From the NCBI GenBank assembly GCA_041394025.1, contig JAWKJA010000002.1, positions 1,272,021-1,336,020 on the forward strand: a DNA stretch of 64,000 nucleotides. The letters run 5' to 3'. Numbering within the stretch: the stretch's first letter is position 1; each line of letters opens with the position of its first letter. The DNA is from Acidimicrobiia bacterium (GTDB lineage Bacteria > Actinomycetota > Acidimicrobiia > IMCC26256 > JAOSJL01). A program made the translations under genes and the position numbers. The notes below the pieces were generated by a model. It worked only from the letters and a program-made list of their open reading frames with translations, searched no databases and had not been told where the DNA came from. Below are positions 1 through 64,000 of the stretch, piece by piece.

Positions 1-1045
1 TGACTCCCACGAGGCCGGCGCCATTGCGGAGCTCGACGCGGGGGCGGGACCCGTCGGGAGCCATGACGGCGCCGGGGAACAGGCTGTCGAGGGTGGCGGG
101 GATGTCGTCGTCGCGCAGGCGGAAGCGCTCGTCGTCGCCGCTTCCGACGGGCTCCACCGGGAGTGTCTCGACGTGCACGCCGCCCGCTGCCGCCTCTACG
201 AGGGGCTCGAGGCCCGGTGCACCCGCCAGGACGCCATCGGCCACGCCGGTGTCGGCGGACATCGCGGCGAGGAGTCCCTCGAGGACGGCCTGGGCGGTGA
301 CGAGATCGTCCAGTTCGCTGCCTTCGCCGGGGAGGAGGAGCAGTCGACCGGCGTCCTGGCCGCTGATCGTCTGGTTGCCGGCGGGGAACGACACGCGGCC
401 GTCGTCGGTGTCGATCGTCACGGGCTCGCGCAGCCGGACGTCGACCGCCGGAACGGCCGCGAGGGTGGCCGACAGGTCGAGAGTCGGCACCATGGTGGCG
501 TCACCGCTGCGGACGCCCAGGGCGTTCGACACACTCAGGGGGAGGAGACCGCCCGGCTCACCGACCTCGACCGGCACCTCCCGCAGCGGCCGCGGCCCGA
601 GCGAGGGGACCTCCACCTGCGTTCCGACGGGGACGAGCAGCAGCGACGGGCCCCCGTCGGCGTTCTCACCCACGAGGACCAGCAGCGACGCTGTCCCGTC
701 GGGATCCACGGAGCCGATGAGATGCGTCGTGGTCTCCTCGACCGCCGCGGGCTCGGAAGCAGCCGGTGCGTCCGGCGGCGTGCCGGACCGGTCCGTGAGG
801 CGGCTCACGGCCACCGTCGTGGCGGCGAGCAGCACCACGACGAGGAGTACGAGCAGCGCGACCCGGACACGGCGCCGGCGACGCCGGAGTTGCCGCCTGC
901 TTCGTCGCGGAAGGGGAGCGGCGGCGGGTTCCGGGCCGTCGTAGAGGGGATCGACATCGACGATGACCGGATCGTCGTCGCCCACGCGTGGCAGAGGAGG
1001 TGTGATCGGCCGCTCCGTGAGCGTGGTTCCCGAGCCCTCAACCAT
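1..1045 (-). CDS. membrane-anchored LytR_C / LCP-like cell-envelope protein, partial (C-terminus lies beyond the window start)
   Basis: Absent from the ORF track because it runs off the window. My manual minus-strand translation from the ATG at 1045 is stop-free down to position 2: MVEGSGTTLTERPITPPLPRVGDDDPVIVDVDPLYDG...RRRRRRVRVALLVLLVVVLLAATTVAVS.... An Arg-rich segment is followed by one hydrophobic helix and an extracytoplasmic part ending ...RPRVELRNGAGLVGV, which resembles LytR_C domains. The start overlaps the nadD stop (ATGGTTGA). Confidence 0.5.
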   Translation of the reverse strand, partial: MVEGSGTTLTERPITPPLPRVGDDDPVIVDVDPLYDGPEPAAAPLPRRSRRQLRRRRRRVRVALLVLLVVVLLAATTVAVSRLTDRSGTPPDAPAASEPAAVEETTTHLIGSVDPDGTASLLVLVGENADGGPSLLLVPVGTQVEVPSLGPRPLREVPVEVGEPGGLLPLSVSNALGVRSGDATMVPTLDLSATLAAVPAVDVRLREPVTIDTDDGRVSFPAGNQTISGQDAGRLLLLPGEGSELDDLVTAQAVLEGLLAAMSADTGVADGVLAGAPGLEPLVEAAAGGVHVETLPVEPVGSGDDERFRLRDDDIPATLDSLFPGAVMAPDGSRPRVELRNGAGLVGV

Positions 1046-1667
1046 CGCGCGCAGTGTAGAGGTGTCGCTGCGCGATCTGGCGTACCACAGCCGGCGGAAG
1101 GAGCCCGCCCACGGGCCGGCCTGCGGCCAGGCGCTCGCGGATACCGTGGGAGCTGATGTCGAGGCGGGCGACGTCGACGGTTTCCACGCGTCCGGCCAGG
1201 TTCTGGGGGACGCCGGTGCCGACGTCGGCGTCGGTGCTCCTCTCGAACGCCACGACCGTCGCCAGGTCCCAGAGGGACTCCGCACGGTGCCACGTGTGGA
1301 GGGTGCGGAGAGCGTCGGTTCCGAGGAGCAGAAAGAGCTCACGGTCGGGCGCCGAGAGCAGCTCGAGTGTCTCGACGGTGTAGCTCGGCCCGGAGCGTCG
1401 TATCTCGACGTCGCTGACCTCGAGGCCGTCGATGCCCGCCACGGCCGTTTCGACCATCGCCAGGCGTTCCGCAGCGGGCGCTTCCACCGTCCCGGCCTTC
1501 TGCCAGGGCTCACCCGCCGGAATCATGACGACGGAGTCGAGTTCGAGCGCGTGGCCGGCGTCGAGTGCCGCGGCGATGTGGCCGTTGTGGACGGGGTCGA
1601 AGGTTCCCCCGAAGACACCGAGTCGGGTCACGTCACCATCTCCACCCCCGCCATAGCCTCGATACAC
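1038..1667 (-). CDS. nadD: nicotinate-nucleotide adenylyltransferase
   Basis: 209-aa ORF with the nucleotidyltransferase motif LGVFGGTFDPVHNGHI. Conserved position downstream of proA. Confidence 0.9.
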   Translation of the reverse strand: MYRGYGGGGDGDVTRLGVFGGTFDPVHNGHIAAALDAGHALELDSVVMIPAGEPWQKAGTVEAPAAERLAMVETAVAGIDGLEVSDVEIRRSGPSYTVETLELLSAPDRELFLLLGTDALRTLHTWHRAESLWDLATVVAFERSTDADVGTGVPQNLAGRVETVDVARLDISSHGIRERLAAGRPVGGLLPPAVVRQIAQRHLYTARDG

Positions 1668-1702
1668 CGGTGGGGCCCGCGACGGTCCTCTACCATCACG
1701 AC

Positions 1703-2428
1703 GTGCCCATCGAGTCGTCGGGCTCCGACGAGTCCGTGTACGTGCTCCTCCAGGTTCGGCTTCCCGACCGCCCGGGTGGCCTCGGGCTCGTGGCCTCGCG
1801 CATCGGTGCCCTGCGCGGCGACATCGTCGACGTGACGGTTCTCGATCACCGCTCGGCGTCTGCGGTCGACCAGCTCACGGTGCGCTTGGGGTCGGCCGAC
1901 CACCTCCGGATGGTCGTGCGCGAGGTCGAGGAGGTCGACGGGGTCACCGTGGAGGCGGCCCGGCTCGTTGCCGATCCCCGGGATCCCGGAGCGGAGACAC
2001 TCCGCACGATCTCGGCACTGCTCGAGGCCCACAACGTCTCCGAGCTCCAGCGCAGCCTCGCCCACGGCATCCGGCGGCGCTTCGTGGCCGAGTGGGCGAT
2101 GGTCGTGACCGCCGATGCCGTGGTGGCGACCTCGGGCCCGGCACCGGCGCTGTCGGGCATCCCCGGCGCGCGCCCTGCAACCGGCAACGAAGGTGGCGAA
2201 GCGGACGGCAGCGACGCCGCCGACGGCGAGAGCACGGGCGACCCCGGCGTCGACCACGGTGACGGGACCCTCGCCGGGGGCACCATCGCCCGGGGGCTGT
2301 TGCCCGAGCACGGCGCCGAGGTCCTCGTCGGGCGACCCGACCACCCTTTCTACCCCCGCGAGTGCGCCATGGTCCGGATCATGAGCCGGATGGCCGACGC
2401 CGTGTGGGGTCACCACGACTCTCGGTAG
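1703..2428 (+). CDS. ACT-domain-containing protein of unknown function
   Basis: Plus-strand ORF (track 1565..2428) with high third-position GC. The segment VYVLLQVRLPDRPGGLGLVASRIGALRGDIVDVTVL looks like an ACT fold start. The overlapping minus-strand ORF 1628..2437 looks like antisense junk. The GTG at 1703 was chosen because upstream codons would overlap the nadD start; the start is uncertain. Confidence 0.5.
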   Translation: MPIESSGSDESVYVLLQVRLPDRPGGLGLVASRIGALRGDIVDVTVLDHRSASAVDQLTVRLGSADHLRMVVREVEEVDGVTVEAARLVADPRDPGAETLRTISALLEAHNVSELQRSLAHGIRRRFVAEWAMVVTADAVVATSGPAPALSGIPGARPATGNEGGEADGSDAADGESTGDPGVDHGDGTLAGGTIARGLLPEHGAEVLVGRPDHPFYPRECAMVRIMSRMADAVWGHHDSR

Positions 2429-2438
2429 GTCGGGCACG

Positions 2439-3851
2439 TCACGTGTCGATCACGGCGGTGACGAACCGTTCGAGCTGGCGCAGGTTGCGGCACTCGTAGA
2501 CCCCGTCGCAGTGCGGCGCGTACTCCCCGACGACGGAGTCTCCGCTGTCCCAGTAGCCGCGGGGCTCGGGATTGAGCCAGTAGACGTGACGTCCGCGCTT
2601 GCGGAGATCCTCGAGGACCCAGGCCTGTGTGGCGTGGTAGTTGTTGCGCGCGTCGCCGAGCACGAGTACGGAGGTCTTCGGGGTGACCTCGCGGGCGTGG
2701 CGCTCGTGGAAGACCTCGAGGGCGTGCCCGTAGTCGGAGTGACCGTCGACCCACACGACATCGGCCTCGGTGTTGACCCTCTGGACGGCGTCGGCGACGT
2801 CGTCGGACTCCTCGAAGAAGCGGGTGACCTCGTCGATCCCGTCGATGAACACCCAGGAGCGAACACGCGAGAACTGACTCGCCATGGCGTGCACGAACTG
2901 GAGCGTGAAGCGGGCGAAGCTGGCCACCGAGCCCGAGATGTCGGCCACCACCATGATCTCGGGCTTCGACGGGCGGGGATTCCGGAACTTCGGCTCGGCC
3001 GGTACGCCGCCGTACGACAGTGAGTGACGAACGGTGGAGCGGAAGTCGAGGTGACCCCGGTTACGCCGCTTCCGCCGCTGCGCCAGCCGCGCGGCCAGAG
3101 CGCGGGTCAACGGGTAGATGGCCCGCTGCAGGGCCAGCATCTCCACGCGCGAGGCGTGCATGAACTCGGCGTCCTCGGGAAGTGGCTTGCGCAGCGTTCG
3201 CGCCATCGCCTCCGGACCGCGGTCGGCGACGAGGCGGCGACGGATCTCCTCCTCCACCAGCTCACGAAGAACCCCGACGCGACGCTCCGACTCCTCGCGG
3301 GCCAGACGCTCGGCCAGTGGGTCGGCGTCCTCGACGTCGGCGTCGTCCTGCTCGGCCGACACGAGACGCTCGAGCAGATCGTCGACGTCGAGCTGCCGCA
3401 GCGTTCGGTACAGGTAGTAGGTGCCGCCGACGGGACGACCGGGCTCCATACCGGCGAACCGCCCCACGGCGTCGGCGGCGAGGGCACGCAGCTCGTCGCG
3501 GTCCATCCCGCCGAGCGCCGCCACGATCAGATCGCGTAGCTCGTCGTCGGAGAGCTGGTCGCCCGCTCCCCCGCCACCCGGTGCGCCACCGGCGGCTGAC
3601 CGCTCACCGTCGTCGTCAGCCTCGGCGGGCGACGAGCCCAGCAGCGAGAAGTAGACGTCGAACACGGTGTCGAAGGCCGGCCGGTGCCTGTGGTGCTTGA
3701 TGAGCGTTGCGGCCAGGACGGCGCGAAGCGCCTCGCGGTCTTCGAGGCCGATGTGGCGCACCGCCTCCATCGCATCGAGGTTCTCCGTCATCGAGACGGG
3801 GAGACCCGCCGCGCGGAGCTCGTGCACGAAGCCCTGGAGGACGTCGAGCAT
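2439..3851 (-). CDS. VWA-domain CoxE-like protein (MoxR partner)
   Basis: C-terminal 470 aa of track ORF 2439..4613. It starts MLDVLQGFVHELRAAGLPVSMTENLDAMEAV, a typical CoxE/VWA N-terminus, and sits immediately downstream of a MoxR ATPase. An alternative TTG start at 3920 overlaps the MoxR stop. Confidence 0.8.
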   Translation of the reverse strand: MLDVLQGFVHELRAAGLPVSMTENLDAMEAVRHIGLEDREALRAVLAATLIKHHRHRPAFDTVFDVYFSLLGSSPAEADDDGERSAAGGAPGGGGAGDQLSDDELRDLIVAALGGMDRDELRALAADAVGRFAGMEPGRPVGGTYYLYRTLRQLDVDDLLERLVSAEQDDADVEDADPLAERLAREESERRVGVLRELVEEEIRRRLVADRGPEAMARTLRKPLPEDAEFMHASRVEMLALQRAIYPLTRALAARLAQRRKRRNRGHLDFRSTVRHSLSYGGVPAEPKFRNPRPSKPEIMVVADISGSVASFARFTLQFVHAMASQFSRVRSWVFIDGIDEVTRFFEESDDVADAVQRVNTEADVVWVDGHSDYGHALEVFHERHAREVTPKTSVLVLGDARNNYHATQAWVLEDLRKRGRHVYWLNPEPRGYWDSGDSVVGEYAPHCDGVYECRNLRQLERFVTAVIDT

Positions 3852-3916
3852 GGCGGCGTCGTCGTGCAGCGTCGCGCCCGACGCGTTCAGGCCCGGGAAA
3901 CGGTACGAGCGCAGGC

Positions 3917-4816
3917 TCAACCGACCGTTCCGCCCGCGCCCAGTGGGTTCTTGGCGTCGGCCCCGAGCTCGCTGCGCGCCTTGGCGATGTCGGACTGGTA
4001 CTTGAGCAGCACGTGCAGCGTCTCCTCGAGCACGCCGGCGTCGATCTCGTGGCGACCCAGGAACAGGAGCGTGCGGGCCCAGTCGATCGTCTCGGAGATC
4101 GACGGCGCCTTCTTGAGGTCGAGCGCGCGCACCGACCGCACGACAGCGGCCACCTGCCGCGCGAGGTCTTCGTCGATCTCGGGGACGCGTACGCGTACGA
4201 TCTCGCGTTCCCGGTCGAGGTCGGGGTAGTCGACGTGCAGGTAGAGACACCGGCGCTTCAGGGCCTCGGACAGCTCCCGGGTGTTGTTGGAGGTGAGGAA
4301 CACCGCCGGGCGCTGGGTGCCCTTGATCGTGCCGAGTTCGGGGATCGAGACCTGGAAATCGGAGAGCACCTCGAGGAGAAGCGCCTCGGTCTCCACCTCG
4401 ACGCGGTCGACCTCGTCGATCAGCAGAACCACGGGCTCCTCGGAGCGGATCGCCTCGAGAAGTGGGCGGGTGAGGAGGAACTGCTCCGAGAAGATGTCGG
4501 ACTCGACCTCGGCCCAACTCGCCTCGTGCTCGCGGTCGGCCTGAATCCGCAGGAGCTGCTTCTTGTAGTTCCACTCGTAGAGCGCCTTCGACTCGTCGAG
4601 GCCCTCGTAGCACTGGAGGCGGATGAGCCGCGATCCCGACACCGTGGCCACGGCCTTGGCGAGCTCGGTCTTGCCGACGCCGGCGGGACCCTCGACGAGC
4701 ACCGGCTTTCCGAGCTTCTCGGCGAGAAAGACGACGCCGGCGATGCCCGACTCGGCGAGGTAGTCGGCGTCGCGCAGGCGTTCCACGACGTCGTCGACGG
4801 ACTCGAAGGCCGTCAT
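3917..4816 (-). CDS. MoxR-family AAA+ ATPase
   Basis: Starts at MTAFESV within track ORF 3917..5335. Walker A VLVEGPAGVGKTELAK, Walker B LLIDEVDR. About 299 aa, typical MoxR size. Confidence 0.88.
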   Translation of the reverse strand: MTAFESVDDVVERLRDADYLAESGIAGVVFLAEKLGKPVLVEGPAGVGKTELAKAVATVSGSRLIRLQCYEGLDESKALYEWNYKKQLLRIQADREHEASWAEVESDIFSEQFLLTRPLLEAIRSEEPVVLLIDEVDRVEVETEALLLEVLSDFQVSIPELGTIKGTQRPAVFLTSNNTRELSEALKRRCLYLHVDYPDLDREREIVRVRVPEIDEDLARQVAAVVRSVRALDLKKAPSISETIDWARTLLFLGRHEIDAGVLEETLHVLLKYQSDIAKARSELGADAKNPLGAGGTVG

Positions 4817-4844
4817 CGCTGCTCGCTCATGGTCGCCTGTTCCG

Positions 4845-6119
4845 TCACTCCCGGACCTGTCCGTCACCCCAGAGCAGGTACTTGGTGGTGGTGAGCTCGC
4901 GGAGGCCCATCGGGCCGCGGGCGTGGAGCTTCTGGGTCGAGATCCCGATCTCCGCTCCGAAACCGAAGAACTCACCGTCGGTGAACCGGGTGGACGCGTT
5001 GACCACGATCGCCGCGGCGTCGACGCGCTCGGCGAACTGTCGGGCCGCGGCGAGCTCGGTCGTGACGATGGCTTCGGTGTGCCCGGAGCTGTGGCGATTG
5101 ACGTGGTCGATGGCTGCGTCGAGTGATGCGACGACACCGACGGACATCTCGAGAGCGAGGAACTCCCTGCTGAAGTCGGCATCGGTGGCCGAGCCCATCC
5201 CGGACACGATGGCGCGCGCTGCGTCGTCACCGACGAGCGTGACACCTTCATCGACGAGCGCGGATGCGACCCGGGGAAGGAACTCACCCGCGATGTCGGC
5301 GTGAACGATGAGGGACTCGGCGGCGTTGCACACACTCGGGCGCTGGGTCTTCGCGTTCACCACGATCCGAGTGGCCGTGTCGAGATCGGCGTCCTTGTCG
5401 ACGTAGACCTGGCAGTTGCCGTCGCCGTCGACGATCACGGGCACGGTGGCGTGCTCCGCGATGCTGGCGAGGAGCGCCGGCCCGCCACGGGGGATCAGGC
5501 AGTCGACGTAGCCCTCGAGCTGCATGACCGCCGCCGCCGTCTCGTGCGAGGTGTCCTCGACGAGGAGCACGGAGTCCTCCGGCAGCCCGGCCTTTCGGGC
5601 CGCGGCGCGCAACACGGCCGCCACGGCCGTGTTGGACCGCAGGGCCGTGGACGAACCCCGCAGCAGGGAAGCGTTGCCCGACTTGAGGCACAGGCCGGCG
5701 GCGTCGCTCGTGACATTGGGCCGGTTCTCATAGATGATGGCGAGGACCCCGAGGGGAACCCGCACCTTCTCGATGACGACGCCGTTGGCCCGCCGGGTCC
5801 CGCCGACGATCTCCCCGACAGGGTCTTCGAGACCCGCGACGGTGCGGAGCCCCGCCGCCATCGACTCGAGGCGCTCTTCGTCGAGCCGGAGCCGGTCGAG
5901 CGGCGTGCCGCCCACACCCTCGGACCGGGCAGTGTCGAGGTCTCCGGCGTTGGCCTCGAGGATCTCGGGTGCCCGCTCGCCCAGGAGCTCCGCGGCGACG
6001 AGGAGGGCGTTGTTCTTCGTGTCGGTCGAGGCGACGGCCAGAGCCCGTGAGGCCTCGCGTGCACGACGGCCGAGATCGACGACGGCATCGGGAAGGGTGG
6101 CGGAGCGCACGGGCATCAC
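4845..6119 (-). CDS. proA: glutamate-5-semialdehyde dehydrogenase (gamma-glutamyl phosphate reductase)
   Basis: 424-aa ORF, aldehyde dehydrogenase-like, with the ...VCNAAESLIVH... region. Follows proB. Confidence 0.93.
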   Translation of the reverse strand: MMPVRSATLPDAVVDLGRRAREASRALAVASTDTKNNALLVAAELLGERAPEILEANAGDLDTARSEGVGGTPLDRLRLDEERLESMAAGLRTVAGLEDPVGEIVGGTRRANGVVIEKVRVPLGVLAIIYENRPNVTSDAAGLCLKSGNASLLRGSSTALRSNTAVAAVLRAAARKAGLPEDSVLLVEDTSHETAAAVMQLEGYVDCLIPRGGPALLASIAEHATVPVIVDGDGNCQVYVDKDADLDTATRIVVNAKTQRPSVCNAAESLIVHADIAGEFLPRVASALVDEGVTLVGDDAARAIVSGMGSATDADFSREFLALEMSVGVVASLDAAIDHVNRHSSGHTEAIVTTELAAARQFAERVDAAAIVVNASTRFTDGEFFGFGAEIGISTQKLHARGPMGLRELTTTKYLLWGDGQVRE

Positions 6120-6220
6120 ACAAGCCTACTTCGCCCCGTGTGCAGGGCCCCCCGGTATCGGGCCGTCGGCCGTCCCGTCGCACGCACACCGGCCGCCAGG
6201 AGAACCATCAGGAGAAGTCG

Positions 6221-7309
6221 TCAGGGGAGAACGACGAGGTCGTCGCGGTGCACGACCTCCTGCGGGTCCCCCTCGTCGAGGTCGTCGGTTCGTCGCCCGG
6301 CAATGCGTTCCAACTCGCGGACCGGATAGCGCACGAGACCCTTGGCAAAGACCTGACCGTCGGAACCGACGATCTCCACGGCGTCGCCGTTGCCGAACGT
6401 GCCCTCCACGGACAGAACACCGGCAGGGAGGAGCGAACGACCGTCGTTCACGAGGGCGGAGCGAGCGCCGTCGTCGACGGTGATCCGGCCCTCGGCGCCA
6501 CGGGCGAAGGCGATCCACAACTTCCGGCTCGGGAGCTTCCGGTCGTGCGGTCGCACGACGGTGCCCGACGGACGGCCGTCGAGAACACCGCTGACAGCGT
6601 CGTCGGCGTGCGCCGCGGTGATCACGACCTGGACGCCGGACCACGACGCGATCTTCGCGGCTGCCAACTTGCTCGCCATCCCCCCACTCCCGCGGTCGGT
6701 GCCGGCCCCCCCCGCCGCCGCCTCCAGGGCGTCGTCGACCTCCACGATCTCCTCGATGAGCGAGGCTTCCGCGTCGATGCGGGGGTCGGCGGTGAACAGC
6801 CCCGGCGTGTCGGTGAGCAGGATCAGGGCATCGGCATCCACGAGGTGGGCCACGAGGGCCGCCAGGCGGTCGTTGTCGCCGTAGCGGATCTCGTCGACGG
6901 CCACGGTGTCGTTCTCGTTGACGACCGGGAGGACCCCGAGGTCGAGAAGCCGGGCGAGCGTCGACCGGGCGTGCAGGTACTGCGTTCGGTGCCCGAAGTC
7001 GAACGGGGTGAGCAGCACCTGGCCCGCGACCACCCCCGAGGACCCGAGCAGTGCACTCACCCGCTCCATCAGCCGCGGCTGGCCGACCGCGGCGACGGCC
7101 TGGAGTGCCGCCACGTCGGTGGGCCGCTCGGCCATCCCGAGAGCGGGAAGCCCCGCCGCGATCGCCCCCGAGGTGACGAGAACCACCCGGTGACCATCGC
7201 GCCGTGCGGCCGCGAGGTCGGCGCACAGCTTGACCATCGCGGCAGCATCGAGCTCCCCGCGTTCGTCGGTGATCGACGACGTCCCGACCTTCACGACGAC
7301 CGTGCTCAT
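6221..7309 (-). CDS. proB: glutamate 5-kinase with C-terminal PUA domain
   Basis: 362 aa, MSTVVVKVGTSSITDERGELD..., amino-acid kinase fold plus a PUA-like C-terminus. ATGA overlap with the obg stop. Confidence 0.93.
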   Translation of the reverse strand: MSTVVVKVGTSSITDERGELDAAAMVKLCADLAAARRDGHRVVLVTSGAIAAGLPALGMAERPTDVAALQAVAAVGQPRLMERVSALLGSSGVVAGQVLLTPFDFGHRTQYLHARSTLARLLDLGVLPVVNENDTVAVDEIRYGDNDRLAALVAHLVDADALILLTDTPGLFTADPRIDAEASLIEEIVEVDDALEAAAGGAGTDRGSGGMASKLAAAKIASWSGVQVVITAAHADDAVSGVLDGRPSGTVVRPHDRKLPSRKLWIAFARGAEGRITVDDGARSALVNDGRSLLPAGVLSVEGTFGNGDAVEIVGSDGQVFAKGLVRYPVRELERIAGRRTDDLDEGDPQEVVHRDDLVVLP

Positions 7310-8598
7310 ACGGGCCCTCCGGGCGCGGTGCTGTACTCGAGCTCGATGTCGCCGACGCGCACCGTGTCACCCTCCGACACTCCGGCACGTTCCAGGGCGC
7401 GCTCGACACCCATGCGGCGGAAACGGCCCTGCACGTAGTCGATCGCCTCGGCGTTCGTGAGATCAGCCATGGCGACCACCCGTTCTGCCTGCCGTCCGGT
7501 GACCCGCAACGTACCGTCGTCGTCACGGACCACGGAGAACCCCTCCTCGGTGGGCCGGTGCACCACGAACGCCGCACGTTCGGGCTCGAGGAGGCGCGCG
7601 GCCTCGACGGCCTCGGCCAGGGCTCCGAGAAACGGGTCGAGGCCCTCACCGGTGACCGCCGAGACACGGAACCGGTCGGGACCCTCCTCGAGACCGAACG
7701 CCGCGACGTCGCTCTTGTTGCCGACGACGATCCGGGGACGTTCCAGGAGCTCGGGGCGGTAGCGGCGCAACTCGTCGAGCAGGACCGTCTCCTGGTGCTC
7801 CGGGTCGACACCCCCCACCTCGGCGAGGTCGAGGACGAGGACGAGGACACGGGCCCGCTCGGTGTGGCGGAGGAATTCGTGACCGAGGCCCCGTCCCTCG
7901 GCGGCCCCCTCGACGATCCCGGGGATGTCGGCCAGGACGAATTCGTGCTCGTGGAACCGGACGACCCCGAGGTGCGGCTCGAGCGTCGTGAACGGGTAGT
8001 CGGCGATCCGGGGCCGCGCGGCACTCACACGCGAGATCAGCGTGGACTTGCCGGCGTTGGGAAAGCCGACCAGGGCCGCGTCGGCCAGAAGGCGCAGCTC
8101 CAGCTCGAGCCAGATCTCCTCGCCGTACTCCCCCTGTTCGGCGAAACCGGGGGCCCGTCGGGCGTTCGTGAGAAAGCGCGCGTTGCCGGCTCCTCCCTGT
8201 CCCCCACGGGCGGCGACGTAGCGGTCACCGTGGCCCACGAGGTCGGCGAGCAGCGCACCGTTACGGTCGCGCACCGTGGTTCCCGGAGGCACCCGAACCT
8301 CGAGGTCGTCACCCGAAGCACCCCGACGCTTCGTGCCGCCCCCGTGGCTCCCCGAGGCCGCACGCCGGTGGGGGTGATCGCGAAAGGCGAGCAGCGATGC
8401 CACGTTGCGGTCGGCCACGAGCACGACGTCCCCGCCGCGGCCACCGTCGCCCCCGTCGGGGCCCCCACGGGGGGTGTGCGCCTCACGGCGGAAGGACACC
8501 GACCCGGCGCCACCATCGCCGGCGCGCACGTTGAGCTGCGCGCGGTCGACGAACTGCCCGCGGCCTACCCGACTGCGATCTCTGTCGGAGCGTCCCAC
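7306..8598 (-). CDS. obg: GTPase Obg/CgtA
   Basis: FVDRAQLNVRAGDGGAGSVSFRREAH...GGPDGGDGGRGGDV glycine-rich Obg fold. G1 motif GFPNAGKST and a C-terminal OCT-like domain. The exact start (GTG at 8598) is uncertain. Confidence 0.92.
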   Translation of the reverse strand: MGRSDRDRSRVGRGQFVDRAQLNVRAGDGGAGSVSFRREAHTPRGGPDGGDGGRGGDVVLVADRNVASLLAFRDHPHRRAASGSHGGGTKRRGASGDDLEVRVPPGTTVRDRNGALLADLVGHGDRYVAARGGQGGAGNARFLTNARRAPGFAEQGEYGEEIWLELELRLLADAALVGFPNAGKSTLISRVSAARPRIADYPFTTLEPHLGVVRFHEHEFVLADIPGIVEGAAEGRGLGHEFLRHTERARVLVLVLDLAEVGGVDPEHQETVLLDELRRYRPELLERPRIVVGNKSDVAAFGLEEGPDRFRVSAVTGEGLDPFLGALAEAVEAARLLEPERAAFVVHRPTEEGFSVVRDDDGTLRVTGRQAERVVAMADLTNAEAIDYVQGRFRRMGVERALERAGVSEGDTVRVGDIELEYSTAPGGPV

Positions 8599-8682
8599 GG
8601 GGTCAAGGATACGAAAGCACCCGGCAGCCGACCGTCCTGAATCTCACCGCCGGGCCGCGTGGAGCCGGGCGGGCAGGACGGG

Positions 8683-8943
8683 TCAGGACCCCGGCGTCTC
8701 CACCACGTCGATGAGCTGGCGCCCGCGACGTGAGCCGAACGACACGGTGCCGTCGCTCGTGGCGAAGAGGGTGTCGTCCCTGCCCTTGCCGACGTTCTCG
8801 CCGGGGTGGAACTTCGTACCGCGCTGGCGCACGAGGATCGCTCCCGCCCGGACCTGCGTTCCGCTGAAGACCTTCACACCCAGCCGCTGGGCTGCGGAGT
8901 CGCGACCGTTGCGGGACGACGAGGCACCCTTCTTCTTCGACAT
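8683..8943 (-). CDS. rpmA: 50S ribosomal protein L27
   Basis: [48 protein letters not shown]. This is the C-terminal 86 aa of track ORF 8683..9201. Confidence 0.95.
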
Positions 8944-9446
8944 CAGTCGTTCTCCTTCGTGTCCGGGGCCTTCTTCGCTGTCGCCTTCTTGGCCGGGGAC
9001 TTCTTCACCGGCGACTTCTTCACTGCGGGCTTCTTCGCTGCGGGCTTCTTCGCTGCGGGCTTCTTCGCCGGGGACTTCTTCGCTGCGGGCTTCTTCGCCG
9101 GGGACTTCTTCGCTGCGGGCTTCTTCGCCGGGGACGTCGCTCCACCGGGCACGTCGATCGAGGTGATCTCGATCACGGAGAGATCCTGGCGGTGGCCCCA
9201 CCGCCTCCGCTGGTTGCTCTTGTTCTTGTAGGTGAAGCCCGTGATCTTCGGGCCGCGCGTGTCGCCGACCACCCGCGCTCTCACCGTGGTGCCCTCGAGG
9301 TCAGCGGGCTTCGCCCGCACGGAGTCGCCGTCGACGACCATCAGCGGTGTGAGCTCGAGCTCGTCGCCCACGACGCGCTCGACCTCCAGCGTCTGGCCCT
9401 TCTCGACCCGGAACTGCTTTCCGCCGGTTCGGATGACTGCGTACAC
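8943..9446 (-). CDS. rplU: 50S ribosomal protein L21 with a Lys/Ala/Pro-rich repeat tail
   Basis: [25 protein letters not shown]... L21 core of about 100 aa, followed by about 60 aa of [10 protein letters not shown]-type repeats. Confidence 0.93.
8970..9134 (-). repeat. 11 tandem 15-nt units, the last six forming three perfect 30-nt copies, encoding the L21 AKP tail
   Basis: Plus-strand units cttcttcNNNNNggg/gga begin every 15 nt from 8970 to 9120. The 30-mer cttcttcgctgcgggcttcttcgccgggga is identical at 9045, 9075 and 9105. Confidence 0.9.
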
Positions 9447-9559
9447 GCGCGTGGGACCTCGAGTGGAACCAATGGGACCCGACAGGTTACCCCGCCGCTC
9501 GTCGGTGGCCCCAGCCGGGGCTTTCCTTCCCCGACTCGTTCCCCGGCCGTCCCACCGGG

Positions 9560-11395
9560 TCAGCCGTCGAGCACCTCGTCGTCGACGATGAAGCCCCGGC
9601 CCTCACACACCTCGCAGGTGTGGGAGAACGACTCGACCAGGCCCTCGGAGATGCGCTTCCGGGTCATCTCGACGAGGCCCAGGTCGCTGATCGGGAAGGC
9701 CTGGGTCCGGGTCTTGTCGCGCGCCAGGGCCTCGTCGAGGCGCTCCTGCACCTTCTGACGGTTCGACGTGCTCTCCATGTCGATGAAGTCGATCACGATG
9801 ATCCCGCCGATGTCGCGAAGGCGGAGCTGGCGCGCGACCTCATCGGCCGCCTCGAGGTTGTTCTCGAACACCGTCTGCTCGAGGTTCTTCTTCCCGACGT
9901 TCTTGCCGGTGTTGACGTCGATGACCGTGAGGGCCTCGGTCCGTTCGATGATCAGCGAGCCCCCCGACGGCAGCCAGACCTTGCGGTCGAGTGCCTTGTG
10001 GAGCTGTTCGTGCACGTGGTGCCGTTCGAACACCGGAAGGCTCTCGTCGTCGTAGTACTCGACACGGTCGGCCAGCTCGGGCGTGATGGCGGCCACGTAG
10101 TCGCGCACCTGCTCGTAGAGCTCGCGGTCGTCGATCACGACACCCCGGTATTCGCGGGTGAACTCCTCACGGATGATCCGTAGCGCCAGCGACGGCTCCT
10201 GGTAGACCAACCGGGGCGGCTTGGCCCCCTTGGCGAGCTTCTGGATCTCGGCCCACTGGGCCCGGAGCCGCTCCACGTCGCGACGCAGCTCGTCGGGACT
10301 GGCACCTTCGGCCGCGGTTCGTACGATCAGCCCGGCGTCATCGGGTCGGACCTTGTCGAGCACGCGTCGAAGCCGCTTGCGTTCCTCGTCGGGCAGACGC
10401 TTGGAGATGCCGTAGGTGTCGCGTTGGCCGGGGACCATCACGACGAAGCGGCCGGCGAGGCTGACGTCCTGGGTGAGCCGCGCTCCCTTGTGACCGATCG
10501 GGTTCTTGACGGCCTGGACGAGAACCGTCTGGCCGTTCTTGAGGAGCTTCTCGATCTTGGTGTTCCGGCCCTTCCCCTGATCGTCGACGTCGGAGCGGTA
10601 GATGACGCCGTTCTTGGGCGTGCCGAAGTCGACGAAGGCCGCCTCCATGCCCGGCAGGACGTTCTGCACGCGGCCGAGGTAGATGTTGCCGTCGATGGAC
10701 ATGGCGGCGTCCTCGGGGCGGGACACGTAGTGCTCGACGAGGTTGCGGCCCTCCTGCACGGCGATGTGGGTCGTGCCGTCGTCGCCGACGTGCACGCAGA
10801 GGAAGTAGCGTCCCGCCGGACGGCCCTTGCGGGTACGCCCCTTTCGCCGCCTCAGGACCGCGTCGTCGAGATCCTCGAGGTCGTCGAGGTCGCTGTCGTG
10901 GTCGACACCCAGATCTGCGGTGACGACCCGCCCACCGCCTCGCGCCGAGTCCTTCGCCGGGCCGCGGCCACCACCGTTCTGCTTCTCCTGGCTCTGGCCC
11001 TTCTGGCCCCCACGCCCACGGCCGCGACCGCCCCGTCGCCGGCGCCGGCTGCGCGACGAGCCACCATCGTTGCCGCCTCCGCTGCCGCTGCGGTTGTCGC
11101 CACCGCCGTCGGCGGCCCGACCGGAGTCCTTGCCGTCTCCGCTGCTGTCGCCACCCTTCGGCCGGCGTGGGCCGGGAGGAGGTGGCGGGGCCGGCCGCGT
11201 GTCACCGATCTTGGGCTTGATCGACAGCCCCGCGTCGTCGGCCGCCTGTGCCGTGACGTCGTCGGCGGTCAGCCCGCGGTCGGCGGCCGGGTCACTCCAG
11301 TCGCGCGTTGTCTCACTGTCGTCGGACCGACGTGCGTCGGCCTGATCGGCGGTGTCGGGAGCCGCGCGGCCCCCGCTCGTTGTGTCGTCGGACAT
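9560..11395 (-). CDS. rne: ribonuclease E/G family endoribonuclease with a disordered N-terminal extension
   Basis: 611 aa. The first approximately 185 aa are R/G/S/D-rich. An S1-like segment and the RNase E/G catalytic core follow (...GGIIVIDFIDM... and CEVCEGRG near the C-terminus). Confidence 0.88.
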   Translation of the reverse strand: MSDDTTSGGRAAPDTADQADARRSDDSETTRDWSDPAADRGLTADDVTAQAADDAGLSIKPKIGDTRPAPPPPPGPRRPKGGDSSGDGKDSGRAADGGGDNRSGSGGGNDGGSSRSRRRRRGGRGRGRGGQKGQSQEKQNGGGRGPAKDSARGGGRVVTADLGVDHDSDLDDLEDLDDAVLRRRKGRTRKGRPAGRYFLCVHVGDDGTTHIAVQEGRNLVEHYVSRPEDAAMSIDGNIYLGRVQNVLPGMEAAFVDFGTPKNGVIYRSDVDDQGKGRNTKIEKLLKNGQTVLVQAVKNPIGHKGARLTQDVSLAGRFVVMVPGQRDTYGISKRLPDEERKRLRRVLDKVRPDDAGLIVRTAAEGASPDELRRDVERLRAQWAEIQKLAKGAKPPRLVYQEPSLALRIIREEFTREYRGVVIDDRELYEQVRDYVAAITPELADRVEYYDDESLPVFERHHVHEQLHKALDRKVWLPSGGSLIIERTEALTVIDVNTGKNVGKKNLEQTVFENNLEAADEVARQLRLRDIGGIIVIDFIDMESTSNRQKVQERLDEALARDKTRTQAFPISDLGLVEMTRKRISEGLVESFSHTCEVCEGRGFIVDDEVLDG

Positions 11396-11407
11396 TCGAT
11401 CCTTCTC

Positions 11408-12127
11408 TCATGATGCGCACGCCGCCTCGGCGTGCGGGCGCGTGTCGGCCTCCAGCGGCTCCAGCCGCGAGCCGTCACGCTCGATCCACTGTCTCGTTCT
11501 TCGCACCCGACCAGCCTGCCAGCCGGGGCCGAGCTCGTCGGTGACCTCGCCGGGTCGGGGCCCGGAGCTCCCGGTGGCCAGTGCCATGGCGAGGACATTG
11601 CCGGCAACGTCGAGGTCCAGCACCCCTGCCCGCAGGTCGGCCTCACGTTCCTTACCCTTTCGAACGCGTACGACGGACACGAAGTCGCGCGCCAGGAAGC
11701 GCTCCGCCGCATTCCTGAGCTCTGCGGGCGTCACGCTGCTCCAGTCGGCGTCGACGACCTCGAGCGCATAGTCGACACGCGTGATGCTCTCCTGGAGCGC
11801 CGGCGCGTGTTCGACCAGGGTCTCCGCCCCCGTGATCTCCATGCCCTCGGGCAAGGCCGCCGACAGGGACTCTCCGACCTCTCCCGGCTCGACGGTCTCG
11901 GCAAATGCCACGTCGAGGTACTCCGCGTCGCTCTCGGCACCGACCGGCAGTGCCAGGCCGAAGCTCATCTTCGGCCGCGGCGAGAAACCCTCGGTGAACG
12001 CCACAGGAAGCCGCCCGACGCGTACCGCCCGGTCGAACGCCCGTGCCACGTCGCGATGGGAGATGAAGCGCACCTTTCCGCGCTTGGTGAAGCGGAAGCG
12101 TACGGGCTGCCCGACGCCGCCCCTCAC
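11408..12127 (-). CDS. radical-SAM-linked protein (TIGR03936 / DUF2344-like)
   Basis: C-terminal 239 aa of the spurious 1161-aa track ORF: VRFRFTKRGKVRFISHRDVARAFDRAVRVGRLPVAFTEGFSPRPKMSF. The GTG at 12127 overlaps the upstream stop (GTGA). Confidence 0.8.
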   Translation of the reverse strand: MRGGVGQPVRFRFTKRGKVRFISHRDVARAFDRAVRVGRLPVAFTEGFSPRPKMSFGLALPVGAESDAEYLDVAFAETVEPGEVGESLSAALPEGMEITGAETLVEHAPALQESITRVDYALEVVDADWSSVTPAELRNAAERFLARDFVSVVRVRKGKEREADLRAGVLDLDVAGNVLAMALATGSSGPRPGEVTDELGPGWQAGRVRRTRQWIERDGSRLEPLEADTRPHAEAACAS

Positions 12128-14121
12128 GACGTTGCCCCGACCTCTGCCGCCCCGACGTCGGCCGCCACGAGCTCCGCCGCGGGGACCTGCACCGCCGCTG
12201 CGATCGTCGGGCCGAACGCGACCGGAACGCCATCGAGGTCCTGTCCGGTCCCCTGACTGCCACCCGCCGGCGGGACGGGTGACGCCACGACGTGCTCCAG
12301 CCCGTACTCGGTGCAGGCACCGCAGTCGTAGCACGGGGTCCACCGGCAGTCGGGCGCCCCGTGGGCGGCCAGTGCCGCCTGCCAGTCCTGCCAGAGGAAG
12401 TCGCGGTGCAGCCCTGCGTGGATGTGGTCCCACGGCTGGATCTCGTCCTCGCCACGGTGTCGGGTGACATACCAGTCGGGGTCGAGCCCTTCCGCTGCCA
12501 TGGCGTCGAGCCACGGGCCGAGCGAGAAGTGCTCGCTCCACTCCTGGAACGTCCCCCCGGAGCGCCACACTCGCTCGATCACGGGGCCGAGACGCCGGTC
12601 GCCCCGCGACGCGAGACCCTCGGCGAAACTCGCCTCCGGGTCGTGCCACCGGACCTTGGCGTTCGTGCCCCGCAACTCGCCGCGCACGAGGTCGATCTTG
12701 CGGCGAAGCTCGTCGACACCGTTCTGGCCGAACCACTGGAACGGCGTCTGGGCTTTCGGGACGAACCCGCCGAGTGACACGGTGCAGGACGCCTGCTTCG
12801 TGTGTGTACGACCGGTCTCGACGACGTTGCGCGCAAGCTCGGCGATCCCGAGTGTGTCGTCGTCCATCTCGGTGGGCAGCCCCGTGAGGAAGTACAGCTT
12901 CACGCGTCGCCACCCCTGCGAGTAGGCCCCGTCGACCGCTGCGTAGAGATCGTCGTCCGAGACGAGCTTGTTGATGACCTGGCGGATCCGCCAACTCCCC
13001 CCCTCGGGGGCGAAGGTGAGCCCGGTACGACGGACCTTCTGGATCTGGCTCGCGATCCCGACGGTGAAGGCGTCGACCCGCAGTGACGGCAGCGACAGCC
13101 CGACGTTCCCGCACCCCTCCTGGTTGTCGACGAGGTCGGCGACGAGCCCGTCGATGCCGGAGAAGTCGGCACTGGAGAGCGAGGTGAGCGCCACCTCGTC
13201 GTAGCCCGTGCGGCGCAGGCCGTCCTCCACCATCGTGCGCACCTGGTCGGCCGGGCGTTCCCGCACGGGTCGCGTGATCATCCCGGCCTGGCAGAAGCGG
13301 CACCCTCGGGTGCACCCGCGGAAGACCTCGACGTTGAGGCGGTCGTGCACCACCTCGATGAGCGGCACCAACTGGTTGCGTGGGTACGGCCAGTCGGCGA
13401 GGTCGGCGATCGTGCGCTTCTCGACGAGCTCGGGGATCTCGGGAAAGCGGGGGCTCACGCCTGCGATCGCCGCACCGTCGTACTCGACGTCGTACATCGA
13501 CGGCGCGTAGACGCCCGGAATCGTGGCGAGATCGCGCAGCACAGCCCCGCGGTCCGCCCGACCGCCGCGCTTCCACGCTCCCACGACCTCGGTGACCTCC
13601 CCCACCGCCTCCTCGCCGTCGCCGATCACGAACACATCGACGAAGTCGGCCAACGGCTCGGGATTGAACGTGCAGTGGCCGCCGGCCATGACGAGCGGGT
13701 CCTCGGGACGGCGCTGCGACGCCCGCACGGGTATGCCGGACAGGTCGAGGCACTCGAGGAGGTTCGTGTAGACGAGCTCCGCCGACACGTTGAAGGCGAC
13801 GATGTCGAAGCCGACGGCGGCGATGTGCTGGTCGACCGAGAAGAACGGCACGCCCTCGGCCCGCATCAGGGCCGCCATGTCGGTCCACGGCGCGTAGGAG
13901 CGCTCGGCGGAGGCGTCGTCGCGTTCGTTCAGGATCTCGTAGAGGATCTGGAGCCCCTGGTTGGGCAGGCCCACTTCGTAGGTGTCGGGATAGACGAGCA
14001 GCCAGGAAACGTCGAGCGGGCGGTGCGCCGGGGTGAGGCTGCCCTGCTCCATTCCGATGTAGCGAGCGGGCTTCTGGACCCTGGCCAGGAGCGGTTCGAT
14101 CCGCGGCCAGAGGTTCTCCAT
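12124..14121 (-). CDS. uncharacterised radical SAM protein (TIGR03960-like)
   Basis: 665 aa, MENLWPRIEPLLARVQKPARYIGMEQ.... Contains a Cys motif, FRGCTRGCRFCQAG. Confidence 0.85.
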   Translation of the reverse strand: MENLWPRIEPLLARVQKPARYIGMEQGSLTPAHRPLDVSWLLVYPDTYEVGLPNQGLQILYEILNERDDASAERSYAPWTDMAALMRAEGVPFFSVDQHIAAVGFDIVAFNVSAELVYTNLLECLDLSGIPVRASQRRPEDPLVMAGGHCTFNPEPLADFVDVFVIGDGEEAVGEVTEVVGAWKRGGRADRGAVLRDLATIPGVYAPSMYDVEYDGAAIAGVSPRFPEIPELVEKRTIADLADWPYPRNQLVPLIEVVHDRLNVEVFRGCTRGCRFCQAGMITRPVRERPADQVRTMVEDGLRRTGYDEVALTSLSSADFSGIDGLVADLVDNQEGCGNVGLSLPSLRVDAFTVGIASQIQKVRRTGLTFAPEGGSWRIRQVINKLVSDDDLYAAVDGAYSQGWRRVKLYFLTGLPTEMDDDTLGIAELARNVVETGRTHTKQASCTVSLGGFVPKAQTPFQWFGQNGVDELRRKIDLVRGELRGTNAKVRWHDPEASFAEGLASRGDRRLGPVIERVWRSGGTFQEWSEHFSLGPWLDAMAAEGLDPDWYVTRHRGEDEIQPWDHIHAGLHRDFLWQDWQAALAAHGAPDCRWTPCYDCGACTEYGLEHVVASPVPPAGGSQGTGQDLDGVPVAFGPTIAAAVQVPAAELVAADVGAAEVGATS

Positions 14122-14205
14122 GTGTCCTCAGCCTACCGCCCGCCACCCGACACCCGCGAAAGACCGTGGCGATGCCGTATCGGACGGCAGAGACGGCGGG
14201 ACGGG

Positions 14206-15363
14206 TCAGGAGAAACGGCGCATGTGCACGTTGGCCACGAGCCCGACGAGGGCGAACGCCACGATGGTCGACGACCCGCCGTGGCTCATGAAGGGCAGCG
14301 GGATACCCGTGACCGGCATGATTCCCATGGTCATCCCGACGCTCTGGAAGATCTGGAACGCGAACATCGAAAGGACACCGATACAACACAACTGGCCGAA
14401 GAGGTCGCGCGAGAGCTGGGCGGCGCGCCACATCCGCCACACGAGTACCGCGAACAGGGCCAGGAGGGTCGCACCACCGACGAAGCCGAGTTCCTCGGCG
14501 ACGACCGTGAAGATGAAGTCGGTGTGCTGCTCGGGTACGAAGTCGAGCTTGGTCTGCGTCCCCTCGAAGAGTCCTTGACCGGCGATCCCGCCGGCCCCGA
14601 TCGCCGTCTTCGACTGGTCGACGTTGTAGGTGTTCTCCGTGGCATCGCCCTGGTTGAGGAAACCGGTGAGACGGTCGACCTGGTAGTCCTGGATGACACC
14701 CGCCCGCGAGGCGATGAACACCAGCGTGGCTCCGAGCGCGAGCAGGACGAAGAGGTGGCGCGCCTTCACCCCCGCGGCCGTGAGCATCCCGAGGACGATG
14801 ACCCCGAGGACCATCGCCGTTCCGATGTCCGGTTGGAGCAGAACGAGACCGATCGGGACGGCCGCCAGGCCGACCGCCACGGCGAGGCGCCACGCGTCGA
14901 GATCACCCCGGTGCTGGTGCAGGTACGCGGCGAGAGCGACGATCAGGAAGAACTTGGCGAACTCCGCCGGCTGGAGCTGGAACGAGCCGAGCTGAATCCA
15001 GGCCTGGGACCCACGCGAGTTGGAGCCCAACGGCGACAGTACGGCGAGGAGGCCCCCGACAGCCACCCCATAGAACAACGGCGCGTAGTCGCGCATCCTG
15101 CGGTAGTCGACCGCCAGCACGGTGGCCATCGCCCCGCACCCGAGGCCGACGAAAAGGGCCTGACGCTTCAGGAAGTGGTACGGGTCCCCTCCCTCGACCT
15201 CGAGTGAGTTGCGCGTGGCGCTGTAGACCATGAGCAGTCCGAGAGCTGCGATCGCGATCGTGGCTCCCACGAAAACGAGATCGAGATGACGCAGCGGCGA
15301 GGCCTCGAGTCGGTCGCGACGGCGCGATTGCAGAGCCGGTGTCGGAGTGGCGGTCGCCGTCAT
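14206..15363 (-). CDS. rodA: rod shape-determining protein RodA (SEDS family)
   Basis: 385-aa polytopic membrane protein of the FtsW/RodA/SpoVE type, ending ...GGSSTIVAFALVGLVANVHMRR. ATGA overlap with the PBP2 stop. Confidence 0.9.
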   Translation of the reverse strand: MTATATPTPALQSRRRDRLEASPLRHLDLVFVGATIAIAALGLLMVYSATRNSLEVEGGDPYHFLKRQALFVGLGCGAMATVLAVDYRRMRDYAPLFYGVAVGGLLAVLSPLGSNSRGSQAWIQLGSFQLQPAEFAKFFLIVALAAYLHQHRGDLDAWRLAVAVGLAAVPIGLVLLQPDIGTAMVLGVIVLGMLTAAGVKARHLFVLLALGATLVFIASRAGVIQDYQVDRLTGFLNQGDATENTYNVDQSKTAIGAGGIAGQGLFEGTQTKLDFVPEQHTDFIFTVVAEELGFVGGATLLALFAVLVWRMWRAAQLSRDLFGQLCCIGVLSMFAFQIFQSVGMTMGIMPVTGIPLPFMSHGGSSTIVAFALVGLVANVHMRRFS

Positions 15364-17357
15364 TCGACGGCACCCGGCTGAGCACCGACGGCCGGCCCGT
15401 CCTCGTCGGGCGCGACCCCGGCCAGGGCGTCCATGACCGAGCGCACGATCGGGGCCGCCACGTCGGAGCCGAAGCCGGCCTCCTCGATCACGGCGGCCAC
15501 CACGTACTGCGGCTGCCCCTCGGGCGCCACGGCCGGCCAGACACCGACGAACAGCGACGTGTCCTGCTTGCCGGCGACCTCGGCGGTTCCCGTCTTCCCG
15601 CCGACGTTCTCCTTGTCGGGGAACCCGTCGAAGACGCCGTTCGCCGTTCCCTCGCCGCTGTTGACCACGCCGATCATCCCCGAGACGATGGCTTCCTTCC
15701 AGGCCGGCATGATCTCGTTGGTGCGGATCACGGTGCTCTCGCTCACGCGGCTGACGCTGCCGTCGGGCTCCAGGATCTCGGAGACGAGCTTCGGCTGGTA
15801 GAGGGTTCCCCCGTTCACGAAGGTGGCGTACGCGTTGGCCAGTTGGAGCGGTGTGGCGAGGAAGTCGCCCTGGCCGACCGACAGGTTGACGTTGTCACCC
15901 GGGAACCATGTGCAGCGGTCCTGCTCCTCCTGGTCCTTGGGCTCGTCACAGTCCTCGACACCGGTCTCCTCGGCGAACTGCCTCTTCCACTCCGGGTCGG
16001 GAACGCGTCCGACCTGCTCGTCGGGGAGCGCGATGCCGGAAGCCTCCTCGAACCCGAAGCGTCGTGCCTCGGTCTGGATGGCCGTGTTCTCGGGCTCGGG
16101 CCTGCTCCGGAGCTCCCCGCCGATCTGGTAGAAGTACACGTCGCTCGACACGGTGAACGCGCGCGTGAGGTTCACAGCCCCGTATGCGTTCTCGGCGCCC
16201 TCCCGACCGCCGGCGTTGCGGAACGACCGGTCACCGATCACGTAGACACCGCCGTCGGCGATCGTCGTCTCGGGGGTCCGGACACCGGTTTCCAGGGCGG
16301 CCAGGCCCGAGATCAGCTTGAACGTCGAGCCCGTCGCGTACTGGCCCTGGATGGCCCGGTTCGTGAGCGGGAACGCGCTCTCCTCCGCGTTGTAGAACTC
16401 GAAGCGCTCCGGGTCGATGCCACCCACGAACTCGGCCGGGTTGTACGACGGGTACGACGCCATCGCCACGACGGAACCGTCGCGTGCGTCGAGGACCACC
16501 ACGGATCCGGCCTCGGCGTTGAAGGTCTGGAAGCTGAGTACCTCGTTGGTGTCCTGGCGCTCGGCGGCGGCGTCGAGGCCCTGTGAGAGCGCCGCCTCGG
16601 CCGCACGCTGGATGTCGAGGTCGATCGTGAGCTCGACGTCCTTGCCCGGCTCACCCTCACGAAGGTCGAGTGTGTCGACCACGTTGCGGTCGGCGTCGAC
16701 CTCCAGGGTCTCGCGTCGCGGCGTGCCGCGCAGATCAGGCTCGAAGGTGAGCTCCACGCCGGCCTTGCCGATGTTTTCGCCGAGCTCGTACTCGTCGCCC
16801 GAGCCGGCTCGCAGCTCGAGCTCGTCCTCGTTGATCTCACCGACGTAACCGAGGACGTGTGCGGCGGCGTAGCCTTCGGGGTACTCACGGATCGGGAGTT
16901 GCACGGCGTCGACGCCGGGGAAGTCCTCACTGTGCTCGCGGATGTACAGGAGGGCGTCCTTGTCCACCGTTCCCGCCGGCACGTCGATGGCAACCGCGAT
17001 GGGCTGGAGCGGGGAGTTGCGCTCGTCGTCGAAGCGTTCCTCGATCGACTCCCGCTCCACGCGGAGGAGCTCCGCCAGACGGGAGATGCTGAGCTCCCGG
17101 TCCGCGGCGGAGATGCCGGGGTCCATCACGATGGCCGACGCCTCACGGTTCGTGACGAGCGGCGTGCCGTTCCGGTCGAGGATCCGCCCTCGGGGGGCCT
17201 CGGTCTGGACGACCTCCGTCCGGTTCGTCTCCGCGACGGTGGCCGCCTCCTCCCCCGAGCCGACCTGGAGGAACCACAGCCGCACGAAGAGCGCGCTGAA
17301 GAGGGCGACGACGAGGATCCCGATCAGGGACAGGCGGAACCTGTTGCCTTCACTCAT
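15360..17357 (-). CDS. mrdA: penicillin-binding protein 2 (class B transpeptidase)
   Basis: 665 aa with an N-terminal TM helix. SxxK motif (ATGSTFK), SxN-like motif and KTGT motif (GGKTGTAE). Located in the mre operon. Confidence 0.9.
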   Translation of the reverse strand: MSEGNRFRLSLIGILVVALFSALFVRLWFLQVGSGEEAATVAETNRTEVVQTEAPRGRILDRNGTPLVTNREASAIVMDPGISAADRELSISRLAELLRVERESIEERFDDERNSPLQPIAVAIDVPAGTVDKDALLYIREHSEDFPGVDAVQLPIREYPEGYAAAHVLGYVGEINEDELELRAGSGDEYELGENIGKAGVELTFEPDLRGTPRRETLEVDADRNVVDTLDLREGEPGKDVELTIDLDIQRAAEAALSQGLDAAAERQDTNEVLSFQTFNAEAGSVVVLDARDGSVVAMASYPSYNPAEFVGGIDPERFEFYNAEESAFPLTNRAIQGQYATGSTFKLISGLAALETGVRTPETTIADGGVYVIGDRSFRNAGGREGAENAYGAVNLTRAFTVSSDVYFYQIGGELRSRPEPENTAIQTEARRFGFEEASGIALPDEQVGRVPDPEWKRQFAEETGVEDCDEPKDQEEQDRCTWFPGDNVNLSVGQGDFLATPLQLANAYATFVNGGTLYQPKLVSEILEPDGSVSRVSESTVIRTNEIMPAWKEAIVSGMIGVVNSGEGTANGVFDGFPDKENVGGKTGTAEVAGKQDTSLFVGVWPAVAPEGQPQYVVAAVIEEAGFGSDVAAPIVRSVMDALAGVAPDEDGPAVGAQPGAVE

Positions 17358-17465
17358 GCGCGTCGAACCATGGTCGCAGTGATGCCCGCGGAGGTCGGGG
17401 TCGGGGCTGGGGCCGACACAGGGAGAGCGTCGGCGCCACGCCGGGAGTTCCCGGCCGAGGGCAGA

Positions 17466-17975
17466 TCACCGGGCCCTCCAGGTGCCGGCGTGGGTCGGAT
17501 CGGAGTCGGCCCACGTGGCGAACGGGAACACGAGCGGTGAGAGGACGGCGTCGTAGAGCGCCGACACGAACACGATCGTGAGTGACCGTGCGGTCATCAG
17601 CTGGTCCTGGCCGGCCAGTATGCCGACCGTCACGTAGATGGCACCACCGAGGAGACCGGCCATCCCGCCGATGAGGGGTGTGATCCACACCGACGCCCGG
17701 ATGAGGCCCGACTCGACGAGGCCGACCACGTAGCCGGTGATCGAGTAGGCCAGCGCCGACAGGCCGAGCGGTGTCTCCAGGAACAGGTCGACCGCCAGGC
17801 CGGCCGCGAAGCCGAAGAGGAGGCCGCTCTCGGGGCCCGACCGGTAGCCGAGGGCGGCGGTCGCGACGAGCGCCACCCAGGGTGCGGCGTCCACGACGGC
17901 GAAGCGCGGGAAGACCGCCACCTGGAGAAGGACCGTCACCACGAGGAGTACGACGAGTCGGAGTTGGCGGGCCAT
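17466..17975 (-). CDS. mreD: rod shape-determining protein MreD
   Basis: 169-aa hydrophobic protein located between mreC and PBP2. Confidence 0.75.
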   Translation of the reverse strand: MARQLRLVVLLVVTVLLQVAVFPRFAVVDAAPWVALVATAALGYRSGPESGLLFGFAAGLAVDLFLETPLGLSALAYSITGYVVGLVESGLIRASVWITPLIGGMAGLLGGAIYVTVGILAGQDQLMTARSLTIVFVSALYDAVLSPLVFPFATWADSDPTHAGTWRAR

Positions 17976-17988
17976 CAGCGTCCGCGCC

Positions 17989-18816
17989 TCACGGCGCCGG
18001 CCAGATCAGGACCGTGGCCACCTCGACCTCGGCCAGGTCGACGATCGGCTCGAGCCGGATGTTCTGTTGGACCTCCCCGGGCTGTTGCGCCGCCTCCGAC
18101 ACGGACCCGACGGGGATACCCGGTGGAAAGCGGCTCATCTCGCCGAGTGTGACGGCGATCTCGCCCTCCCCCACATCGGCCTCGGGATCGACGAAGTCGA
18201 CACGCAGCGTCCCGCGACCGGTCTGACCCGTGGCCGACCCGGTCTGTTCGCCGATCCGGACGCTCACCCCCGACGACTCGTCGGTGATGAGCAGAACCTT
18301 GCTGGAGTTGCGCGACGCCAGGACGACGCGGCCCACGAGACCCTCTCCCGCCACGACGGGCATGCCCTCGGCGATTCCCGCCGAGGTCCCCTTGTTGAGC
18401 GTGATCGTCTGCTCGAAGCTGTTGGGTGCTCGCGCGATCACCTCCGCTGTGACCCCGTCGAGGTCGCCCGCGAACGGAAGCTCGAGCTGACGGCGCAGCT
18501 CCTGGTTCTCGTTGAGAGCTCCCTCCGCTCGCGCCAGGAGTGCTTCGAGCTCCTCCACCTCGGCGCGCAGCTGGTCACGCTCGCGGGTGATGTCACCCGA
18601 ATCGAAGACACCCTCCGCCCAGTCGCTCACGGGGCTCGCCACGTCGTCGACCGCGGACTGGACCGGGGAGGCCAGGTCGAGAGCGAGGCGCCGCGCCGAG
18701 TCGAAGACGCCCGAGCCCTGGCCGCGCTGGTCGAGCGTGATGAGGGTGACGGCGCTCAGGACCACGAGGGCCAGGAGGTAGCGTCGACTCCCCGGTCCTC
18801 CCTGAGCAACGGCCAC
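17989..18816 (-). CDS. mreC: rod shape-determining protein MreC
   Basis: 275 aa with an N-terminal TM helix, a coiled-coil segment (LRAEVEELEALLARAEGALNENQELRRQLE) and a beta-rich C-terminus. Follows mreB. Confidence 0.85.
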   Translation of the reverse strand: MAVAQGGPGSRRYLLALVVLSAVTLITLDQRGQGSGVFDSARRLALDLASPVQSAVDDVASPVSDWAEGVFDSGDITRERDQLRAEVEELEALLARAEGALNENQELRRQLELPFAGDLDGVTAEVIARAPNSFEQTITLNKGTSAGIAEGMPVVAGEGLVGRVVLASRNSSKVLLITDESSGVSVRIGEQTGSATGQTGRGTLRVDFVDPEADVGEGEIAVTLGEMSRFPPGIPVGSVSEAAQQPGEVQQNIRLEPIVDLAEVEVATVLIWPAP

Positions 18817-18840
18817 GTGCCCGGCGCCTTCCCGGGACGG

Positions 18841-19878
18841 TTACGCCGACTGCGACGAGATCAGGACCTGCTTGAGAGCGTCGAACTCCTCGAGGCACTG
18901 CCCCGACCCGATCACGACCGAGTCGAGCGGCGAGTGGGCCAGGATGATCGACATGCCCGTCTCCGAGGCGAGCCGGGCGTCGAGGCCGAGCAGCAGGCTT
19001 CCTCCGCCCGTGATGACGATGCCCTTCTCCATGATGTCGGCGGCGAGCTCGGGAGGGGTCTTGTCGAGCGTGACCTTGACGGCGTCGACGATCTGGGCGA
19101 CGGGCTCCTCGACCGCCTCCCGGATCTCTGCGGTCGACACCACGATGGTCTTCGGGAGCCCGGTGACGAGGTCGCGCCCACGGATCTCGGCGTAGAGCTC
19201 CTTCTCGAGCGGGTAGGCGCTCCCCATCTCGACCTTGATCTCCTCGGCCGTCCGCTCGCCGAGCGCCAGGGAGTACTCGCGCTTGACGAACGAGATGATC
19301 GCCTCGTCGAGCTCGTCGCCCCCGATACGGATCGACTCGCTCGCGACGATCCCGCCGAGTGAGATGACGGCGACCTCTGTCGTGCCGCCCCCGATGTCGA
19401 CGATCATGTTCCCGGCCGGCTCGTGGACGGGGAGCCCGGCGCCGATGGCCGCGGCCATCGGCTCCTCGATGATGAACGCCGGCTTGCGCGCTCCTGCGTA
19501 CTCCGCCGCCTCCTGCACCGCGCGCTGCTCGACACCGGTGATCCCCGACGGGACACAGATGACCATCCGCGGTTTCGCCCACCGCCGGTTGTGCACGCGC
19601 TCGATGAAGTAGCGGAGCATCTTCTCGCAGATGTCGAAGTCGGCAATGACGCCGTCGCGCAGGGGCCTCGTGGCGGTGATGTGGCCCGGTGTGCGCCCGA
19701 TCATCTGCTTGGCCTCGGATCCGACGGCGAGCGCCCGACCGTCACGCGCGTCGACGGCCACGACCGATGGCTCGTTCAGGACGATGCCGCGGCCGCGGAC
19801 GTAGACGAGGGTGTTGGCGGTTCCGAGGTCGACGGCCATGTCACGGCCGACGATCGTGGAGTACCAGGGCTCGCTCAC
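18841..19878 (-). CDS. mreB: rod shape-determining protein MreB (actin-like ATPase)
   Basis: 345 aa, [29 protein letters not shown]... and [16 protein letters not shown] motifs. Confidence 0.96.
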
Positions 19879-20082
19879 AGGTCGGTTCCTCGGGTCTGTC
19901 GGCGGGGGAGTCGGACGGTTTCGCTCGGGAGGGCCGGAGTCCTCGGAAACGGGTGGGAACGGGTTCTACGGCAGCTCGCGCGTCGGTCCACCCCGAAGGG
20001 ATGCGCTCACAAGCTCCAGAGGCTACGGGGTGTGCCCGATGGGGTCCAGCCGAACCCACCCCCCGTTGTGTCGTCGGTCGCC

Positions 20083-20520
20083 TCAGCCCGCCAGGGCAGG
20101 GAAGAACAGAGCGATCTCACGCTCTGCCGATTCCGCGGAGTCGGAGCCGTGCACGAGATTCTCGCCCGTCTCGAGCGCGAAGTCGCCGCGAATCGTGCCG
20201 GGCGCGGCCTCGCGCGGGTTGGTCGCGCCCATCATCGTACGGACCGTCTGCCAGGTGTCGGGCCCGCCCTCCACCACCATCGCCACGAGGGGCGACCGCG
20301 TGATGAACCCGACGAGCTCACCGAAGAACGGCTTCCCCTCGTGCTCGGCGTAGTGGCGTCCCGCGAGCTCTGCGTCGATGCGGCGCAGCTCCATGGCGGC
20401 GATCGCCAGACCCCGCGCCTCCAGGCGGGCGATGATCGTTCCGGCCAGGCCGCGTTCGACGGCGTCGGGCTTGCAGAGGACGAGCGTGCGTCCACCGGCG
20501 GGTGTCTGGTTCTCAGGCAT
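20083..20520 (-). CDS. ndk: nucleoside-diphosphate kinase
   Basis: 145 aa, ...[15 protein letters not shown]...NLVHGSDS... with the catalytic His context. Confidence 0.95.
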
Positions 20521-20610
20521 GGCGCGGCAGCGTACCGGGAGGGCGGCGACCGCGGCACACCGTCGTCGAGAGGCGTCCCTGAGGCTCGTATAGCGCGCTC
20601 CACGGACGCA

Positions 20611-21909
20611 TCAAAGCAGTGGCAACGAGGAGCGGACGGCACCGACGAGGTACAGCGACCCCGTGACGAGCAGCTGACCACCGGGCACGGTTGCCCCGCG
20701 AGCGACCTCGAGTGCCTCACGGGGCGCGTCGACGATGGCCATGCGGTCGGCGTCGACGCCGAGTGAGAGCGCGGCATCCGCGAGCTCGGATGGTTCCATC
20801 GCACGTGGGCTGGGTGGGCGTGCACATACGATCTGCTCGGCCGAGCCGGCGTCGAGCGCGTCGAGCATCTCTCGCGCGTCCTTCTCGCGCAGCAACCCTA
20901 CGAGAAGCGTGCGTGGCCCCGGCGCGAACTCCTCGGAGATGGCGGCGAGCATCGCGCGCGCCCCCGCGACGTTGTGAGCTCCGTCGAGCACGACGAGCGG
21001 TTGGTGACCGACCACCTCCAGCCTGCCCGGCGCCGACGTCGCAGCGAACGCGTTCTCGACCACGTCCGCCGGTAGCGGGGCGCCCGTGAACGCCTCGGTG
21101 GCCGCCAGGGCCAGAGCGGCGTTGTCGGCCTGATGGGCACCGTGGAGCGGTAACAGGATGTCTGTGTATGCGTCTTCGGGTGTCGACAATGACAGCAGGC
21201 GTCCACCGTGGGCCAGGGAGTTGGACGTCACGCCGAAGTCCACCCCCCGCCGCAGCACCCGGGCGGCACCGCGGTCGAGGAACCGGCCCACGAGGTCGGG
21301 ATCGGTCTCACCCAGCACGAGGGTGGAACCCGGAGCGATGATCCCCGCCTTGTCGTCGGCGATTCCTTCGCGGCTGCTCCCGAGGTACTCGACGTGGTCG
21401 ACGCTGATGTTGGTCACGACAGCCACCGTTCCGTCGACGACGTTGGTGGCGTCCCACGTCCCACCCAGGCCGACCTCGACGACCGCTGACTCCACGGCGA
21501 CGTCCGCAAACCAACTCAGAGCGCCCGCGGTGATGATCTCGAAGAACGTCGGCCGCTCCTCGACGAACTCCTCCACCAGCGCGACGCGGCTCAGGGTGTC
21601 GGCCAGGTCGTGGTCGGAGATCGGTTCACCGTTGTGCGAGATCCGCTCGTTGAGGCGCTCGAGATGCGGACTGGTGTAGGTACCCGTCGACACGTCGAGC
21701 CCGTTGAGGAGCGACGAGATCATCCGCGCCGTGGAGGTCTTCCCGTTCGTACCGGTGACGTGCACGCTCGGATACTCGACCTGCGGGCTGCCGAGAAGTT
21801 CCGTGACCGCGCGCATTCGGTCGAGAGTCGGCGGTGGCGGTGGGTCGCCGGCTCCGCGCTCGAGGTCGACATGGTCGTCGAGCCACGCCCGCGCCTCGGA
21901 CGGGTTCAT
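20611..21909 (-). CDS. folC: bifunctional folylpolyglutamate synthase / dihydrofolate synthase
   Basis: Starts MNPSEARAWLDDHV within track ORF 20611..22149. Mur-ligase P-loop VHVTGTNGKTST. The ATG at 21909 lies 5 nt after the valS stop. Confidence 0.88.
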   Translation of the reverse strand: MNPSEARAWLDDHVDLERGAGDPPPPPTLDRMRAVTELLGSPQVEYPSVHVTGTNGKTSTARMISSLLNGLDVSTGTYTSPHLERLNERISHNGEPISDHDLADTLSRVALVEEFVEERPTFFEIITAGALSWFADVAVESAVVEVGLGGTWDATNVVDGTVAVVTNISVDHVEYLGSSREGIADDKAGIIAPGSTLVLGETDPDLVGRFLDRGAARVLRRGVDFGVTSNSLAHGGRLLSLSTPEDAYTDILLPLHGAHQADNAALALAATEAFTGAPLPADVVENAFAATSAPGRLEVVGHQPLVVLDGAHNVAGARAMLAAISEEFAPGPRTLLVGLLREKDAREMLDALDAGSAEQIVCARPPSPRAMEPSELADAALSLGVDADRMAIVDAPREALEVARGATVPGGQLLVTGSLYLVGAVRSSLPLL

Positions 21910-21913
21910 CGCG

Positions 21914-24619
21914 TCAACCCAGAGAGGCCCGCTGTGCACGAAGTGCGTCGAGCGACTCCGTGACCTCGACGAGGCGCGCCCGCTGCGCGGCCACGACATC
22001 GGCCGGTGCACGCTCGACGAACGACTCGTTGGCCAGCTTCTTCTCGACCTGGCTCTTCTCCTTGTCGAGCTTTTCCATCTGCCGGTCGAGCTGGGACCGT
22101 GCTGCCTCGAGGTCGATGAGCCCCTCGAAGGGGATGACGACGTCGGCACCGTCGGCGACGATGCGCTGCTCCCCCGTGCGGGCGGGACGTTCCTCGACGT
22201 CGATCACGAGTTCCCCGAGGCCGCCCAGGGCCTCCACCGCGGGCTTCAGGGCCCGGATCGCGCCGGCCTCGGCGGGACCGGCGGGGTGGACGAACGCCGT
22301 GAAGCGCTTCGCCGGCGACACGTTGTGCTCCGAGCGGAAGCGCCGCACCGCCGAGACGACTTCGATGACGACTCCCATGGCCGTGTCGGCGTCGGGGTCG
22401 ACCACGCCGATCCCCTCGGCGGGAAACGATGCCGTGATCACAGTGCCGTCTCCTCCGAGCCGGTGCCAGAGCTCCTCGGTGACGAAGGGAACCACGGGAT
22501 GCAGCAGACGGAGGACGGCACTCAGGCCGGTGCCCAGGATTCTCTGTGTGCGCTCGCGCTGTTGCGCGTCGGCGAGAGGCACCTTCGACAGCTCGATGAA
22601 CCAGTCGCAGAACTCGTCGCGGGTGAAGTGCTGGAGCTCGCGCACGCCGTCGGCGAAGTCGTAGCGCTCGAAGCTCTCGTTGACGCGGGCAACCGTCTGC
22701 TCGAGCCGCGAGATGATCCAGCGCTCGGGGACCGACGCTCCGTCGAGGAGTTCCGACGCGTCGTCGGTTGCGAGTTCGGCGAGGGGACGACCGTCGAGGT
22801 TCATCGACAGGAAACGCGAGGCGTTCCAGAGCTTGTTCACGAAGTTGCGCGCACCTTCGACCCACTCCTCTGCGAGCGGGACGTCCTGGCCGGGGCTGCC
22901 GGCGCGTACGAGGGCGAACCGGAGCGCGTCGACACCGAAGCGGTCGGCCAATTCGAGGGGGTCCACGGCGTTTCCCGTCGACTTGGACATCTTGCGACCC
23001 TCGGCGTCGCGCACGAGCCCGTGGATGGCCACGTGCCGGAACGGGACGTCGCCCGCGAAGTGCAGGCCCATCTGCATCATCCGTGCCACCCAGAAGTAGA
23101 TGATGTCGAAGCCCGTGTGGAGCATGGCGTTCGGGTAGAAGCGTTCGAGGTCGTCGGTCTGCTCCGGCCAGCCGAGTGTCGTGAAGGGCCAGAGGGCCGA
23201 GGAGAACCACGTGTCGAGCACGTCGTCGTCCTGGTGGAGGTCGCGCCCCGCACACGACGGGCACGAGGCCGGGTCCTCCGTGGTGACGATGACCTCGGAG
23301 CAGTCGTTGCAGTACCACGCGGGGATCCGGTGGCCCCACCAGATCTGGCGGGATACACACCAGTCGCGGAGATTCTCCATCCAGTCGACGTAGAGCTTCT
23401 CCCAACGCGTCGGGATGAACTGCGTGCGGTGGTCGCGTACCGCGTCGAGCGCGGGTGCGGCGAGCGGCCCGACCTTCACGAACCACTGGAGCGACAGACG
23501 CGGTTCCACGACGTTGTGGCAGCGGTAGCAGTGACCCACGGAGTGGTCGTACTCCTCGACGCTGATCAGTTCGCCGGCATCGCGCAGCGCCTCCTTGACG
23601 GCCGAGCGCGCCTCGAAGCGGTCCTGGCCCTCGAAGTCACCGCCGTCGCTGTTGACGACGGCCTCGCGGGTGAAGATGGTCACGGCCGGAAGATCGTGCC
23701 GCTGTGCGATCTCGAAGTCGTTGGGATCGTGGGCCGGCGTGACCTTCACGGCACCCGTTCCGAAGCTCGGGTCGACGGCGTCGTCGGCCACGACGGGGAT
23801 CTCCCGCCCGACGAGGGGGAGCATGAGGGTTCGCCCGACGGCGTCGGTGTAGCGGTCGTCGTCGGGGTTCACGGCGACGGCCGTGTCGCCGAGCATCGTC
23901 TCCGCCCGTGTGGTGGCGACCTGAACGGACCCGCTGCCGTCGGTGAAGGGGTAGGAGATCGTGACGAGCTCCCCGGCGACGTCGCGGTGCTCGACCTCGA
24001 TGTCGGACAGCGCCGTGTGGCACCGCGGGCACCAGTTGATGATGCGGTTGGCCCGGTAGACGAGACCCTCCTCGTAGAGGCGCACGAACACGACCCGGAC
24101 GGCCCGGGACAGGCCGTCGTCGAGCGTGAACCGCTCGCGGGCCCAGTCGCACGAGAGACCCATCGTGCGCATCTGCTCGGTGATGCGCCCGCCCGAACGG
24201 GCCTTCCAGTCCCACACCCGCTGCTCGAACGCCTCGCGACCGAGCTCGTGACGGTCGGTGCCCTCCGCGACCAGCTCACGCTCGACGACGTTCTGGGTGG
24301 CGATCCCGGCGTGGTCCGTACCCGGCACCCACAGGGCGGCGAACCCCTGCATGCGCTTTCGGCGGATCGTGGCGTCGATGAGGGAGTGCTCGAACGCGTG
24401 GCCCATGTGGAGCGACCCGGTGACGTTCGGCGGCGGGATGACGATGCAGAACGGGTCACCGTCGGGGTTGACCTCGGGGGCGAAGGCTCCCGCGGCCTCC
24501 CACACGTCGTACCAGCGTTCCTGGGCCCTGTCGGGCCGGTAGGCCTTGGGGAAGTCGACCTCGGGACCCGTGGCGCCGAGCGCGGCAGGTGTCTCGGGAG
24601 CGTCGGCGGGTTCCGGCAT
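21914..24619 (-). CDS. valS: valine--tRNA ligase
   Basis: 901 aa. HIGH-type motif PPPNVTGSLHMGHA, KMSKS motif, and a C-terminal coiled coil. Confidence 0.97.
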   Translation of the reverse strand: MPEPADAPETPAALGATGPEVDFPKAYRPDRAQERWYDVWEAAGAFAPEVNPDGDPFCIVIPPPNVTGSLHMGHAFEHSLIDATIRRKRMQGFAALWVPGTDHAGIATQNVVERELVAEGTDRHELGREAFEQRVWDWKARSGGRITEQMRTMGLSCDWARERFTLDDGLSRAVRVVFVRLYEEGLVYRANRIINWCPRCHTALSDIEVEHRDVAGELVTISYPFTDGSGSVQVATTRAETMLGDTAVAVNPDDDRYTDAVGRTLMLPLVGREIPVVADDAVDPSFGTGAVKVTPAHDPNDFEIAQRHDLPAVTIFTREAVVNSDGGDFEGQDRFEARSAVKEALRDAGELISVEEYDHSVGHCYRCHNVVEPRLSLQWFVKVGPLAAPALDAVRDHRTQFIPTRWEKLYVDWMENLRDWCVSRQIWWGHRIPAWYCNDCSEVIVTTEDPASCPSCAGRDLHQDDDVLDTWFSSALWPFTTLGWPEQTDDLERFYPNAMLHTGFDIIYFWVARMMQMGLHFAGDVPFRHVAIHGLVRDAEGRKMSKSTGNAVDPLELADRFGVDALRFALVRAGSPGQDVPLAEEWVEGARNFVNKLWNASRFLSMNLDGRPLAELATDDASELLDGASVPERWIISRLEQTVARVNESFERYDFADGVRELQHFTRDEFCDWFIELSKVPLADAQQRERTQRILGTGLSAVLRLLHPVVPFVTEELWHRLGGDGTVITASFPAEGIGVVDPDADTAMGVVIEVVSAVRRFRSEHNVSPAKRFTAFVHPAGPAEAGAIRALKPAVEALGGLGELVIDVEERPARTGEQRIVADGADVVIPFEGLIDLEAARSQLDRQMEKLDKEKSQVEKKLANESFVERAPADVVAAQRARLVEVTESLDALRAQRASLG

Positions 24620-24687
24620 GGCCGCTCAGTGTACGGGGACGGGTCCGGGTGCCTTCAGCCGGATTCCGTCCGCGTCGGCGACGTCGG

Positions 24688-25104
24688 TCAGCGGGGACGG
24701 TGCTCGGTTCCGAGGCCGGGAGTGATGAACAGGGCGAGCCCCGGTTCGTGGACGTCGGCCGTGTGCCACACACCTGTCGGATTGACCATGGCGTGTCCCG
24801 GCTCGAGGTCGACGGTGTGCACCTCGCCGTCCACCTCCTGGATGAGAGTGGATCTGCCCGTGAGCTGCACGACGACCTCCTCCCCGGCCGGGTGACGTTC
24901 CCAGCTGTCCCAGGTGGAGCCCTGCGGTGTGATGCACACGAGCCGTCCCTCGGGTCCGTCGCCGGCGAACCGGTCGGCGTACGACGCGAGGAACTCGGGA
25001 GTCCACTCGAAGTCGGGAACAGGCGTCGCGAGGGAGCCCGTACCCAGGTGAACGAACGTCGACGCCAGGTCGAAGGCGTCGTCGCCTGGTTGCGGGCGGC
25101 TCAC
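24688..25104 (-). CDS. cupin-domain protein
   Basis: 138 aa, ...WERHPAGEEVVVQLTGRSTLIQEVDGEVHTVDLEPGHAMVNPTGVWH..., a typical cupin beta-barrel pattern. Confidence 0.65.
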   Translation of the reverse strand: MSRPQPGDDAFDLASTFVHLGTGSLATPVPDFEWTPEFLASYADRFAGDGPEGRLVCITPQGSTWDSWERHPAGEEVVVQLTGRSTLIQEVDGEVHTVDLEPGHAMVNPTGVWHTADVHEPGLALFITPGLGTEHRPR

Positions 25105-25571
25105 TCGTGCATCTCCGATGGCATCCGATCGTGCATCTCCTCACCGGTGAGATCCTCGATGAGTGTCGACACCGACCACCGGTGGCCGAAGGGGTCCAGC
25201 AGTGTGCCCTGGCGGGACCCGTGGAACTGGTTCTCCGGCTCGCGTTCAGACGTGGCGCCCTTGGCCACGGCGTCGGCGAACACCGCGTCGACGTCGTCGA
25301 CGTAGAGGACGAGCTGAACGGATGTTCCGCCGAGGCTCGATGGTCCGAGCACGTCCATCTCGGCGAACTCGTCGGCGATCATCACGATGGCATCGCCGAA
25401 GCGGAGCTCCGCGTGGCCGACCTGACCGGTGGGCATCACGAAGGGCTCGTACTCGACGGTGGCACCGAACACGTCGCGGTACCACTCGATCGCCTTCTGC
25501 GCACCGTCGACCGCCAGGTAGGGCGTGACGGACGTGAGTCGGGCCGGCGTGGGGACGTCCGACATGGTCAA
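25101..25571 (-). CDS. VOC (glyoxalase/bleomycin-resistance, PhnB-like) family protein
   Basis: 156 aa, VTPYLAVDGAQKAIEWYRDVFGA...HAELRFGDAIVMIADEF...DPFGHRW. Confidence 0.75.
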   Translation of the reverse strand: MTMSDVPTPARLTSVTPYLAVDGAQKAIEWYRDVFGATVEYEPFVMPTGQVGHAELRFGDAIVMIADEFAEMDVLGPSSLGGTSVQLVLYVDDVDAVFADAVAKGATSEREPENQFHGSRQGTLLDPFGHRWSVSTLIEDLTGEEMHDRMPSEMHE

Positions 25572-25616
25572 CCTCCGGGCTCGGGACCCGAAGTATCGCG
25601 CGGTGCGTTGGGGAGA

Positions 25617-26867
25617 TCAGGCGCTCTGTCGCCGCTCACCCTCTTCGAGCGTCGGGGCCACGTTGCCGCGCACGACATCCTCGTCGACGACACACCGGCT
25701 CACGTCGGAACGGCTCGGCAGGTCGTACATGACCTCGAGCAGCACACCTTCGAGGATGGCCCGCAGGCCCCGGGCACCGGTACCCCGCTCGAGCGCGAGG
25801 TCGGCCACCGCCTCCATGGCACCGTCGGTGAACTCGAGCTCGACATCGTCGAAGTGGAAGAACTTCTCGTACTGCTTGGAGAGCGCGTTCTTGGGCTCGC
25901 GCAGGATGCGAACGAGTGCCTCCTGGTCGAGATTGTCGACCGAGCTCATGACGGGAAGACGCCCGACGAACTCGGGGATGAGGCCGAACTTCAGCAGGTC
26001 CTCGGGGAGCGCATCGTTGAGGACGTGGCCGATCTCGCGGTCGTCGTTTCGCCGGAGGTCGGCGCCGAACCCGACGCCCTGGTTCCCGATTCGGCTCTCG
26101 ATGATCTTGTCGAGCCCGGCGAACGCTCCGCCGCAGATGAACAACACGTTGGTCGTGTCGATCTGGATGAACTCCTGGTGCGGGTGCTTACGGCCGCCCT
26201 GTGGTGGGACCGAGGCCGTGGTGCCCTCGAGGATCTTGAGGAGTGCCTGCTGGACGCCCTCGCCCGACACGTCGCGGGTGATCGACGGGTTTTCGGCCTT
26301 GCGGGCGATCTTGTCGATCTCGTCGATGTAGATGATCCCCGTCTCGGCCTTCTTGACGTCGTAGTCGGCGGCCTGGATCAGCTTGAGGAGGATGTTCTCG
26401 ACGTCCTCACCGACGTAGCCGGCCTCGGTGAGCGCCGTGGCGTCGGCGATGGCGAACGGCACCTTGAGCATCCGGGCGAGGGTCTGGGCCAGGAGCGTCT
26501 TGCCGCAACCCGTGGGGCCGATGAGGAGGATGTTCGACTTCTGGAGCTCGACGTCGGGGTCGCCGTACGCGCCGACCTGCACACGCTTGTAGTGGTTGTA
26601 GACGGCGACCGAGAGGATCTTCTTTGCCGTCTCCTGTCCGATGACGTAGCCGTTGAGATAGTCGTAGATCTCACTCGGCTTGGGGAGCTCGTCGAAGCTG
26701 ACCTCGTCGGTCTGGCTCAGCTCCTCTTCGATGATCTCGTTGCAGAGGTCGATGCACTCGTCGCAGATGTAGACACCCGGGCCCGCGATCAGCTTCTTGA
26801 CCTGCTTCTGGCTCTTCCCGCAGAAAGAGCACTTCAGCAGGTCGCCGCCGTCACCGAACTTCGCCAC
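25617..26867 (-). CDS. clpX: ATP-dependent Clp protease ATP-binding subunit ClpX
   Basis: 416 aa. Zinc ribbon [26 protein letters not shown] and Walker [13 protein letters not shown]. Confidence 0.97.
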
Positions 26868-26906
26868 GGTCCCCTCCTCGCCGTGTCGTCGGTCCTGTTG
26901 CGGGCT

Positions 26907-27536
26907 CTAGTTCGCCGCCGCCGTGACGGCGGAGAGCTCGCGGGCACTGATCACCTCGTCAATGATGCCGTATTCCCTGGCCTCTTCCGCGCTCATGATG
27001 TAGTCGCGGTCCGTGTCGGTGGAGATCTTCTCGATGGACTGGCCCGTGTGGGAGGCCAGGAGCTCGTCGAGACTCTTGCGCATCCGGATCATCTCCTTGG
27101 CCTGGATCTCGATGTCGGCCACCTGGCCCTGGGTCCCGCCGTGGGGCTGGTGGATGAGGACCCGGGCGTGGGGCAGGCAGAACCGCTTGCCCTTCTCGCC
27201 GGCGCCGAGGAGCACCGCCGCAGCGGAGGCGGCCTGTCCGACGCAGATCGTCTGCACCTTGGGCTTGATGTACTGCATCGTGTCGTAGATGGCGAACAGG
27301 CCCGTGATCTCGCCGCCGGGCGAGTTGACGTAGATCGAAATGTCCTTGTCGGGGTCCTCGCTCTCGAGGTGGAGGAGCTGGGCGATCATGAGGTTGGCGA
27401 CGGCGTCGTCGATCGGCGTACCGAGGAAGATGATCCGTTCCTTCAGGAGCCGGGAGTAGATGTCGAAAGCACGCTCGCCGCGGCTGGTCTGCTCCACCAC
27501 GGTCGGCACGAGGTAGTTGAGGGTGGGCTCGTTCAC
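26907..27536 (-). CDS. clpP: ATP-dependent Clp protease proteolytic subunit
   Basis: 209 aa, [19 protein letters not shown]...[11 protein letters not shown].... Confidence 0.96.
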
Positions 27537-28942
27537 GCTGTCGTGTCCTCCTGGCCGTTCCCGCCGGAACTGGTGTCGTCTTCGGATTCGTCGTCTACGG
27601 ATTCGTCGTCTGCGGATTCGTCGGGCTCGGGAACGGTGAGGTCGAGCGGGTTCCCGTCGGGATCCACCACCTCGGTGTTCTCGACCAGGAACTGCAGGGC
27701 CTTGCCCCGTGCCACCTCAGAGCGTACCGCCCCCAGTACCCCCCTCTTGTCGAGATCCTTCCGCAGGGCTTCGGGCTTCTCGTCCATCTGGTTCGCCAGG
27801 CGCTCGATCTCGGCGTCGATCTCCTCGTCCGTCGGTTCGATCTGCTCCTGTTCCACCACGGACCGGAGGCCCAGGTCGGCGAGCACCGCCCGCCCCGCGC
27901 CCTCACGCGCGCCCTCGAGGAACTCCTTCGGCTCCTGTCCCGTCACAGCGAGGTACTGCTCGAGGGACACGCCCTGCGGCTCGAGACGGTGGGCGAGATC
28001 GTGCAGACGTCGCTGCACCTCCTCGTCGACGAGCGCCTCGGGCGGCTCGATGTCGACGAGCTCGGCCAGCGCCTCGAGCACCTTGTCGCGCAGTGCCATC
28101 TGCGCCTGCATGACGGCGTAGACACCGATGCGCTCACGGATGTCGTCGCGCAGCTCCTCGATCGTGTCGAACTCGCCGGCCTCGGAGGCGAACTCGTCGT
28201 CGGCGGCCGGGAGGTTCTTGCGCTGCGTCTCCTTCACGAGCACCCGGAAGCTCACGGTCTCCCCTGCGTGCTCGGCGGCCGTTTCGGGAAGCTCGGCGGT
28301 GAACTCGAGAACCGAGCCCGGCTTCTCACCGCGCAGCTCGTCGTCGAGCTCGGGGACGACACGACCGGAGCCGACCTCGTAGAGGTAGTCGGTGGCGGAG
28401 AGGTCGTCGATCGGCTCGCCGTCGAGCGACCCCTGGATGTCGACACTGGCGAAGTCGCCGTCGATGAGGGGGGTCGTCGACTCCTCGAGGCCGGCGAAAC
28501 GTTCACGTAGCTGATCGACCTGGGCGTCGACGGCCTCGTCGTCGGGCTCGGGCGACTCCATCTCGACGCGGAGCTCGTCGTAGCCCGACACCGTGACGGT
28601 GGGGCGCACCTCGACGACCGCCGAGAACTCCACGTCGCCGTCGTCCTCGCCGGCCGTGATCTCGATCTCGGGCTGGGCGATCACGTCGATGTCCTCGGAG
28701 GTGACGGCATCGGCGTAGTACCCGGGGATGGCGTCGCGCAGCGCCTGCTCACGGGCGGCGTCGGGGCCGAACTGCGCCTCGAGGAGCTTGCGGGGGGCCC
28801 TGCCCGGGCGGAACCCGGGGATCTTCACCTCGCGGGCCAGCTTCCGGAACGCCGCGTCGACCGCCGTCTCGAAGTCGTCAGCGGGGACGGTGACGCTGAG
28901 CTTGACCTTGTTCTCTTCGAACGGCTCGACGGAGGTGTGCAT
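27533..28942 (-). CDS. tig: trigger factor
   Basis: Starts [20 protein letters not shown] within track ORF 27533..29050. FKBP-like middle domain and an acidic C-terminal tail. Confidence 0.93.
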
Positions 28943-29068
28943 GTGAACGGGTGAGTCTACCGACGGCCTGCCGCGCTTCCGGGAACGCTGCCACGGTCGG
29001 CGCGGGCTCGTCCCTGCCTCGTCTCGGGTGGCGCAGGGTACCTGCGCCACTTACCCTCGTCCCGGGTA

Positions 29069-29145
29069 CGGGGAGTGGCGCAGGTTGGCAGCGCGCCTGC
29101 TTTGGGAGCAGGAGGTCGGGGGTTCAAATCCCCCCTCCCCGACCA
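29069..29145 (+). tRNA. tRNA-Pro (anticodon TGG), CCA encoded
   Basis: Hand-folded cloverleaf. Acceptor cggggag/ctccccg, anticodon stem cctgc/gcagg with loop tttggga, T arm ggggg-ttcaaat-ccccc. Confidence 0.9.
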
Positions 29146-29188
29146 GCACGGCAATGGCCCTCCCGGCTGCGGCTACCGTGGCGACCTC

Positions 29189-29259
29189 GCGGGTGTAGCT
29201 CAATGGCAGAGCCTCAGACTTCCAATCTGATGACGCGGGTTCGATCCCCGTCACCCGCT
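29189..29259 (+). tRNA. tRNA-Gly (anticodon TCC)
   Basis: Acceptor gcgggtg/cacccgc, anticodon stem tcaga/tctga with loop cttccaa, T loop ttcgatc. Confidence 0.9.
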
Positions 29260-29332
29260 CGACAGGCACTCCACACCGGGTCGTCGACACAGTGCTCCCC
29301 GACGTGGATCGTCCCGGCTCTGAGGCAACGGC

Positions 29333-29851
29333 ATGCGCATCCGAGCTCCTGATCTCGATGTCGTCCGGGGTGACATCGTCGCCGAGCGCGTCGATGCCGT
29401 GGTCAACGCCGCCAACTCGTCGTTGCTGGGAGGCGGCGGCGTCGACGGAGCCATCCACCGCGCGGCCGGGCCCGAGCTCATCGAGCACTGCCGGACCCTC
29501 GGAGGCTGTGCGACGGGCCACGCCGTCGTCACGCCCGGCTTCGGGCTGACGGCCCGCTGGATCATCCACACCGTCGGGCCGGTGTGGCACGGCGGCGACC
29601 GGGGAGAGCCCGACCTGCTGGCGTCCTGCTACCGGGCGTCGCTCGCCCGCGCCGAGGAGGTGGGCGCCACGACGCTCGCCTTCCCGGCGATCTCCACCGG
29701 CGTGTACGGCTACCCGGTGCCCGCCGCCGCCTCCGTGGCTGTCGGGACCGTGCGCTCGAGCGACACCTCGGTCCGTCACATCCGCTTCGTGTGCTTCGAC
29801 GATCTCACGGTGCAGGCCTACCGAACGGCCCTCGAGAACTCCGAGGCTTGA
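29333..29851 (+). CDS. macro-domain protein (O-acetyl-ADP-ribose deacetylase-like)
   Basis: 172 aa, [34 protein letters not shown]...[12 protein letters not shown], the canonical macro-domain motifs. Confidence 0.9.
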
Positions 29852-29864
29852 CGTCGACGCTGCT

Positions 29865-30860
29865 CTACAGCCGCACGAGGACCTTGCCGGTGTTGGCGCC
29901 CGTGAACAGGCGCTCGAGCCCGTCGGGGGCGCTGTCGAGGCCATCGAGCACGTCGACGGCGTAGCGCAGCTCGCCCGCCTCGACCCACCCCCCGAGCTCG
30001 ATCGCGGCGTGGACGTAGCGGTCGAGGTAGTCGAGCACGATGAAGCCCTCCATCCGCCCCCGCCTCGAGATGAGAACCGGCAGGTTGCGGGGCCCCGGCG
30101 GCGGCTCCTCGTCGTTGTAGGTGGAGATCGATCCACACATCACGACCCGGCCGTGCATCGCCAGGTGTCCCAGGGCAGCGTCGAGTATCTCGCCCCCGAC
30201 GTTGTCGAAGAAGACGTCGACCCCGTCGGGGCAGGTCTCACCGATGCGGGCCGCGACGTCGTCCGTCCTGTAGTTGACCGCAGCGTCGAAGCCCAACTCG
30301 CCGGTGAGCCAGGCGCACTTCTCGTCGCTCCCGGCGATCCCGACGACCCGGCAGCCCTTGATGCGGGCGATCTGGCCCGCCACCGAGCCGGTGGCGCCGG
30401 CCGCGCCCGAGACCAGGACGGTCTCCCCCGGCTCGGGACGCCCGACGTCGAGCAGGCCGAAGTATGCCGTGACGCCGGTGATGCCGTAGACGCTCATGGC
30501 CGCCTCGGCATCGATCTCGTCGGGGATGACCTGGGTCAGGTCGTCGGCGAGCACGGCGTACTCCTGCCACCCGGTGAGGCCCGCCACGGTGGAACCGACC
30601 GGGTACCTGTCGTTGTTCGAGGCGACGACCTCACCGAGGCCGCTGCTTCGGATGACGTCGCCGATCGCGATGGCGGGCAGATAGGTGTCCATGGCCATCC
30701 ACCCGCGGATCGTGGGATCCACCGACAGCAACTCGACCTTCACGAGCGCCTCACCCTCACCCGGCTCGGGAACAGGCAACTCCTCGGTGTCGAAGCACTC
30801 ACGGGTGACCGGGCCGTGCGGTCGCTGACGGAGAACGATGCGACGGTTCCTCTCGGTCAT
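29865..30860 (-). CDS. NADP-dependent oxidoreductase, medium-chain reductase family (CurA/YncB-like)
   Basis: Starts MTERNRRIVLRQRPHGP within track ORF 29865..31001. Nucleotide-binding VLVSGAAGATGSVAGQIARIKG. Confidence 0.85.
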   Translation of the reverse strand: MTERNRRIVLRQRPHGPVTRECFDTEELPVPEPGEGEALVKVELLSVDPTIRGWMAMDTYLPAIAIGDVIRSSGLGEVVASNNDRYPVGSTVAGLTGWQEYAVLADDLTQVIPDEIDAEAAMSVYGITGVTAYFGLLDVGRPEPGETVLVSGAAGATGSVAGQIARIKGCRVVGIAGSDEKCAWLTGELGFDAAVNYRTDDVAARIGETCPDGVDVFFDNVGGEILDAALGHLAMHGRVVMCGSISTYNDEEPPPGPRNLPVLISRRGRMEGFIVLDYLDRYVHAAIELGGWVEAGELRYAVDVLDGLDSAPDGLERLFTGANTGKVLVRL

Positions 30861-31027
30861 CGGGTCTCCATCGGTCGTGCGTCCGTCACGGCGGCCGGTG
30901 GTCGGCGCCGCTGCCATGTCAACAGTCGCCGCCGCCGGGCGCAAGCGGCGGTGGATGCCGCGGTACGACGCGGCGAGGCAGCCGCACCCGGCCCGGTACA
31001 CTGCTCGGGCGCCCTGGATGGTTACGA

Positions 31028-31100
31028 GCGCCCGTAGCTCAGGGGACAGAGCGTCGGACTTCTAATCCGATGGTCGGGGGTTCGAATCCTCCCGGGCGCG
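31028..31100 (+). tRNA. tRNA-Arg (anticodon TCT)
   Basis: Acceptor gcgcccg/cgggcgc, anticodon stem tcgga/tccga with loop cttctaa, T arm ggggg-ttcgaat-cctcc. Confidence 0.9.
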
Positions 31101-31191
31101 CCCGTGTCGGTGCCGTGATGTCTGCGCCATGACGTCACCGATGCGACAGCGCACACAAGACAGCCCACACAGACAGCGCCCAAGAAAACAT

Positions 31192-31266
31192 GGTGGCCGT
31201 AGCTCAGTTGGTTAGAGCGCCTGGTTGTGATCCAGGAGGTCGGGGGTTCGAATCCCCTCGGTCACC
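31192..31266 (+). tRNA. tRNA-His (anticodon GTG) with encoded G-1
   Basis: G-1 at 31192 opposite discriminator C. Anticodon stem cctgg/ccagg with loop ttgtgat, T loop ttcgaat. Confidence 0.9.
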
Positions 31267-31359
31267 CCGAGAAATGCTCTGACGCCCTCCTGACGTCCTC
31301 CCGGGTTGGTGCAGTTGTCGTCGCCGTATGACGAGGAACGCACCATCCGGCGGGGTTGG

Positions 31360-32286
31360 CTACGCCGGGCGGTCGAGGACCGCGCGCAGCGCCGACTCCA
31401 GGTCCGGGTGGGTGAACGAGAAGCCCGCGTCCTCGAGTCGCGCCGGAACCACACGCTGGCCGGCCAGCAGGGTCGAGTCGACCATCTCGGACGTGAGAAC
31501 GAGGCGGAGGGGCCACAGCGGCGTCGGCAGGAACGTCGGACGCCTCAGCACCGCCCCGAGTGTCGCGGCGAAGTCCTTCTGGCGCACGGGCCGGGGTGCT
31601 GTTGCGTTGACAGCCCCCGAGATCCCGTCGGACACGAGGATGTGGCGGATCGCCGCCACCTGGTCGGGCAACGAGATCCACGACAGCCACTGGTCGCCCG
31701 GACCGACCCGACCGCCCACTCCGAGTTTGAACGGCAGGAGCTGGCGCGCCAGGACTCCCCCGTGTCGGGCCATGACGAGGCCCGTCCGCAGGTGAGCGAC
31801 CCGGATCCCCGCCTCGCGCGCGGGCTCCGCCGACTCCTCCCATCGCGCGCAGAGCGCTGCCAGGAAGTCGTCGTCGCGGGTGTCGGACTCCTCGGTGAGC
31901 TCGTCGTCGCCCCTGTGGGCTCCGTAGACCCCGATGGCCGATCCGGAGATCAGCGTGGCGGGCGGGTCGCCGAGCGATGCGAGCGCGCGTGCCAGCAGCC
32001 GGGTGCTCTCCGTCCGGCTCCGGAGGAGCAACGCCTTGCGTTTCGGTGTCCACCGCTTGTCGCCGATCGGTGCTCCCACGAGGTGCACCACGGCGTCGAG
32101 CCCTTCGAGCGCTCCCGCGTCGATGACACCCGACTCGACGTCCCACGGCACGGTGTCGGTGTCACGGTCGGCGGAGTGGCCCGTGTCGGGACGTACCACG
32201 CGAAGCACCCGGTGCCCCGCCTCGAGGAGCGATGACACGAGAGCCGAGCCGATCAGCCCGGTGGACCCGGTGACAGCGACCTCCAT
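31360..32286 (-). CDS. TIGR01777-like NAD-dependent epimerase/dehydratase family protein (YfcH-like, DUF1731 C-terminus)
   Basis: Starts MEVAVTGSTGLIGSALV (Rossmann GxxGxxG) within track ORF 31360..32325. Confidence 0.8.
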   Translation of the reverse strand: MEVAVTGSTGLIGSALVSSLLEAGHRVLRVVRPDTGHSADRDTDTVPWDVESGVIDAGALEGLDAVVHLVGAPIGDKRWTPKRKALLLRSRTESTRLLARALASLGDPPATLISGSAIGVYGAHRGDDELTEESDTRDDDFLAALCARWEESAEPAREAGIRVAHLRTGLVMARHGGVLARQLLPFKLGVGGRVGPGDQWLSWISLPDQVAAIRHILVSDGISGAVNATAPRPVRQKDFAATLGAVLRRPTFLPTPLWPLRLVLTSEMVDSTLLAGQRVVPARLEDAGFSFTHPDLESALRAVLDRPA

Positions 32287-32367
32287 GTGCTCCTCCTTCA
32301 CGTCTCTGACGGCGTGACGGGCCACACCACGGTGCGGCAGACCCCGACGACGAGCGAAGCCGACGGG

Positions 32368-33750
32368 ATGAGCGTGTCACACCTGTCGTGCGACCAGAAT
32401 GGCGCGGTGCACATCGTTGTCATCGGCGCCGGCGAGGTCGGATCGTACCTGGCCGAGCGACTGAGCCGCGAGGGCCACGACGTGGCCATGGTGGAACAGG
32501 ATGCCGACCGTCTCGAGCAGCTCACACGCCGTGTCGACGTCCTCGGGGTGCGCGGCGGGGGTGCGAGCCCCTCGGTCCTGAAGGACGCACGGATCGACCG
32601 GTGCGACCTGATCGTGGCCGTCACGAACATCGACGAGACCAACATGCTCGCCTGCAAGCTCGGCAAGCTGCTCGGCGTCGAGACAGCCGTGGCCCGGATC
32701 GAGAACGCGGAGCTGCGCGCCGCGACCAGCAAGCAGGTGCGCGAGGACATGGGCATCGACCTCGTGGTCGACCCCGACGCAGAGACCGCCGAGCAGATCT
32801 TCGATCTCCTGGAATTCCCCGGGACCGCCGAGGTGGCCAAGATGGCCGGCGGCGACCTCGTCGTGATCGGCGCCCGGATTCCCGACCATGCTCCTCTCGT
32901 CGGCAAGTCGCTGGCGGAGATCGCCGCGGAGCACGAACCGAACTGGGACTTCCTCTTCGGCGCCATCGTGCGCGGAGACACGACCATCATCCCGCGGGGT
33001 GACCACCGGATCGAGGCCGACGACTACGTGCGCATCGTCTGCCGAACGAAGGCGCGGCGCGAGATCCTCGGTGAGCTCGGGCTCGACCGCGCCACCCCCA
33101 AACGCATCATGGTGCTGGGCGGCGGTCGTATAGGCCAGGCCGTGGCGGAGCACGTCACGAAGCGCAACGCCAGGGTCGTGATCGTCGATCGCGATGCCGA
33201 CCGTGTCGAGCAACTCGCCCGCGACGTACCCCGGGCGCTCGTTGTGCGCGGGGAGATCACAGACGACGAGCTTCTCCACCAGGAGGGTGTCGCGTCTGCC
33301 GACGCCGTTATCGCCCTCACCGGCGAAGACGACGCCAACGTGCTCGCGTGCATCTTCGCCAAGTCGGCGGGAGCCGTCGAGACGATCGCGGTCGCGCACC
33401 GCCTCGAACTCCTCCCGCTTCTCAAGCAGGTCGGCATCGACGTTGCCCTCTCACCTCGAACAGCGAGTGCGAACGCCGTGATGCGCTTCGTACGTGGCGG
33501 CGTCGCCGTCTCGACCGCACTCGAGGGTGACGCCGAGGTCGTGGAGCTCGAGGTGCAGGAGGGAAGTACCGTCGACGGAGCCCTCATCGCCGAACTGCGG
33601 CTGCCCAAGGAAGGCGTCGTCATCGGGGGTGTCGTGCGCGACGGCAAGGGGCAGATCGCTCGCGGGCGCACAGCCCTCCGTAGCCGGGACCACGTGATCA
33701 TCTTCGGGATGCCCGACAAGATCCAAGACGTCGCGCCGATGTTCGGCTGA
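32368..33750 (+). CDS. trkA: Trk system potassium uptake protein TrkA (two RCK/NAD-binding repeats)
   Basis: HIVVIGAGEVGSYLAERL and a second repeat IMVLGGGRIGQAVAEHV. Start taken as the ATG at 32368; the alternative GTG at 32407 directly precedes the first Rossmann motif. Confidence 0.88.
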   Translation: MSVSHLSCDQNGAVHIVVIGAGEVGSYLAERLSREGHDVAMVEQDADRLEQLTRRVDVLGVRGGGASPSVLKDARIDRCDLIVAVTNIDETNMLACKLGKLLGVETAVARIENAELRAATSKQVREDMGIDLVVDPDAETAEQIFDLLEFPGTAEVAKMAGGDLVVIGARIPDHAPLVGKSLAEIAAEHEPNWDFLFGAIVRGDTTIIPRGDHRIEADDYVRIVCRTKARREILGELGLDRATPKRIMVLGGGRIGQAVAEHVTKRNARVVIVDRDADRVEQLARDVPRALVVRGEITDDELLHQEGVASADAVIALTGEDDANVLACIFAKSAGAVETIAVAHRLELLPLLKQVGIDVALSPRTASANAVMRFVRGGVAVSTALEGDAEVVELEVQEGSTVDGALIAELRLPKEGVVIGGVVRDGKGQIARGRTALRSRDHVIIFGMPDKIQDVAPMFG

Positions 33751-33754
33751 GCCG

Positions 33755-35278
33755 ATGGCCGGGACCTCACAGAACCAGCCGGTCACGCGCTCGGGCCGCG
33801 TCGAGTCGGTGGTTCTTCACATCGTCGGCCTCGCGTTGATCATCGGTGGTCTCGGCATGGTCGTGAGCGCCGCCATCGACATCTCCGACAGCGCCACGCA
33901 GGCGCTCGAGATCCTGGCGTGCGGTGTCGGGAGTCTCGCGATCGGTTTCCTCTTCAACCGGGTCTCGGTGGTTCCCGAGCGGATCGACACGAGCAGCGTG
34001 TTCGCCGCCGTCGCCTTCAGCTGGGTGGCGCTCACGCTGGTGTCGGCCGTCCTCTACGTCGTGACGGGGACCTTCGACTCCTTCGCCGACGGTGTGTTCG
34101 AGTCGGTCTCGGGCTTCACCACCACGGGAGCCACGGTCCTCGATCCGATCGAGGGAACCGCCCACGGCGTGCTCTTCTGGCGGTCGACGACTCAGTGGCT
34201 CGGCGGCATGGGTGTCATCGTCCTCGTGGTCGCCGTCCTGCCCGTTCTGGGGGTCGGTGGCATGGATCTCCTCGCGGCGGAGGCTCCGGGCCCGTCCGAC
34301 GAGCGCCTCACCCCCCGTGTGCGGTTCACGGCTCAACGCCTCTGGGCGATCTACGTGGGGTTCACGCTCGCGATCATCGGGGCGTACGTGATCGGGGGGA
34401 TGAGCGTCTTCGACGCCGTCAACCACGCGTTCACGACGATCTCCACCGGTGGCTTCTCGACCTATGACGACTCGTTCGCCCATTTCGGATCGACGTACCT
34501 GGAGTGGGCAGCCGTCGTCAGCATGTTCGCGGCCGGTGCCAGCTTCCCGATGTACTACCGGGTCCTGCGTGGTCGGTCGATCCGGCTGTTCCGGTCGATG
34601 GAGGCAGGGACGTACCTGGGAATCGTCCTCGTCGGCACGGCCATCATCCTGATCGTGAACCGCGTCGAGGTCGGTGTCGGCCACGGCGCCGTACGCGAGA
34701 CGCTCTTCACCGTCGTCTCGATCTCGAGTACGACGGGCTACGGGCTCATCGACTTCACCCAGTGGGCGGTGGCACCCCAGACGCTCCTGTTGATCATGAT
34801 GGCCATGGGCGCGATGGCCGGCTCCACCGCCGGAGGCTTCAAGGTCATCCGCGTCCTCGGAATCATGCGCTTCGCCCGCCGCGAGCTCCTGCGGGCACTG
34901 CATCCCGAGCTCGTCCGGCCCGTGCGCGTCGGCCGGAGCATCCTCGAGGAGCGGGTCGTCAACCGGATCATGGGCTTCTTCGTGATGTTCCTGGGAACGA
35001 TCCTCGTCGCCACGGTCACCATCGCGGCTTTCGAGGTCGATCTCGTCACCGCGCTCTCGGCCGCCGTCAGCTCGATCGGGAACGTCGGGCCCGCCCTGGG
35101 CGAGCTCGGGTCGGGCAACTACACGAACGTCGACACCGGCGCGGACATGGCGGCAGCTGCCACGATGCTCCTCGGACGCCTGGAGATCTATCCGGTCCTG
35201 CTGGCTGTCGCCGCGTTCCCGCGCTGGAGGGCGCGGTGGGACGCACAGAACCGAGTCCGACGGTCCGCGCGGCGCTGA
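33755..35278 (+). CDS. trkH: TrkH-family potassium transporter membrane subunit
   Basis: 507-aa polytopic protein with selectivity-filter-like repeats (SGFTTTGATV, TISTGGFST, SSTTGYG, SSIGNVGPALG). Follows trkA by 4 nt. Confidence 0.9.
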   Translation: MAGTSQNQPVTRSGRVESVVLHIVGLALIIGGLGMVVSAAIDISDSATQALEILACGVGSLAIGFLFNRVSVVPERIDTSSVFAAVAFSWVALTLVSAVLYVVTGTFDSFADGVFESVSGFTTTGATVLDPIEGTAHGVLFWRSTTQWLGGMGVIVLVVAVLPVLGVGGMDLLAAEAPGPSDERLTPRVRFTAQRLWAIYVGFTLAIIGAYVIGGMSVFDAVNHAFTTISTGGFSTYDDSFAHFGSTYLEWAAVVSMFAAGASFPMYYRVLRGRSIRLFRSMEAGTYLGIVLVGTAIILIVNRVEVGVGHGAVRETLFTVVSISSTTGYGLIDFTQWAVAPQTLLLIMMAMGAMAGSTAGGFKVIRVLGIMRFARRELLRALHPELVRPVRVGRSILEERVVNRIMGFFVMFLGTILVATVTIAAFEVDLVTALSAAVSSIGNVGPALGELGSGNYTNVDTGADMAAAATMLLGRLEIYPVLLAVAAFPRWRARWDAQNRVRRSARR

Positions 35279-35340
35279 CGATCGGGACGGTACGGATGGC
35301 GACGGCTACGATCACCCGGCGGCGCGCGAGCGCCGCACCT

Positions 35341-35414
35341 GCGCCCCTAGCTCAATTGGCCAGAGCAACGGACTCTTAATCCGCAGGTTCGGGGTTCGAG
35401 TCCCCGGGGGCGTA
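35341..35414 (+). tRNA. tRNA-Lys (anticodon CTT)
   Basis: Acceptor gcgcccc/ggggcgt (G1-U72), anticodon loop ctcttaa, T arm cgggg-ttcgagt-ccccg. Confidence 0.85.
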
Positions 35415-35567
35415 CTCGGATCTACCCCGTTCGGGCCCACGATCCTGCCCACCTGCCGACCGTTGTTGCAGGCCTGAACCCCTTGCGACCGTCGGACTCG
35501 ACGTGTTTCGTCGAGGCGCCACCAGGGCCTTCGCCACCAAGACAGGTTCGCTACACCTTGGGAATCC

Positions 35568-36260
35568 ATGTTGGCTGTCGCACCGCGGCGTTACGGTGGA
35601 GGCATGGCGAGCACGCTCGATGTGAACCGCTTGAAGAACGCTGCCACCGAATTCGCCGAGTCACTTCGTTCCAGGCCGATCCCGGAGCTCTATGGAACGA
35701 CGGACGGCAAAGCCTTGGGGACCTGGGTCGAGGCGAGCTTCAATGAATTCCTCGCAGAGCGGTACGCGTACGAGCCGGGGAACCCAGCTCGTGGAATCGA
35801 CTTCCCAGAGCTCGAAGTCGATCTGAAGGCGACATTCATCAAACAGCCGCAGTCGTCGTGTCCGTTTCGCGACGCGGCACAGAAGATCTTCGGCCTGGGC
35901 TACGACCTCCTCGTTTTCGTGTACGAGAAGACGGACACGCACGAAACCCAATCCGCGGCGATCGATGTGCGCCACGCACTGTTCATCGATCGATCGAGGA
36001 CCGGCGACTATCAGACGACCAGAGGAATCCTCGAGATCCTTGACCGCGACGGGAACCTCGACGACCTCCTCGCATTCATGGAGGACCGGAATCTGCCGGT
36101 TGACGAGACCGGTCGGACCGTACTGGCCGAACGAGTTCTCAACGACCCCCCGACACAGGGTTACCTCACGATCAGCAACGCGCTTCAGTGGCGGCTCCAG
36201 TATGGCCACGCGATCACGAACGCAGGAGAGGACAACGGTGTCGAGGACCTTGTCTCGTAA
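35568..36260 (+). CDS. putative type II restriction endonuclease (PD-(D/E)XK-like)
   Basis: 230-aa ORF immediately upstream of, and overlapping, a DNA methyltransferase. The segment ARGIDFPELEVDLKATF gives a D...(D/E)xK pattern. Alternative start at ATG 35604, preceded by ggtggagg. Confidence 0.55.
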   Translation: MLAVAPRRYGGGMASTLDVNRLKNAATEFAESLRSRPIPELYGTTDGKALGTWVEASFNEFLAERYAYEPGNPARGIDFPELEVDLKATFIKQPQSSCPFRDAAQKIFGLGYDLLVFVYEKTDTHETQSAAIDVRHALFIDRSRTGDYQTTRGILEILDRDGNLDDLLAFMEDRNLPVDETGRTVLAERVLNDPPTQGYLTISNALQWRLQYGHAITNAGEDNGVEDLVS

Positions 36261-37851
36261 GGAGCTCGGCGACTTTCAGACGCCTCGGGAACTCGCAGTC
36301 GAGTGCACTCGGGTAGTGGCGGGGATTCAGCCTGGAACACGCCGAGTGCTGGAACCAACGTGCGGTGAAGGGTCCTTCCTGCTCGCTGCGGCCTCCGTCC
36401 TCGAGGCGCCCTTGGAGATGCTCGGAGTCGAGATACAGCCCACGCGTGCCGATATTGCCCGCCGCCTCCTCGGAGGGTTCGACCTCACGGGAACGACGTG
36501 GCGAGTCGAGGTCGGCGATATCTTCCGCCACGATCTGAACACGCTCCAGTGGGAGACGGACGGTCCACTGCTCGTCCTGGGGAATCCGCCGTGGGTCACG
36601 TTGTCAGACCTCGGCGCCATGGACTCGAACCAGATACCCGAACGTACGAACGTGCGCTCGGTACGGGGTATCGATGCACTCACCGGAGAGTCGAACTTCG
36701 ATGTCGCCGAGTATATCTGGATGCGACTACTGACAGAGTTGCGTGGAGCGGAGCCGACTGTCGCACTCTTGTGTAAGACCTCCGTCGCGCGTCGAGTCCT
36801 CACGCTGGTAGCTCACCTGGAGCTGCACCTGGCTGAGTCGTTCCTGTGGCGTATCGACGCAAGAAAGCACTTTGGCGTGGCGGTCGACGCATGTTTCTTC
36901 GCGGTTCGGCTCGACGGAAGGAGCCACAATTACCGGTGCCAGGTTTTTGACTCACTCGCTGCGAACTCTCCAGTGGTCACAATGGGCTTGGTGAACGGCG
37001 CTCTCGTTGCCGACGTCGATGCTCACACGGCGTCGCGGCAATTCGACGGGTCCTCGCCTGTCGAGTGGCGGCAAGGTGTCAAGCACGACGTGGCCGCTGT
37101 CATGGAACTCCACCCCGCCGACGGGGGCAAGCTCCACAACGCACTCGGCGAGACAGTCGAGGTCGAAGACGACTGGGTGTATCCACTCCTCAAGGGTTCG
37201 GACGTCAACGCTGGTCGCAGCCCAGCACGCCGGGTCATCGTGACCCAACGAACATTGGCCGATGACACGAAAGGCCTCCGCTATGCAGCGCCGAGGCTCT
37301 GGGCATACCTGCAGCGCCACACCGCACGTTTCGCTGGCCGCAGGTCATCGATCTACCGGAACCGCGCAATGTTCTCCCTCTTCGGTATCGGCCCCTACAC
37401 CTTCGCACCTTGGAAGGTCGCAGTGTCGGGCCTCCACAAGGTCCCGAGGTTCCAACTCGTGGGTCCCTGTGACAGTCGGCCTGTCTTACTCGACGACACC
37501 TCGTACTTCCTTCCGTGCGACTCGGCGGCCGAGGCGGCCGTTCTTCTCAGCGCGCTGAGGTCCGAGTCCGCAACTCTCCTGCTCACGTCGTTGCTCTTCG
37601 TCGATGCCAAGCGACCCGTCACGAAGAAGCTGCTACAGCGAATCGACCTCGCTGCCGTTCTACGCCACGACCGTGCCGACATCGAAGTGGACGCACAGGC
37701 CACGCTCAAGACGGTCGGTACAAACGGCGATGCCACGACAGTCGCTCAGACAGTCCGCCAGCTCCTGCAGCAGTGGGACGGGGCCGAGGCGACGCCGTCA
37801 CTTTTCGACGACACCGACTTCACCGCACGCGACACCACCACGACCATCTGA
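36238..37851 (+). CDS. N6-adenine DNA methyltransferase, gamma class (M.TaqI/Eco57I-like, NPPW)
   Basis: Motif X LGDFQTPREL, motif I VLEPTCGEGSFL, motif IV LVLGNPPWV, and a long C-terminal target-recognition region. The GTG at 36238 is preceded by aggagagga. An alternative ATG lies at 36202. The gene overlaps the REase 3-prime end. Confidence 0.82.
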   Translation: MSRTLSRKELGDFQTPRELAVECTRVVAGIQPGTRRVLEPTCGEGSFLLAAASVLEAPLEMLGVEIQPTRADIARRLLGGFDLTGTTWRVEVGDIFRHDLNTLQWETDGPLLVLGNPPWVTLSDLGAMDSNQIPERTNVRSVRGIDALTGESNFDVAEYIWMRLLTELRGAEPTVALLCKTSVARRVLTLVAHLELHLAESFLWRIDARKHFGVAVDACFFAVRLDGRSHNYRCQVFDSLAANSPVVTMGLVNGALVADVDAHTASRQFDGSSPVEWRQGVKHDVAAVMELHPADGGKLHNALGETVEVEDDWVYPLLKGSDVNAGRSPARRVIVTQRTLADDTKGLRYAAPRLWAYLQRHTARFAGRRSSIYRNRAMFSLFGIGPYTFAPWKVAVSGLHKVPRFQLVGPCDSRPVLLDDTSYFLPCDSAAEAAVLLSALRSESATLLLTSLLFVDAKRPVTKKLLQRIDLAAVLRHDRADIEVDAQATLKTVGTNGDATTVAQTVRQLLQQWDGAEATPSLFDDTDFTARDTTTTI

Positions 37852-37870
37852 CCTCCGTCATGAACGCGAC

Positions 37871-37889
37871 CTGATCCAGAGGGGATCAG
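37871..37889 (+). terminator. hairpin downstream of the methyltransferase gene
   Basis: ctgatcc-agagg-ggatcag (7-bp stem, 5-nt loop) starts 20 nt after the stop codon. There is no U-tract, so function is uncertain. Confidence 0.25.
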
Positions 37890-37964
37890 CGGCGGGAGGG
37901 CATCTCGTTTGGGGGCCTCGGCGACCGGCCACTCTGGCCTGCCGCGATCGTCGATACTGTCGGT

Positions 37965-38813
37965 GTGCCGGAACGCCGCTTTCTCGTCGCCAAGAACCCG
38001 GATCTCGACTCGTCGTTGCCGTTCCTGGTCCGGCTCCCGATCGGCCCGCACGGGTTGGTGCTGAAGGCCCGGGAGACGTGGCCGCGGACGTCGAAGGTCT
38101 ACTGCCACCGGGCGGCAGAGGGCGAGTGGCACGACAGCCTCGAGATCCTCGAAGACGTCGGTGTGCGATCATGCGTGCGCAAGGGCGTCGCCATCGACCT
38201 GGTGCTCGACCGTGGCAAGGAACACCGGAGCCAGCTCGTGTTCACCCGGTTGAAGGGTGGCCGGGAGGCCATCTTCTGGCAGAGTGCGAAGACCACCCGG
38301 AAGGCCCGCCCGTCGGTGAGGGTTCCGGGTCGGCGTGCCTCGAACCTGCCGAACTTCACCATCATCGTCGACACCCGGGAGCGGTATCCGTACAAGTTCG
38401 CCAAGCAACGGGTTGCCGCGGAGCGGGGCAAGCTCCCGGTCGGTGACTACGGCGTCCTCCACGACGATGAGGTCGTCGCGCTGGTCGAGCGCAAGAGCAT
38501 GGCGGACATCTCGAAAGGACTCACCGACGGCGGGTTCGCGTATCAGCTGGCCGATCTGGCGACCCATTCGCGAGCGGCCGTCGTGGTCGAGGAACGCTAC
38601 TCCAGCCTGTTCAAGAACGAACACGTCAGAGGCGGCTGGCTCGCCGATCTCCTCGCGCAGCTCCAGGTCCGCTACCCCACCGTGCCGATCGTCTTCTGCG
38701 AGACCCGCCCGCTCGCCGAGGAGTGGACGTTCCGCTTCCTGGGAGCCGCCCTCGCCCACCACCTCGATGAGCCCGAGGGTCCGACTGCCCCCCGGATCTG
38801 GCGCGAAACGTAG
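37965..38813 (+). CDS. ERCC4 (XPF/Mus81-type) nuclease domain protein with an uncharacterised N-terminal domain of about 125 aa
   Basis: 282 aa. The C-terminal half carries IIVDTRERYPYKF ... LPVGDYGV ... VALVERKSMADISKG, which is the GDxn-ERKxxxD ERCC4 signature. I cannot place the N-terminal half (FLVAKNPDLDSSLPFLVRLPIGPHGLVLKARETWPRTSKVYCH...) in any family. Confidence 0.75.
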   Translation: MPERRFLVAKNPDLDSSLPFLVRLPIGPHGLVLKARETWPRTSKVYCHRAAEGEWHDSLEILEDVGVRSCVRKGVAIDLVLDRGKEHRSQLVFTRLKGGREAIFWQSAKTTRKARPSVRVPGRRASNLPNFTIIVDTRERYPYKFAKQRVAAERGKLPVGDYGVLHDDEVVALVERKSMADISKGLTDGGFAYQLADLATHSRAAVVVEERYSSLFKNEHVRGGWLADLLAQLQVRYPTVPIVFCETRPLAEEWTFRFLGAALAHHLDEPEGPTAPRIWRET

Positions 38814-38837
38814 GTCCGGGGCCGTGGGGCACCCAGC

Positions 38838-40232
38838 TCAACTGAAGCCGGGGAGATAGTCGGCCTCGGCGGCGAAGAGGTCGTCGGCCATCTGCTCCGT
38901 CTCGTGGGGCGTGAGGACCGAGCGGCACAGAGGGTCGAGGAGCAACGCGTGCAGCGCGGCTTCCTTGGAGCGCTCGATGGCTGCGGTGGCACCCAGGTCG
39001 TGGACACCGATGGTCGATGCGCACACATGTGCCATCTGCGGCGGTAGCGCACCGAAGCGCGTCGGGCGGACCCCTTGGCGGTCGACCATGCAGGCGACCT
39101 CGACACAGGCATCGGCCGGCAGGTTCGTGATGAGCCGGCCCGAGCCGTCGGGGGCGGCGTTCGGGACGTTGCCGTGGATCCGGAACGGCTCGTCCTTCTC
39201 GCGGGCCTCGATGATCCACGACGCGTACTCCCAGCCCCGGGAGCGGTCGAACTCGTCCTCGTCGTCGAGCAGGCTGCGCCGCTTCTCGTCGGCCTCGGCC
39301 CGCCACACCGGCCAGTTGGTGGCGTAGAACCGGGACTCCCCGTCGTAGCCGTCGCCGAGATAGGCCCGGCCCTCGTCGCTGTGGCGGTAGTGGGGCACGT
39401 ACTCCGAGAGGTGCCCGGAGCTCTCGGTGATGAACGCTCCGTAGTGGAGCATCATGTCCTTGCGCACACGGTCGGTCCCGACGTCGTCGGGCCAGGCGTT
39501 GTCGGACCCGGCCGGGTCGCCGTAGAGCTCGGCGCGAGCCTGGGCCTTCAGACGCGGGTACTGGTCGACGCCGTCGAGGCGGAGATCCGTGAACCAGGCG
39601 AGGTGGTTCACCCCGGCGCACGCCCAGGCGAGTTCCGTGTGGGCGACACCGAGGCGGGCGGAGAGGATCGCCTGGGTGGCCTGCACGGAATGGCACAGCC
39701 CCACGACCGGCACCTCGGGAACGGCCCGGGCCGCGGCGAGGCACATCATGCTCATCGGGTTGGTGTAGTTGAGCATGATCGCCTGCGGGCACAGCTCGGC
39801 CGTGTCGCGCAGGATGTCGAGGAAGACCGGGATGGTGCGCAATCCCTTGAAGAGACCGCCGGGGCCGATGGTGTCGCCGATGCACTGGTCGACGCCGTAC
39901 TCCGAGGGGATGTCGTTGTCGTAGCCGACGCAGTCGAGGCCCGACACCTCGACGCAGCAAACGGCGTAGTCGGTGCCGACGAGGACCTCCCGTCGGTCGA
40001 CGGTGCTCGACACGGTCCACCCCGCCGCCCCGAGCTCCGCGGCCAGCTTCTCGATGAGGTGGTGCATGAGCTCGAGCCGCACGGGGTCGATGTCGACGAG
40101 GCGGAACTCGCCGCCGACGTTCCCGGGGATCCGCATGACGTCGCGACACAGCTCGGGACAGAACATGGACCCGGCGCCCAGGAACGTGACGACGACGGGC
40201 CGGGGCATCGGGCGCAGGTCCGTGTCGGTCAC
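38838..40232 (-). CDS. glycoside hydrolase family 4 (NAD/Mn-dependent alpha-galactosidase/alpha-glucosidase)
   Basis: 464 aa, VTFLGAGSMFCPEL...GLCHSVQ, typical GH4 motifs. Confidence 0.85.
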   Translation of the reverse strand: MTDTDLRPMPRPVVVTFLGAGSMFCPELCRDVMRIPGNVGGEFRLVDIDPVRLELMHHLIEKLAAELGAAGWTVSSTVDRREVLVGTDYAVCCVEVSGLDCVGYDNDIPSEYGVDQCIGDTIGPGGLFKGLRTIPVFLDILRDTAELCPQAIMLNYTNPMSMMCLAAARAVPEVPVVGLCHSVQATQAILSARLGVAHTELAWACAGVNHLAWFTDLRLDGVDQYPRLKAQARAELYGDPAGSDNAWPDDVGTDRVRKDMMLHYGAFITESSGHLSEYVPHYRHSDEGRAYLGDGYDGESRFYATNWPVWRAEADEKRRSLLDDEDEFDRSRGWEYASWIIEAREKDEPFRIHGNVPNAAPDGSGRLITNLPADACVEVACMVDRQGVRPTRFGALPPQMAHVCASTIGVHDLGATAAIERSKEAALHALLLDPLCRSVLTPHETEQMADDLFAAEADYLPGFS

Positions 40233-40302
40233 GATCGCAGGCTATCCGGACACCCGACGAGGCCGTCCGGCGCGGCGGTTCGCCTGTACGCTGCGGCGCA
40301 CC

Positions 40303-41496
40303 ATGGCGAAGCGACGGTTCCCCGAGGGCTTCCGGTGGGGTACGGCCACGGCCGCGCACCAGGTCGAGGGTGGCAACACGAACAACGACTGGTGGGAGTG
40401 GGAGCACGCCGCCGGCTCGCCGTGCGTCGAGCCGAGCGGCGACGCCTGCGACCAGTGGAACCGCTTCGACGACGACATCGCCCTCCTCGCGGACCTCGGA
40501 TTCGACTCCTACCGCTTCTCGATCGAGTGGAGCAGGATCGAGCCCGCCGAGGGGGAGTTCTCGGCGGTCGCGCTCGACCACTACCGACGGGTGTGCGCTG
40601 CCTGCCTCGAACGGGGGGTCGAGCCCGTCGTCACCTTCCACCACTTCACCAACCCGCTCTGGCTGTCAGCCAGGGGCGGCTGGGCCGAGCCCACGACAGC
40701 CGACGCGTTCGCGCGGTTCTGCGAGCGTGCCACGGCGTCGCTCGGTGACCTGATCGGCCGGGCGTGCACGATCAACGAGCCCAACATCGTGGCGTTCGTC
40801 GGCTACGCGCTGGGCGTGTTCCCACCGGGCCACACCGACGTCGCCGAGTCGGAACGCGTCGGCGAGGTCTTCCGGCGCGCCCACCGCCTCGCCGGCGACG
40901 CCATCAAGGCCGGCCCCGGTGACTTCCCCGTGGGCCTCACACTGTCCATGTCCGACTACCAGGCCGTACCGGGTGACGACGACAGCGCCATCGCACAGTG
41001 CGAGGAGGCCCGACGGCAGATGGAGGATCCCTACCTCGACGCCGTGCGCGACGACGACTTCCTCGGCGTGCAGACGTACAGCCGCGCCCGATTCGGGCCC
41101 CACGGTCTGCTCGGGCCCGAGGACGGCGTCGAGGTGATCGAGCACATGGGCTACGAGTTCTGGCCCGAGGCACTCGAGGCGACGATCCGGCGCGCCTGGG
41201 ACGCCGCCGGGCAGGTTCCGTTGCTCGTCACCGAGAACGGGATCGCTCACGAGAACGACGAGCGGCGCATCGACTACGTCACGCGCGCGCTGGAGGGCGT
41301 CCTGTCCTGCCTCGACGACGGCATCGACGTCGGCGGCTACACGTACTGGAGCCTTCTCGACAACTTCGAGTGGGCCTACGGCTACGGCCCGAAGTTCGGG
41401 CTGGTCGGGGTCGACCGGTCGACGCAGGAGCGCACGCCCAAACCGAGTGCACGCTGGCTGGGATCGATCGCAAGCTCGAGCGAGCTCCCCACGTGA
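40303..41496 (+). CDS. glycoside hydrolase family 1 beta-glucosidase
   Basis: Starts MAKRRFPEGFRWGTATAAHQVEGG. Acid/base TINEPN and nucleophile VTENGIA. Lies within track ORF 39973..41496. Confidence 0.92.
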   Translation: MAKRRFPEGFRWGTATAAHQVEGGNTNNDWWEWEHAAGSPCVEPSGDACDQWNRFDDDIALLADLGFDSYRFSIEWSRIEPAEGEFSAVALDHYRRVCAACLERGVEPVVTFHHFTNPLWLSARGGWAEPTTADAFARFCERATASLGDLIGRACTINEPNIVAFVGYALGVFPPGHTDVAESERVGEVFRRAHRLAGDAIKAGPGDFPVGLTLSMSDYQAVPGDDDSAIAQCEEARRQMEDPYLDAVRDDDFLGVQTYSRARFGPHGLLGPEDGVEVIEHMGYEFWPEALEATIRRAWDAAGQVPLLVTENGIAHENDERRIDYVTRALEGVLSCLDDGIDVGGYTYWSLLDNFEWAYGYGPKFGLVGVDRSTQERTPKPSARWLGSIASSSELPT

Positions 41497-41516
41497 GTCA
41501 GTCTTCTCCCGCTCTT

Positions 41517-41531
41517 GGCGCCTTCGGCGCC
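41517..41531 (+). terminator. GC hairpin between the convergent GH1 and SBP genes
   Basis: ggcgcc-ttc-ggcgcc perfect palindrome 21 nt after the GH1 stop. No U-tract. Confidence 0.3.
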
Positions 41532-41621
41532 GGGCCCTGGTTCCACTACCTCGACTCGGGCAGCGCGGGATACCCGCACTGCTTGTCCTCGTCTCGGGTC
41601 CCCGCCTGAGCGAGGGTGGGG

Positions 41622-43025
41622 CTATTCGCCGATGCGGGTGTTGTACTCCTGGATGGCGGTGTCGGCCTCCTCCTGGGCCTGGGCGAGCGCCTCCTCGGGC
41701 GTGAGGTCGCCGGTCAGCATGCCCTCCAGCGCCTTCGTGACGGCGTTGCGCACACCCTGGTAGTCGCCGATCACCGAGCCGACGGTCGCCAGGGTGGTCT
41801 CGCTGTCGACGAGCTGCTCCACGGCGAAGCGGAACGCCGGCTCCTCCTCCCACCGGGCCTGGACCGCGGGATCGTCGATGGCGGAGAGCCGTGTCGGCAC
41901 GTATCCGCCGGCGAGGTGCAATGTCACCTGCTGCGCCGGCTCGGACAGGTACTTCACGAACTGCCACGCCGCGCCCCGTTGTTCGGGCGTTGCCGCCTGG
42001 GAGACCCAGATCGAACCGTCACCGACGGGGACGCCGCCGCCCTCCTCGACCCCCGGAAGCACGGCCGCCGCCAGCTCGACACCCCCGAACTCCCCCGAGC
42101 TGAGGACGTCGAGGGCGGGCCCGAGTGCCGCGGACCCGTCGATCGTCATGCCGGCTTCGCGGTTGCCGACGGCGAGCAGGTGGTCGATGTTCTCGCCCTG
42201 TGCGGGTGTCGGGAGGGCCAGCTCCGACTCGACCATGTCGTTCCACCAGGTCCAGAGCTCGAGGCCGAACTCGTTGTCGAGCTGGGCAGCCGTCGCCCGG
42301 CCTTCCCGGCCGTTTCCGTTGTTCACGTACTCCTGGCCGCCCTTGGCGTACCAGAACTCGTTGATGAAGTCCCTCGTGGGAATCGTGATGCCGTGCGGTG
42401 CGACACCCGAGTCGACGATCTGCTTTGAGACCTCGCGCACCTCCTCGAGCGTGGCCGGCGGGACCTCGGGATCGAGGCCGGCGTCCTCGAACAGCGTCTT
42501 GTTGTAGAAGAGCACGGGGTTCGACACGGGCCAGGGCATGGAGTAGAGGACGTCGTCGACGGTGTAGTACCCGACGGCCTGCGGCAGAAAGTCGTCGAGT
42601 GAGTAGTCGTCGGCGTCGACACACGCCTGGACCGGCACGGCGCTCCGGCTGTCGATCATCGACTGGAGCGTCGTCTCCTCCATGACCGCCATCGTCGGCA
42701 GGTCGCCTCCCCCGATACCGGCCCGCCACTTCGTGAAGATGTCCTCGTACCCGGGGAACGCCACGAGATCGACGGTGACGTCGCCCTGCGACGTGTTGAA
42801 CTCGTCGGTCATCGCCTCCAGCGCCTCCTCGTTGGAGTCGGTGAAGTTGTGCCAGAAGGTGATGCCGACAGGCTTGTCGGCCGACTCGAACGCCTCGAGA
42901 CCGCACTCGGAGGGGTCGGGACCACCGGCGCTGTCGCCGGTGCCCGAGTCGCTCCCGCCCGAGCACGCTGCTGCGCCCAGGACGGCGACGAGGCCGAGGA
43001 GAACGACTCGACGGATCATGACCAA
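41622..43025 (-). CDS. sugar ABC transporter substrate-binding lipoprotein (family 1 SBP)
   Basis: 467 aa. Signal peptide with lipobox LGAAAC, then a GS-rich linker and an SBP fold. Confidence 0.88.
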   Translation of the reverse strand: MVMIRRVVLLGLVAVLGAAACSGGSDSGTGDSAGGPDPSECGLEAFESADKPVGITFWHNFTDSNEEALEAMTDEFNTSQGDVTVDLVAFPGYEDIFTKWRAGIGGGDLPTMAVMEETTLQSMIDSRSAVPVQACVDADDYSLDDFLPQAVGYYTVDDVLYSMPWPVSNPVLFYNKTLFEDAGLDPEVPPATLEEVREVSKQIVDSGVAPHGITIPTRDFINEFWYAKGGQEYVNNGNGREGRATAAQLDNEFGLELWTWWNDMVESELALPTPAQGENIDHLLAVGNREAGMTIDGSAALGPALDVLSSGEFGGVELAAAVLPGVEEGGGVPVGDGSIWVSQAATPEQRGAAWQFVKYLSEPAQQVTLHLAGGYVPTRLSAIDDPAVQARWEEEPAFRFAVEQLVDSETTLATVGSVIGDYQGVRNAVTKALEGMLTGDLTPEEALAQAQEEADTAIQEYNTRIGE

Positions 43026-43094
43026 ACCTCCGGGGTTGTCGATGCCCTGCGGACTCTACGACGCCTGATGCCGGGACCCTGGACGGCGCGGAGC

Positions 43095-43997
43095 TCAGCC
43101 CTTGACAGCCCCCGCCGTGAGGCCACGCACGAGCTGCTTGGAGAACACGAGGAGCAGGATCAGGAGCGGAAGTGCGGCCAGGATCGTGCCGGCGAACGTG
43201 ATCGGGAACTCCGCCAGGTTGGACTGCGAGAGCTGCTTGAGGCCCACCTGGACCGTGCGGTACTGCTCGTCGTCGGCCACGAGCAGCGGCCACAGGTACT
43301 GGTTCCAGGCCAGGAGGAACGAGAACACGGCGAGGGCCCCGATGGCCGGCCGGCTGAGCGGAACGACGACGCGCGCGAGGAAGCGCCAGTGGCCGTAGCC
43401 GTCGAGGCGGGCCGCCTCCTCCAGGCTGCGGGGAAGTGTCAGGAACGACTGCCGGAGCAGGAACGCGCCGAAGCCCGTGGCGAGGAACGGCACGGCCAGC
43501 CCCTGGTACGAGTTGAGCCAATCGAGCTCGGAGATCGTGTTGAAGTTCGTGATGATCGTGACCTCGAACGGCACCATGAGCGTCGCCAGGAAGACGACGA
43601 AGATCGTGCGGCGAAACGGGAAGTCGAGGAAGGTGAAGGCGTACGCCGCCAAGACAGACGTGGCGACCTGCCCGACCGTGATGACCGCGGTGACGATGAG
43701 GCTCGTGCGCAGGTACAGGCCGAGGTCTCCGTCTGTCCAGGCGGTCGCGTAGTGGTTCCACTCGCGGACCTCGGGCCACAGCGTGGGTGGCTTGGCCACG
43801 ATGACGTCGGCGGGGAGCAGCGAGTTGACGAAGGTCATGTAGACCGGGAACAGCACGACCGCCGCGATCGCGGTCAGGAGGGTGTAGCGGAGAACGACAC
43901 CGGCGCGATAGCGGTGGCGAGTTGCGCGGATCCTTCGTTCGCGGTCCTCGTCGAGGACGGGCTCCACGCCTTGGAAGGTGCCGGCGTCAGCGCTCAT
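43095..43997 (-). CDS. carbohydrate ABC transporter permease
   Basis: 300 aa with six TM segments and an EAA-type loop, LEEAARLDGYGHWRFLARVVVPLSRP. Confidence 0.9.
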   Translation of the reverse strand: MSADAGTFQGVEPVLDEDRERRIRATRHRYRAGVVLRYTLLTAIAAVVLFPVYMTFVNSLLPADVIVAKPPTLWPEVREWNHYATAWTDGDLGLYLRTSLIVTAVITVGQVATSVLAAYAFTFLDFPFRRTIFVVFLATLMVPFEVTIITNFNTISELDWLNSYQGLAVPFLATGFGAFLLRQSFLTLPRSLEEAARLDGYGHWRFLARVVVPLSRPAIGALAVFSFLLAWNQYLWPLLVADDEQYRTVQVGLKQLSQSNLAEFPITFAGTILAALPLLILLLVFSKQLVRGLTAGAVKG

Positions 43998-44939
43998 AGT
44001 GCACCCGACGTTCGAAGTAACGGAGTTGGAGCAACGTGAGCCCCAGCACGATGAAGAACAGCGCGATGGAGAGCACAGCCGCGGTGCCTTCGTTCTGGCG
44101 CTCGAAGAACTCGGTGTAGACGAAGTATGTGAGCGTGTTCGTCGCTCCCTGGCTCCCGCCGGGACCGCCCTGGGTCAGCAGGTCGATCTGGCCGAAGGCC
44201 TGCCACGCGGAGATCGTGCCGACGACGAAGGCGAAGAAGATCGTGGGAGACAACAGCGGGACGGTGACGCGGAAGAAGCGCCGTGTGGGCCCGGCGCCGT
44301 CCACCTCGGCAGCCTCCAGCATCTCGTCGGGGATCGCCTGGAGGGCGGCGCTCATGAGGATGAACGTGAACCCGAGGTTCTGCCAGATCGTGACGAGCGC
44401 CACCATCGGAAGCGCCCAGGTGGGGTCCTGAAGCAGGCTCTGCGCGCCCTCGCGGCCGAGGTAGTAGTTGACGAGGCCGATCTGCGGGTTGAGAAGCGTC
44501 AGGAACACCACCGATGCCACGGCGACCGACGTCGCCACGGTCGACGAGAAGATCGTCCGGTACACGGTGATCCCCCGCAGTTTCTGGTGGGCGAGAACGG
44601 CCAGGACGAGACCGAGGGCGATCCCCGTCGGGACCGTGAGGACGGCGAACTTCACGGTCACCCAGACGCTGTTGCGGAACGCCTCGGATCCGAGGACGTC
44701 GGTGATCTGGTCGAGGCCGGCCCACTGCTTGGGCAACCCGGGGAATGGTGGAGTCCGGTAGAAGGCGAGCTGGAAGTTCCGGAAGAACGGGTAGAAGACG
44801 AAGACGGCGAAGATGAGGAGTGACGGGGAGAGCATCAGCAGCGCGAGCCCGCTCTGGCGCATCCGGCGCCGACGTCGGGCCCGCTCCATCCAGGACCGGA
44901 CCTCTGCGGGGGTCGCGGATGTCGGCTCCGCTCGCCCGC

Positions 44940-44943
<4 letters not shown>
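43987..44943 (-). CDS. carbohydrate ABC transporter permease
   Basis: 318 aa with EAA loop LEAAEVDGAGPTRRFFRVTVPLLSP. Confidence 0.9.
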
Positions 44944-46061
<1,118 letters not shown>

Positions 46062-46117
46062 GAGTCCCCCTGCTCCTCCGGAGGGGCGAGCATACGTTCG
46101 AGCGAGCGGTACGTGCC

Positions 46118-46624
46118 TCAGTCTCCCTCGCCCGGCTCCCCTCGCAGGTGTGCGGAAAAGATCACGAGGTCGGTCGGTTCCCCCGAGACGTAGACCTCGT
46201 TCCTGAGCTGGCCGCGCCTTCTCCAGATTCCCGACACGTCGCGCGGGGCGTGCGCCTCGGGAACCTTGCCGATGAGCGTCCGGAGTTCGAGGAGATCCGA
46301 GGCGACCCGTGTGAGCTCGTCGAGCAGCGCCCCACCGATCCCCTTGCCACGCTCCGCCTGAGACACGGCGACGAACGGCTCGCCGACGAGTTCGTAGTTG
46401 TACGAGGACGTGAGTCGGCCGAAACCCACCGGCATGTCGTCGTCACCGAGCGTCGCGACGTAGAGAGCGAGGCATCCGGTCCAGAGGAGCGTGAGGAACT
46501 CGGCGTCGCTCGGGACCCGCCGCCGGCAGAAGGAGAACGGGAAGACGTCGTCCTCCAGGACGATGTCGTGGATTCCCTCGTAGTGGTGCTCGGCGGCCGG
46601 CCCGATCTGCACGTCGGCTGTCAT
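46118..46624 (-). CDS. GNAT-family N-acyltransferase (second of two)
   Basis: Starts MTADVQIGPAAEHH within track ORF 46118..46879. Acyl-CoA pocket-like QAERGKGIGGALLDEL. ATGA overlap with the upstream GNAT stop. Confidence 0.75.
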   Translation of the reverse strand: MTADVQIGPAAEHHYEGIHDIVLEDDVFPFSFCRRRVPSDAEFLTLLWTGCLALYVATLGDDDMPVGFGRLTSSYNYELVGEPFVAVSQAERGKGIGGALLDELTRVASDLLELRTLIGKVPEAHAPRDVSGIWRRRGQLRNEVYVSGEPTDLVIFSAHLRGEPGEGD

Positions 46625-47196
46625 GGATCCCCCGGTCGCCCAACGCCGTCCTTCCACGCCTGCCAATGCTCGCGAGTGGTCGCCACGAGAAGCAGGTCGT
46701 CCCAGGTGCCGTCGGAATAGACCATCGACGGCACCTCGGCCTCCACCTCGAACAGGCGCCCAGCTCCGCGTGCCGCCTTGCCGGCGTGCGTCGCACGCTC
46801 GACGACGCCCTGGACCTTGTTGACGGGCCACGTTCGAAAGGCCCAGTTGATGGCGAGCCCCGTTCCCTCCATCGGCCATCCCGCATTGCGGACCTCGGGT
46901 AGGTGGGCGACGGCGTAGAACACCCGACGGTCTGCCAGGTTGAGGCCGAGGAAGTTGACGATTCCCACGTCGCGGTCACCTCTGTTGGAACAGACGACGA
47001 ACGCAGCGTCGGTCGCACCGATCATGATGTCGTACGCGTCCTGACGCGATGGGGTTCGTGGCTGGTAGCGCCACTGACGAGCGACCACCGGGTCGGATGT
47101 GAGCGTGCGGGCCAACTCGCGATCATCCTCGCAGGCGGGTCGCAGATGGGCGACACGTCCTCGGAGGTCGACCGGGTCGGATTCGCTTTCTGTCAC
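46621..47196 (-). CDS. GNAT-family N-acyltransferase (RimJ/RimL-like, first of two)
   Basis: About 191 aa from the GTG at 47196 (GTGA overlap with the ACP stop). ...VAHLRPACEDDRELARTLTSDPVVARQW...GWPMEGTGLAINWAF... pattern of the Acetyltransf_3-like type. Confidence 0.7.
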   Translation of the reverse strand: MTESESDPVDLRGRVAHLRPACEDDRELARTLTSDPVVARQWRYQPRTPSRQDAYDIMIGATDAAFVVCSNRGDRDVGIVNFLGLNLADRRVFYAVAHLPEVRNAGWPMEGTGLAINWAFRTWPVNKVQGVVERATHAGKAARGAGRLFEVEAEVPSMVYSDGTWDDLLLVATTREHWQAWKDGVGRPGDP

Positions 47197-47414
47197 GACA
47201 CCACGATCGCCCGGACGGCCGACTCCACCGTGTCGTCGGGGCCGAGGCTGTCGGCTCTCTCCATGTCGACGTCGAGGCCGAGTTCGTCTTCGATCGCGAA
47301 CATCCACTCCACGACGGTGAGGGAGTCGATCTCGCCCAGGGGTGTCGCGGGCTTCAGGTCTTCGATCCCCGTCAGCATCGACAGAAGTCCGACGCTCTGT
47401 TCGAGTGTGCTCAT
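47193..47414 (-). CDS. discrete acyl carrier protein
   Basis: 73 aa, MSTLEQSVGLLSMLTGIEDLKPATPLGEIDSLTVVEWMFAIEDELG, with a DSL phosphopantetheine-attachment motif (Ser31 by my count). An alternative GTG at 47480 overlaps the KS stop. Confidence 0.75.
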   Translation of the reverse strand: MSTLEQSVGLLSMLTGIEDLKPATPLGEIDSLTVVEWMFAIEDELGLDVDMERADSLGPDDTVESAVRAIVVS

Positions 47415-47472
47415 TCGAATGCTCCTGTCTTCGCCTACCGGGCCGCTCTTTGTGTCGGTGCTTCCACGGGTG

Positions 47473-49659
47473 TCACTCACGCTTTCCGAGTCGGTAGCCG
47501 GCGACCGATCCGAGCTCGTCGGCCGAGAGGCACACGACGTCCTCGGAACCGCCGGCGGAGTAGCTCGCCATGACGGGAATCAGGGGAGCCATTGCCCCGT
47601 ACGCGGACGGAACCGGGACGGTGTCGAACGCCGTCTCCTGCCATTCGTGTGTGTACACGGTGGCGGCCGTTGCCGGCTCCAGGGCCCCGGCGATCCCTTC
47701 GTAGGGCGTGGGGTCCGAGGTGGGTTTCCAGCCGTCGCGGTCGAAACAGCTGCGCATCGCAATCCGCTTCAGGAGCGGGCCGTCGCTGCGGGCATCGTTC
47801 GTGAGAACGACCGCAGCGACGCCGTGGAAGCCGACATCAGGGAAACGTCGTGCGTCGGGCTTCGCCGGGTCGTCGTGGAGGTACCCGGCATCCATGTCGG
47901 CTCCGGCAACGACCATGCCGTCGACCACGCCGGTGGCCACGAGGTGGCGGGCGTACTCGAGCGCCCCGATCGCACCGTTGCGCCCGGCCGTGAACGTGAG
48001 CAGCGGGCCCGTCAGGCCGCAGGCCTGGGCAGCGGTTCCCGCGGCCGCCGTGACGACGAGCCTCGGGAAGATCGCCGGGTTCGGTGTACGTCCCCGCGTG
48101 ATCGCCCTGTGGAGCTTCTCGTAGGAATCGACGGGACCCTTCTCCGTGGCTATCGCCAGACCCCATCCCGTCGCCGCCGGAGAGATCTCGGTCCCGTCGA
48201 GGGCGTCCGCCGCCTCCAGGGATCCCGACACCGCCGTCAGGACCCGGCGACTCAACTGGTCGAGCCGGATCCACTCGTGGGGCGGCACGAGGGGGTTCTC
48301 GTCAACGTCGCCCACGCCCACGATCGGGGGCCACGCTTCGAGGAGAGCGCCGGGGAGAAGGTCGTGGGCCACACTGACGGATGCTGACGCACCCGCGACC
48401 GAGACGCGCTCCTCGGGTTCGGCACTCGCCGACCGGCGATCGACATCCGCCTCGGGACCCAGACACACCAGCGCTGAGTCGTGGCCACCGAACGCCTGGT
48501 TGATGGTGACACCGGCGACACGGTCAGGAGGCAGCTTCGACTCCCCGTCGAGCACGAGTCGGCCGTGACCGACGAGCAGGTCGTCGCGCTGACGCTCGTG
48601 TGGTCGCGCCGTGGCTGTCGGCGGCGCGACCCCGTCGCCGAGTGCGCGCAGGGTGACGATCAGCTCGAGCGCACCCGCTGCGCCGAGACCGTGGCCTGTC
48701 GCACCTTTGATCCCCGATGCGAGAGCTCCCGACGGGAGCACTCGGCTCAACAGGTCGAACTCGGCCGCATCGTTCAGCGCCGTGCCGGTTCCGTGGACGT
48801 TCACGTAGCCGATGTCGGAGTCGGAGACGCCCGATGCACTCAGTGCCTGCCGGATGGCGCGTTCGACACCGGCACCTGTGGGCTCGGGCGCCGTCGGATG
48901 GTGGGCGTCGCTCGTGAGGGCGTCGCCGACGAGGAAGCCGCGACCTCGTGCCTGGTCGGGTAGAGCGGAGACGGGAGCGAGGATCAGGGCGCCTGCTCCT
49001 TCTCCCAGAGTGAGACCGTCCGACGCGTCGAAGGGCGCGGTGGGCTCCGACGCGTAGGCACCGAGCATCTCGAATCCCCACGCCGAAAAGGGCGTGTACT
49101 CCTCGGCGCCGCAGACGATGGCGGCCGGGACCTGACCCGACCGGATGAGCGACGCGGCGACCGACGTCGCCGTGGCTCCCGACGAGCACGCAGTGTTCAC
49201 GGTGAGACACGGCCCCTCGATGTCGAAGGCCGCGCCGATCGAGGTGGCGATGCCGTGGAACAGGTCGACGCCCTCGATGGACAGCTGCGGGTCGAAGACG
49301 TCGCCTCCGGTGAGGTCCCACTCGGTGCGGACTCCCGCGCTGGTTCCGACCACGACCGCCGCTCGGCGGAAATCGTCCACCCACGACGCTGCCCCGCTAC
49401 GGGGTCGGGTACGCGCTGCGGCGTCCACGAAGGCCTCACCGACCGAGCGGCAGGCCATGGCAACGACGCGCGACTCGATGGCGCCGGGGGACCGTGCGTC
49501 GGCGTCGAGTGGAGGAACACGCGCCACGTGCCGGTCGCCATCCCATGAAACCGCTGTGCGTCCCTCAGCGAGGGCCGACCATGACGCGTCGGCCGTCGGA
49601 CCGACGGGCGTGACGGCCCCGTATCCGAGCACGGCCAAAGGCGCGACGCGTCGCGTCAT
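47473..49659 (-). CDS. fused beta-ketoacyl synthase / Cys-less KS-like (chain-length-factor-like) protein
   Basis: 728 aa. The N-half has TVNTACSSG (Cys about 158), SDAHHPTAP, VNVHGTGT and GATGHGLGAAG. The C-half has the aligned LTFTAGRNGAIGALEYARHLV with no Cys, and VVAGADM. Confidence 0.8.
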   Translation of the reverse strand: MTRRVAPLAVLGYGAVTPVGPTADASWSALAEGRTAVSWDGDRHVARVPPLDADARSPGAIESRVVAMACRSVGEAFVDAAARTRPRSGAASWVDDFRRAAVVVGTSAGVRTEWDLTGGDVFDPQLSIEGVDLFHGIATSIGAAFDIEGPCLTVNTACSSGATATSVAASLIRSGQVPAAIVCGAEEYTPFSAWGFEMLGAYASEPTAPFDASDGLTLGEGAGALILAPVSALPDQARGRGFLVGDALTSDAHHPTAPEPTGAGVERAIRQALSASGVSDSDIGYVNVHGTGTALNDAAEFDLLSRVLPSGALASGIKGATGHGLGAAGALELIVTLRALGDGVAPPTATARPHERQRDDLLVGHGRLVLDGESKLPPDRVAGVTINQAFGGHDSALVCLGPEADVDRRSASAEPEERVSVAGASASVSVAHDLLPGALLEAWPPIVGVGDVDENPLVPPHEWIRLDQLSRRVLTAVSGSLEAADALDGTEISPAATGWGLAIATEKGPVDSYEKLHRAITRGRTPNPAIFPRLVVTAAAGTAAQACGLTGPLLTFTAGRNGAIGALEYARHLVATGVVDGMVVAGADMDAGYLHDDPAKPDARRFPDVGFHGVAAVVLTNDARSDGPLLKRIAMRSCFDRDGWKPTSDPTPYEGIAGALEPATAATVYTHEWQETAFDTVPVPSAYGAMAPLIPVMASYSAGGSEDVVCLSADELGSVAGYRLGKRE

Positions 49660-49718
49660 CAGGGCGCGCTATTCGTGGAAGCCGCCGACGCCTCCGGGGA
49701 AATCAGGGACTTCCCTTC

Positions 49719-49916
49719 TCAGAGGATCTTGCACTGCCACACGCCGTTGAACTCGTCGGTGCAGTAGAGCTCGCAGCCCGAGGCGAGCACCGCGATACCG
49801 ACGGTGGCGGCGGCGAGCGTGGCGCGGTTCCTGAAGCGTCGACGCCGGGTCAGAGCCTGATCGTCGCCGGTACCGGTCGAGAACCTGCCCTCGGTGGTCT
49901 TCGTTCCCTGTGTCAC
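49719..49916 (-). CDS. small predicted twin-arginine lipoprotein / exported Cys-rich peptide (65-aa precursor, 18-aa mature part)
   Basis: The GTG at 49916 is preceded by a G-run. TRRRRFRNRATLAAATVGIAVLASGC matches an RRxF Tat motif plus h-region plus lipobox. The remainder is CELYCTDEFNGVWQCKIL. Third-position GC is high. The longer track start at 50000 falls inside the predicted promoter. Confidence 0.5.
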   Translation of the reverse strand: MTQGTKTTEGRFSTGTGDDQALTRRRRFRNRATLAAATVGIAVLASGCELYCTDEFNGVWQCKIL

Positions 49917-49981
49917 GTCGTGACCCCCCGCGCCGTCAACCGTACGGTTCCGACGCTGCTTTGCGTGTTGGACGGATTCGG

Positions 49982-50010
49982 ACTCTAGACACCACACCAC
50001 GCGCTGTCAA
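49982..50010 (-). promoter_or_regulatory. near-consensus sigma-70-type promoter for the peptide/KS/ACP/GNAT operon
   Basis: Minus strand reads TTGACA (50010..50005), a 17-nt spacer, then TAGAGT (49987..49982). It lies in a locally AT-richer intergenic stretch. Confidence 0.55.
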
Positions 50011-50096
50011 CCCTTTGACGCTCATAGAGAGGTTCTGTCCGGATTATGCGGAAAGGCCGTGCTGTACGGGTTCGGGCCACGGTCCCACGGCCCACC

Positions 50097-51272
50097 TCAG
50101 GCGAGCAGCTCCCCGGCGATGATCCCCTTGCGCACCTCGGTGGTGCCGGCGCCGATCTCGAGCAGCTTCGTGGCCCGGAACAGCCGGTTCACCTCGGTCT
50201 CCCAGATGTAACCGTTGCCACCGTGCACCTGCACCGCGTTGTCGAGCACCTTGTTGCACATGTCGGCGCAGTACATCACCGACGCCGCCGTGCGGGCGTG
50301 GATCTCGCCGTGGCCTGCGTCGGTGGGACCGATGCCGTCGCACTCGGCGAGCACCTGCCAGCAGAACGTCTTCATGGTCTCGACCCAGACGTACATGTCG
50401 GCCAGGCGCGACTGCACCATCTGGAAACTGCCGATGGGCTGGCCGAACTGCTCGCGCGATCCGGCGTAGTCCACCGACAGCTCGAGGGCACGTTCGGCGA
50501 TTCCGACGTTGATGGGGGCGATCATGGCGCGCTCCAGATCGAGGCCGCTCATCACCACCCGGTGCCCCTGGTCGACGGTGCCGACCACGTTCTCCACCGG
50601 GACGACCATGTCGTCGAACACGAGCTCCGCGGTCTGGCTGCCCCGAAAGCCCATCTTCTCGAGCTTCTGGGCCACCGTGAAGCCCGGGGTGTCGGCCTCG
50701 ACGACGAACGCCGTGATGCCCTTCGACCCCGAATCGGGTTGCGTCTTGGCGTAGAGGAGACAGATGTCGGCCACGGGTCCGTTCGTGATGAACAGCTTCG
50801 AGCCGTTGATCACGAAGGTGTCGCCGTCGCGCACCGCTCGCGTACGCATCGAGCCCAGGGCATCGGATCCGGCGCCCGGCTCGGTCAGGCCGAGACAGCC
50901 GACGAGCTCGCCGGAGCACAGGCCGGGAAGGTACTTCTCCTTGACCTGCTCGCTCGCGTTGGCCGCGATGTTGTTGGCGCACAGGTTGTCGTGCGCGACC
51001 CAGCTCAGCCCGAACGCATGGTTCCAGCGCGAGAACGCCTGGAGCACCAGGCCCGACTCGAGCATCCCCATCCCCGCTCCGCCGTAGCGCTCCGGGATCG
51101 TGGCCCCCAGGAAGCCCTGCTTCCCGAGCCGCTCGAAGATGCCCGTGGGCCACCACTCGTCGTTGTCCATGCGCTCGGCGAGCGGGTAGAGCTCGGCGCG
51201 CGCGAAGCGGTCGGCCTCGTCGAGGAGGGCGGACTGCTCGTCGGTGAGGGCGAAGCGGCTGGTGCCGGCCAT
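50097..51272 (-). CDS. acyl-CoA dehydrogenase (isovaleryl-CoA dehydrogenase-like)
   Basis: 391 aa, ...GLTEPGAGSDA..., with C-terminal ...RLFRATKLLEIGAGTTEVRKGIIAGELL. Context of carboxylase and hydratase genes. Confidence 0.88.
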   Translation of the reverse strand: MAGTSRFALTDEQSALLDEADRFARAELYPLAERMDNDEWWPTGIFERLGKQGFLGATIPERYGGAGMGMLESGLVLQAFSRWNHAFGLSWVAHDNLCANNIAANASEQVKEKYLPGLCSGELVGCLGLTEPGAGSDALGSMRTRAVRDGDTFVINGSKLFITNGPVADICLLYAKTQPDSGSKGITAFVVEADTPGFTVAQKLEKMGFRGSQTAELVFDDMVVPVENVVGTVDQGHRVVMSGLDLERAMIAPINVGIAERALELSVDYAGSREQFGQPIGSFQMVQSRLADMYVWVETMKTFCWQVLAECDGIGPTDAGHGEIHARTAASVMYCADMCNKVLDNAVQVHGGNGYIWETEVNRLFRATKLLEIGAGTTEVRKGIIAGELLA

Positions 51273-51291
51273 GATGCGGCTCCTTCGGCGA

Positions 51292-51306
51292 GTGAGGTAT
51301 CCTCAC
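51292..51306. promoter_or_regulatory. operator-like palindrome 1 in the acyl-CoA dehydrogenase / TetR divergent region
   Basis: GTGAGG-TAT-CCTCAC, perfect 6-bp inverted arms. It lies 20 nt from the dehydrogenase ATG and 5 nt before the annotated TetR GTG. Confidence 0.5.
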
Positions 51307-51310
51307 GGAT

Positions 51311-52078
51311 GTGTCCCAGACCGTAGCAGGATCGTCGGCCTCATCTGATGCCGGCGTGAGTGTTCCTCACCCCACGGCGTCCCAGATCCTCGACGCTGCA
51401 CGACACCTGTTCGCCGAGCAGGGCTACGACGCCACCTCGGTGGCGGGGATCGCCGAGCAGGTGGGCGTCGTCGAGGGGGCGGTGTACCGCCACTTCCCGG
51501 GCAAACGCGACCTCCTCAACCGGGTGATCCGCTCCTTCTACGAGCCGCTCATCGACTCCGCGCGCGCCGGCGTTGCCGACATCGCCTCGCCACGCGAGCA
51601 GGTGCGCTTCCTGATCCGCCACCAACTGCGCGCCATGGTCCACGACACCCGCATGTGCCGTCTCATCATCAGCGAGGCCCGCGCATTCGACGACTACCAC
51701 ACCTCGGAGGTCGCCGATCTCAACCGTCGCTACACGAGCCTGCTCACCACCGCATTCCGTTCCGGAGTCGAGCAGGGCGAGTTCCGGCGCGACCTACCCG
51801 CCGAGCTCGTACGCGACCTCGTGTACGGGAGCATCGAGCACATCACGTGGTCGGCGCTCTCCGGCCGGGAGGGGGCCGATGTCGTCGATCCCGATGTGAC
51901 CGCCGAGCAGCTGATGTCGGTGTTGTGCCGGGGCATCGACGAACCGGTCGTCGTCCCCCACGCGGCACGCAGCGACGGCGGTGCCCTCCCCTCGCTCGCC
52001 GCCGAGCTCCGTCGGCTGGCCACCGTCGCCGACGGCCTCGACGCAACGAGCGTCACCGACGACGGGGCCGGAGAATGA
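51311..52078 (+). CDS. TetR/AcrR-family transcriptional regulator
   Basis: HTH region ILDAARHLFAEQGYDATSVAGIAEQVGVVEGAVYRHFPGKRDLL. The start may instead be the GTG at 51356. ATGA overlap with the next gene. Confidence 0.88.
   Translation: MSQTVAGSSASSDAGVSVPHPTASQILDAARHLFAEQGYDATSVAGIAEQVGVVEGAVYRHFPGKRDLLNRVIRSFYEPLIDSARAGVADIASPREQVRFLIRHQLRAMVHDTRMCRLIISEARAFDDYHTSEVADLNRRYTSLLTTAFRSGVEQGEFRRDLPAELVRDLVYGSIEHITWSALSGREGADVVDPDVTAEQLMSVLCRGIDEPVVVPHAARSDGGALPSLAAELRRLATVADGLDATSVTDDGAGE
51356..51370. promoter_or_regulatory. operator-like palindrome 2 (imperfect copy)
   Basis: GTGAGTGTTCCTCAC shares the GTGAG...CCTCAC arms with site 1. It overlaps an in-frame alternative GTG start of the TetR gene. 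Confidence 0.4.
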
Positions 52079-53673
52079 GCTTCCTGCGCTCCGACCTCGA
52101 CACCACCAGCGACACCCACGTCGCCAACCGGGCGGCGATGCTGGAGCACATCCACCGCTACGAACAGCTGGTGGCCGAGGCAGTCGCCGGTGGCGGCGAG
52201 AAGTACGTGCAACGCCATCACGACCGTGGCCGCCTTCTGGCACGCGAGCGCATCGAACTGCTGCTCGACAGCGACACACCCTTCCTCGAGCTGTCGGTCA
52301 CCGCCGGGGCAGGAACGGAGTTCGCGGTGGGCGCAGCCGTCGTCACCGGGGTCGGCCAGGTGTCGGGCACCGAGTGCGTCATCCTCGCCAACGACCCCAC
52401 CGTGCGCGGCGGCTCCATGAACCCGATCACCGTCCGCAAGATCCTCCGGGCGCTCGACATCTGCGCCGAGAACCGCCTGCCGATGGTCTTCCTCGTGGAG
52501 TCCGGCGGCGCGGATCTCCCCCACCAGCTCGACCTCTACCTGCCCGCCGGCGAGATGTTCCGCAAGATCACGGAACTGTCGGCGCAGGCCATTCCCACCA
52601 TCTCGCTCGTGTTCGGGAGCTCGACGGCCGGTGGGGCGTACCTCCCCGGCGTCAGCGACTACACGGTGATGGTCGACCGGCAGGCCAAGGTGTTCCTCGG
52701 CGGCACCCCTCTCGTGAAGATGGCCACGGGTGAGGACGCCGACGAGGAGGATCTCGGCGGGGCGGCCATGCACTCGCGCACATCGGGCGTGTCCGACTAC
52801 TTCGCCGTCGACGAACGCGACGCACTCCGGATCGGTCGCTCCATCGTGCGCGACCTCACGTACCGCAAGCTCGGGCCGGACCCGGACCGCCCGGCCCTAC
52901 CCCCGCGCTACGACCCCGAGGAGATCCTGGGGGTGGTGTCGGCCGACCTCAAGGTCCCGTTCCCGGTACGGGAGGTGCTGGCGCGGGTCGTCGATGACTC
53001 GGAGTTGGACGAGTTCAAGCCCGATTTCGGCGCCAACCTCGTCACCGGCTTCGCGTTTCTGCACGGTCGGTCCGTCGGGATCCTCGCCAACGACCGCGGG
53101 GTCCTTCTCAACGAGGAGGCCAACAAGGCCGCCCAGTTCATCCAGCTCGCCAACCAGGCCGACACCCCGCTCCTCTTCGTCCAGAACGTCACGGGCTACG
53201 TCGTCGGCACCGAGTACGAGCAGCGCGGGATGGTCAAGCACGGGTCCCACCAGATCAACGCCGTCGCCAACTCCACCGTGCCCCACCTCACGGTCCAGAT
53301 CGGGGGGTCCTACGGCGCGGGCAACTACGGCATGGCAGGGCGGCCCTACAACCCGCGGTTCCTGTTCGTGTGGCCGAACGCCAAGACGGCGGTGATGGGA
53401 GCCGAGCAACTCGCCGGGACCCTGTCGATCGTCGCCCGCTCCTCGGCCGAGGACCGCGGCCTTCCATTCGACGAGAAAGCCGACGCCGAAAGGCGGCGCA
53501 CCATCGAGGAGCAGATCACCCGGGAGGAGAGGGCGGAGGTCATGTCGGGTCTGCTCAACGACGACGGCATCATCGACCCCCGCGACACCCGCGACGTGCT
53601 CGGAGTGGCCCTGTCGGCTGCCCTCACCACCGAGTGCCGCGGTCAGCGCGGCTACGGCGTCTTCCGGACGTGA
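52075..53673 (+). CDS. acyl-CoA carboxylase carboxyltransferase (beta) subunit, methylcrotonyl-CoA carboxylase-like
   Basis: Starts MSFLRSDLDTTSDTHVANRAAMLEHI within track ORF 51655..53673. Carboxyltransferase N and C halves (...ILANDPTVRGGSM... and ...LFVQNVTGY...). Confidence 0.88.
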   Translation: MSFLRSDLDTTSDTHVANRAAMLEHIHRYEQLVAEAVAGGGEKYVQRHHDRGRLLARERIELLLDSDTPFLELSVTAGAGTEFAVGAAVVTGVGQVSGTECVILANDPTVRGGSMNPITVRKILRALDICAENRLPMVFLVESGGADLPHQLDLYLPAGEMFRKITELSAQAIPTISLVFGSSTAGGAYLPGVSDYTVMVDRQAKVFLGGTPLVKMATGEDADEEDLGGAAMHSRTSGVSDYFAVDERDALRIGRSIVRDLTYRKLGPDPDRPALPPRYDPEEILGVVSADLKVPFPVREVLARVVDDSELDEFKPDFGANLVTGFAFLHGRSVGILANDRGVLLNEEANKAAQFIQLANQADTPLLFVQNVTGYVVGTEYEQRGMVKHGSHQINAVANSTVPHLTVQIGGSYGAGNYGMAGRPYNPRFLFVWPNAKTAVMGAEQLAGTLSIVARSSAEDRGLPFDEKADAERRRTIEEQITREERAEVMSGLLNDDGIIDPRDTRDVLGVALSAALTTECRGQRGYGVFRT

Positions 53674-53695
53674 GCGGAGCGAGGCGGCGTATCCC

Positions 53696-55780
53696 GTGAT
53701 CGAACGACTCCTCGTGGCCAACCGGGGCGAGATCGCCCGACGCATCATGCGCACGTGCCGCCACCTCGGGATCGAGACCGTGGCGGTCTACTCCGACGCC
53801 GACGCCGACGCCGCCCTCGTACGCGACGCCGACATGTCCGTCGGCCTGGGTGGTGACTCGCCATCCGAGTCGTACCTCCGGGTCGACGCCGTCATCGACG
53901 CCGCCCATCGCACCGGTGCCGATGCCGTCCACCCCGGCTACGGCTTCCTGGCCGAGAGTGCGCCTTTCGCCCGTGCGGTGTCGGACGCCGGGTTGGTCTT
54001 CGTGGGCCCGCGAGCCGACGTCATCGCCGCCATGGGCTCGAAGCTCGAGGCCAAGCGCCTCATGGCGGCCGCGGGCGTCCCCCTGCTCCCGTCGGCGGTG
54101 CTGACCGGCCTCGACGACGATGCCTGCGCCGCAGCGGCCGCCGAGGTCGGCTACCCGCTGCTCGTGAAGGCGTCCGCCGGCGGTGGTGGGCGGGGTATGC
54201 GGGTCGTGGGGTCGGCCGATCAGCTACCGGACGCCGTGGAGTCGGCGTCACGGGAGGCCGCGTCGGCCTTCGGCGACGGAACGGTCTTTGCCGAGCGCCA
54301 CGTCGCGCCGTCCCGCCACGTCGAGGTGCAGATCCTGGGTGACGACTCGGGCCGGGTCGTGCATCTCCACGAGCGCGACTGCTCGATCCAGCGGCGTCAC
54401 CAGAAGATCATCGAGGAGGCACCTGCTCCGACGATCAGCGATGCGACACGTACCGCGCTGCACGGGGCTGCGGTACGCGCCGGCGAGGCCATCGGCTACA
54501 CCAACGCCGGAACCGTCGAGTTCCTGCTCGCCCCGAGCCCCGGCGGTGGGCCCGAGGAGTTCTACTTCCTCGAGGTCAACACCCGGCTCCAGGTCGAGCA
54601 CCCCGTGACAGAGGCCGTCCTCGGCGTCGATCTCGTGGAGCTCCAACTCCGTGTCGCTGCGGGCAAGGACGTTCCCCCGCAGGACGAGATCGGGTCACCG
54701 AACGGCCACGCGGTCGAGGCCCGGCTGTACGCGGAGGACCCGACAGCCGACTTCCTCCCCTCGAACGGCATCGTCCACGCGTTCTCCGTCCCCGGGGATG
54801 TCCGCGTCGACAGCATCCTCGACAACCCGTCGGGTGCGGCCTCCGACGAAGTCGTTACCGGCCCCGCTGCGGAGACGGCGGGCGTGGTTCCGCGCTTCTA
54901 CGACCCGATGATCGCCAAGGTCATCGCCCACGCCCCCACACGGGAGGACGCGGCACGAAAGCTCGCCGCGTCCCTCGCCGGTGCCACGGTCGACGGGATA
55001 CGCACCAACCGGGACCTCCTCGTGCGCACCCTGCGCCACCCGGAGTTCCTCACCGGGCGGGGTGACAGCAGCTTCCTCGAACGCCACTCCCCTTCCGAGC
55101 TGGGTCGCCCACTCGTGGAAGGGGCCGAACGAGCCTGCCACGCCGCCGCAGCCGCCCTGGCACTCCAGGCGCTGCACAGGGGTTCCGACGACCACACCGG
55201 CAGCGTCTCGACCGGATTCCGGAACGTCCCGAGTGCCCCCCAGCGGGTCTCGCTCGTCGATCGCGACGCCGGCGGGAGCGACGGGGCAGCCGGAAGCGAC
55301 GACGCGGGCGAGCACGCCGTCGAGTACCGGTTCACCCGCAACCGTTTGACACACCTCAGCGTCGACGGCGAGGCGCTGGACGGTGCCGTTGCCCACGACA
55401 TCACACCGCACTGTGTCGATCTGTCGGTCGGGGGCATCCGTCGCCTGGTCGACGTCCGGATCACCCCCGGATCCGTGTCGGTGACCGGGCCCGGGGGTGG
55501 CTCTGTCTTCGGCGTCGTCCCGCGTTTCGTCGAGCCCGAGGACACGCTCGATCCGGGCTCGACGGTGGCGTCGATGCCGGGAACGGTCGTCGCCGTGCAC
55601 GTGGTCGAGGGTGACGCCGTGGAGGTCGGTGACGTGTTGGTCGTCATGGAGGCCATGAAGATGGAACTGGCGGTGACGGCCACGACCTCGGGGGTGGTGA
55701 CCTCCGTGCCGGTGGAGGTGGGCGCCACGGTCGGCGCGGGAACAGTTCTCGCCGTCGTCGAGGAGGCGGGCGGGCGCTAG
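53696..55780 (+). CDS. acyl-CoA carboxylase biotin carboxylase + biotin carrier (alpha) subunit
   Basis: 694 aa, LLVANRGEIARRIMRTC..., ATP-grasp fold. The C-terminal biotinyl motif is VMEAMKME. Confidence 0.92.
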   Translation: MIERLLVANRGEIARRIMRTCRHLGIETVAVYSDADADAALVRDADMSVGLGGDSPSESYLRVDAVIDAAHRTGADAVHPGYGFLAESAPFARAVSDAGLVFVGPRADVIAAMGSKLEAKRLMAAAGVPLLPSAVLTGLDDDACAAAAAEVGYPLLVKASAGGGGRGMRVVGSADQLPDAVESASREAASAFGDGTVFAERHVAPSRHVEVQILGDDSGRVVHLHERDCSIQRRHQKIIEEAPAPTISDATRTALHGAAVRAGEAIGYTNAGTVEFLLAPSPGGGPEEFYFLEVNTRLQVEHPVTEAVLGVDLVELQLRVAAGKDVPPQDEIGSPNGHAVEARLYAEDPTADFLPSNGIVHAFSVPGDVRVDSILDNPSGAASDEVVTGPAAETAGVVPRFYDPMIAKVIAHAPTREDAARKLAASLAGATVDGIRTNRDLLVRTLRHPEFLTGRGDSSFLERHSPSELGRPLVEGAERACHAAAAALALQALHRGSDDHTGSVSTGFRNVPSAPQRVSLVDRDAGGSDGAAGSDDAGEHAVEYRFTRNRLTHLSVDGEALDGAVAHDITPHCVDLSVGGIRRLVDVRITPGSVSVTGPGGGSVFGVVPRFVEPEDTLDPGSTVASMPGTVVAVHVVEGDAVEVGDVLVVMEAMKMELAVTATTSGVVTSVPVEVGATVGAGTVLAVVEEAGGR

Positions 55781-56556
55781 GAGCGCGGCGACCAGGGTGG
55801 CGGCTTCTTCTCCAGGTACGACGTCATACCGGCCTGCGCCTCGTCGCTCGTGAAGAGCTCGGAAGACAGCTCGGCCGTCCATGCGAACGCGTCGGCGGCG
55901 GCCATCGTCGGCACCCGGTTCATGAGCTCCTTCGCGGCCGCCAGCCCCTGCGGCGAGCCCTCGAGCAGGTCGGCGACGATCCGGTCGACGGTGGCGTCGA
56001 GTTCGTCGGCCGGAACCGCCTCGTTGATGATCCCGATACGTGCAGCGTCGGGCGCGAGGAACCGGTTTCCCCGGAGAAAGGCGGCCGCAGCGTCGGCCCG
56101 GCGCATCTTCGGGAGACAGACCACCGAGATGACGGCCGGCGCGACGCCGATCCGGACCTCGGTGAATCCGAACTTGGCGTCGTCGACAGCCACCGAGAGG
56201 TCCATGGCGGCTGCGAGACCCATGCCACCCGCGACCGCGTGGCCCGCGATCCTGCCCACGAAGGGCTTCCGTGAGTTCGTGATACGGCGAAAGAGCTGTG
56301 CGGGATCAACAGGCGTGGGAGCATCGCCGCTCCCGTCGTCATCACCCGACGACCGTTCCGACAGGTCGGCGCCGGCGCAGAACACGTGGCCCTCGTTCGT
56401 GACCACGACGACACGGACCTCGTCGTCGCTCTCGGCCCGGTCGAGTGCCTCCACGAACTCGGCCGACAGTTGGCGGCTGAGCACGTTGCGCTTCTCGGGA
56501 TCCGTCAGGGTGACGGTGAGCACCCCGTCGCGCAGCTCCGTCGTGACCTTCTGCAT
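55777..56556 (-). CDS. enoyl-CoA hydratase/isomerase family protein (methylglutaconyl-CoA hydratase-like)
   Basis: 259 aa of the crotonase fold: VVVTNEGHVFCAGADL...GHAVAGGMGLAAAMD. Confidence 0.88.
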   Translation of the reverse strand: MQKVTTELRDGVLTVTLTDPEKRNVLSRQLSAEFVEALDRAESDDEVRVVVVTNEGHVFCAGADLSERSSGDDDGSGDAPTPVDPAQLFRRITNSRKPFVGRIAGHAVAGGMGLAAAMDLSVAVDDAKFGFTEVRIGVAPAVISVVCLPKMRRADAAAAFLRGNRFLAPDAARIGIINEAVPADELDATVDRIVADLLEGSPQGLAAAKELMNRVPTMAAADAFAWTAELSSELFTSDEAQAGMTSYLEKKPPPWSPRS

Positions 56557-56558
56557 CG

Positions 56559-57080
56559 TCAGTCTCCTGCAACGTCGTGGAGCTCACCGGTCGACACGTC
56601 GTAGACGAAGCCGCGGACGTGGTCGGTGTGCGGGACGAACGGTGTGAGCTCCAGCCGCTTGATCGACTGGCGCACGTCGGCGTAGGGGTCGGAGAAGGCG
56701 TCGAGAGCCCAGGGGGGCGCAACGCCGAGCTCCTCGACGAGCTCCGCGCGGAATGAGTCGTCGCTGACCTTCTGGAGGCCGCAGTCGGTGTGGTGCACGA
56801 GAACGATCTCGCGTGTCCCGAGCGCCCGTTGCGACAGGCACAACGACCGGACGACGTCGTCGGTGACGACACCTCCGGCGTTGCGGATGATGTGCGCCTC
56901 GCCGTTGCCGAGCCCGAGGATCTCGAAGATGTCCATGCGGGAGTCCATGCACGCCACGACAGCGAGGTGGAGACCGGGTGCCACCGGGAGGTCGCCGGCG
57001 TCGAACGATGCCGCGAACACGGCGTTGCCGGCGAGGAGTCGGTCGGCGACCGGCTGGTGCTCATCTGCGGGTGATGTCAT
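56559..57080 (-). CDS. beta-class carbonic anhydrase
   Basis: 173 aa with zinc ligand motifs ACMDSR and HHTDCG. Confidence 0.85.
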   Translation of the reverse strand: MTSPADEHQPVADRLLAGNAVFAASFDAGDLPVAPGLHLAVVACMDSRMDIFEILGLGNGEAHIIRNAGGVVTDDVVRSLCLSQRALGTREIVLVHHTDCGLQKVSDDSFRAELVEELGVAPPWALDAFSDPYADVRQSIKRLELTPFVPHTDHVRGFVYDVSTGELHDVAGD

Positions 57081-57122
57081 CGCCGCATGGTAGACACCGA
57101 CCCGTGGGTCACCTCGACCGCC

Positions 57123-58304
57123 CTATGCCGGGGCCGGTCGGGAGAGCGCGAGGGCGTTCTCACGCATCACGAGGCGGATCTCGTCGTCGGTGTAGCCGTC
57201 GAGGTCGTCCACGAAGCTCAGCGGGTCGGCGAGGCCCTCGGCGTGCGGGTAGTCGGACCCGAACAGAACGTGGTCGGCCCCGATGGCGTCCCGAAGGCCG
57301 ACGAGGTCGTCCTCGTAGAACGGCGCCACCCACACCTGACGCTTGAAGACGTCGATGGGATCCTCGGCGAACTGGCCCGGACGTTGCCTGTGCGCCCGCC
57401 CGAGCGACCGGAGCAACGGCTGCACCCAGTCGCTTCCCGACTCGATCGTCGCCACCCGTAGGTTCGGGAAACGCGCGAGCACGCCGTGACACACCAGAGC
57501 GGCCAACGTGTCGTGAATCGGCCGGTGCCCCGTGATGATCTGCTTGAAGCTGTCGTGTCGGAACGCCTCGAACTCGGCCGACTGCCCCCACGCCTCCGCC
57601 ATGAAGCCGTACCCCGACTCGCCGGAGTGGTAGGCCACGAGCACCCCGGCCTCCGCCAGACGTGCCCACACGGGGTCGTAGACCGCGTCGCCCGGTGAGC
57701 GGTGGCCCTCCGGCGCGCGCACCGGGCCCGAGCGCATCACCACGACGCGGGCCCCCCGCTCGAGCACCCACTCCACCTCGGCAACCGCCGACTCGGGGTC
57801 GAGAAGCGAGATCATGGGTGCTGCGAACAGACGATCCTCGAAGTCGAAGCTCCAGTCGTCGAGGAGCCACTGGTTGAAGGCGTGGAACACAGCGTGCGCG
57901 GCGGGCGGATCGGACTCCAGGGCGTCCTCCATGCCGACGCCGAGCGTCGGGAAGAGGAACGCCCCGTCCAGACCGAGGTCGTCGAGCATGGCGACACGTG
58001 CTGCCGGTTCGCGGTAGCCGGGGTGGATGGGCTCAAGATCGCCGAATGCGGCGCGGATGTCGTCACCGGGGACCTTGCCGCGGAAGTAGTCGTCCAGAGC
58101 GCCCGGTCGGGCGACGGGGTCGAACGTCGGGTTCGGGATGAACCGGTTGAGCCTTCCTCCGACGAGCAGCCGCTGCCGCCCGTTCACCTCGGCCCACTGG
58201 ACCCCCCGCTTGGCGAATTCCTTCGGGATGTGGCGCGTGAACGCGTCGGTGGCCTCGTAGTAGTGGTTGTCGGCGTCGAACGGTCGGAAAGCGAGTGTCG
58301 CCAT
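57123..58304 (-). CDS. amidohydrolase-2 family metal-dependent hydrolase
   Basis: MATLAFRPFDADNHYYE... and ...VLFGSDYPHAEG. The ATG at 58304 is preceded by gaggggg; the track start (TTG at 58337) is less likely. Confidence 0.8.
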   Translation of the reverse strand: MATLAFRPFDADNHYYEATDAFTRHIPKEFAKRGVQWAEVNGRQRLLVGGRLNRFIPNPTFDPVARPGALDDYFRGKVPGDDIRAAFGDLEPIHPGYREPAARVAMLDDLGLDGAFLFPTLGVGMEDALESDPPAAHAVFHAFNQWLLDDWSFDFEDRLFAAPMISLLDPESAVAEVEWVLERGARVVVMRSGPVRAPEGHRSPGDAVYDPVWARLAEAGVLVAYHSGESGYGFMAEAWGQSAEFEAFRHDSFKQIITGHRPIHDTLAALVCHGVLARFPNLRVATIESGSDWVQPLLRSLGRAHRQRPGQFAEDPIDVFKRQVWVAPFYEDDLVGLRDAIGADHVLFGSDYPHAEGLADPLSFVDDLDGYTDDEIRLVMRENALALSRPAPA

Positions 58305-58364
58305 CGGTGCCCCCTCGTCGGTCGTCGACGGTACCAACGACGCTACGTCGAACGCGGTCGGCGC

Positions 58365-60833
58365 CTACGAGCCCGCAGCCTCGCCGTCGTGGCCGGGGGC
58401 GTCGCTGTCGCCGGGCGGGACCCCACCGTCGCCGGGCGCGAGGCCGTCGAGCCCTCGCGGACTTCCCGGGATTCCCGGGCGTGGGTCTGCTTCACCGCTG
58501 AGCGTCCTCTCGAGCTCGTCGGCGGGAACGGGATGGGCGAGATGGAAGCCCTGCGCGAGGTCGCATCCGAGCTCCGTGAGAGCCGCGAGCTGCGCCGCGT
58601 TCTCGACACCCTCCGCGACGACGTCGTAGCCGAGTTGATGCGCGAGGCTGATGACCGACTCGACGATGGCGTGATCCGTGGGGTCACTGTCGGGTCCGGG
58701 TCCGAGCCCGTCGACGAAACGCCGGTCGACCTTCACGAGATCGAACGGGAACTGCTGGAGGTAGGACAGACCGGAGTAGCCGGTTCCGAAGTCGTCGATG
58801 GCGATCCGGATCCCCAGGGCGGAGAGCTCCCGAAGGTGCTCACGGACAGGGGCGGGGTCCTCGACGAGCGCCGACTCCGTGACCTCGAGAACGAGCCATG
58901 ATGCTTGCGCATTCGTCTCCTCGAGAACGTCCGTGATCATCTCGACGAGACCGGGTTGCGTGAGCTGGCGACCCGACACGTTCACGGCCACCGACACCGG
59001 CTCCCTGCCGCGACGCGCCCAGTTCCAGTGCGCCAGCTGCGTGCACGCCTTGCGCATGATCAGCTCGCCGAGCGCCCCGATGAGGCCCGTCTCCTCGGCC
59101 AGGGGGATGAAGCGGCCGGGAGGGACCGCACCGTGCTCCGCGCGGTCCCAGCGGGCCAGCGCCTCCACGATGCTCCACTCGCCCGTGACGAGATCGAGGC
59201 TCGGCTGGTACGCGACCCAGAGCTCCTCGTTGTCGACGGCCTGGCGCAGGGCCGCCTCCATGTCGTAGCGCTCCGTGATCCAGGACCGCATGTCCTCGTC
59301 GAAGACCTCGAGCCGGGAGCGGCCCGCGTCCTTCGCGCGGTACATGGCGACGTCGGCGTCGCGCAACAGGGACTCAGCGGTGTCGTGAGCCGACAGGTTC
59401 GTGGCGACCCCGACGCTCGCGGTCACGAAGGCATCCTCGCCGGACACCTCGAACGGGCGCAGGAAGGCCTCGACGATCCGACGCGCCGTGGCCGGTACCT
59501 GCGAGGGATCACCGATGTCCTCGCACAGGACCACGAACTCGTCGCCACCGATGCGGGCGACGGTGTCTCCGGCGCGGACCGTCTCGCGCAGTCGTTGTGC
59601 GGCTTTGACCAGGAGACGGTCACCGGCGACGTGGCCCTGCGAGTCGTTCACGACCTTGAAACGGTCGAGGTCGATGTAGAGGACCGCCAACCCGCTGTCA
59701 CGACGCCGGGCGCCCTCGAGTGCGTGGCGCAGGCGGTCGAGGAGGAGGACCCGGTTGGGGAGCCCGGTGAGGCCGTCGTGTGTCGCCTGCTCCACGAGCG
59801 CCTGTTCAGCGGCTTTGAGCTCCGTGATGTCGCGTGCGATGGCGGAGTAGTGGTCGCCGCCGGGCTCGCGGCCGACGTGAGCCACCACGACCAGCGACAT
59901 GGCGTGACGACGGCCGTGGGTGTCGACGAAGGTCGCCTCACCGCGCCAGGTGCCGTCTCGTCGCGCACCGACCATCGCCTGGTCGCGCAGCAGCGCCCGG
60001 CTCCGCTCGTCGAGGAACTCCTCGATGCGGTGACCCGACGGGTCGCCCTCGGCGGGCACACCCAGGAACTCAGCGGCAACGGGGTTGAGGTGGAAGAGCG
60101 CCCCGTCGGGCTGGAACACGGCCACCACGTCGGACGTGGTCTCGAGCAGGGCGTTGAAGCGGTCACTGACCTCCCAGGCCTCGACCTCGGTCGTCACGTC
60201 GGTCGCCGCGATGAACAGGTTGTCGGGTTGGTCGCCCGATCCGGCCAGGGCGCGGCCGTGGAGGCGCAACCAGCGAAGCGGCCCGTCGGCGGCCCGGAAG
60301 CGGATCGTCAGGTCGAAGTCGCCGCTGTGCTCCATGGCCTGGCCGATCCTCTTCAACAGGGGCCGACGGTCGTCGCGGTGCACCCAGAAGAGCAGGGACC
60401 GGTCCGTGTCGAGGAGGGAGCGGCCGGCGAGGTCGTCGGCGCGCGGGTTGGCGTACTGGACCCGACCGTCGGTGTCGAGCTCCAGGATCGCCACCGGTGA
60501 GTGGTCCGTGACCGTACGGAGGCGGTCGCGCTCACGCCGGAGCCGGCTCTCGGACGCCTCGCGCAACCGCTCGTAGAGGTTTGCCATCTCGACACTCGAG
60601 ATCTCCATCGCGCGCTCGAGGAGGTAGCGGCTCTCGTCAGCGTCGCGGTAGGCCGTGCTCACGCGTTCGAGGAGGTGTATCCAGGCTCCCTTGTCCGGAA
60701 TCGCATCCGGGTGGAGGCCGTGACGGGTCAGCTGGCGAACCAGGAGCGGGTGGAAAGCACCGTCTCCGGCCTCCTCCGGCGCACCTGCCCCGTCCGGCAT
60801 GGTGGTCACCTCGGTGCCGTCCCCGCCCGTCAT
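58365..60833 (-). CDS. PAS/PAC-GGDEF-EAL signalling protein (c-di-GMP turnover)
   Basis: 822 aa. PAS-like repeats, an intact GGDEF (ARIGGDEFVV), an EAL motif (VEALARW) and the downstream EVTES / DDFGTGYS motifs. Confidence 0.9.
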   Translation of the reverse strand: MTGGDGTEVTTMPDGAGAPEEAGDGAFHPLLVRQLTRHGLHPDAIPDKGAWIHLLERVSTAYRDADESRYLLERAMEISSVEMANLYERLREASESRLRRERDRLRTVTDHSPVAILELDTDGRVQYANPRADDLAGRSLLDTDRSLLFWVHRDDRRPLLKRIGQAMEHSGDFDLTIRFRAADGPLRWLRLHGRALAGSGDQPDNLFIAATDVTTEVEAWEVSDRFNALLETTSDVVAVFQPDGALFHLNPVAAEFLGVPAEGDPSGHRIEEFLDERSRALLRDQAMVGARRDGTWRGEATFVDTHGRRHAMSLVVVAHVGREPGGDHYSAIARDITELKAAEQALVEQATHDGLTGLPNRVLLLDRLRHALEGARRRDSGLAVLYIDLDRFKVVNDSQGHVAGDRLLVKAAQRLRETVRAGDTVARIGGDEFVVLCEDIGDPSQVPATARRIVEAFLRPFEVSGEDAFVTASVGVATNLSAHDTAESLLRDADVAMYRAKDAGRSRLEVFDEDMRSWITERYDMEAALRQAVDNEELWVAYQPSLDLVTGEWSIVEALARWDRAEHGAVPPGRFIPLAEETGLIGALGELIMRKACTQLAHWNWARRGREPVSVAVNVSGRQLTQPGLVEMITDVLEETNAQASWLVLEVTESALVEDPAPVREHLRELSALGIRIAIDDFGTGYSGLSYLQQFPFDLVKVDRRFVDGLGPGPDSDPTDHAIVESVISLAHQLGYDVVAEGVENAAQLAALTELGCDLAQGFHLAHPVPADELERTLSGEADPRPGIPGSPRGLDGLAPGDGGVPPGDSDAPGHDGEAAGS

Positions 60834-62008
60834 TTCTCACCGAGGGTCGTCAGCGTCATGGTCTGGTTGTGCAGATCGCACGTCCCCCCGGCCTGCGGCG
60901 CGATCTCCCCGTACGAGTAGAAGCCCGCCAGCACCGTGCCGTCGGGCAGGACTCCGAGGGTCGCCTCCAACTCCTCCTCGGTCCGCTCCCCCAGCACCAG
61001 GCGGCGCCCGACACAACTGATCGCCAGGGCCAGCGTGTCGCCGGGTGCAGCGGCGGGTCTCGTGTGTCGGGTCGCCATCTCCGCAGCGCTGCCGGCGGCG
61101 GCGAGGGCTCCGTCGACGAGTCGGTCGAAGTTGGCCATCATGAGCTGGGCCGTCCACCCGGCGGGGACGTCGCCGGCGAAGCGCATCGAGTCTGTCGCCT
61201 CGTCCACCCCCAGCACGGTCCGAACCACCTGGTCACCTCCGCGTTCGGGACGGATGGCCAACGGGAAGAGAAGAGCGGTGGCGGGGAGTCCGGACGCCTT
61301 GTCGCCGAGGTACTCCTTGTAGAGGGACAGGGCCGGTCGGCCGTCGATCTCGAAGAGGACGTTCCCCTCGGCACGGGTGATCAGGCGCTCGGGACCGAAG
61401 ATGTCCCACCCACCGAGGGACCCGTAGCCCACGCACAGCGCGTCGCCGTACAGGCCCACAGCGCGGACCAGACCGGGCTCCAGGCCGTTCTCGTCGAGAA
61501 TCCAGGTCTCGCCGAACCGCTCGCCGTCACCGGCCAAGCCGCCCGTGACCGCGACGTCGTCGGGAAGAACCTCGGTCAGGCCGCGTACCAGCTCGCTCCC
61601 GTTGACGAGAACACCGTCGGAGAGGACGAACACGTGTCGCAAGCCACCGTCGAGCAGCTCCGAGGCGATCCGGCGCCCGGCCACGACCGAGTCAGCGGAC
61701 GTGGTCACCGGGGCCGCCGCTGTCCGCAGGTCGACGTCGTCGAAGTGCGCGACCGCCACGCTCACCGTTGCGTCGCTCAGGGTGTCCCCCGAGATCTGCC
61801 CTGCCGTCGAGCAACCGAGGAGCGAGCTTCGCGTGAACGCCTCCCGGAGCTGGTCGAGCGGCTCGGAAAAGTCCCGGAGGCGGGCATCGCCGAAGGCCAC
61901 GACGAGGGTTCGCGCCGCGTCGAGGTCGAACAGGCCTGGGTCGTCCCAGCCGGTGCCCGGAGACCATGTCGTCGCCGACGCCTGCACCCGCGCCTCTCCC
62001 CGCTCCAC
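60830..62008 (-). CDS. FIST-domain sensor protein
   Basis: C-terminal 392 aa of track ORF 60830..63316, starting from the GTG at 62008. FIST_N/FIST_C-like regions (...LLGCSTAGQISGD..., ...AGFYSYGEIAP...). ATGA overlap with the GGDEF-EAL gene start. Confidence 0.8.
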   Translation of the reverse strand: MERGEARVQASATTWSPGTGWDDPGLFDLDAARTLVVAFGDARLRDFSEPLDQLREAFTRSSLLGCSTAGQISGDTLSDATVSVAVAHFDDVDLRTAAAPVTTSADSVVAGRRIASELLDGGLRHVFVLSDGVLVNGSELVRGLTEVLPDDVAVTGGLAGDGERFGETWILDENGLEPGLVRAVGLYGDALCVGYGSLGGWDIFGPERLITRAEGNVLFEIDGRPALSLYKEYLGDKASGLPATALLFPLAIRPERGGDQVVRTVLGVDEATDSMRFAGDVPAGWTAQLMMANFDRLVDGALAAAGSAAEMATRHTRPAAAPGDTLALAISCVGRRLVLGERTEEELEATLGVLPDGTVLAGFYSYGEIAPQAGGTCDLHNQTMTLTTLGEK

Positions 62009-62152
62009 CTGTCGCGCCGTGGGGCGCTCGTGGTCCCATCGGATCGCCCGCCGGCACCTTGATGGCGCGGGCGGCGTTCGTCGAGATTCGCGTGAACGAC
62101 TGACCACTATCCGTGGTATTAACCCGGACATCCCGAGGGTGCGCCACGCAAG

Positions 62153-63175
62153 GTGGCAGAGTGGGCACACACGACCCGGAGCCCCTTCCCGATGCCCGAC
62201 GGCCCCGATCCCGCGTCGCTCGTCAGCACGGGCGACCACGACGAGCTCCTGCGGGAGGTCGACCGGCGCTGTGAGGCACGGGACTGGGACGGCCTCGTGC
62301 GGCTCGCCGGGATGTGCCGCCGTGCCGTCGACCGGGGGCTCCAACTCTGGGCTGTCGCCGACCACGTCGACTACCGCCTCGCTCTCGAGGCGCCCGGGCG
62401 CTGGGCCGGGCCGGTCGTCACCGAGGGCGCCGGACGATTCACGCCCGGACCCCTTCCGGAGGTGGCGGCGTCGACCCACGCGTGGGAGGAGCTGGCCGGG
62501 CACCTTCCCGAAGGCCCCGGAGCCGTCCTCGTCGCCCACGAGCGCGTCGTGCGCGGCGAGAATCTCACGGGAGCCGAGCTCCGCGGGCCCGAGGTGCTCG
62601 ACATCCCGCGTGCCCTGCAGAGGTGGGAGCCCGCCTACCCCCTCGCCACCTACGAAGCCCACCGCGGGGACTTCCCCGCGCCCCCACCGGTCCGGATGAG
62701 TGGGGCCACCGCCGCAGCGGGGGGAACACCGCACGCCGACGACCACGCTCTCGGAGCACTGCGGGACCTGGTGTCGGTGTGGACAACGGGCTCGAACGGA
62801 CGCGTCGATGCCGTGGCCGTCCACGGGGACGTCGAGAACGCAATCGGTGCTCTCGGTCCCACGACCGTGCGGACGGCCGGGATCGGGCTCGCCGATGCGA
62901 TGGCCGTGATGGGGTGGGCCGCTGCGAGCGGGGGAACGCACGGTCGTCGGCCCGGCGCGGCGACCGGCCGGTTCGGGGCGTGGTGGGCGCTCGCGGCGCT
63001 CACGGGGCACCTCGACGACTGGCCCGTCGACGGCGACACGCTGGCCGCCTCGGCGGGCCGTCTGCGGTGGTACGCCTGGGACGCCGGCGCCCCCGCCACC
63101 GGATGGTCCCTCCACCTCGCCGTCGAGGACCCGCAGCGGGGGATCGCCTGGGCCGTGTCCGCCACCGACGCCTGA
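62153..63175 (+). CDS. conserved-looking hypothetical protein
   Basis: 340-aa ORF with high third-position GC, divergent from the FIST gene. I recognise no motif. Start uncertain (GTG 62153 or ATG 62192). Confidence 0.5.
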   Translation: MAEWAHTTRSPFPMPDGPDPASLVSTGDHDELLREVDRRCEARDWDGLVRLAGMCRRAVDRGLQLWAVADHVDYRLALEAPGRWAGPVVTEGAGRFTPGPLPEVAASTHAWEELAGHLPEGPGAVLVAHERVVRGENLTGAELRGPEVLDIPRALQRWEPAYPLATYEAHRGDFPAPPPVRMSGATAAAGGTPHADDHALGALRDLVSVWTTGSNGRVDAVAVHGDVENAIGALGPTTVRTAGIGLADAMAVMGWAAASGGTHGRRPGAATGRFGAWWALAALTGHLDDWPVDGDTLAASAGRLRWYAWDAGAPATGWSLHLAVEDPQRGIAWAVSATDA

Positions 63176-63209
63176 CGGGGGTCGGGGCGACGCGAGCCCA
63201 CCACGGCGC

Positions 63210-64000
63210 TCAGCGCGAACGCGGCGGGTCCGGGTCGGCGAGGCCGGCCACCTCTTCGCGCGCTTCCGCCTCGACCCGGCGCTTCGCCGGCACCTTCCTG
63301 CGGAGCAGGACGGCACTGACCACGGCGGCGACGAGCGCGGCGGCGCCGCTCAGGACCGACGTCCGCCGGAAGCCGTCGGTGATTCCCTTCCTCGCACCCT
63401 CCTCGAAGGCTTCACGGGTCTTCGTGCCCTGCTCCTGCTCGATCGTGTCGAAGTCCTCGGCTGATGCCGTGAGGGCGGCGTCGAGCGTTGCCTCGGACTG
63501 CTGATCGACACCTGCCGCAGCAAGGCTCCCGTTGAGGGCGGCGGTCCCGGCACCCACGTAGAGGAGCGTTCCCACCGCCACGATGAACACACCGCCCATG
63601 TAGCGGAACATGTTGATGACGCCCGACGCCTCACCGGCGCTCTCGTCGGGAACGGCCACCATCCCGGCCGCCGACGACGTGGAGAACGTCACGCCCACGC
63701 CCACACCCCCGAGAGTCAGGGCGGGCCAGAGATCGCCCGCTGTCGTCGACTCCGACACGGTTGCGAGGAGCGCATAGCCGCCGGCCATCGAGAGGAACCC
63801 GAGGGTCATCGGGAGGGCGTAGCCGACCCGGTCGGCGATGCGCCCGCCGTAGAACGAGAAGATGAACATGGCGACGCCGTACGGGACGAGCAGGAGGCTG
63901 GCACCGATGGCGGACTCATCGAGGAGCACGGGCGCCTGTGCCCACAGGTTGAAGAAGTACAGGATCCCGAAGAGGCCGATGGCGTTCACGAAGGTCGCGA
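63210..64000 (-). CDS. MFS transporter (DHA2/EmrB-like), 5-prime end outside the window
   Basis: Hydrophobic TM-rich ORF that stays open to the window edge (...ATFVNAIGLFGILYFFNLWAQ...GRIADRVGY...). It has a cytoplasmic Arg-rich C-terminal tail. Confidence 0.75.
   Translation of the reverse strand, partial: ATFVNAIGLFGILYFFNLWAQAPVLLDESAIGASLLLVPYGVAMFIFSFYGGRIADRVGYALPMTLGFLSMAGGYALLATVSESTTAGDLWPALTLGGVGVGVTFSTSSAAGMVAVPDESAGEASGVINMFRYMGGVFIVAVGTLLYVGAGTAALNGSLAAAGVDQQSEATLDAALTASAEDFDTIEQEQGTKTREAFEEGARKGITDGFRRTSVLSGAAALVAAVVSAVLLRRKVPAKRRVEAEAREEVAGLADPDPPRSR

Follow-up and report, generated by a model that had tools for sequence, protein, structure and literature searches.

The minus strand of the window (the whole 64,000-nucleotide stretch of Acidimicrobiia DNA that was analysed) carries an intact five-gene operon, whose conserved unit, as judged from sequence comparison, is not the full set of five genes but a trio that recurs in unrelated lineages: a fused KS–CLF protein, a discrete acyl carrier protein (ACP), and an acyltransferase of the GNAT fold, here named GNAT1. 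We tentatively favour, at a little short of an even chance, the reading that this trio is a minimal type II PKS-like cassette, in which a short β-ketoacyl- or polyketide-ACP would be built and released by GNAT1 onto an amine to give a small acylated amine.

Behind a single promoter, the genes run in the order of a 65-aa signal/lipobox peptide, the 728-aa KS–CLF, the 73-aa ACP, GNAT1, and GNAT2. The promoter, the five co-directional genes, and their overlaps were all found where the first-pass annotation had placed them, as follows:

49982..50010, minus strand, near-consensus sigma-70/HrdB-type promoter TTGACA-17-TAGAGT (10/12 matches)
49719..49916, minus strand, 65-aa orphan peptide (GTG start, lipobox pattern, GC3, public annotation)
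49659..47473, minus strand, fused KS–CLF, 728 aa (Pfam, profile comparison of the halves)
48445..49659, minus strand, KS half, residues 1-405, FabF-like condensing domain (Pfam, NCBIfam, alignment, PDB)
49186..49188, minus strand, Cys158 active-site codon, TVNTACSSG (invariant in the family alignment)
47473..48417, minus strand, CLF-like half, residues 415-728 plus stop, thiolase fold (hhalign, AF2, fold match)
47193..47414, minus strand, ACP, 73 aa (Pfam PP-binding, Shine-Dalgarno)
46621..47196, minus strand, GNAT1, 191 aa, Acetyltransf_3 (Pfam, profile search)
46118..46624, minus strand, GNAT2, 168 aa, Acetyltransf_1 (Pfam)

The promoter is the sole sigma-70-like site in 45900..50300, where shuffled sequences lead one to expect 0.2. 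The start of GNAT1 overlaps the ACP stop in a GTGA, and the start of GNAT2 overlaps the GNAT1 stop in an ATGA; these 4-nt overlaps suggest that the genes may be co-translated in stoichiometric amounts. An acyl-CoA dehydrogenase and carboxylase cluster adjoins the operon. Over ~10 kb to each side, there are no genes for an AT, KR, DH, ER, or TE, and the absence of such genes that had been claimed for the whole window holds over that distance, the rest of the window having been read as ORF lists.

The Pfam ketoacyl-synt N and C domains cover residues 7-349 of the KS–CLF, and the N-half matches FabF structures in the PDB (E 1e-35). This half keeps Cys158, His289, His323, Lys318, the HGTGT motif, and Phe390, and its catalytic residues are invariant across an 18-sequence family alignment. 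The Cys-His-His triad noted earlier is thus retained, but the second catalytic His is not in DAHHPTAP, where it had been placed; partly from general knowledge of FabF, we take the triad to be Cys158 (TACSS), His289 (VNVHGTGT), and His323 (GHGLGAAG), with a conserved, non-catalytic His in DAHHPTAP. When the profiles of the two halves were compared with hhalign (probability 99.85%, E 1.5e-30), Cys158 aligned to an Arg of the C-half (TFTAGRNGA), from which both catalytic His are also gone; an intact catalytic Cys is ruled out, and the proposal of a C-half without a nucleophile stands. The AF2 model of the protein (pTM 0.86) has its best Foldseek match in 6RIW, the KS–CLF didomain of PfaC, with both halves covered (TMq 0.70, E 2e-32), and 1TQY and 6KXD are among its fold matches. 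By its sequence, a single polypeptide thus joins a FabF-type ketosynthase with its full catalytic set to a dead thiolase-fold partner, which makes it a covalent KS–CLF pseudo-dimer. More distantly related fusions have a longer C-half. In aromatic type II PKSs, the CLF has a conserved Gln where the alignment places the Cys, and the corresponding residue is Arg in this protein and Gln, Glu, or Arg in three relatives. The ACP, which had been recognised by its DSL motif, matches Pfam PP-binding and carries the phosphopantetheine Ser31 within GEIDSLTVVEW; an AGGAG Shine-Dalgarno lies 8 nt upstream of its gene.

Our search of 5.8e9 proteins placed the fusion subclade in just four lineages, which form the comparative sample and whose fusions are 36-41% identical; by this count a stand-alone fused KS–CLF with its own ACP is very rare. 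The genes shared across these lineages are the KS–CLF and the ACP (4/4, one ACP subfamily adjoining the fusion each time), the GNAT1 type (3/4), and a P-loop-less GNAT1 paralogue, X (2/4), and no others. GNAT1 orthologues sit beside the ACP and KS–CLF genes in L001/L087 and L085. All three GNAT-bearing lineages have two GNAT-fold genes with a 4-nt overlap, and in two of the three GNAT1 is paired with paralogue X in place of GNAT2. In the remaining lineage (P0004/L002/L089), the KS–CLF and ACP are accompanied by an aldo-keto reductase and no GNAT, so that amide release would not be universal. The search for synteny therefore showed that the KS–CLF, the ACP, and one GNAT form a cassette in distant lineages, but the view of all five genes as one module, put forward in the first-pass annotation, had to be given up: neither the peptide nor GNAT2 occurs outside this species, and the second GNAT differs in two lineages.

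If the trio is a minimal cassette of the favoured kind, the host PPTase would phosphopantetheinylate the ACP and the host FabD would malonylate it, as in most type II PKSs, and the KS–CLF would extend a short acyl starter by one malonyl unit or a few. With no KR, DH, or ER present, the product would remain bound to the ACP as a thioester of the β-ketoacyl or short poly-β-keto kind. GNAT1 would then receive the acyl chain carried by the ACP arm and form an amide on an amine acceptor, such as a polyamine-like small molecule or a peptide amino group; the second GNAT-fold protein, presumably co-translated, may join it in a heteromer. GNAT2 would most likely be an acyl-CoA-dependent accessory, serving in N-acetylation or tailoring, as a self-protection enzyme, or as a structural partner.

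The GNAT1 profile reaches SpeG structures in the PDB at E 1e-17, as expected of a distant SpeG/RimL-type relative, and its PDB matches at E<=1 are amine N-acyltransferases only (SpeG, RimL, and RimJ). CurA, GphF, FeeM, and SbzI are not among the matches at that threshold, and the link from the GNATs to CurA-type decarboxylases or FeeM drawn in the first-pass annotation finds no counterpart there. Identity with a well-characterised acetyltransferase, which had also been considered, was found for neither protein at family level: GNAT1 scores 22.5 bits against a SpeG cut-off of 218, and a word-index search of 5.8e9 proteins gave no homologues of GNAT2. The P-loop of GNAT1 reads RNAGWP (RxxGxP), and its motif-B Tyr is replaced by Gly; without the general-acid Tyr of SpeG, the enzyme may be catalytically unusual or inactive. 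Its structure model (pLDDT 55) is too poor to be informative. Like GdvG/AprG, FeeM, and SbzI, GNAT1 is encoded beside a dedicated carrier protein to which its gene is translationally coupled, and its P-loop departs from Q/RxxGxG/A; MbtK is a further carrier-protein-dependent discrete GNAT acyltransferase. Compared with FeeM and SbzI, however, GNAT1 is an Acetyltransf_3 protein of the SpeG/RimL type, and its use of an ACP is putative, its P-loop being only mildly altered. Of the discrete GNATs that depend on carrier proteins, those described to date (GdvG, FeeM, and SbzI) are N-acyltransferases, often with altered P-loops (PMC11685415; bioRxiv 10.1101/2023.10.25.564083).

An unlikely alternative is that both GNATs are ordinary acetyl-CoA-dependent acetyltransferases, which would acetylate or detoxify either an amine-containing product or some substrate unrelated to the pathway; what the KS–CLF and ACP make would then be released by other means. 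GNAT2, which is not specifically related to GNAT1, paralogue X, or the 686-aa GNAT fusion described below, has a canonical CoA-type P-loop (RGKGIG) and weak PAT/ArsN-like matches, GNAT1 is SpeG-like, and the P0004 lineage manages without any GNAT. Nevertheless, GNAT1-type genes are found solely beside the ACP and KS–CLF genes of the fusion subclade, and the GTGA coupling to the ACP gene and the missing SpeG catalytic Tyr also argue against an ordinary acetyltransferase.

It is rather unlikely that one or both GNATs act at the start of the pathway, by decarboxylating malonyl-ACP or by loading a starter from CoA to ACP in the manner of CurA/GphF, and thereby stand in for the priming that the variable CLF residue is unable to perform, with hydrolytic or spontaneous release. 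The lack of the conserved Gln at the CLF position, the absence of an AT or KSIII gene, and the CoA-type P-loop kept in GNAT2 would fit such a role, and the neighbouring acyl-CoA dehydrogenase and carboxylase cluster could supply branched short acyl-CoAs. However, the GNAT1 profile resembles amine N-acetyltransferases clearly and CurA/GphF not at all at E<=1, and the GNAT-like decarboxylases known so far occur as domains within type I loading modules instead of as separate proteins (PMC11685415).

The realistic start of the small peptide is the GTG at 49916, preceded by a GGGGGG Shine-Dalgarno, which gives the 65-aa version that the public annotation likewise carries. A 93-aa ORF was rejected: its start would fall inside the promoter, and the upstream extension has a GC3 of 0.68 versus 0.86 in the 65-aa part. 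The n-region is long and charged, with an RRRRF stretch that provides a twin arginine and matches the full S/T-R-R-x-F-L-K motif just partly, and it is followed by an Ala/Thr/Gly-rich h-region. A PROSITE-style lipobox pattern matches TVGIAVLASGC, with cleavage between LASG and C, and the predicted mature peptide is an 18-mer, CELYCTDEFNGVWQCKIL, with three Cys. The peptide has no homologues among 1.84e9 representative proteins and is missing from the other three cassette loci; we regard it as a probable lineage-specific passenger, exported and co-transcribed but outside the conserved machinery. We consider it improbable that it is instead the substrate of a ribosomal peptide/polyketide hybrid pathway, acylated in the cytoplasm by an ACP-dependent GNAT, for example at Lys63, before its export and its processing at the lipobox, following a logic that parallels goadvionin, lipolanthine, selidamide, and lipoavitide. 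As in those clusters, genes for a small peptide, a condensing enzyme, and a GNAT acyltransferase share one locus, here with the ACP under a single promoter; the addition of ACP- or CoA-borne acyl groups to RiPPs by GNATs is established, and a substrate modified beforehand could in principle leave the cell by a Tat-type route. In contrast to those clusters, the locus lacks a RiPP maturase, a recognition element, and a leader protease, the N-terminal region resembles an ordinary signal/lipobox sequence instead of a RiPP leader, the peptide is not conserved with the cassette, and the α-amine of the mature Cys would be exposed only after export.

It is quite improbable that a larger cluster was acquired horizontally and is decaying, with the present operon as a remnant that yields no product. 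The GC3 of KS–CLF (0.81) and GNAT1 (0.77) is below that of the flanking genes (0.88-0.94), the related L087 cassette sits between transposases, and no tailoring genes are present; yet all five ORFs are intact, without frameshift, nonsense, or other disabling variants in four independent samples, the catalytic residues are conserved, the promoter is near-consensus, and the compact trio is kept in lineages that are ~40% identical. Although the N-half is FabF-like, the KS–CLF and ACP as the organism's housekeeping FabF and AcpP are effectively refuted, with a negligible chance, by scores far below the cut-offs (183 bits against 494 for the FabF equivalog and 20 against 70 for AcpP), by the fusion of the KS to a dead partner domain, and by a subclade of only four lineages among 5.8e9 proteins. 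The same scores uphold the earlier view, which set the locus apart from FAS II as well as from canonical type II PKSs.

To our knowledge, no structure other than that of the PfaC didomain (6RIW) has been solved in which one chain holds both an active KS and an inactive CLF. PfaC shares the KS-then-CLF order but belongs to a multi-domain megasynthase that includes DH domains and has PfaA/B/D as partners, whereas the protein described here is free-standing in a small operon, 15% identical, and has a shortened C-half. The type II PKS KSα/KSβ(CLF) heterodimers (actinorhodin 1TQY, ishigamide Iga11/12 6KXD, and cispentacin AmcF/AmcG) likewise combine an active Cys-His-His KS, a nucleophile-less partner, and a discrete ACP, with a malonyl supply presumed from FAS, and NCBIfam AmcF matches the N-half (E 7e-49) at a score of 167, below its cut-off of 325. 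Compared with these heterodimers, the subunits here are fused, the conserved Gln is absent, and there is no KR, DH, cyclase, or aromatase. In at least 14 genomes, actinobacterial and Paenibacillus clusters of the type OCD–SDR–ACP–FabA–(686-aa N-terminal-GNAT protein)–GcvT-like–fused KS–CLF–MFS, for which we found no published study in the literature, also bring together a fused KS–CLF (30-33% identical), an ACP, and a GNAT-domain protein. However, their GNAT belongs to another lineage and bears no specific resemblance to GNAT1 or GNAT2; these clusters also include KR and DH genes, and the C-half of their fusion is full length. PigJ/RedX of prodiginine biosynthesis also carry active and inactive KS-like domains on one chain, in another pathway context, and NCBIfam PigJ matches the KS–CLF at E 7.5e-16 (score 58, cut-off 900); the domain order is reversed, the active N-half aligning to PigJ positions 492-706 of 759.

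The first-pass annotation had described an operon with five co-directional ORFs, and this arrangement was borne out; all five are read on the minus strand at 46118..50010, in the order peptide, KS–CLF, ACP, GNAT1, and GNAT2. The junction overlaps that it had pointed out are also present, with a GTGA common to the ACP stop and the GNAT1 start and an ATGA common to the GNAT1 stop and the GNAT2 start. The features traced in this interval are as follows.

50010..49982, minus strand: promoter-like site, TTGACA-17-TAGAGT
49659..47473, minus strand: KS–CLF fusion protein, 728 aa, a single ORF (Pfam ketoacyl-synt N and C)
47414..47193, minus strand: ACP, 73 aa (Pfam PP-binding), preceded at 8 nt by AGGAG; Ser31 lies in the DSL motif
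47196..46621, minus strand: GNAT1, 191 aa (Pfam Acetyltransf_3)
46624..46118, minus strand: GNAT2, 168 aa (Pfam Acetyltransf_1)

The promoter-like site is the sole one of its kind in 45900..50300, where shuffled sequences lead one to expect 0.2, and an Rfam search of the same interval gave no match at E ≤ 0.1. The likely start of the peptide is the GTG at 49916, which follows GGGGGG and yields 65 aa; this start is supported by a GC3 of 0.86 in the 65-aa part versus 0.68 in the upstream extension, and a 65-aa version is likewise found in the source contig's public annotation. A mechanical ORF of 93 aa was rejected, as its start would fall inside the promoter.

In an alignment of 18 sequences of the fused KS–CLF family, Cys158, His289, Thr291, Thr293, Lys318, His323, and Phe390 are invariant; they represent the Cys-His-His triad of FabF-type enzymes with its catalytic Lys, the HGTGT motif that binds malonyl, and the gate Phe. 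Among the KS motifs listed earlier, DAHHPTAP is indeed conserved but does not hold the catalytic His, which is His323 in GHGLGAAG. The N-halves and C-halves of the family align with each other in a profile-profile comparison (hhalign) with 99.85% probability and an E-value of 1.5e-30 over 295 columns. In this alignment, Cys158 falls on the Arg in TFTAGRNGA and both catalytic His residues are replaced, as expected from the earlier claim that the C-half has no nucleophile. At the equivalent position, the three nearest relatives have Gln, Glu, or Arg, and more distant ones have His or Gly. An AlphaFold2 model based on the family alignment (pTM 0.86, mean pLDDT 74.7) contains one disordered stretch, residues 637-679 in the C-half. 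Its best PDB match by Foldseek, 6RIW, extends over both halves (TMq 0.70); the matches to FabF and type II KS structures are confined to one half. Taken together, the invariant triad, the losses in the C-half, and the 6RIW match show that the name "fused KS/CLF-like protein" was correct.

The closest non-self relatives of the fusion among 5.8e9 proteins are P0002 (contigs L001/L087), P0003 (L085), and P0004 (L002-4/L089), which are only 36-41% identical. A scan of one genome per species gave no KS–CLF nearer than 34-36%, and a metagenome scan using the C-half profile yielded a single locus, whose protein is that of P0004. The families that travel with the fusion were identified by comparing all ORFs of the window and the related loci against each other, across four lineages.

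Protein families shared among the four lineages
KS–CLF: 4/4 lineages
ACP subfamily with DSL..EW.F.IE-E: 4/4 lineages
GNAT1-type protein: 3/4 lineages
X, a GNAT-fold protein of ~235 aa: 2/4 lineages

The gene order is X–GNAT–ACP–KS/CLF in L001 and L085, where 4-nt overlaps join the two GNAT-fold genes, and KS/CLF–ACP–GNAT1–GNAT2 in the window; in the fourth lineage, that of P0004, an aldo-keto reductase gene overlaps the KS–CLF stop and there is no GNAT. Judged by these counts and orders, the conserved unit is the KS–CLF and ACP, usually with a GNAT1-type protein that is paired with a second GNAT-fold protein. The five genes had been proposed to form one module, and this did not hold: GNAT2 and the peptide lie outside the conserved unit without detectable homologues, which leaves two of the five genes without comparative support. 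Searches of 80 distant fused loci with GNAT1, GNAT2, the ACP, and the peptide (tblastn and custom HMM) gave nothing beyond L001 and L085.

Several genes beside the related cassettes were also observed. An F420-dependent LLM-class oxidoreductase gene lies directly after KS–CLF in the P0003 lineage (L085:4134-5144); this enzyme and the aldo-keto reductase of the P0004 lineage hint at a lineage-specific redox accessory, by which the ACP-bound keto product would be tailored differently in each lineage. In the P0002 lineage, three secreted/lipobox proteins of 464, 263, and 215 aa without Pfam match are encoded directly upstream of the X–GNAT–ACP–KS/CLF cassette and co-oriented with it (L087:6958-9862, the same as L001:573-3477), and IS110 and rve transposases bracket the whole block. 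These transposases, together with the GC3 of KS–CLF (0.81) and GNAT1 (0.77), which is low compared with 0.88-0.94 in the flanking genes, are compatible with horizontal acquisition of the operon.

The locus encodes a catalytically complete KS joined covalently to an inactive partner. A dedicated ACP and a conserved GNAT of the amine-acyltransferase type, which is translationally coupled, are encoded with it, all behind one strong promoter. We propose that the host PPTase and FabD would yield malonyl-ACP, on which KS–CLF would carry out one or a few decarboxylative condensations. The chain would remain β-keto because reductive enzymes are absent; no AT, KR, DH, ER, or TE gene is present within ~10 kb of the operon. 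GNAT1, probably complexed with its GNAT-fold neighbor, would then transfer the chain to an amine, releasing it as an amide, and GNAT2 would serve as an acyl-CoA-dependent accessory. We hold this mechanism as a whole tentatively, at slightly under an even chance. If it is true, no "PKS plus release" unit smaller than this operon would be known, as it would comprise just one KS–CLF chain, one ACP, and a GNAT replacing the thioesterase; ACP-dependent GNAT chemistry would reach the SpeG/RimL branch of the superfamily, and a compact, clonable set of ~3.9 kb would be at hand for N-(β-ketoacyl) or short polyketide amides. The free-standing fusion would also help in studying how the CLF half sets chain length, avoiding the difficulty of heterodimer expression.

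The release step depends on what the two GNATs are. A profile that combines GNAT1, its orthologues, and X gives full-length matches to SpeG/diamine N-acetyltransferase structures (E 1e-17) and weaker ones to RimL/RimJ-type enzymes. GNAT1 was rejected as an SpeG orthologue (22.5 bits against a cut-off of 218), and its kinship to SpeG appears to be at the fold or superfamily level only. The SpeG P-loop, xGKGxA, aligns to RNAGWP in GNAT1, and the motif-B Tyr, the general acid of SpeG, is replaced by Gly in both GNAT1 and its orthologues when the alignment is read by eye. Altered P-loops mark carrier-protein-dependent GNATs, according to a study of SbzI (PMC11685415). Compared with the Q/RxxGxG/A consensus, the P-loop is mildly changed in GNAT1 (RNAGWP), reads HSTGWP and AGPGVS in the orthologues, and has no Gly in X, a GNAT1 paralogue (hhalign 97.2%, E 3.6e-11) with an N-terminal extension of 60-70 aa. 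The P-loop of GNAT2 is the canonical RGKGIG, which suggests acyl-CoA as its donor. A word-index search with the GNAT1/X profile returned the known members and one weak RimJ-like match, a homologue search with GNAT2 found only GNAT2 itself, and GNAT2 showed no specific relatedness to X or to the 686-aa GNAT fusion protein of a more distant cluster described below. The AlphaFold2 model of GNAT1 (pLDDT 54.9) was too poor for use. Both proteins could instead be ordinary acetyltransferases with no part in release, a reading that we consider unlikely, though worth keeping in view. Priming by a GNAT, as in the CurA/GphF decarboxylases, is unlikely as well and carries somewhat less weight, because the GNAT1/X profile did not reach the GNAT domains of CurA/GphF in the PDB at E ≤ 1, and because the CurA/GphF domains sit in type I loading modules but the GNAT genes of the operon are discrete. 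FeeM and SbzI were not reached at this threshold either.

The first gene of the operon offers another possible acceptor, the co-encoded peptide. It matches a PROSITE-style lipobox regex, and by pattern reading an RR is present and the S/T-RR-x-F-L-K consensus is partly matched. The peptide is unique to the species: Pfam assigns nothing to it, an exhaustive HMMER search of 1.84e9 representative proteins returned only the peptide itself, and all-against-all ORF comparison found no homologue in the L001/L087, L085, and L002 loci. No RiPP maturase or leader protease gene lies within ~10 kb of the operon, and the precursor peptide is not co-conserved with the acyltransferase and condensing enzyme, which is the criterion for a RiPP/PK-FA hybrid. 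Acylation of the peptide is accordingly improbable. The fuller version is a shade more so: in it, an ACP-dependent GNAT pair would attach a short polyketide to the peptide while still in the cytoplasm, a Tat-like route would export it, and further lipidation and cleavage at the lipobox would give a new kind of ribosomal lipopeptide, a doubly lipidated, disulfide-containing surface 18-mer. The P0004 cassette locus (L089:1891-4059, the same as L002:2035-5481) is the second one in which a small, Cys-rich exported protein is encoded, here a 131-aa protein with a twin-arginine-type signal (…FRRRGAMAAIGALVMGIAVAAGS…) next to a MauE-family membrane protein, a CxxC thioredoxin-like protein, and an ECF sigma/anti-sigma-like pair; this protein is not homologous to the window peptide.

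We also give little credence to the operon being a decaying remnant, as it occurs in four independent samples at 99.8-99.9% identity with no disabling changes seen, the 4 to 8 variants per sample being too few for measuring selection. A housekeeping FAS II, which the first-pass annotation had already argued against, is extremely improbable, since the NCBIfam equivalog scores lie far below their cut-offs (FabF, 183 against 493.75 bits; AcpP, 20.3 against 70.45) and the best KS models for the fusion (PRK09185, FabF, and AmcF) all score under their own cut-offs.

The proposed condensation and amide release have counterparts in several known systems. Like the KS/CLF pair of type II PKSs, the fusion combines a KS that has the Cys-His-His triad, Lys, and HGTGT with a thiolase-fold partner that lacks the nucleophile. 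However, the CLFs of aromatic type II PKSs have a conserved Gln where the fusion has Arg, and type II PKSs consist of two separate polypeptides, with KR, cyclase, or aromatase genes alongside, whereas here there is a single ORF and none of these genes lies within ~10 kb of the operon. PUFA synthases (Pfa) also carry KS–CLF on one chain, 6RIW being the PfaC KS–CLF didomain, but there it is embedded in a megasynthase that also has DH domains and tandem ACPs, alongside pfaA/B/D, and the window fusion is free-standing. Carrier-protein-dependent GNATs likewise have a GNAT fold encoded beside a dedicated carrier protein, an adjacency kept in three lineages here. On the predicted model, the closest architecture is the PfaC didomain; by analogy, the closest in logic are type II PKS KS/CLF systems together with carrier-protein-dependent GNAT release (GdvG, FeeM, and SbzI). 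The cassette lacks defining features of each of these families, and in the literature searched, fused or didomain KS–CLF is discussed for PUFA synthases only. It is genuinely rare and uncharacterised, yet assembled from familiar parts.

More distant fused KS–CLF proteins (~30-35% identity) are common, occurring in Streptomyces, Kitasatospora, Nocardia, Arthrobacter, Leifsonia, Cutibacterium porci, Solirubrobacterales, Paenibacillus, and others. One group belongs to highly-reducing type II PKS-like clusters with an extra KS, a FabA-like DH, KR, AT, and KSIII. Another group, with at least 14 loci across Actinomycetota and Paenibacillus/Bacillus, has the order ornithine-cyclodeaminase-like, SDR, ACP, FabA-like, 686-aa protein, GcvT-like, fused KS–CLF, and MFS, as in L046:4095-15719 of Nocardiopsis rhodophaea; further loci are L018, L024, L007, L028, L030, L032, L042, L044, L050, L055, L079, L041, and L048. 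Since the 686-aa protein carries an N-terminal GNAT domain, followed by a large C-terminal part without assignment, the theme of fused KS–CLF, ACP, and GNAT recurs, but with GNATs of different lineages. A literature search on this cluster found nothing, and it is apparently unstudied. The wider family, found in dozens of genomes from actinobacteria, Solirubrobacterales, Paenibacillus, and other groups, appears unstudied too, and the window locus offers an entry point.

Upstream of the operon are genes for an acyl-CoA dehydrogenase, a TetR regulator, a carboxyltransferase, a biotin carboxylase, an enoyl-CoA hydratase, and a carbonic anhydrase, a cluster that resembles leucine/branched-acyl catabolism, with all members under equivalog cut-offs. 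Downstream, a gap of 56 nt (window 46062-46117) separates GNAT2 from a MalK-type ABC ATPase gene, after which come genes for two permeases, a solute-binding protein, and GH4/GH1 glycosidases. No terminator-like site was detected between GNAT2 and the ATPase gene, and the strong promoter of the operon may read through into the sugar-uptake genes (ATPase, two permeases, and binding protein). The rest of the window is core chromosome, including proBA, obg, mreBCD-pbp2-rodA, ndk, valS, clpX, clpP, and tig (4845-29050). Among 15 billion proteins, none clusters with its ClpX, ClpP, or MreB at ≥90% identity, and the host, with its high-GC genome (~68%), therefore belongs to a poorly sampled lineage. 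PADLOC gave no defence-system match. At 35965-38813, the gene for a 628-aa N6 DNA methylase-domain protein, with unusually low GC3 (0.73), precedes that for a 282-aa ERCC4-nuclease-domain protein; the core chromosome may here carry a small insertion of restriction/defence or mobile type.

Follow-up and report, generated by a model that had tools for sequence, protein, structure and literature searches.

Very small exported peptides are easy to mis-annotate and are rarely tied to a function. The entericidins of enterobacteria, whose precursors count fewer than 70 residues and whose mature parts span a few tens, are very small lipoproteins. A related principle, in which short ribosomal peptides receive a lipid anchor, is represented by the DAG-RiPPs, hybrids of RiPPs and lipoproteins such as lipo-DybA and NedA (PNAS 2026, PMC13056109). 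In that account, the general Lgt/Lsp/Lnt pathway is co-opted and triacylates short peptides that carry SPII signals, the cases it describes involve MNIO (DUF692) enzymes and Gram-negative phyla, and its main text mentions neither "Actinobacteria" nor "Tat" (PMC13056109). As regards export and cleavage, the lipobox consensus is given as L(-3)-A/S(-2)-G/A(-1)-C(+1), and about 20% of the lipoproteins of Streptomyces are described as using Tat (PMC4941574). In a further group of products, the goadvionins, lipolanthines and selidamides, the precursors described carry soluble leaders (NHLP, Nif11 or lanthipeptide-type) and are accompanied by lanthionine- or avionin-forming enzymes. FeeM-type enzymes are described as ACP-dependent GNATs (PMC11685415).

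Here we describe a small open reading frame (ORF) at the head of a ketosynthase (KS) operon in an Acidimicrobiia bacterium (assembly GCA_041394025.1). It lies in a stretch of 64,000 nucleotides of contig JAWKJA010000002.1, which was analysed as a whole, is called the window below and supplies the positions used in the text and in Table 1. The host is an uncultured-type wastewater bacterium. We give about an even chance to the reading that this is a genuine small gene with its own promoter, whose product is a prolipoprotein-type precursor; from it would come a very small lipopeptide that is triacylated and may form a hairpin stapled by a disulfide. Translation of the minus strand returned exactly the 65 residues plus stop reported in the first-pass annotation, and the product runs from RRRRF through an uncharged Ala/Val/Gly stretch of 16 residues to L-A-S-G-C, the Cys of which opens the last 18 residues, with three Cys in all. 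The strand itself (minus) did not appear in that annotation.

Table 1. Positions of the small gene, its parts, its control elements and the genes downstream, numbered within the window.
Feature	Position	Strand	Remarks
Small gene	49719..49916	minus	GTG start, 65 residues, TGA stop; coding statistics, NCBI record, RNA-library contigs
Residues 1-47	49776..49916	minus	Long charged n-region ending RRRRFRNR, 16-residue h-region ATLAAATVGIAVLASG, L-A-S-G before Cys48
Residues 48-65, predicted mature 18-mer CELYCTDEFNGVWQCKIL	49722..49775	minus	Strongest codon signal of the ORF; low-confidence AF2 strands
-35 hexamer TTGACA, operon promoter	50005..50010	minus	Sole promoter-like site in 49500-50200, 10/12 matches; 50 shuffles, mean 0.0
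-10 hexamer TAGAGT	49982..49987	minus	17-nt spacer; expected transcription start ~49977-49973
GGGGGG Shine-Dalgarno-like run	49924..49929	minus	7 nt upstream of GTG
8-bp stem-loop GGGAAGUC-CCU-GAUUUCCC	49697..49715	minus	Minimum-energy fold; immediately 3' of the stop codon; only a noted feature
KS-KS' fusion, 728 aa	47473..49659	minus	Ketosynthase plus second, Cys-less ketosynthase-like (chain-length-factor-like) domain
Acyl carrier protein (ACP), 73 aa	47193..47414	minus	ATG 47414, AGGAG 8 nt upstream, DSL serine motif
GNAT 1 (Acetyltransf_3)	46621..47196	minus	GTG start overlaps ACP stop as GTGA
GNAT 2	46118..46624	minus	ATG start overlaps GNAT 1 stop as ATGA

The GC content of the ORF by codon position is 0.56/0.58/0.86, and the sole other frame with a third position as rich, + frame 1, contains two stops. 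Its codon log-likelihood of 20.5 ranks at the 35th percentile among 5000 true in-frame windows of 65 codons and is reached by 1.2% of off-frame windows (n = 10000). Of the 6209 spurious ORFs of 50-100 codons that are nested in genes, 16 reach its per-codon score, and so do 50 of the 1846 small ORFs that lie outside long genes. On these comparisons the codon score is like that of true genes, in line with the earlier view that codon usage speaks for translation. Third-position GC is weaker in the first 21 codons (16/21) than in the remainder (41/44), and the signal peaks in the mature part, with 11.0 over 18 codons, or 0.61 per codon. Given these codon statistics, the Shine-Dalgarno (SD) duplex, the promoter of its own and the RNA-library contigs that reach upstream of 49916, the ORF is very probably a real gene.

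At GTG 49916, the SD duplex formed with the 3' tail of this genome's 16S amounts to -10.1 kcal/mol, a value reached by 2.5% of random ATG/GTG sites (n = 5000) and 8% of unambiguous gene starts (n = 163), and at the rival GTG 50000 it amounts to -5.0 kcal/mol. The start at 49916 is favoured over that at 50000, since the latter falls within the promoter spacer, the extension 49917-50000 has a codon score of -1.0 and neither of the RNA contigs covering the ORF reaches 50000. A CTG start at codon 22, which would leave a short classical n-region, was ranked below the GTG, whose SD is strong. Three entries for the gene are found in the public protein collection, of 65 aa (NCBI, on a contig of 1,605,800 bases), 93 aa (JGI/IMG) and 93 aa (Logan); the worry that annotation would miss or mis-start it was therefore half right, NCBI listing the 65-aa form.

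Two metatranscriptome contigs, both with 0 differences, span the ORF and the 5' end of the KS gene: one at 49131..49969 (839 nt, depth 27.2) and the other at 49192..49934 (743 nt, depth 13.1), both being assembled, strandless contigs, from two runs of one study, in which DNA carry-over is possible. They reach upstream of 49916, which is not the pattern of transcription starting downstream of that position, named in the first-pass annotation as the finding that would speak against the peptide. The bins at 50020-50080 have zero cover in both RNA runs, and a contig from a DNA run crosses 49827..50088; because both RNA runs come from one study and contigs leave holes, the missing RNA cover at 49970-50100 is only a weak hint. 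In the other direction, the transcript appears to run on from the ORF into the KS-KS'/ACP/GNAT genes.

No relative of the peptide turned up in any collection searched. A word-indexed search of 5.8 billion proteins returned nothing but its own cluster, near lengths giving no other protein and longer lengths giving 146 candidates with none at E <= 1; a six-frame search of 40 relatives' genomes found nothing foreign better than E 0.01, a match attributable to signal-like noise; and when 185,579 species genomes were scanned at the DNA level for six words of 8 residues, the 600 stretches that matched included no relative. There were 0 matches in the PDB, and the best feature score in the ESM Atlas, 0.76, lies below the lead level of 0.9. 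Evolution accordingly lends no support to translation or to any residue. The sequence is identical in every strain seen, with no divergent strain among the sequencing runs examined, so that selection (dN/dS) cannot be measured.

Across the 40 relatives' genomes, the KS finds matches only as FabF-like N-terminal halves, at <= 41% identity, and the C-terminal half of KS-KS' draws 179 proteins at E <= 1e-3 from 1.84 billion representatives, the best foreign match having an E of 2.4e-23 and 36% identity. An alignment of 5 sequences, used to scan genome contigs for an orthologous operon, found 110 matching stretches but no relative, and among the 80 loci kept from a metagenome scan, one (L041, 36% identity) spans both KS halves; as read from its list of ORFs, its upstream side holds an ORF resembling a sigma factor and one more ORF, its downstream side an ORF resembling an aldo-keto reductase, and neither side an ACP, a GNAT or such a peptide. 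Matches to KS-KS' occur in 3 of 264 genomes of the order, those in the two other genomes, G155 and G242, being weak (about 1e-10); G155, whose context was read, is a KS-CLF within a FAS/PKS-like cluster and has no such peptide. In two congeners the operon segment is replaced by other genes. To judge from these comparisons, the whole operon is species-specific, and with no homologous operon found anywhere, conservation says nothing for or against the peptide.

An orphan of this kind might also be an untranslated or functionless frame, that is, plain 5' leader sequence to the KS operon or, at best, a regulatory upstream ORF whose peptide does not matter, with a signal-like sequence arising by accident in a GC-rich frame; we regard this as unlikely. 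Long open frames are abundant in GC-rich genomes, no conservation was found anywhere searched, translation is not provable from contigs, and the KS gene itself lacks a ribosome site (-0.9 kcal/mol), so that an upstream ORF could load ribosomes for it. Mere loading, however, would not need the strongest coding signal to lie in the mature 18 codons, and the codon score is matched by only 0.26% of spurious nested ORFs. The strong SD stands at the correct spacing. Moreover, the combination of a charged n-region, a hydrophobic h-region and a lipobox with RRx[hydrophobic] is found in only 3 noncoding-like frames genome-wide, against 60 coding-like ones, among 44056 open frames (34 noncoding-like frames when the pattern is taken with or without RR). 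For the leader there were 0 Rfam matches at E <= 1, the fold was no better than shuffles (z 0.18), and no unusual or stable structure was found.

The ORF is, as first noted, the opening reading frame of a same-strand row, followed after a gap of 59 nt by the KS-KS' fusion, the ACP and two GNATs. The first half of KS-KS' has invariant Cys158/His289/His323, and the second half reads TFTAGRNG where a KS has TACSSG. A frameshifted N-terminal extension of the KS was rejected as an explanation of the ORF: the frames differ, a TAG stands 12 nt before the KS ATG, and KS relatives share the start position. The ACP is recognized by a PP-binding match (E 3.9e-4) together with weak matches to ACP families. 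The best solved relatives of GNAT 1 are spermidine N1-acetyltransferases (E 1.9e-6), those of GNAT 2 comprise only one generic acetyltransferase (E 0.0088), and NCBIfam yields for the GNATs only sub-threshold small-molecule acetyltransferases. A complex prediction of GNAT 1, GNAT 2 and the peptide, run without controls, gave a score of 0.01 against a mark of 0.34, which speaks neither for binding nor against it. A link between the peptide and these enzymes is unproven; we infer it from gene order alone.

Such a link would be at its closest if the peptide were the substrate of the operon's enzymes and gave rise to a lipidated natural product, a polyketide-plus-DAG hybrid RiPP. In the cytoplasm, a GNAT would take the chain that KS-KS' and ACP have built off the ACP and attach it to the core, with Lys63 as one conceivable site, and the diacylglycerol anchor would follow from the lipoprotein pathway, possibly via Tat. 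This is quite unlikely, although the layout speaks for it: a precursor-like ORF with a strong ribosome site comes first and the enzymes after it, the ACP, GNAT 1 and GNAT 2 genes are translationally coupled, the ORF and the KS gene stand together on one RNA-library contig, and the operon is species-specific, as many biosynthetic clusters are. There are also described precedents for the chemistry, namely ACP-dependent GNATs that acylate ribosomal peptides (goadvionin GdvG; PMC8784127, PMC11685415), the GNATs of the selidamides, by which RiPP cores are acylated on Lys/Orn side chains (PMC8784127), and RiPP precursors with SPII signals that are modified in the cytoplasm before lipidation (PMC13056109). 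But nothing ties the GNATs to peptides, to judge from their nearest relatives, and the combination of KS, ACP and GNAT could just as well make an N-acyl amine or amino-acid lipid. Furthermore, no RiPP recognition element, protease, lanthionine enzyme or MNIO/DUF692 enzyme has a Pfam match in the operon and the scanned flanking genes, and the two distant KS-KS' loci with readable context have no such peptide. We think it very unlikely that the core is acylated in the cytoplasm by the operon's ACP-dependent GNATs with the KS-KS'/ACP chain and is then exported by Tat, a route that would be called for by the peptide being already modified, and anchored by diacylglycerol. Its product would be a doubly lipidated, disulfide-stapled hairpin, the first polyketide/DAG hybrid RiPP and the first to be Tat-routed; among the papers listed in literature searches, there was no Tat-routed RiPP precursor.

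The preferred reading, a prolipoprotein-type precursor, draws on the N-terminus, which fits a lipoprotein-type signal in its residue pattern. RRRRFRNR is followed by 16 uncharged residues, and h-regions of lipoprotein precursors typically measure about 7-22; the genome's own lipoprotein-like signals (n = 134) range from 10 to 21. With a hydropathy of 1.77 against their mean of 2.38 +/- 0.45, the h-region is 1.4 sd less hydrophobic. The lipobox reads L(-4) A(-3) S(-2) G(-1) C, in which -2 and -1 fit the consensus and -3 is Ala instead of Leu, and it is presumably also compatible with the broader PROSITE and G+LPP patterns. Among the 134 signals, Ala at -3 occurs in 56 and is the commonest residue there, Leu stands at -4 in 32, Ser at -2 in 9 and Gly at -1 in 27. 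The Ala/Val h-region with a lipobox-like site, as originally proposed, thus agrees with the genome's own lipobox usage, and the lipoprotein machinery is encoded: Lgt (209 bits), two LspA (118 and 79 bits) and Lnt (236 bits) all score above their cut-offs. No gene for Omp85, of outer-membrane assembly, was found in the genome.

The claim of a twin-arginine signal is less secure. The Tat consensus is S/T-R-R-x-F-L-K, and the product has T-R-R-R-R-F followed by R-N-R rather than L-K. General Tat-signal families in Pfam and NCBIfam gave no match (E up to 10), the sole match being UCR_Fe-S_N (Rieske Tat signal; E 0.02, 14.7 bits, below the cut-off of 24). RRx[hydrophobic] is found in 60 of 152 lipoprotein-like signals of the genome and discriminates poorly. 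Since no Tat-signal model passes its threshold and RR is common in the genome, Tat routing is not established; TatC is encoded (224 bits, above cut-off).

It is very doubtful that the product is translated and yet no lipoprotein, being either the uncleaved membrane anchor of a 65-residue microprotein or a soluble peptide freed by signal peptidase I, for although the classical Leu at -3 is replaced, Glu at +2 is found in only 3 of the 134 same-genome signals and A-S-G could double as a signal peptidase I site, which follows an AxA-like rule, Ala is the commonest residue at -3 in this genome, the uncharged stretch of 16-17 residues is short for a stable transmembrane helix, and the h-region ends exactly at the Cys.

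In the prolipoprotein reading, the small gene would be transcribed from a sigma-70-type promoter of its own and translated from GTG 49916 to TGA 49719. The Arg-rich n-region and the Ala/Val-rich h-region would carry the precursor across the membrane via Sec or Tat, Lgt would attach diacylglycerol to Cys48, LspA would cleave before it and Lnt would acylate the new amino group, leaving a triacylated lipopeptide of 18 residues on the membrane's outer face. The length of this predicted mature part and its three Cys, one of them the lipidation Cys, were correctly given at the outset, as was its being far shorter than usual lipoproteins, the genome's next N-terminal lipoprotein candidates having at least 50 residues. 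A low-confidence AF2 model (mean pLDDT 54.6) places a helix at 18-46 and strands at 50-55 and 59-64, which flank F-N-G and would put Cys52 opposite Cys62; these two Cys probably form a disulfide that closes a small beta-hairpin with F-N-G as its turn. No VKOR-type oxidase for the disulfide was found in the genome. The ORF with its promoter, ribosome site and coding signature, its cover in RNA libraries and the genes of the lipoprotein pathway are shown; for the precursor we infer export, cleavage and lipidation, and for the mature part the disulfide and whatever role it may have.

A gene that shows a coding signature, has its own promoter and ribosome site and is covered in RNA libraries heads an orphan operon for chain building and acyl transfer, and its peptide is a candidate lipidated product that can be tested. 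If it is lipidated, the use of the housekeeping lipoprotein pathway for making membrane-bound peptide products would extend to a new enzyme context and to high-GC bacteria in which an outer membrane seems to be lacking. Should the peptide also be modified by the operon's enzymes, a new hybrid class would be at hand; and if it is merely a tiny lipoprotein, it would be among the shortest candidates, and a handy 18-residue case for the study of Lgt/Lsp/Lnt and of Sec-versus-Tat routing.

Set beside the described systems, the locus shares with the goadvionins, lipolanthines and selidamides, as they are described, a small peptide gene beside KS/ACP-type chain-building genes and GNATs. In contrast to them, the "leader" here is an export signal and lanthionine- or avionin-forming enzymes are absent among the scanned genes, so that of a goadvionin-type cluster (GdvG-type GNAT, avionin/lanthionine enzymes, leader-core precursor) one sees the KS, ACP and GNATs alone. 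The actinobacterial Tat lipoproteins resemble the product in having Phe after an Arg pair, an Ala-rich h-region of mild hydrophobicity and a lipobox Cys, but they are folded proteins of ordinary size, and the present signal departs from theirs in its RRRRF-R-N-R and in staying below the thresholds of Tat models. With the entericidins it has in common a precursor of fewer than 70 residues and a very short, here predicted, lipidated mature part; it differs in having no sequence similarity to anything found and in heading a biosynthetic-looking operon, a position in which we know of no entericidin. By analogy, the DAG-RiPPs may be taken as the nearest precedent. The published cases differ from this locus, where Omp85 was not found, MNIO is missing among the scanned flanking genes, the neighbours are KS-KS'/ACP/GNAT genes, and relatives that would define a conserved, cytoplasmically modified core are lacking. 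What they are described as sharing with it is a short ribosomal peptide with an N-terminal SPII signal, predicted here, beside cytoplasmic enzymes, here adjacent and on the same RNA-library contig, a Cys after the hydrophobic stretch, invariant in the published cases, that would become the lipidated N-terminus, and more Cys within a short mature part.

The small gene picked out by the first-pass annotation, a putative lipoprotein precursor (hereafter the peptide ORF), has the codon signature of a protein-coding frame, and the 65-residue translation given for it was reproduced exactly on the minus strand. It runs from a 31-residue n-region ending in RRRRFRNR through the uncharged ATLAAATVGIAVLASG to Cys48 and ELYCTDEFNGVWQCKIL. 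GC at its codon positions 1/2/3 is 0.56/0.58/0.86, and an equally high third-position value occurs in only one other frame, which two stops close. With a codon model trained on 987 long ORFs of its own genome, the ORF scores 20.5 log units, typical of in-frame 65-codon windows from true genes (mean 21.8 +/- 12.8, with 35% below the peptide ORF) and attained by 1.2% of off-frame windows; its per-codon score is attained by 16 of 6209 spurious open ORFs (50-100 codons) nested in real genes and by 50 of 1846 small ORFs outside long genes. The strongest signal within it comes from the 18 'mature' codons (11.0). These figures agree with the earlier argument for translation from codon usage, and we regard translation of the ORF as quite probable.

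Features of the peptide operon and its upstream region
Feature	Position	Strand	Remarks
Promoter-like site	50010..49982	minus	TTGACA-17-TAGAGT; 10/12 matches; shuffles 0.0
Inverted repeat	50075-50094	minus	G+C-rich, imperfect (GGGCCGTGG..CCGTGGCCC); no T-run
Peptide ORF	GTG 49916 to TGA 49719	minus	65 residues by translation
KS-KS' (fusion of a ketosynthase with a second, ketosynthase-like domain)	49659..47473	minus	728 aa; second domain without active-site Cys
ACP	47414..47193	minus	likeliest start ATG 47414, AGGAG upstream
GNAT1	47196..46621	minus	start GTG, overlaps preceding stop as GTGA
GNAT2	46624..46118	minus	start ATG, overlaps preceding stop as ATGA

The gene call and the start at GTG 49916 are well supported. 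A GGGGGG run sits 7 nt 5' of this codon, and its pairing with the genome's own 16S tail (-10.1 kcal/mol, compared with -5.0 at the rival GTG 50000) is attained by 2.5% of random ATG/GTG sites versus 8% of 163 unambiguous gene starts. The rival start, up to which the longest listed form (93 aa) extends, falls within the spacer of the sole promoter-like site within 49500-50200, and the extension 49917-50000 has a codon score of -1.0. The protein is already in public records three times, identical across the shared part: as 65 aa at NCBI, and as 93 aa in JGI/IMG and in Logan (nine contigs). The expectation that annotation would miss or mis-start the gene therefore fails for NCBI and applies to the other two.

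The stretch is near-completely present in wastewater and activated-sludge metagenome runs from several studies and in metatranscriptome runs, and contig coverage was compared across two RNA runs and two DNA runs. Two RNA-library contigs, 49131..49969 (839 nt, depth 27.2) and 49192..49934 (743 nt, depth 13.1), each with 0 differences, span the entire peptide ORF and the KS 5' end; they carry no strand information, both RNA runs come from one study, and DNA carry-over is possible. Neither RNA run covers bins 50020-50080, which a DNA-run contig (49827..50088) spans, and the ends of the RNA contigs fit a transcript that starts shortly after the -10 box. Nothing in Rfam matches the leader, and its fold is not unusual. 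The same-strand upstream neighbour, an acyl-CoA dehydrogenase gene ending at 50097, is represented by one exact contig (depth 3.2) in one RNA run; the inverted repeat directly 3' of its stop, read by eye and absent from the terminator-scan list, may end its transcript ahead of the promoter of the peptide operon.

The lipoprotein reading is plausible and agrees with other signals encoded in the same genome. As a reference, 134 lipoprotein-like signals were taken from that genome (coding-like, mature part at least 90 aa), in which Ala is the commonest residue at -3 (Ala 56, Leu 34, Val 26), Gly stands at -1 in 27, Ser at -2 in 9 and Leu at -4 in 32, and the h-region ranges from 10 to 21 residues. 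Because these signals use the same residues and lengths, L-A-S-G-C with a 16-residue h-region is, by this standard, ordinary here; the Ala at -3 of the proposed lipobox departs from the textbook L-A/S-G/A-C given in the available text of PMC4941574. Two traits are atypical: the hydropathy of the h-region is low (1.77 vs 2.38 +/- 0.45), and Glu at +2 is rare (3/134). Across 44056 open frames the signal/lipobox pattern matches 186, of which 152 are coding-like, and with RRx[hydrophobic] added it matches 60 coding-like vs 3 noncoding-like frames; the pattern is no by-product of GC-rich frames. The mature part of 18 residues, already remarked on as very short, is the shortest among N-terminal matches in the genome, the next having at least 50, and two still shorter matches are fragments from the interior of long frames. 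A neighbouring pair of small lipoprotein-like ORFs elsewhere in the genome (C4:70261-70903 and C4:74251-74656) resemble each other around the cleavage site (…ATGCAWNFE… and …ATGCEWHFE…) and have mature parts of 108 and 53 residues; they may be paralogues within a small family of short lipoproteins.

Searches of the genome turned up TatC, Lgt, two LspA and Lnt but neither Omp85 nor VKOR. Its 3.05 Mb hold two Peptidase_A8 (lipoprotein signal peptidase) paralogues above the Pfam cut-off (C2:807593-808000 and C3:105748-106137). The twin-arginine signal claimed for the peptide is putative: T-R-R-R-R-F includes the RRxF core, but R-N-R comes next, and the sole profile match, to a Rieske Tat-signal family (E 0.02), lies below its cut-off, an NCBIfam search giving no match. 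RR is widespread among the genome's signals generally, and its clear Tat-type lipoproteins carry SRRKFL, SRRSFL, TRRGFL and TRRRFL. Export may go through Sec or Tat; Tat routing is plausible by analogy, because about one-fifth of Streptomyces lipoproteins go via Tat, according to the same available text (PMC4941574). An AF2 single-sequence model of low confidence (mean pLDDT 54.6) places a helix at 18-46 and strands at 50-55 and 59-64 flanking F56-N57-G58, a register with Cys52 opposite Cys62; we infer that the mature part may be a disulfide-stapled hairpin on lipidated Cys48.

No relatives of the peptide were found in 5.8 billion proteins, 185,579 species genomes, 40 relatives' genomes, the PDB and the ESM Atlas, and strain variation is too small for a test of selection on it; the KS has three strain versions, differing at two or three residues. 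The KS-KS' fusion belongs to a thin, distant and uncharacterised family: of 1.84 billion representatives, 179 match it with E <= 1e-3 (best foreign match 2.4e-23, 36% identity; many of 650-860 aa). Its top NCBIfam models all score below their cut-offs; PRK09185 and fabF-type synthases lead, and the cispentacin subunit AmcF ranks fourth. Two motif patterns found no members in the 185,579 species genomes, 264 genomes of the order gave two weak matches (one within a different FAS/PKS-like cluster), and a metagenome scan gave one full-length member, at whose locus no ACP, GNAT or peptide was found.

Beyond the acyl-CoA dehydrogenase lie a divergent TetR gene and genes for a carboxyltransferase, a biotin carboxylase and an enoyl-CoA hydratase, the carboxylase genes being candidates for leucine-type catabolism or for extender-unit supply to the ketosynthase; a sugar ABC transporter operon forms the other flank. 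All these genes except the transporter, together with the peptide operon, occupy a 10.5-kb segment (46062-56558, ~46.1-56.5 kb) absent from two genomes of this genus. There the genes of either flank are conserved in syntenic order (identities of 77-94% for the ABC genes and 65-81% at the opposite flank), and the 4.4-5.4 kb between them carry other genes; in one of the two genomes these comprise a large membrane protein, a P-type ATPase and another membrane-protein ORF. Because the congeners carry other genes between conserved flanks, the operon is, by this comparison, part of a species-specific segment, and the peptide, an orphan, lies in a variable region. Within the operon, the longest-ORF spans 47193-47480 (ACP) and 46621-47307 and 46118-46879 (GNATs), all on the minus strand, probably start too far upstream, and the tabulated starts probably suit translational coupling better. 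The KS start codon, ATG 49659, shows no Shine-Dalgarno pairing (-0.9 kcal/mol) and has an in-frame TAG 12 nt upstream; a GGAGG 33 nt upstream is too distant to serve it and lies in a small hairpin of the minimum-energy fold.

Taken jointly, we give an even chance to a chain in which the peptide gene would be transcribed from its own promoter, translation would begin at GTG 49916, and the precursor would be exported and processed by Lgt/Lsp/Lnt at Cys48, to leave an 18-residue triacylated lipopeptide, probably disulfide-bridged, on the cell surface. The product of the KS, ACP and GNAT enzymes could equally be an N-acyl amine lipid. A bolder reading, in which these enzymes modify the peptide itself into a hybrid RiPP, is improbable. 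Goadvionins, ribosomal peptides acylated by ACP-dependent GNATs, and selidamides, in which GNATs acylate Lys/Orn of RiPP cores, offer precedents in the accessible portions of PMC8784127 and PMC11685415, but GNAT1 and GNAT2 resemble, weakly, small-molecule acetyltransferases. The nearest known counterpart of the proposed surface lipopeptide is the DAG-RiPP class of RiPP-lipoprotein hybrids, which the available part of PMC13056109 describes from Gram-negative phyla and whose short precursors with signal peptidase II signals undergo cytoplasmic MNIO modification and then triacylation by the housekeeping pathway; the peptide would be a very small lipoprotein-type peptide, a kind already known.
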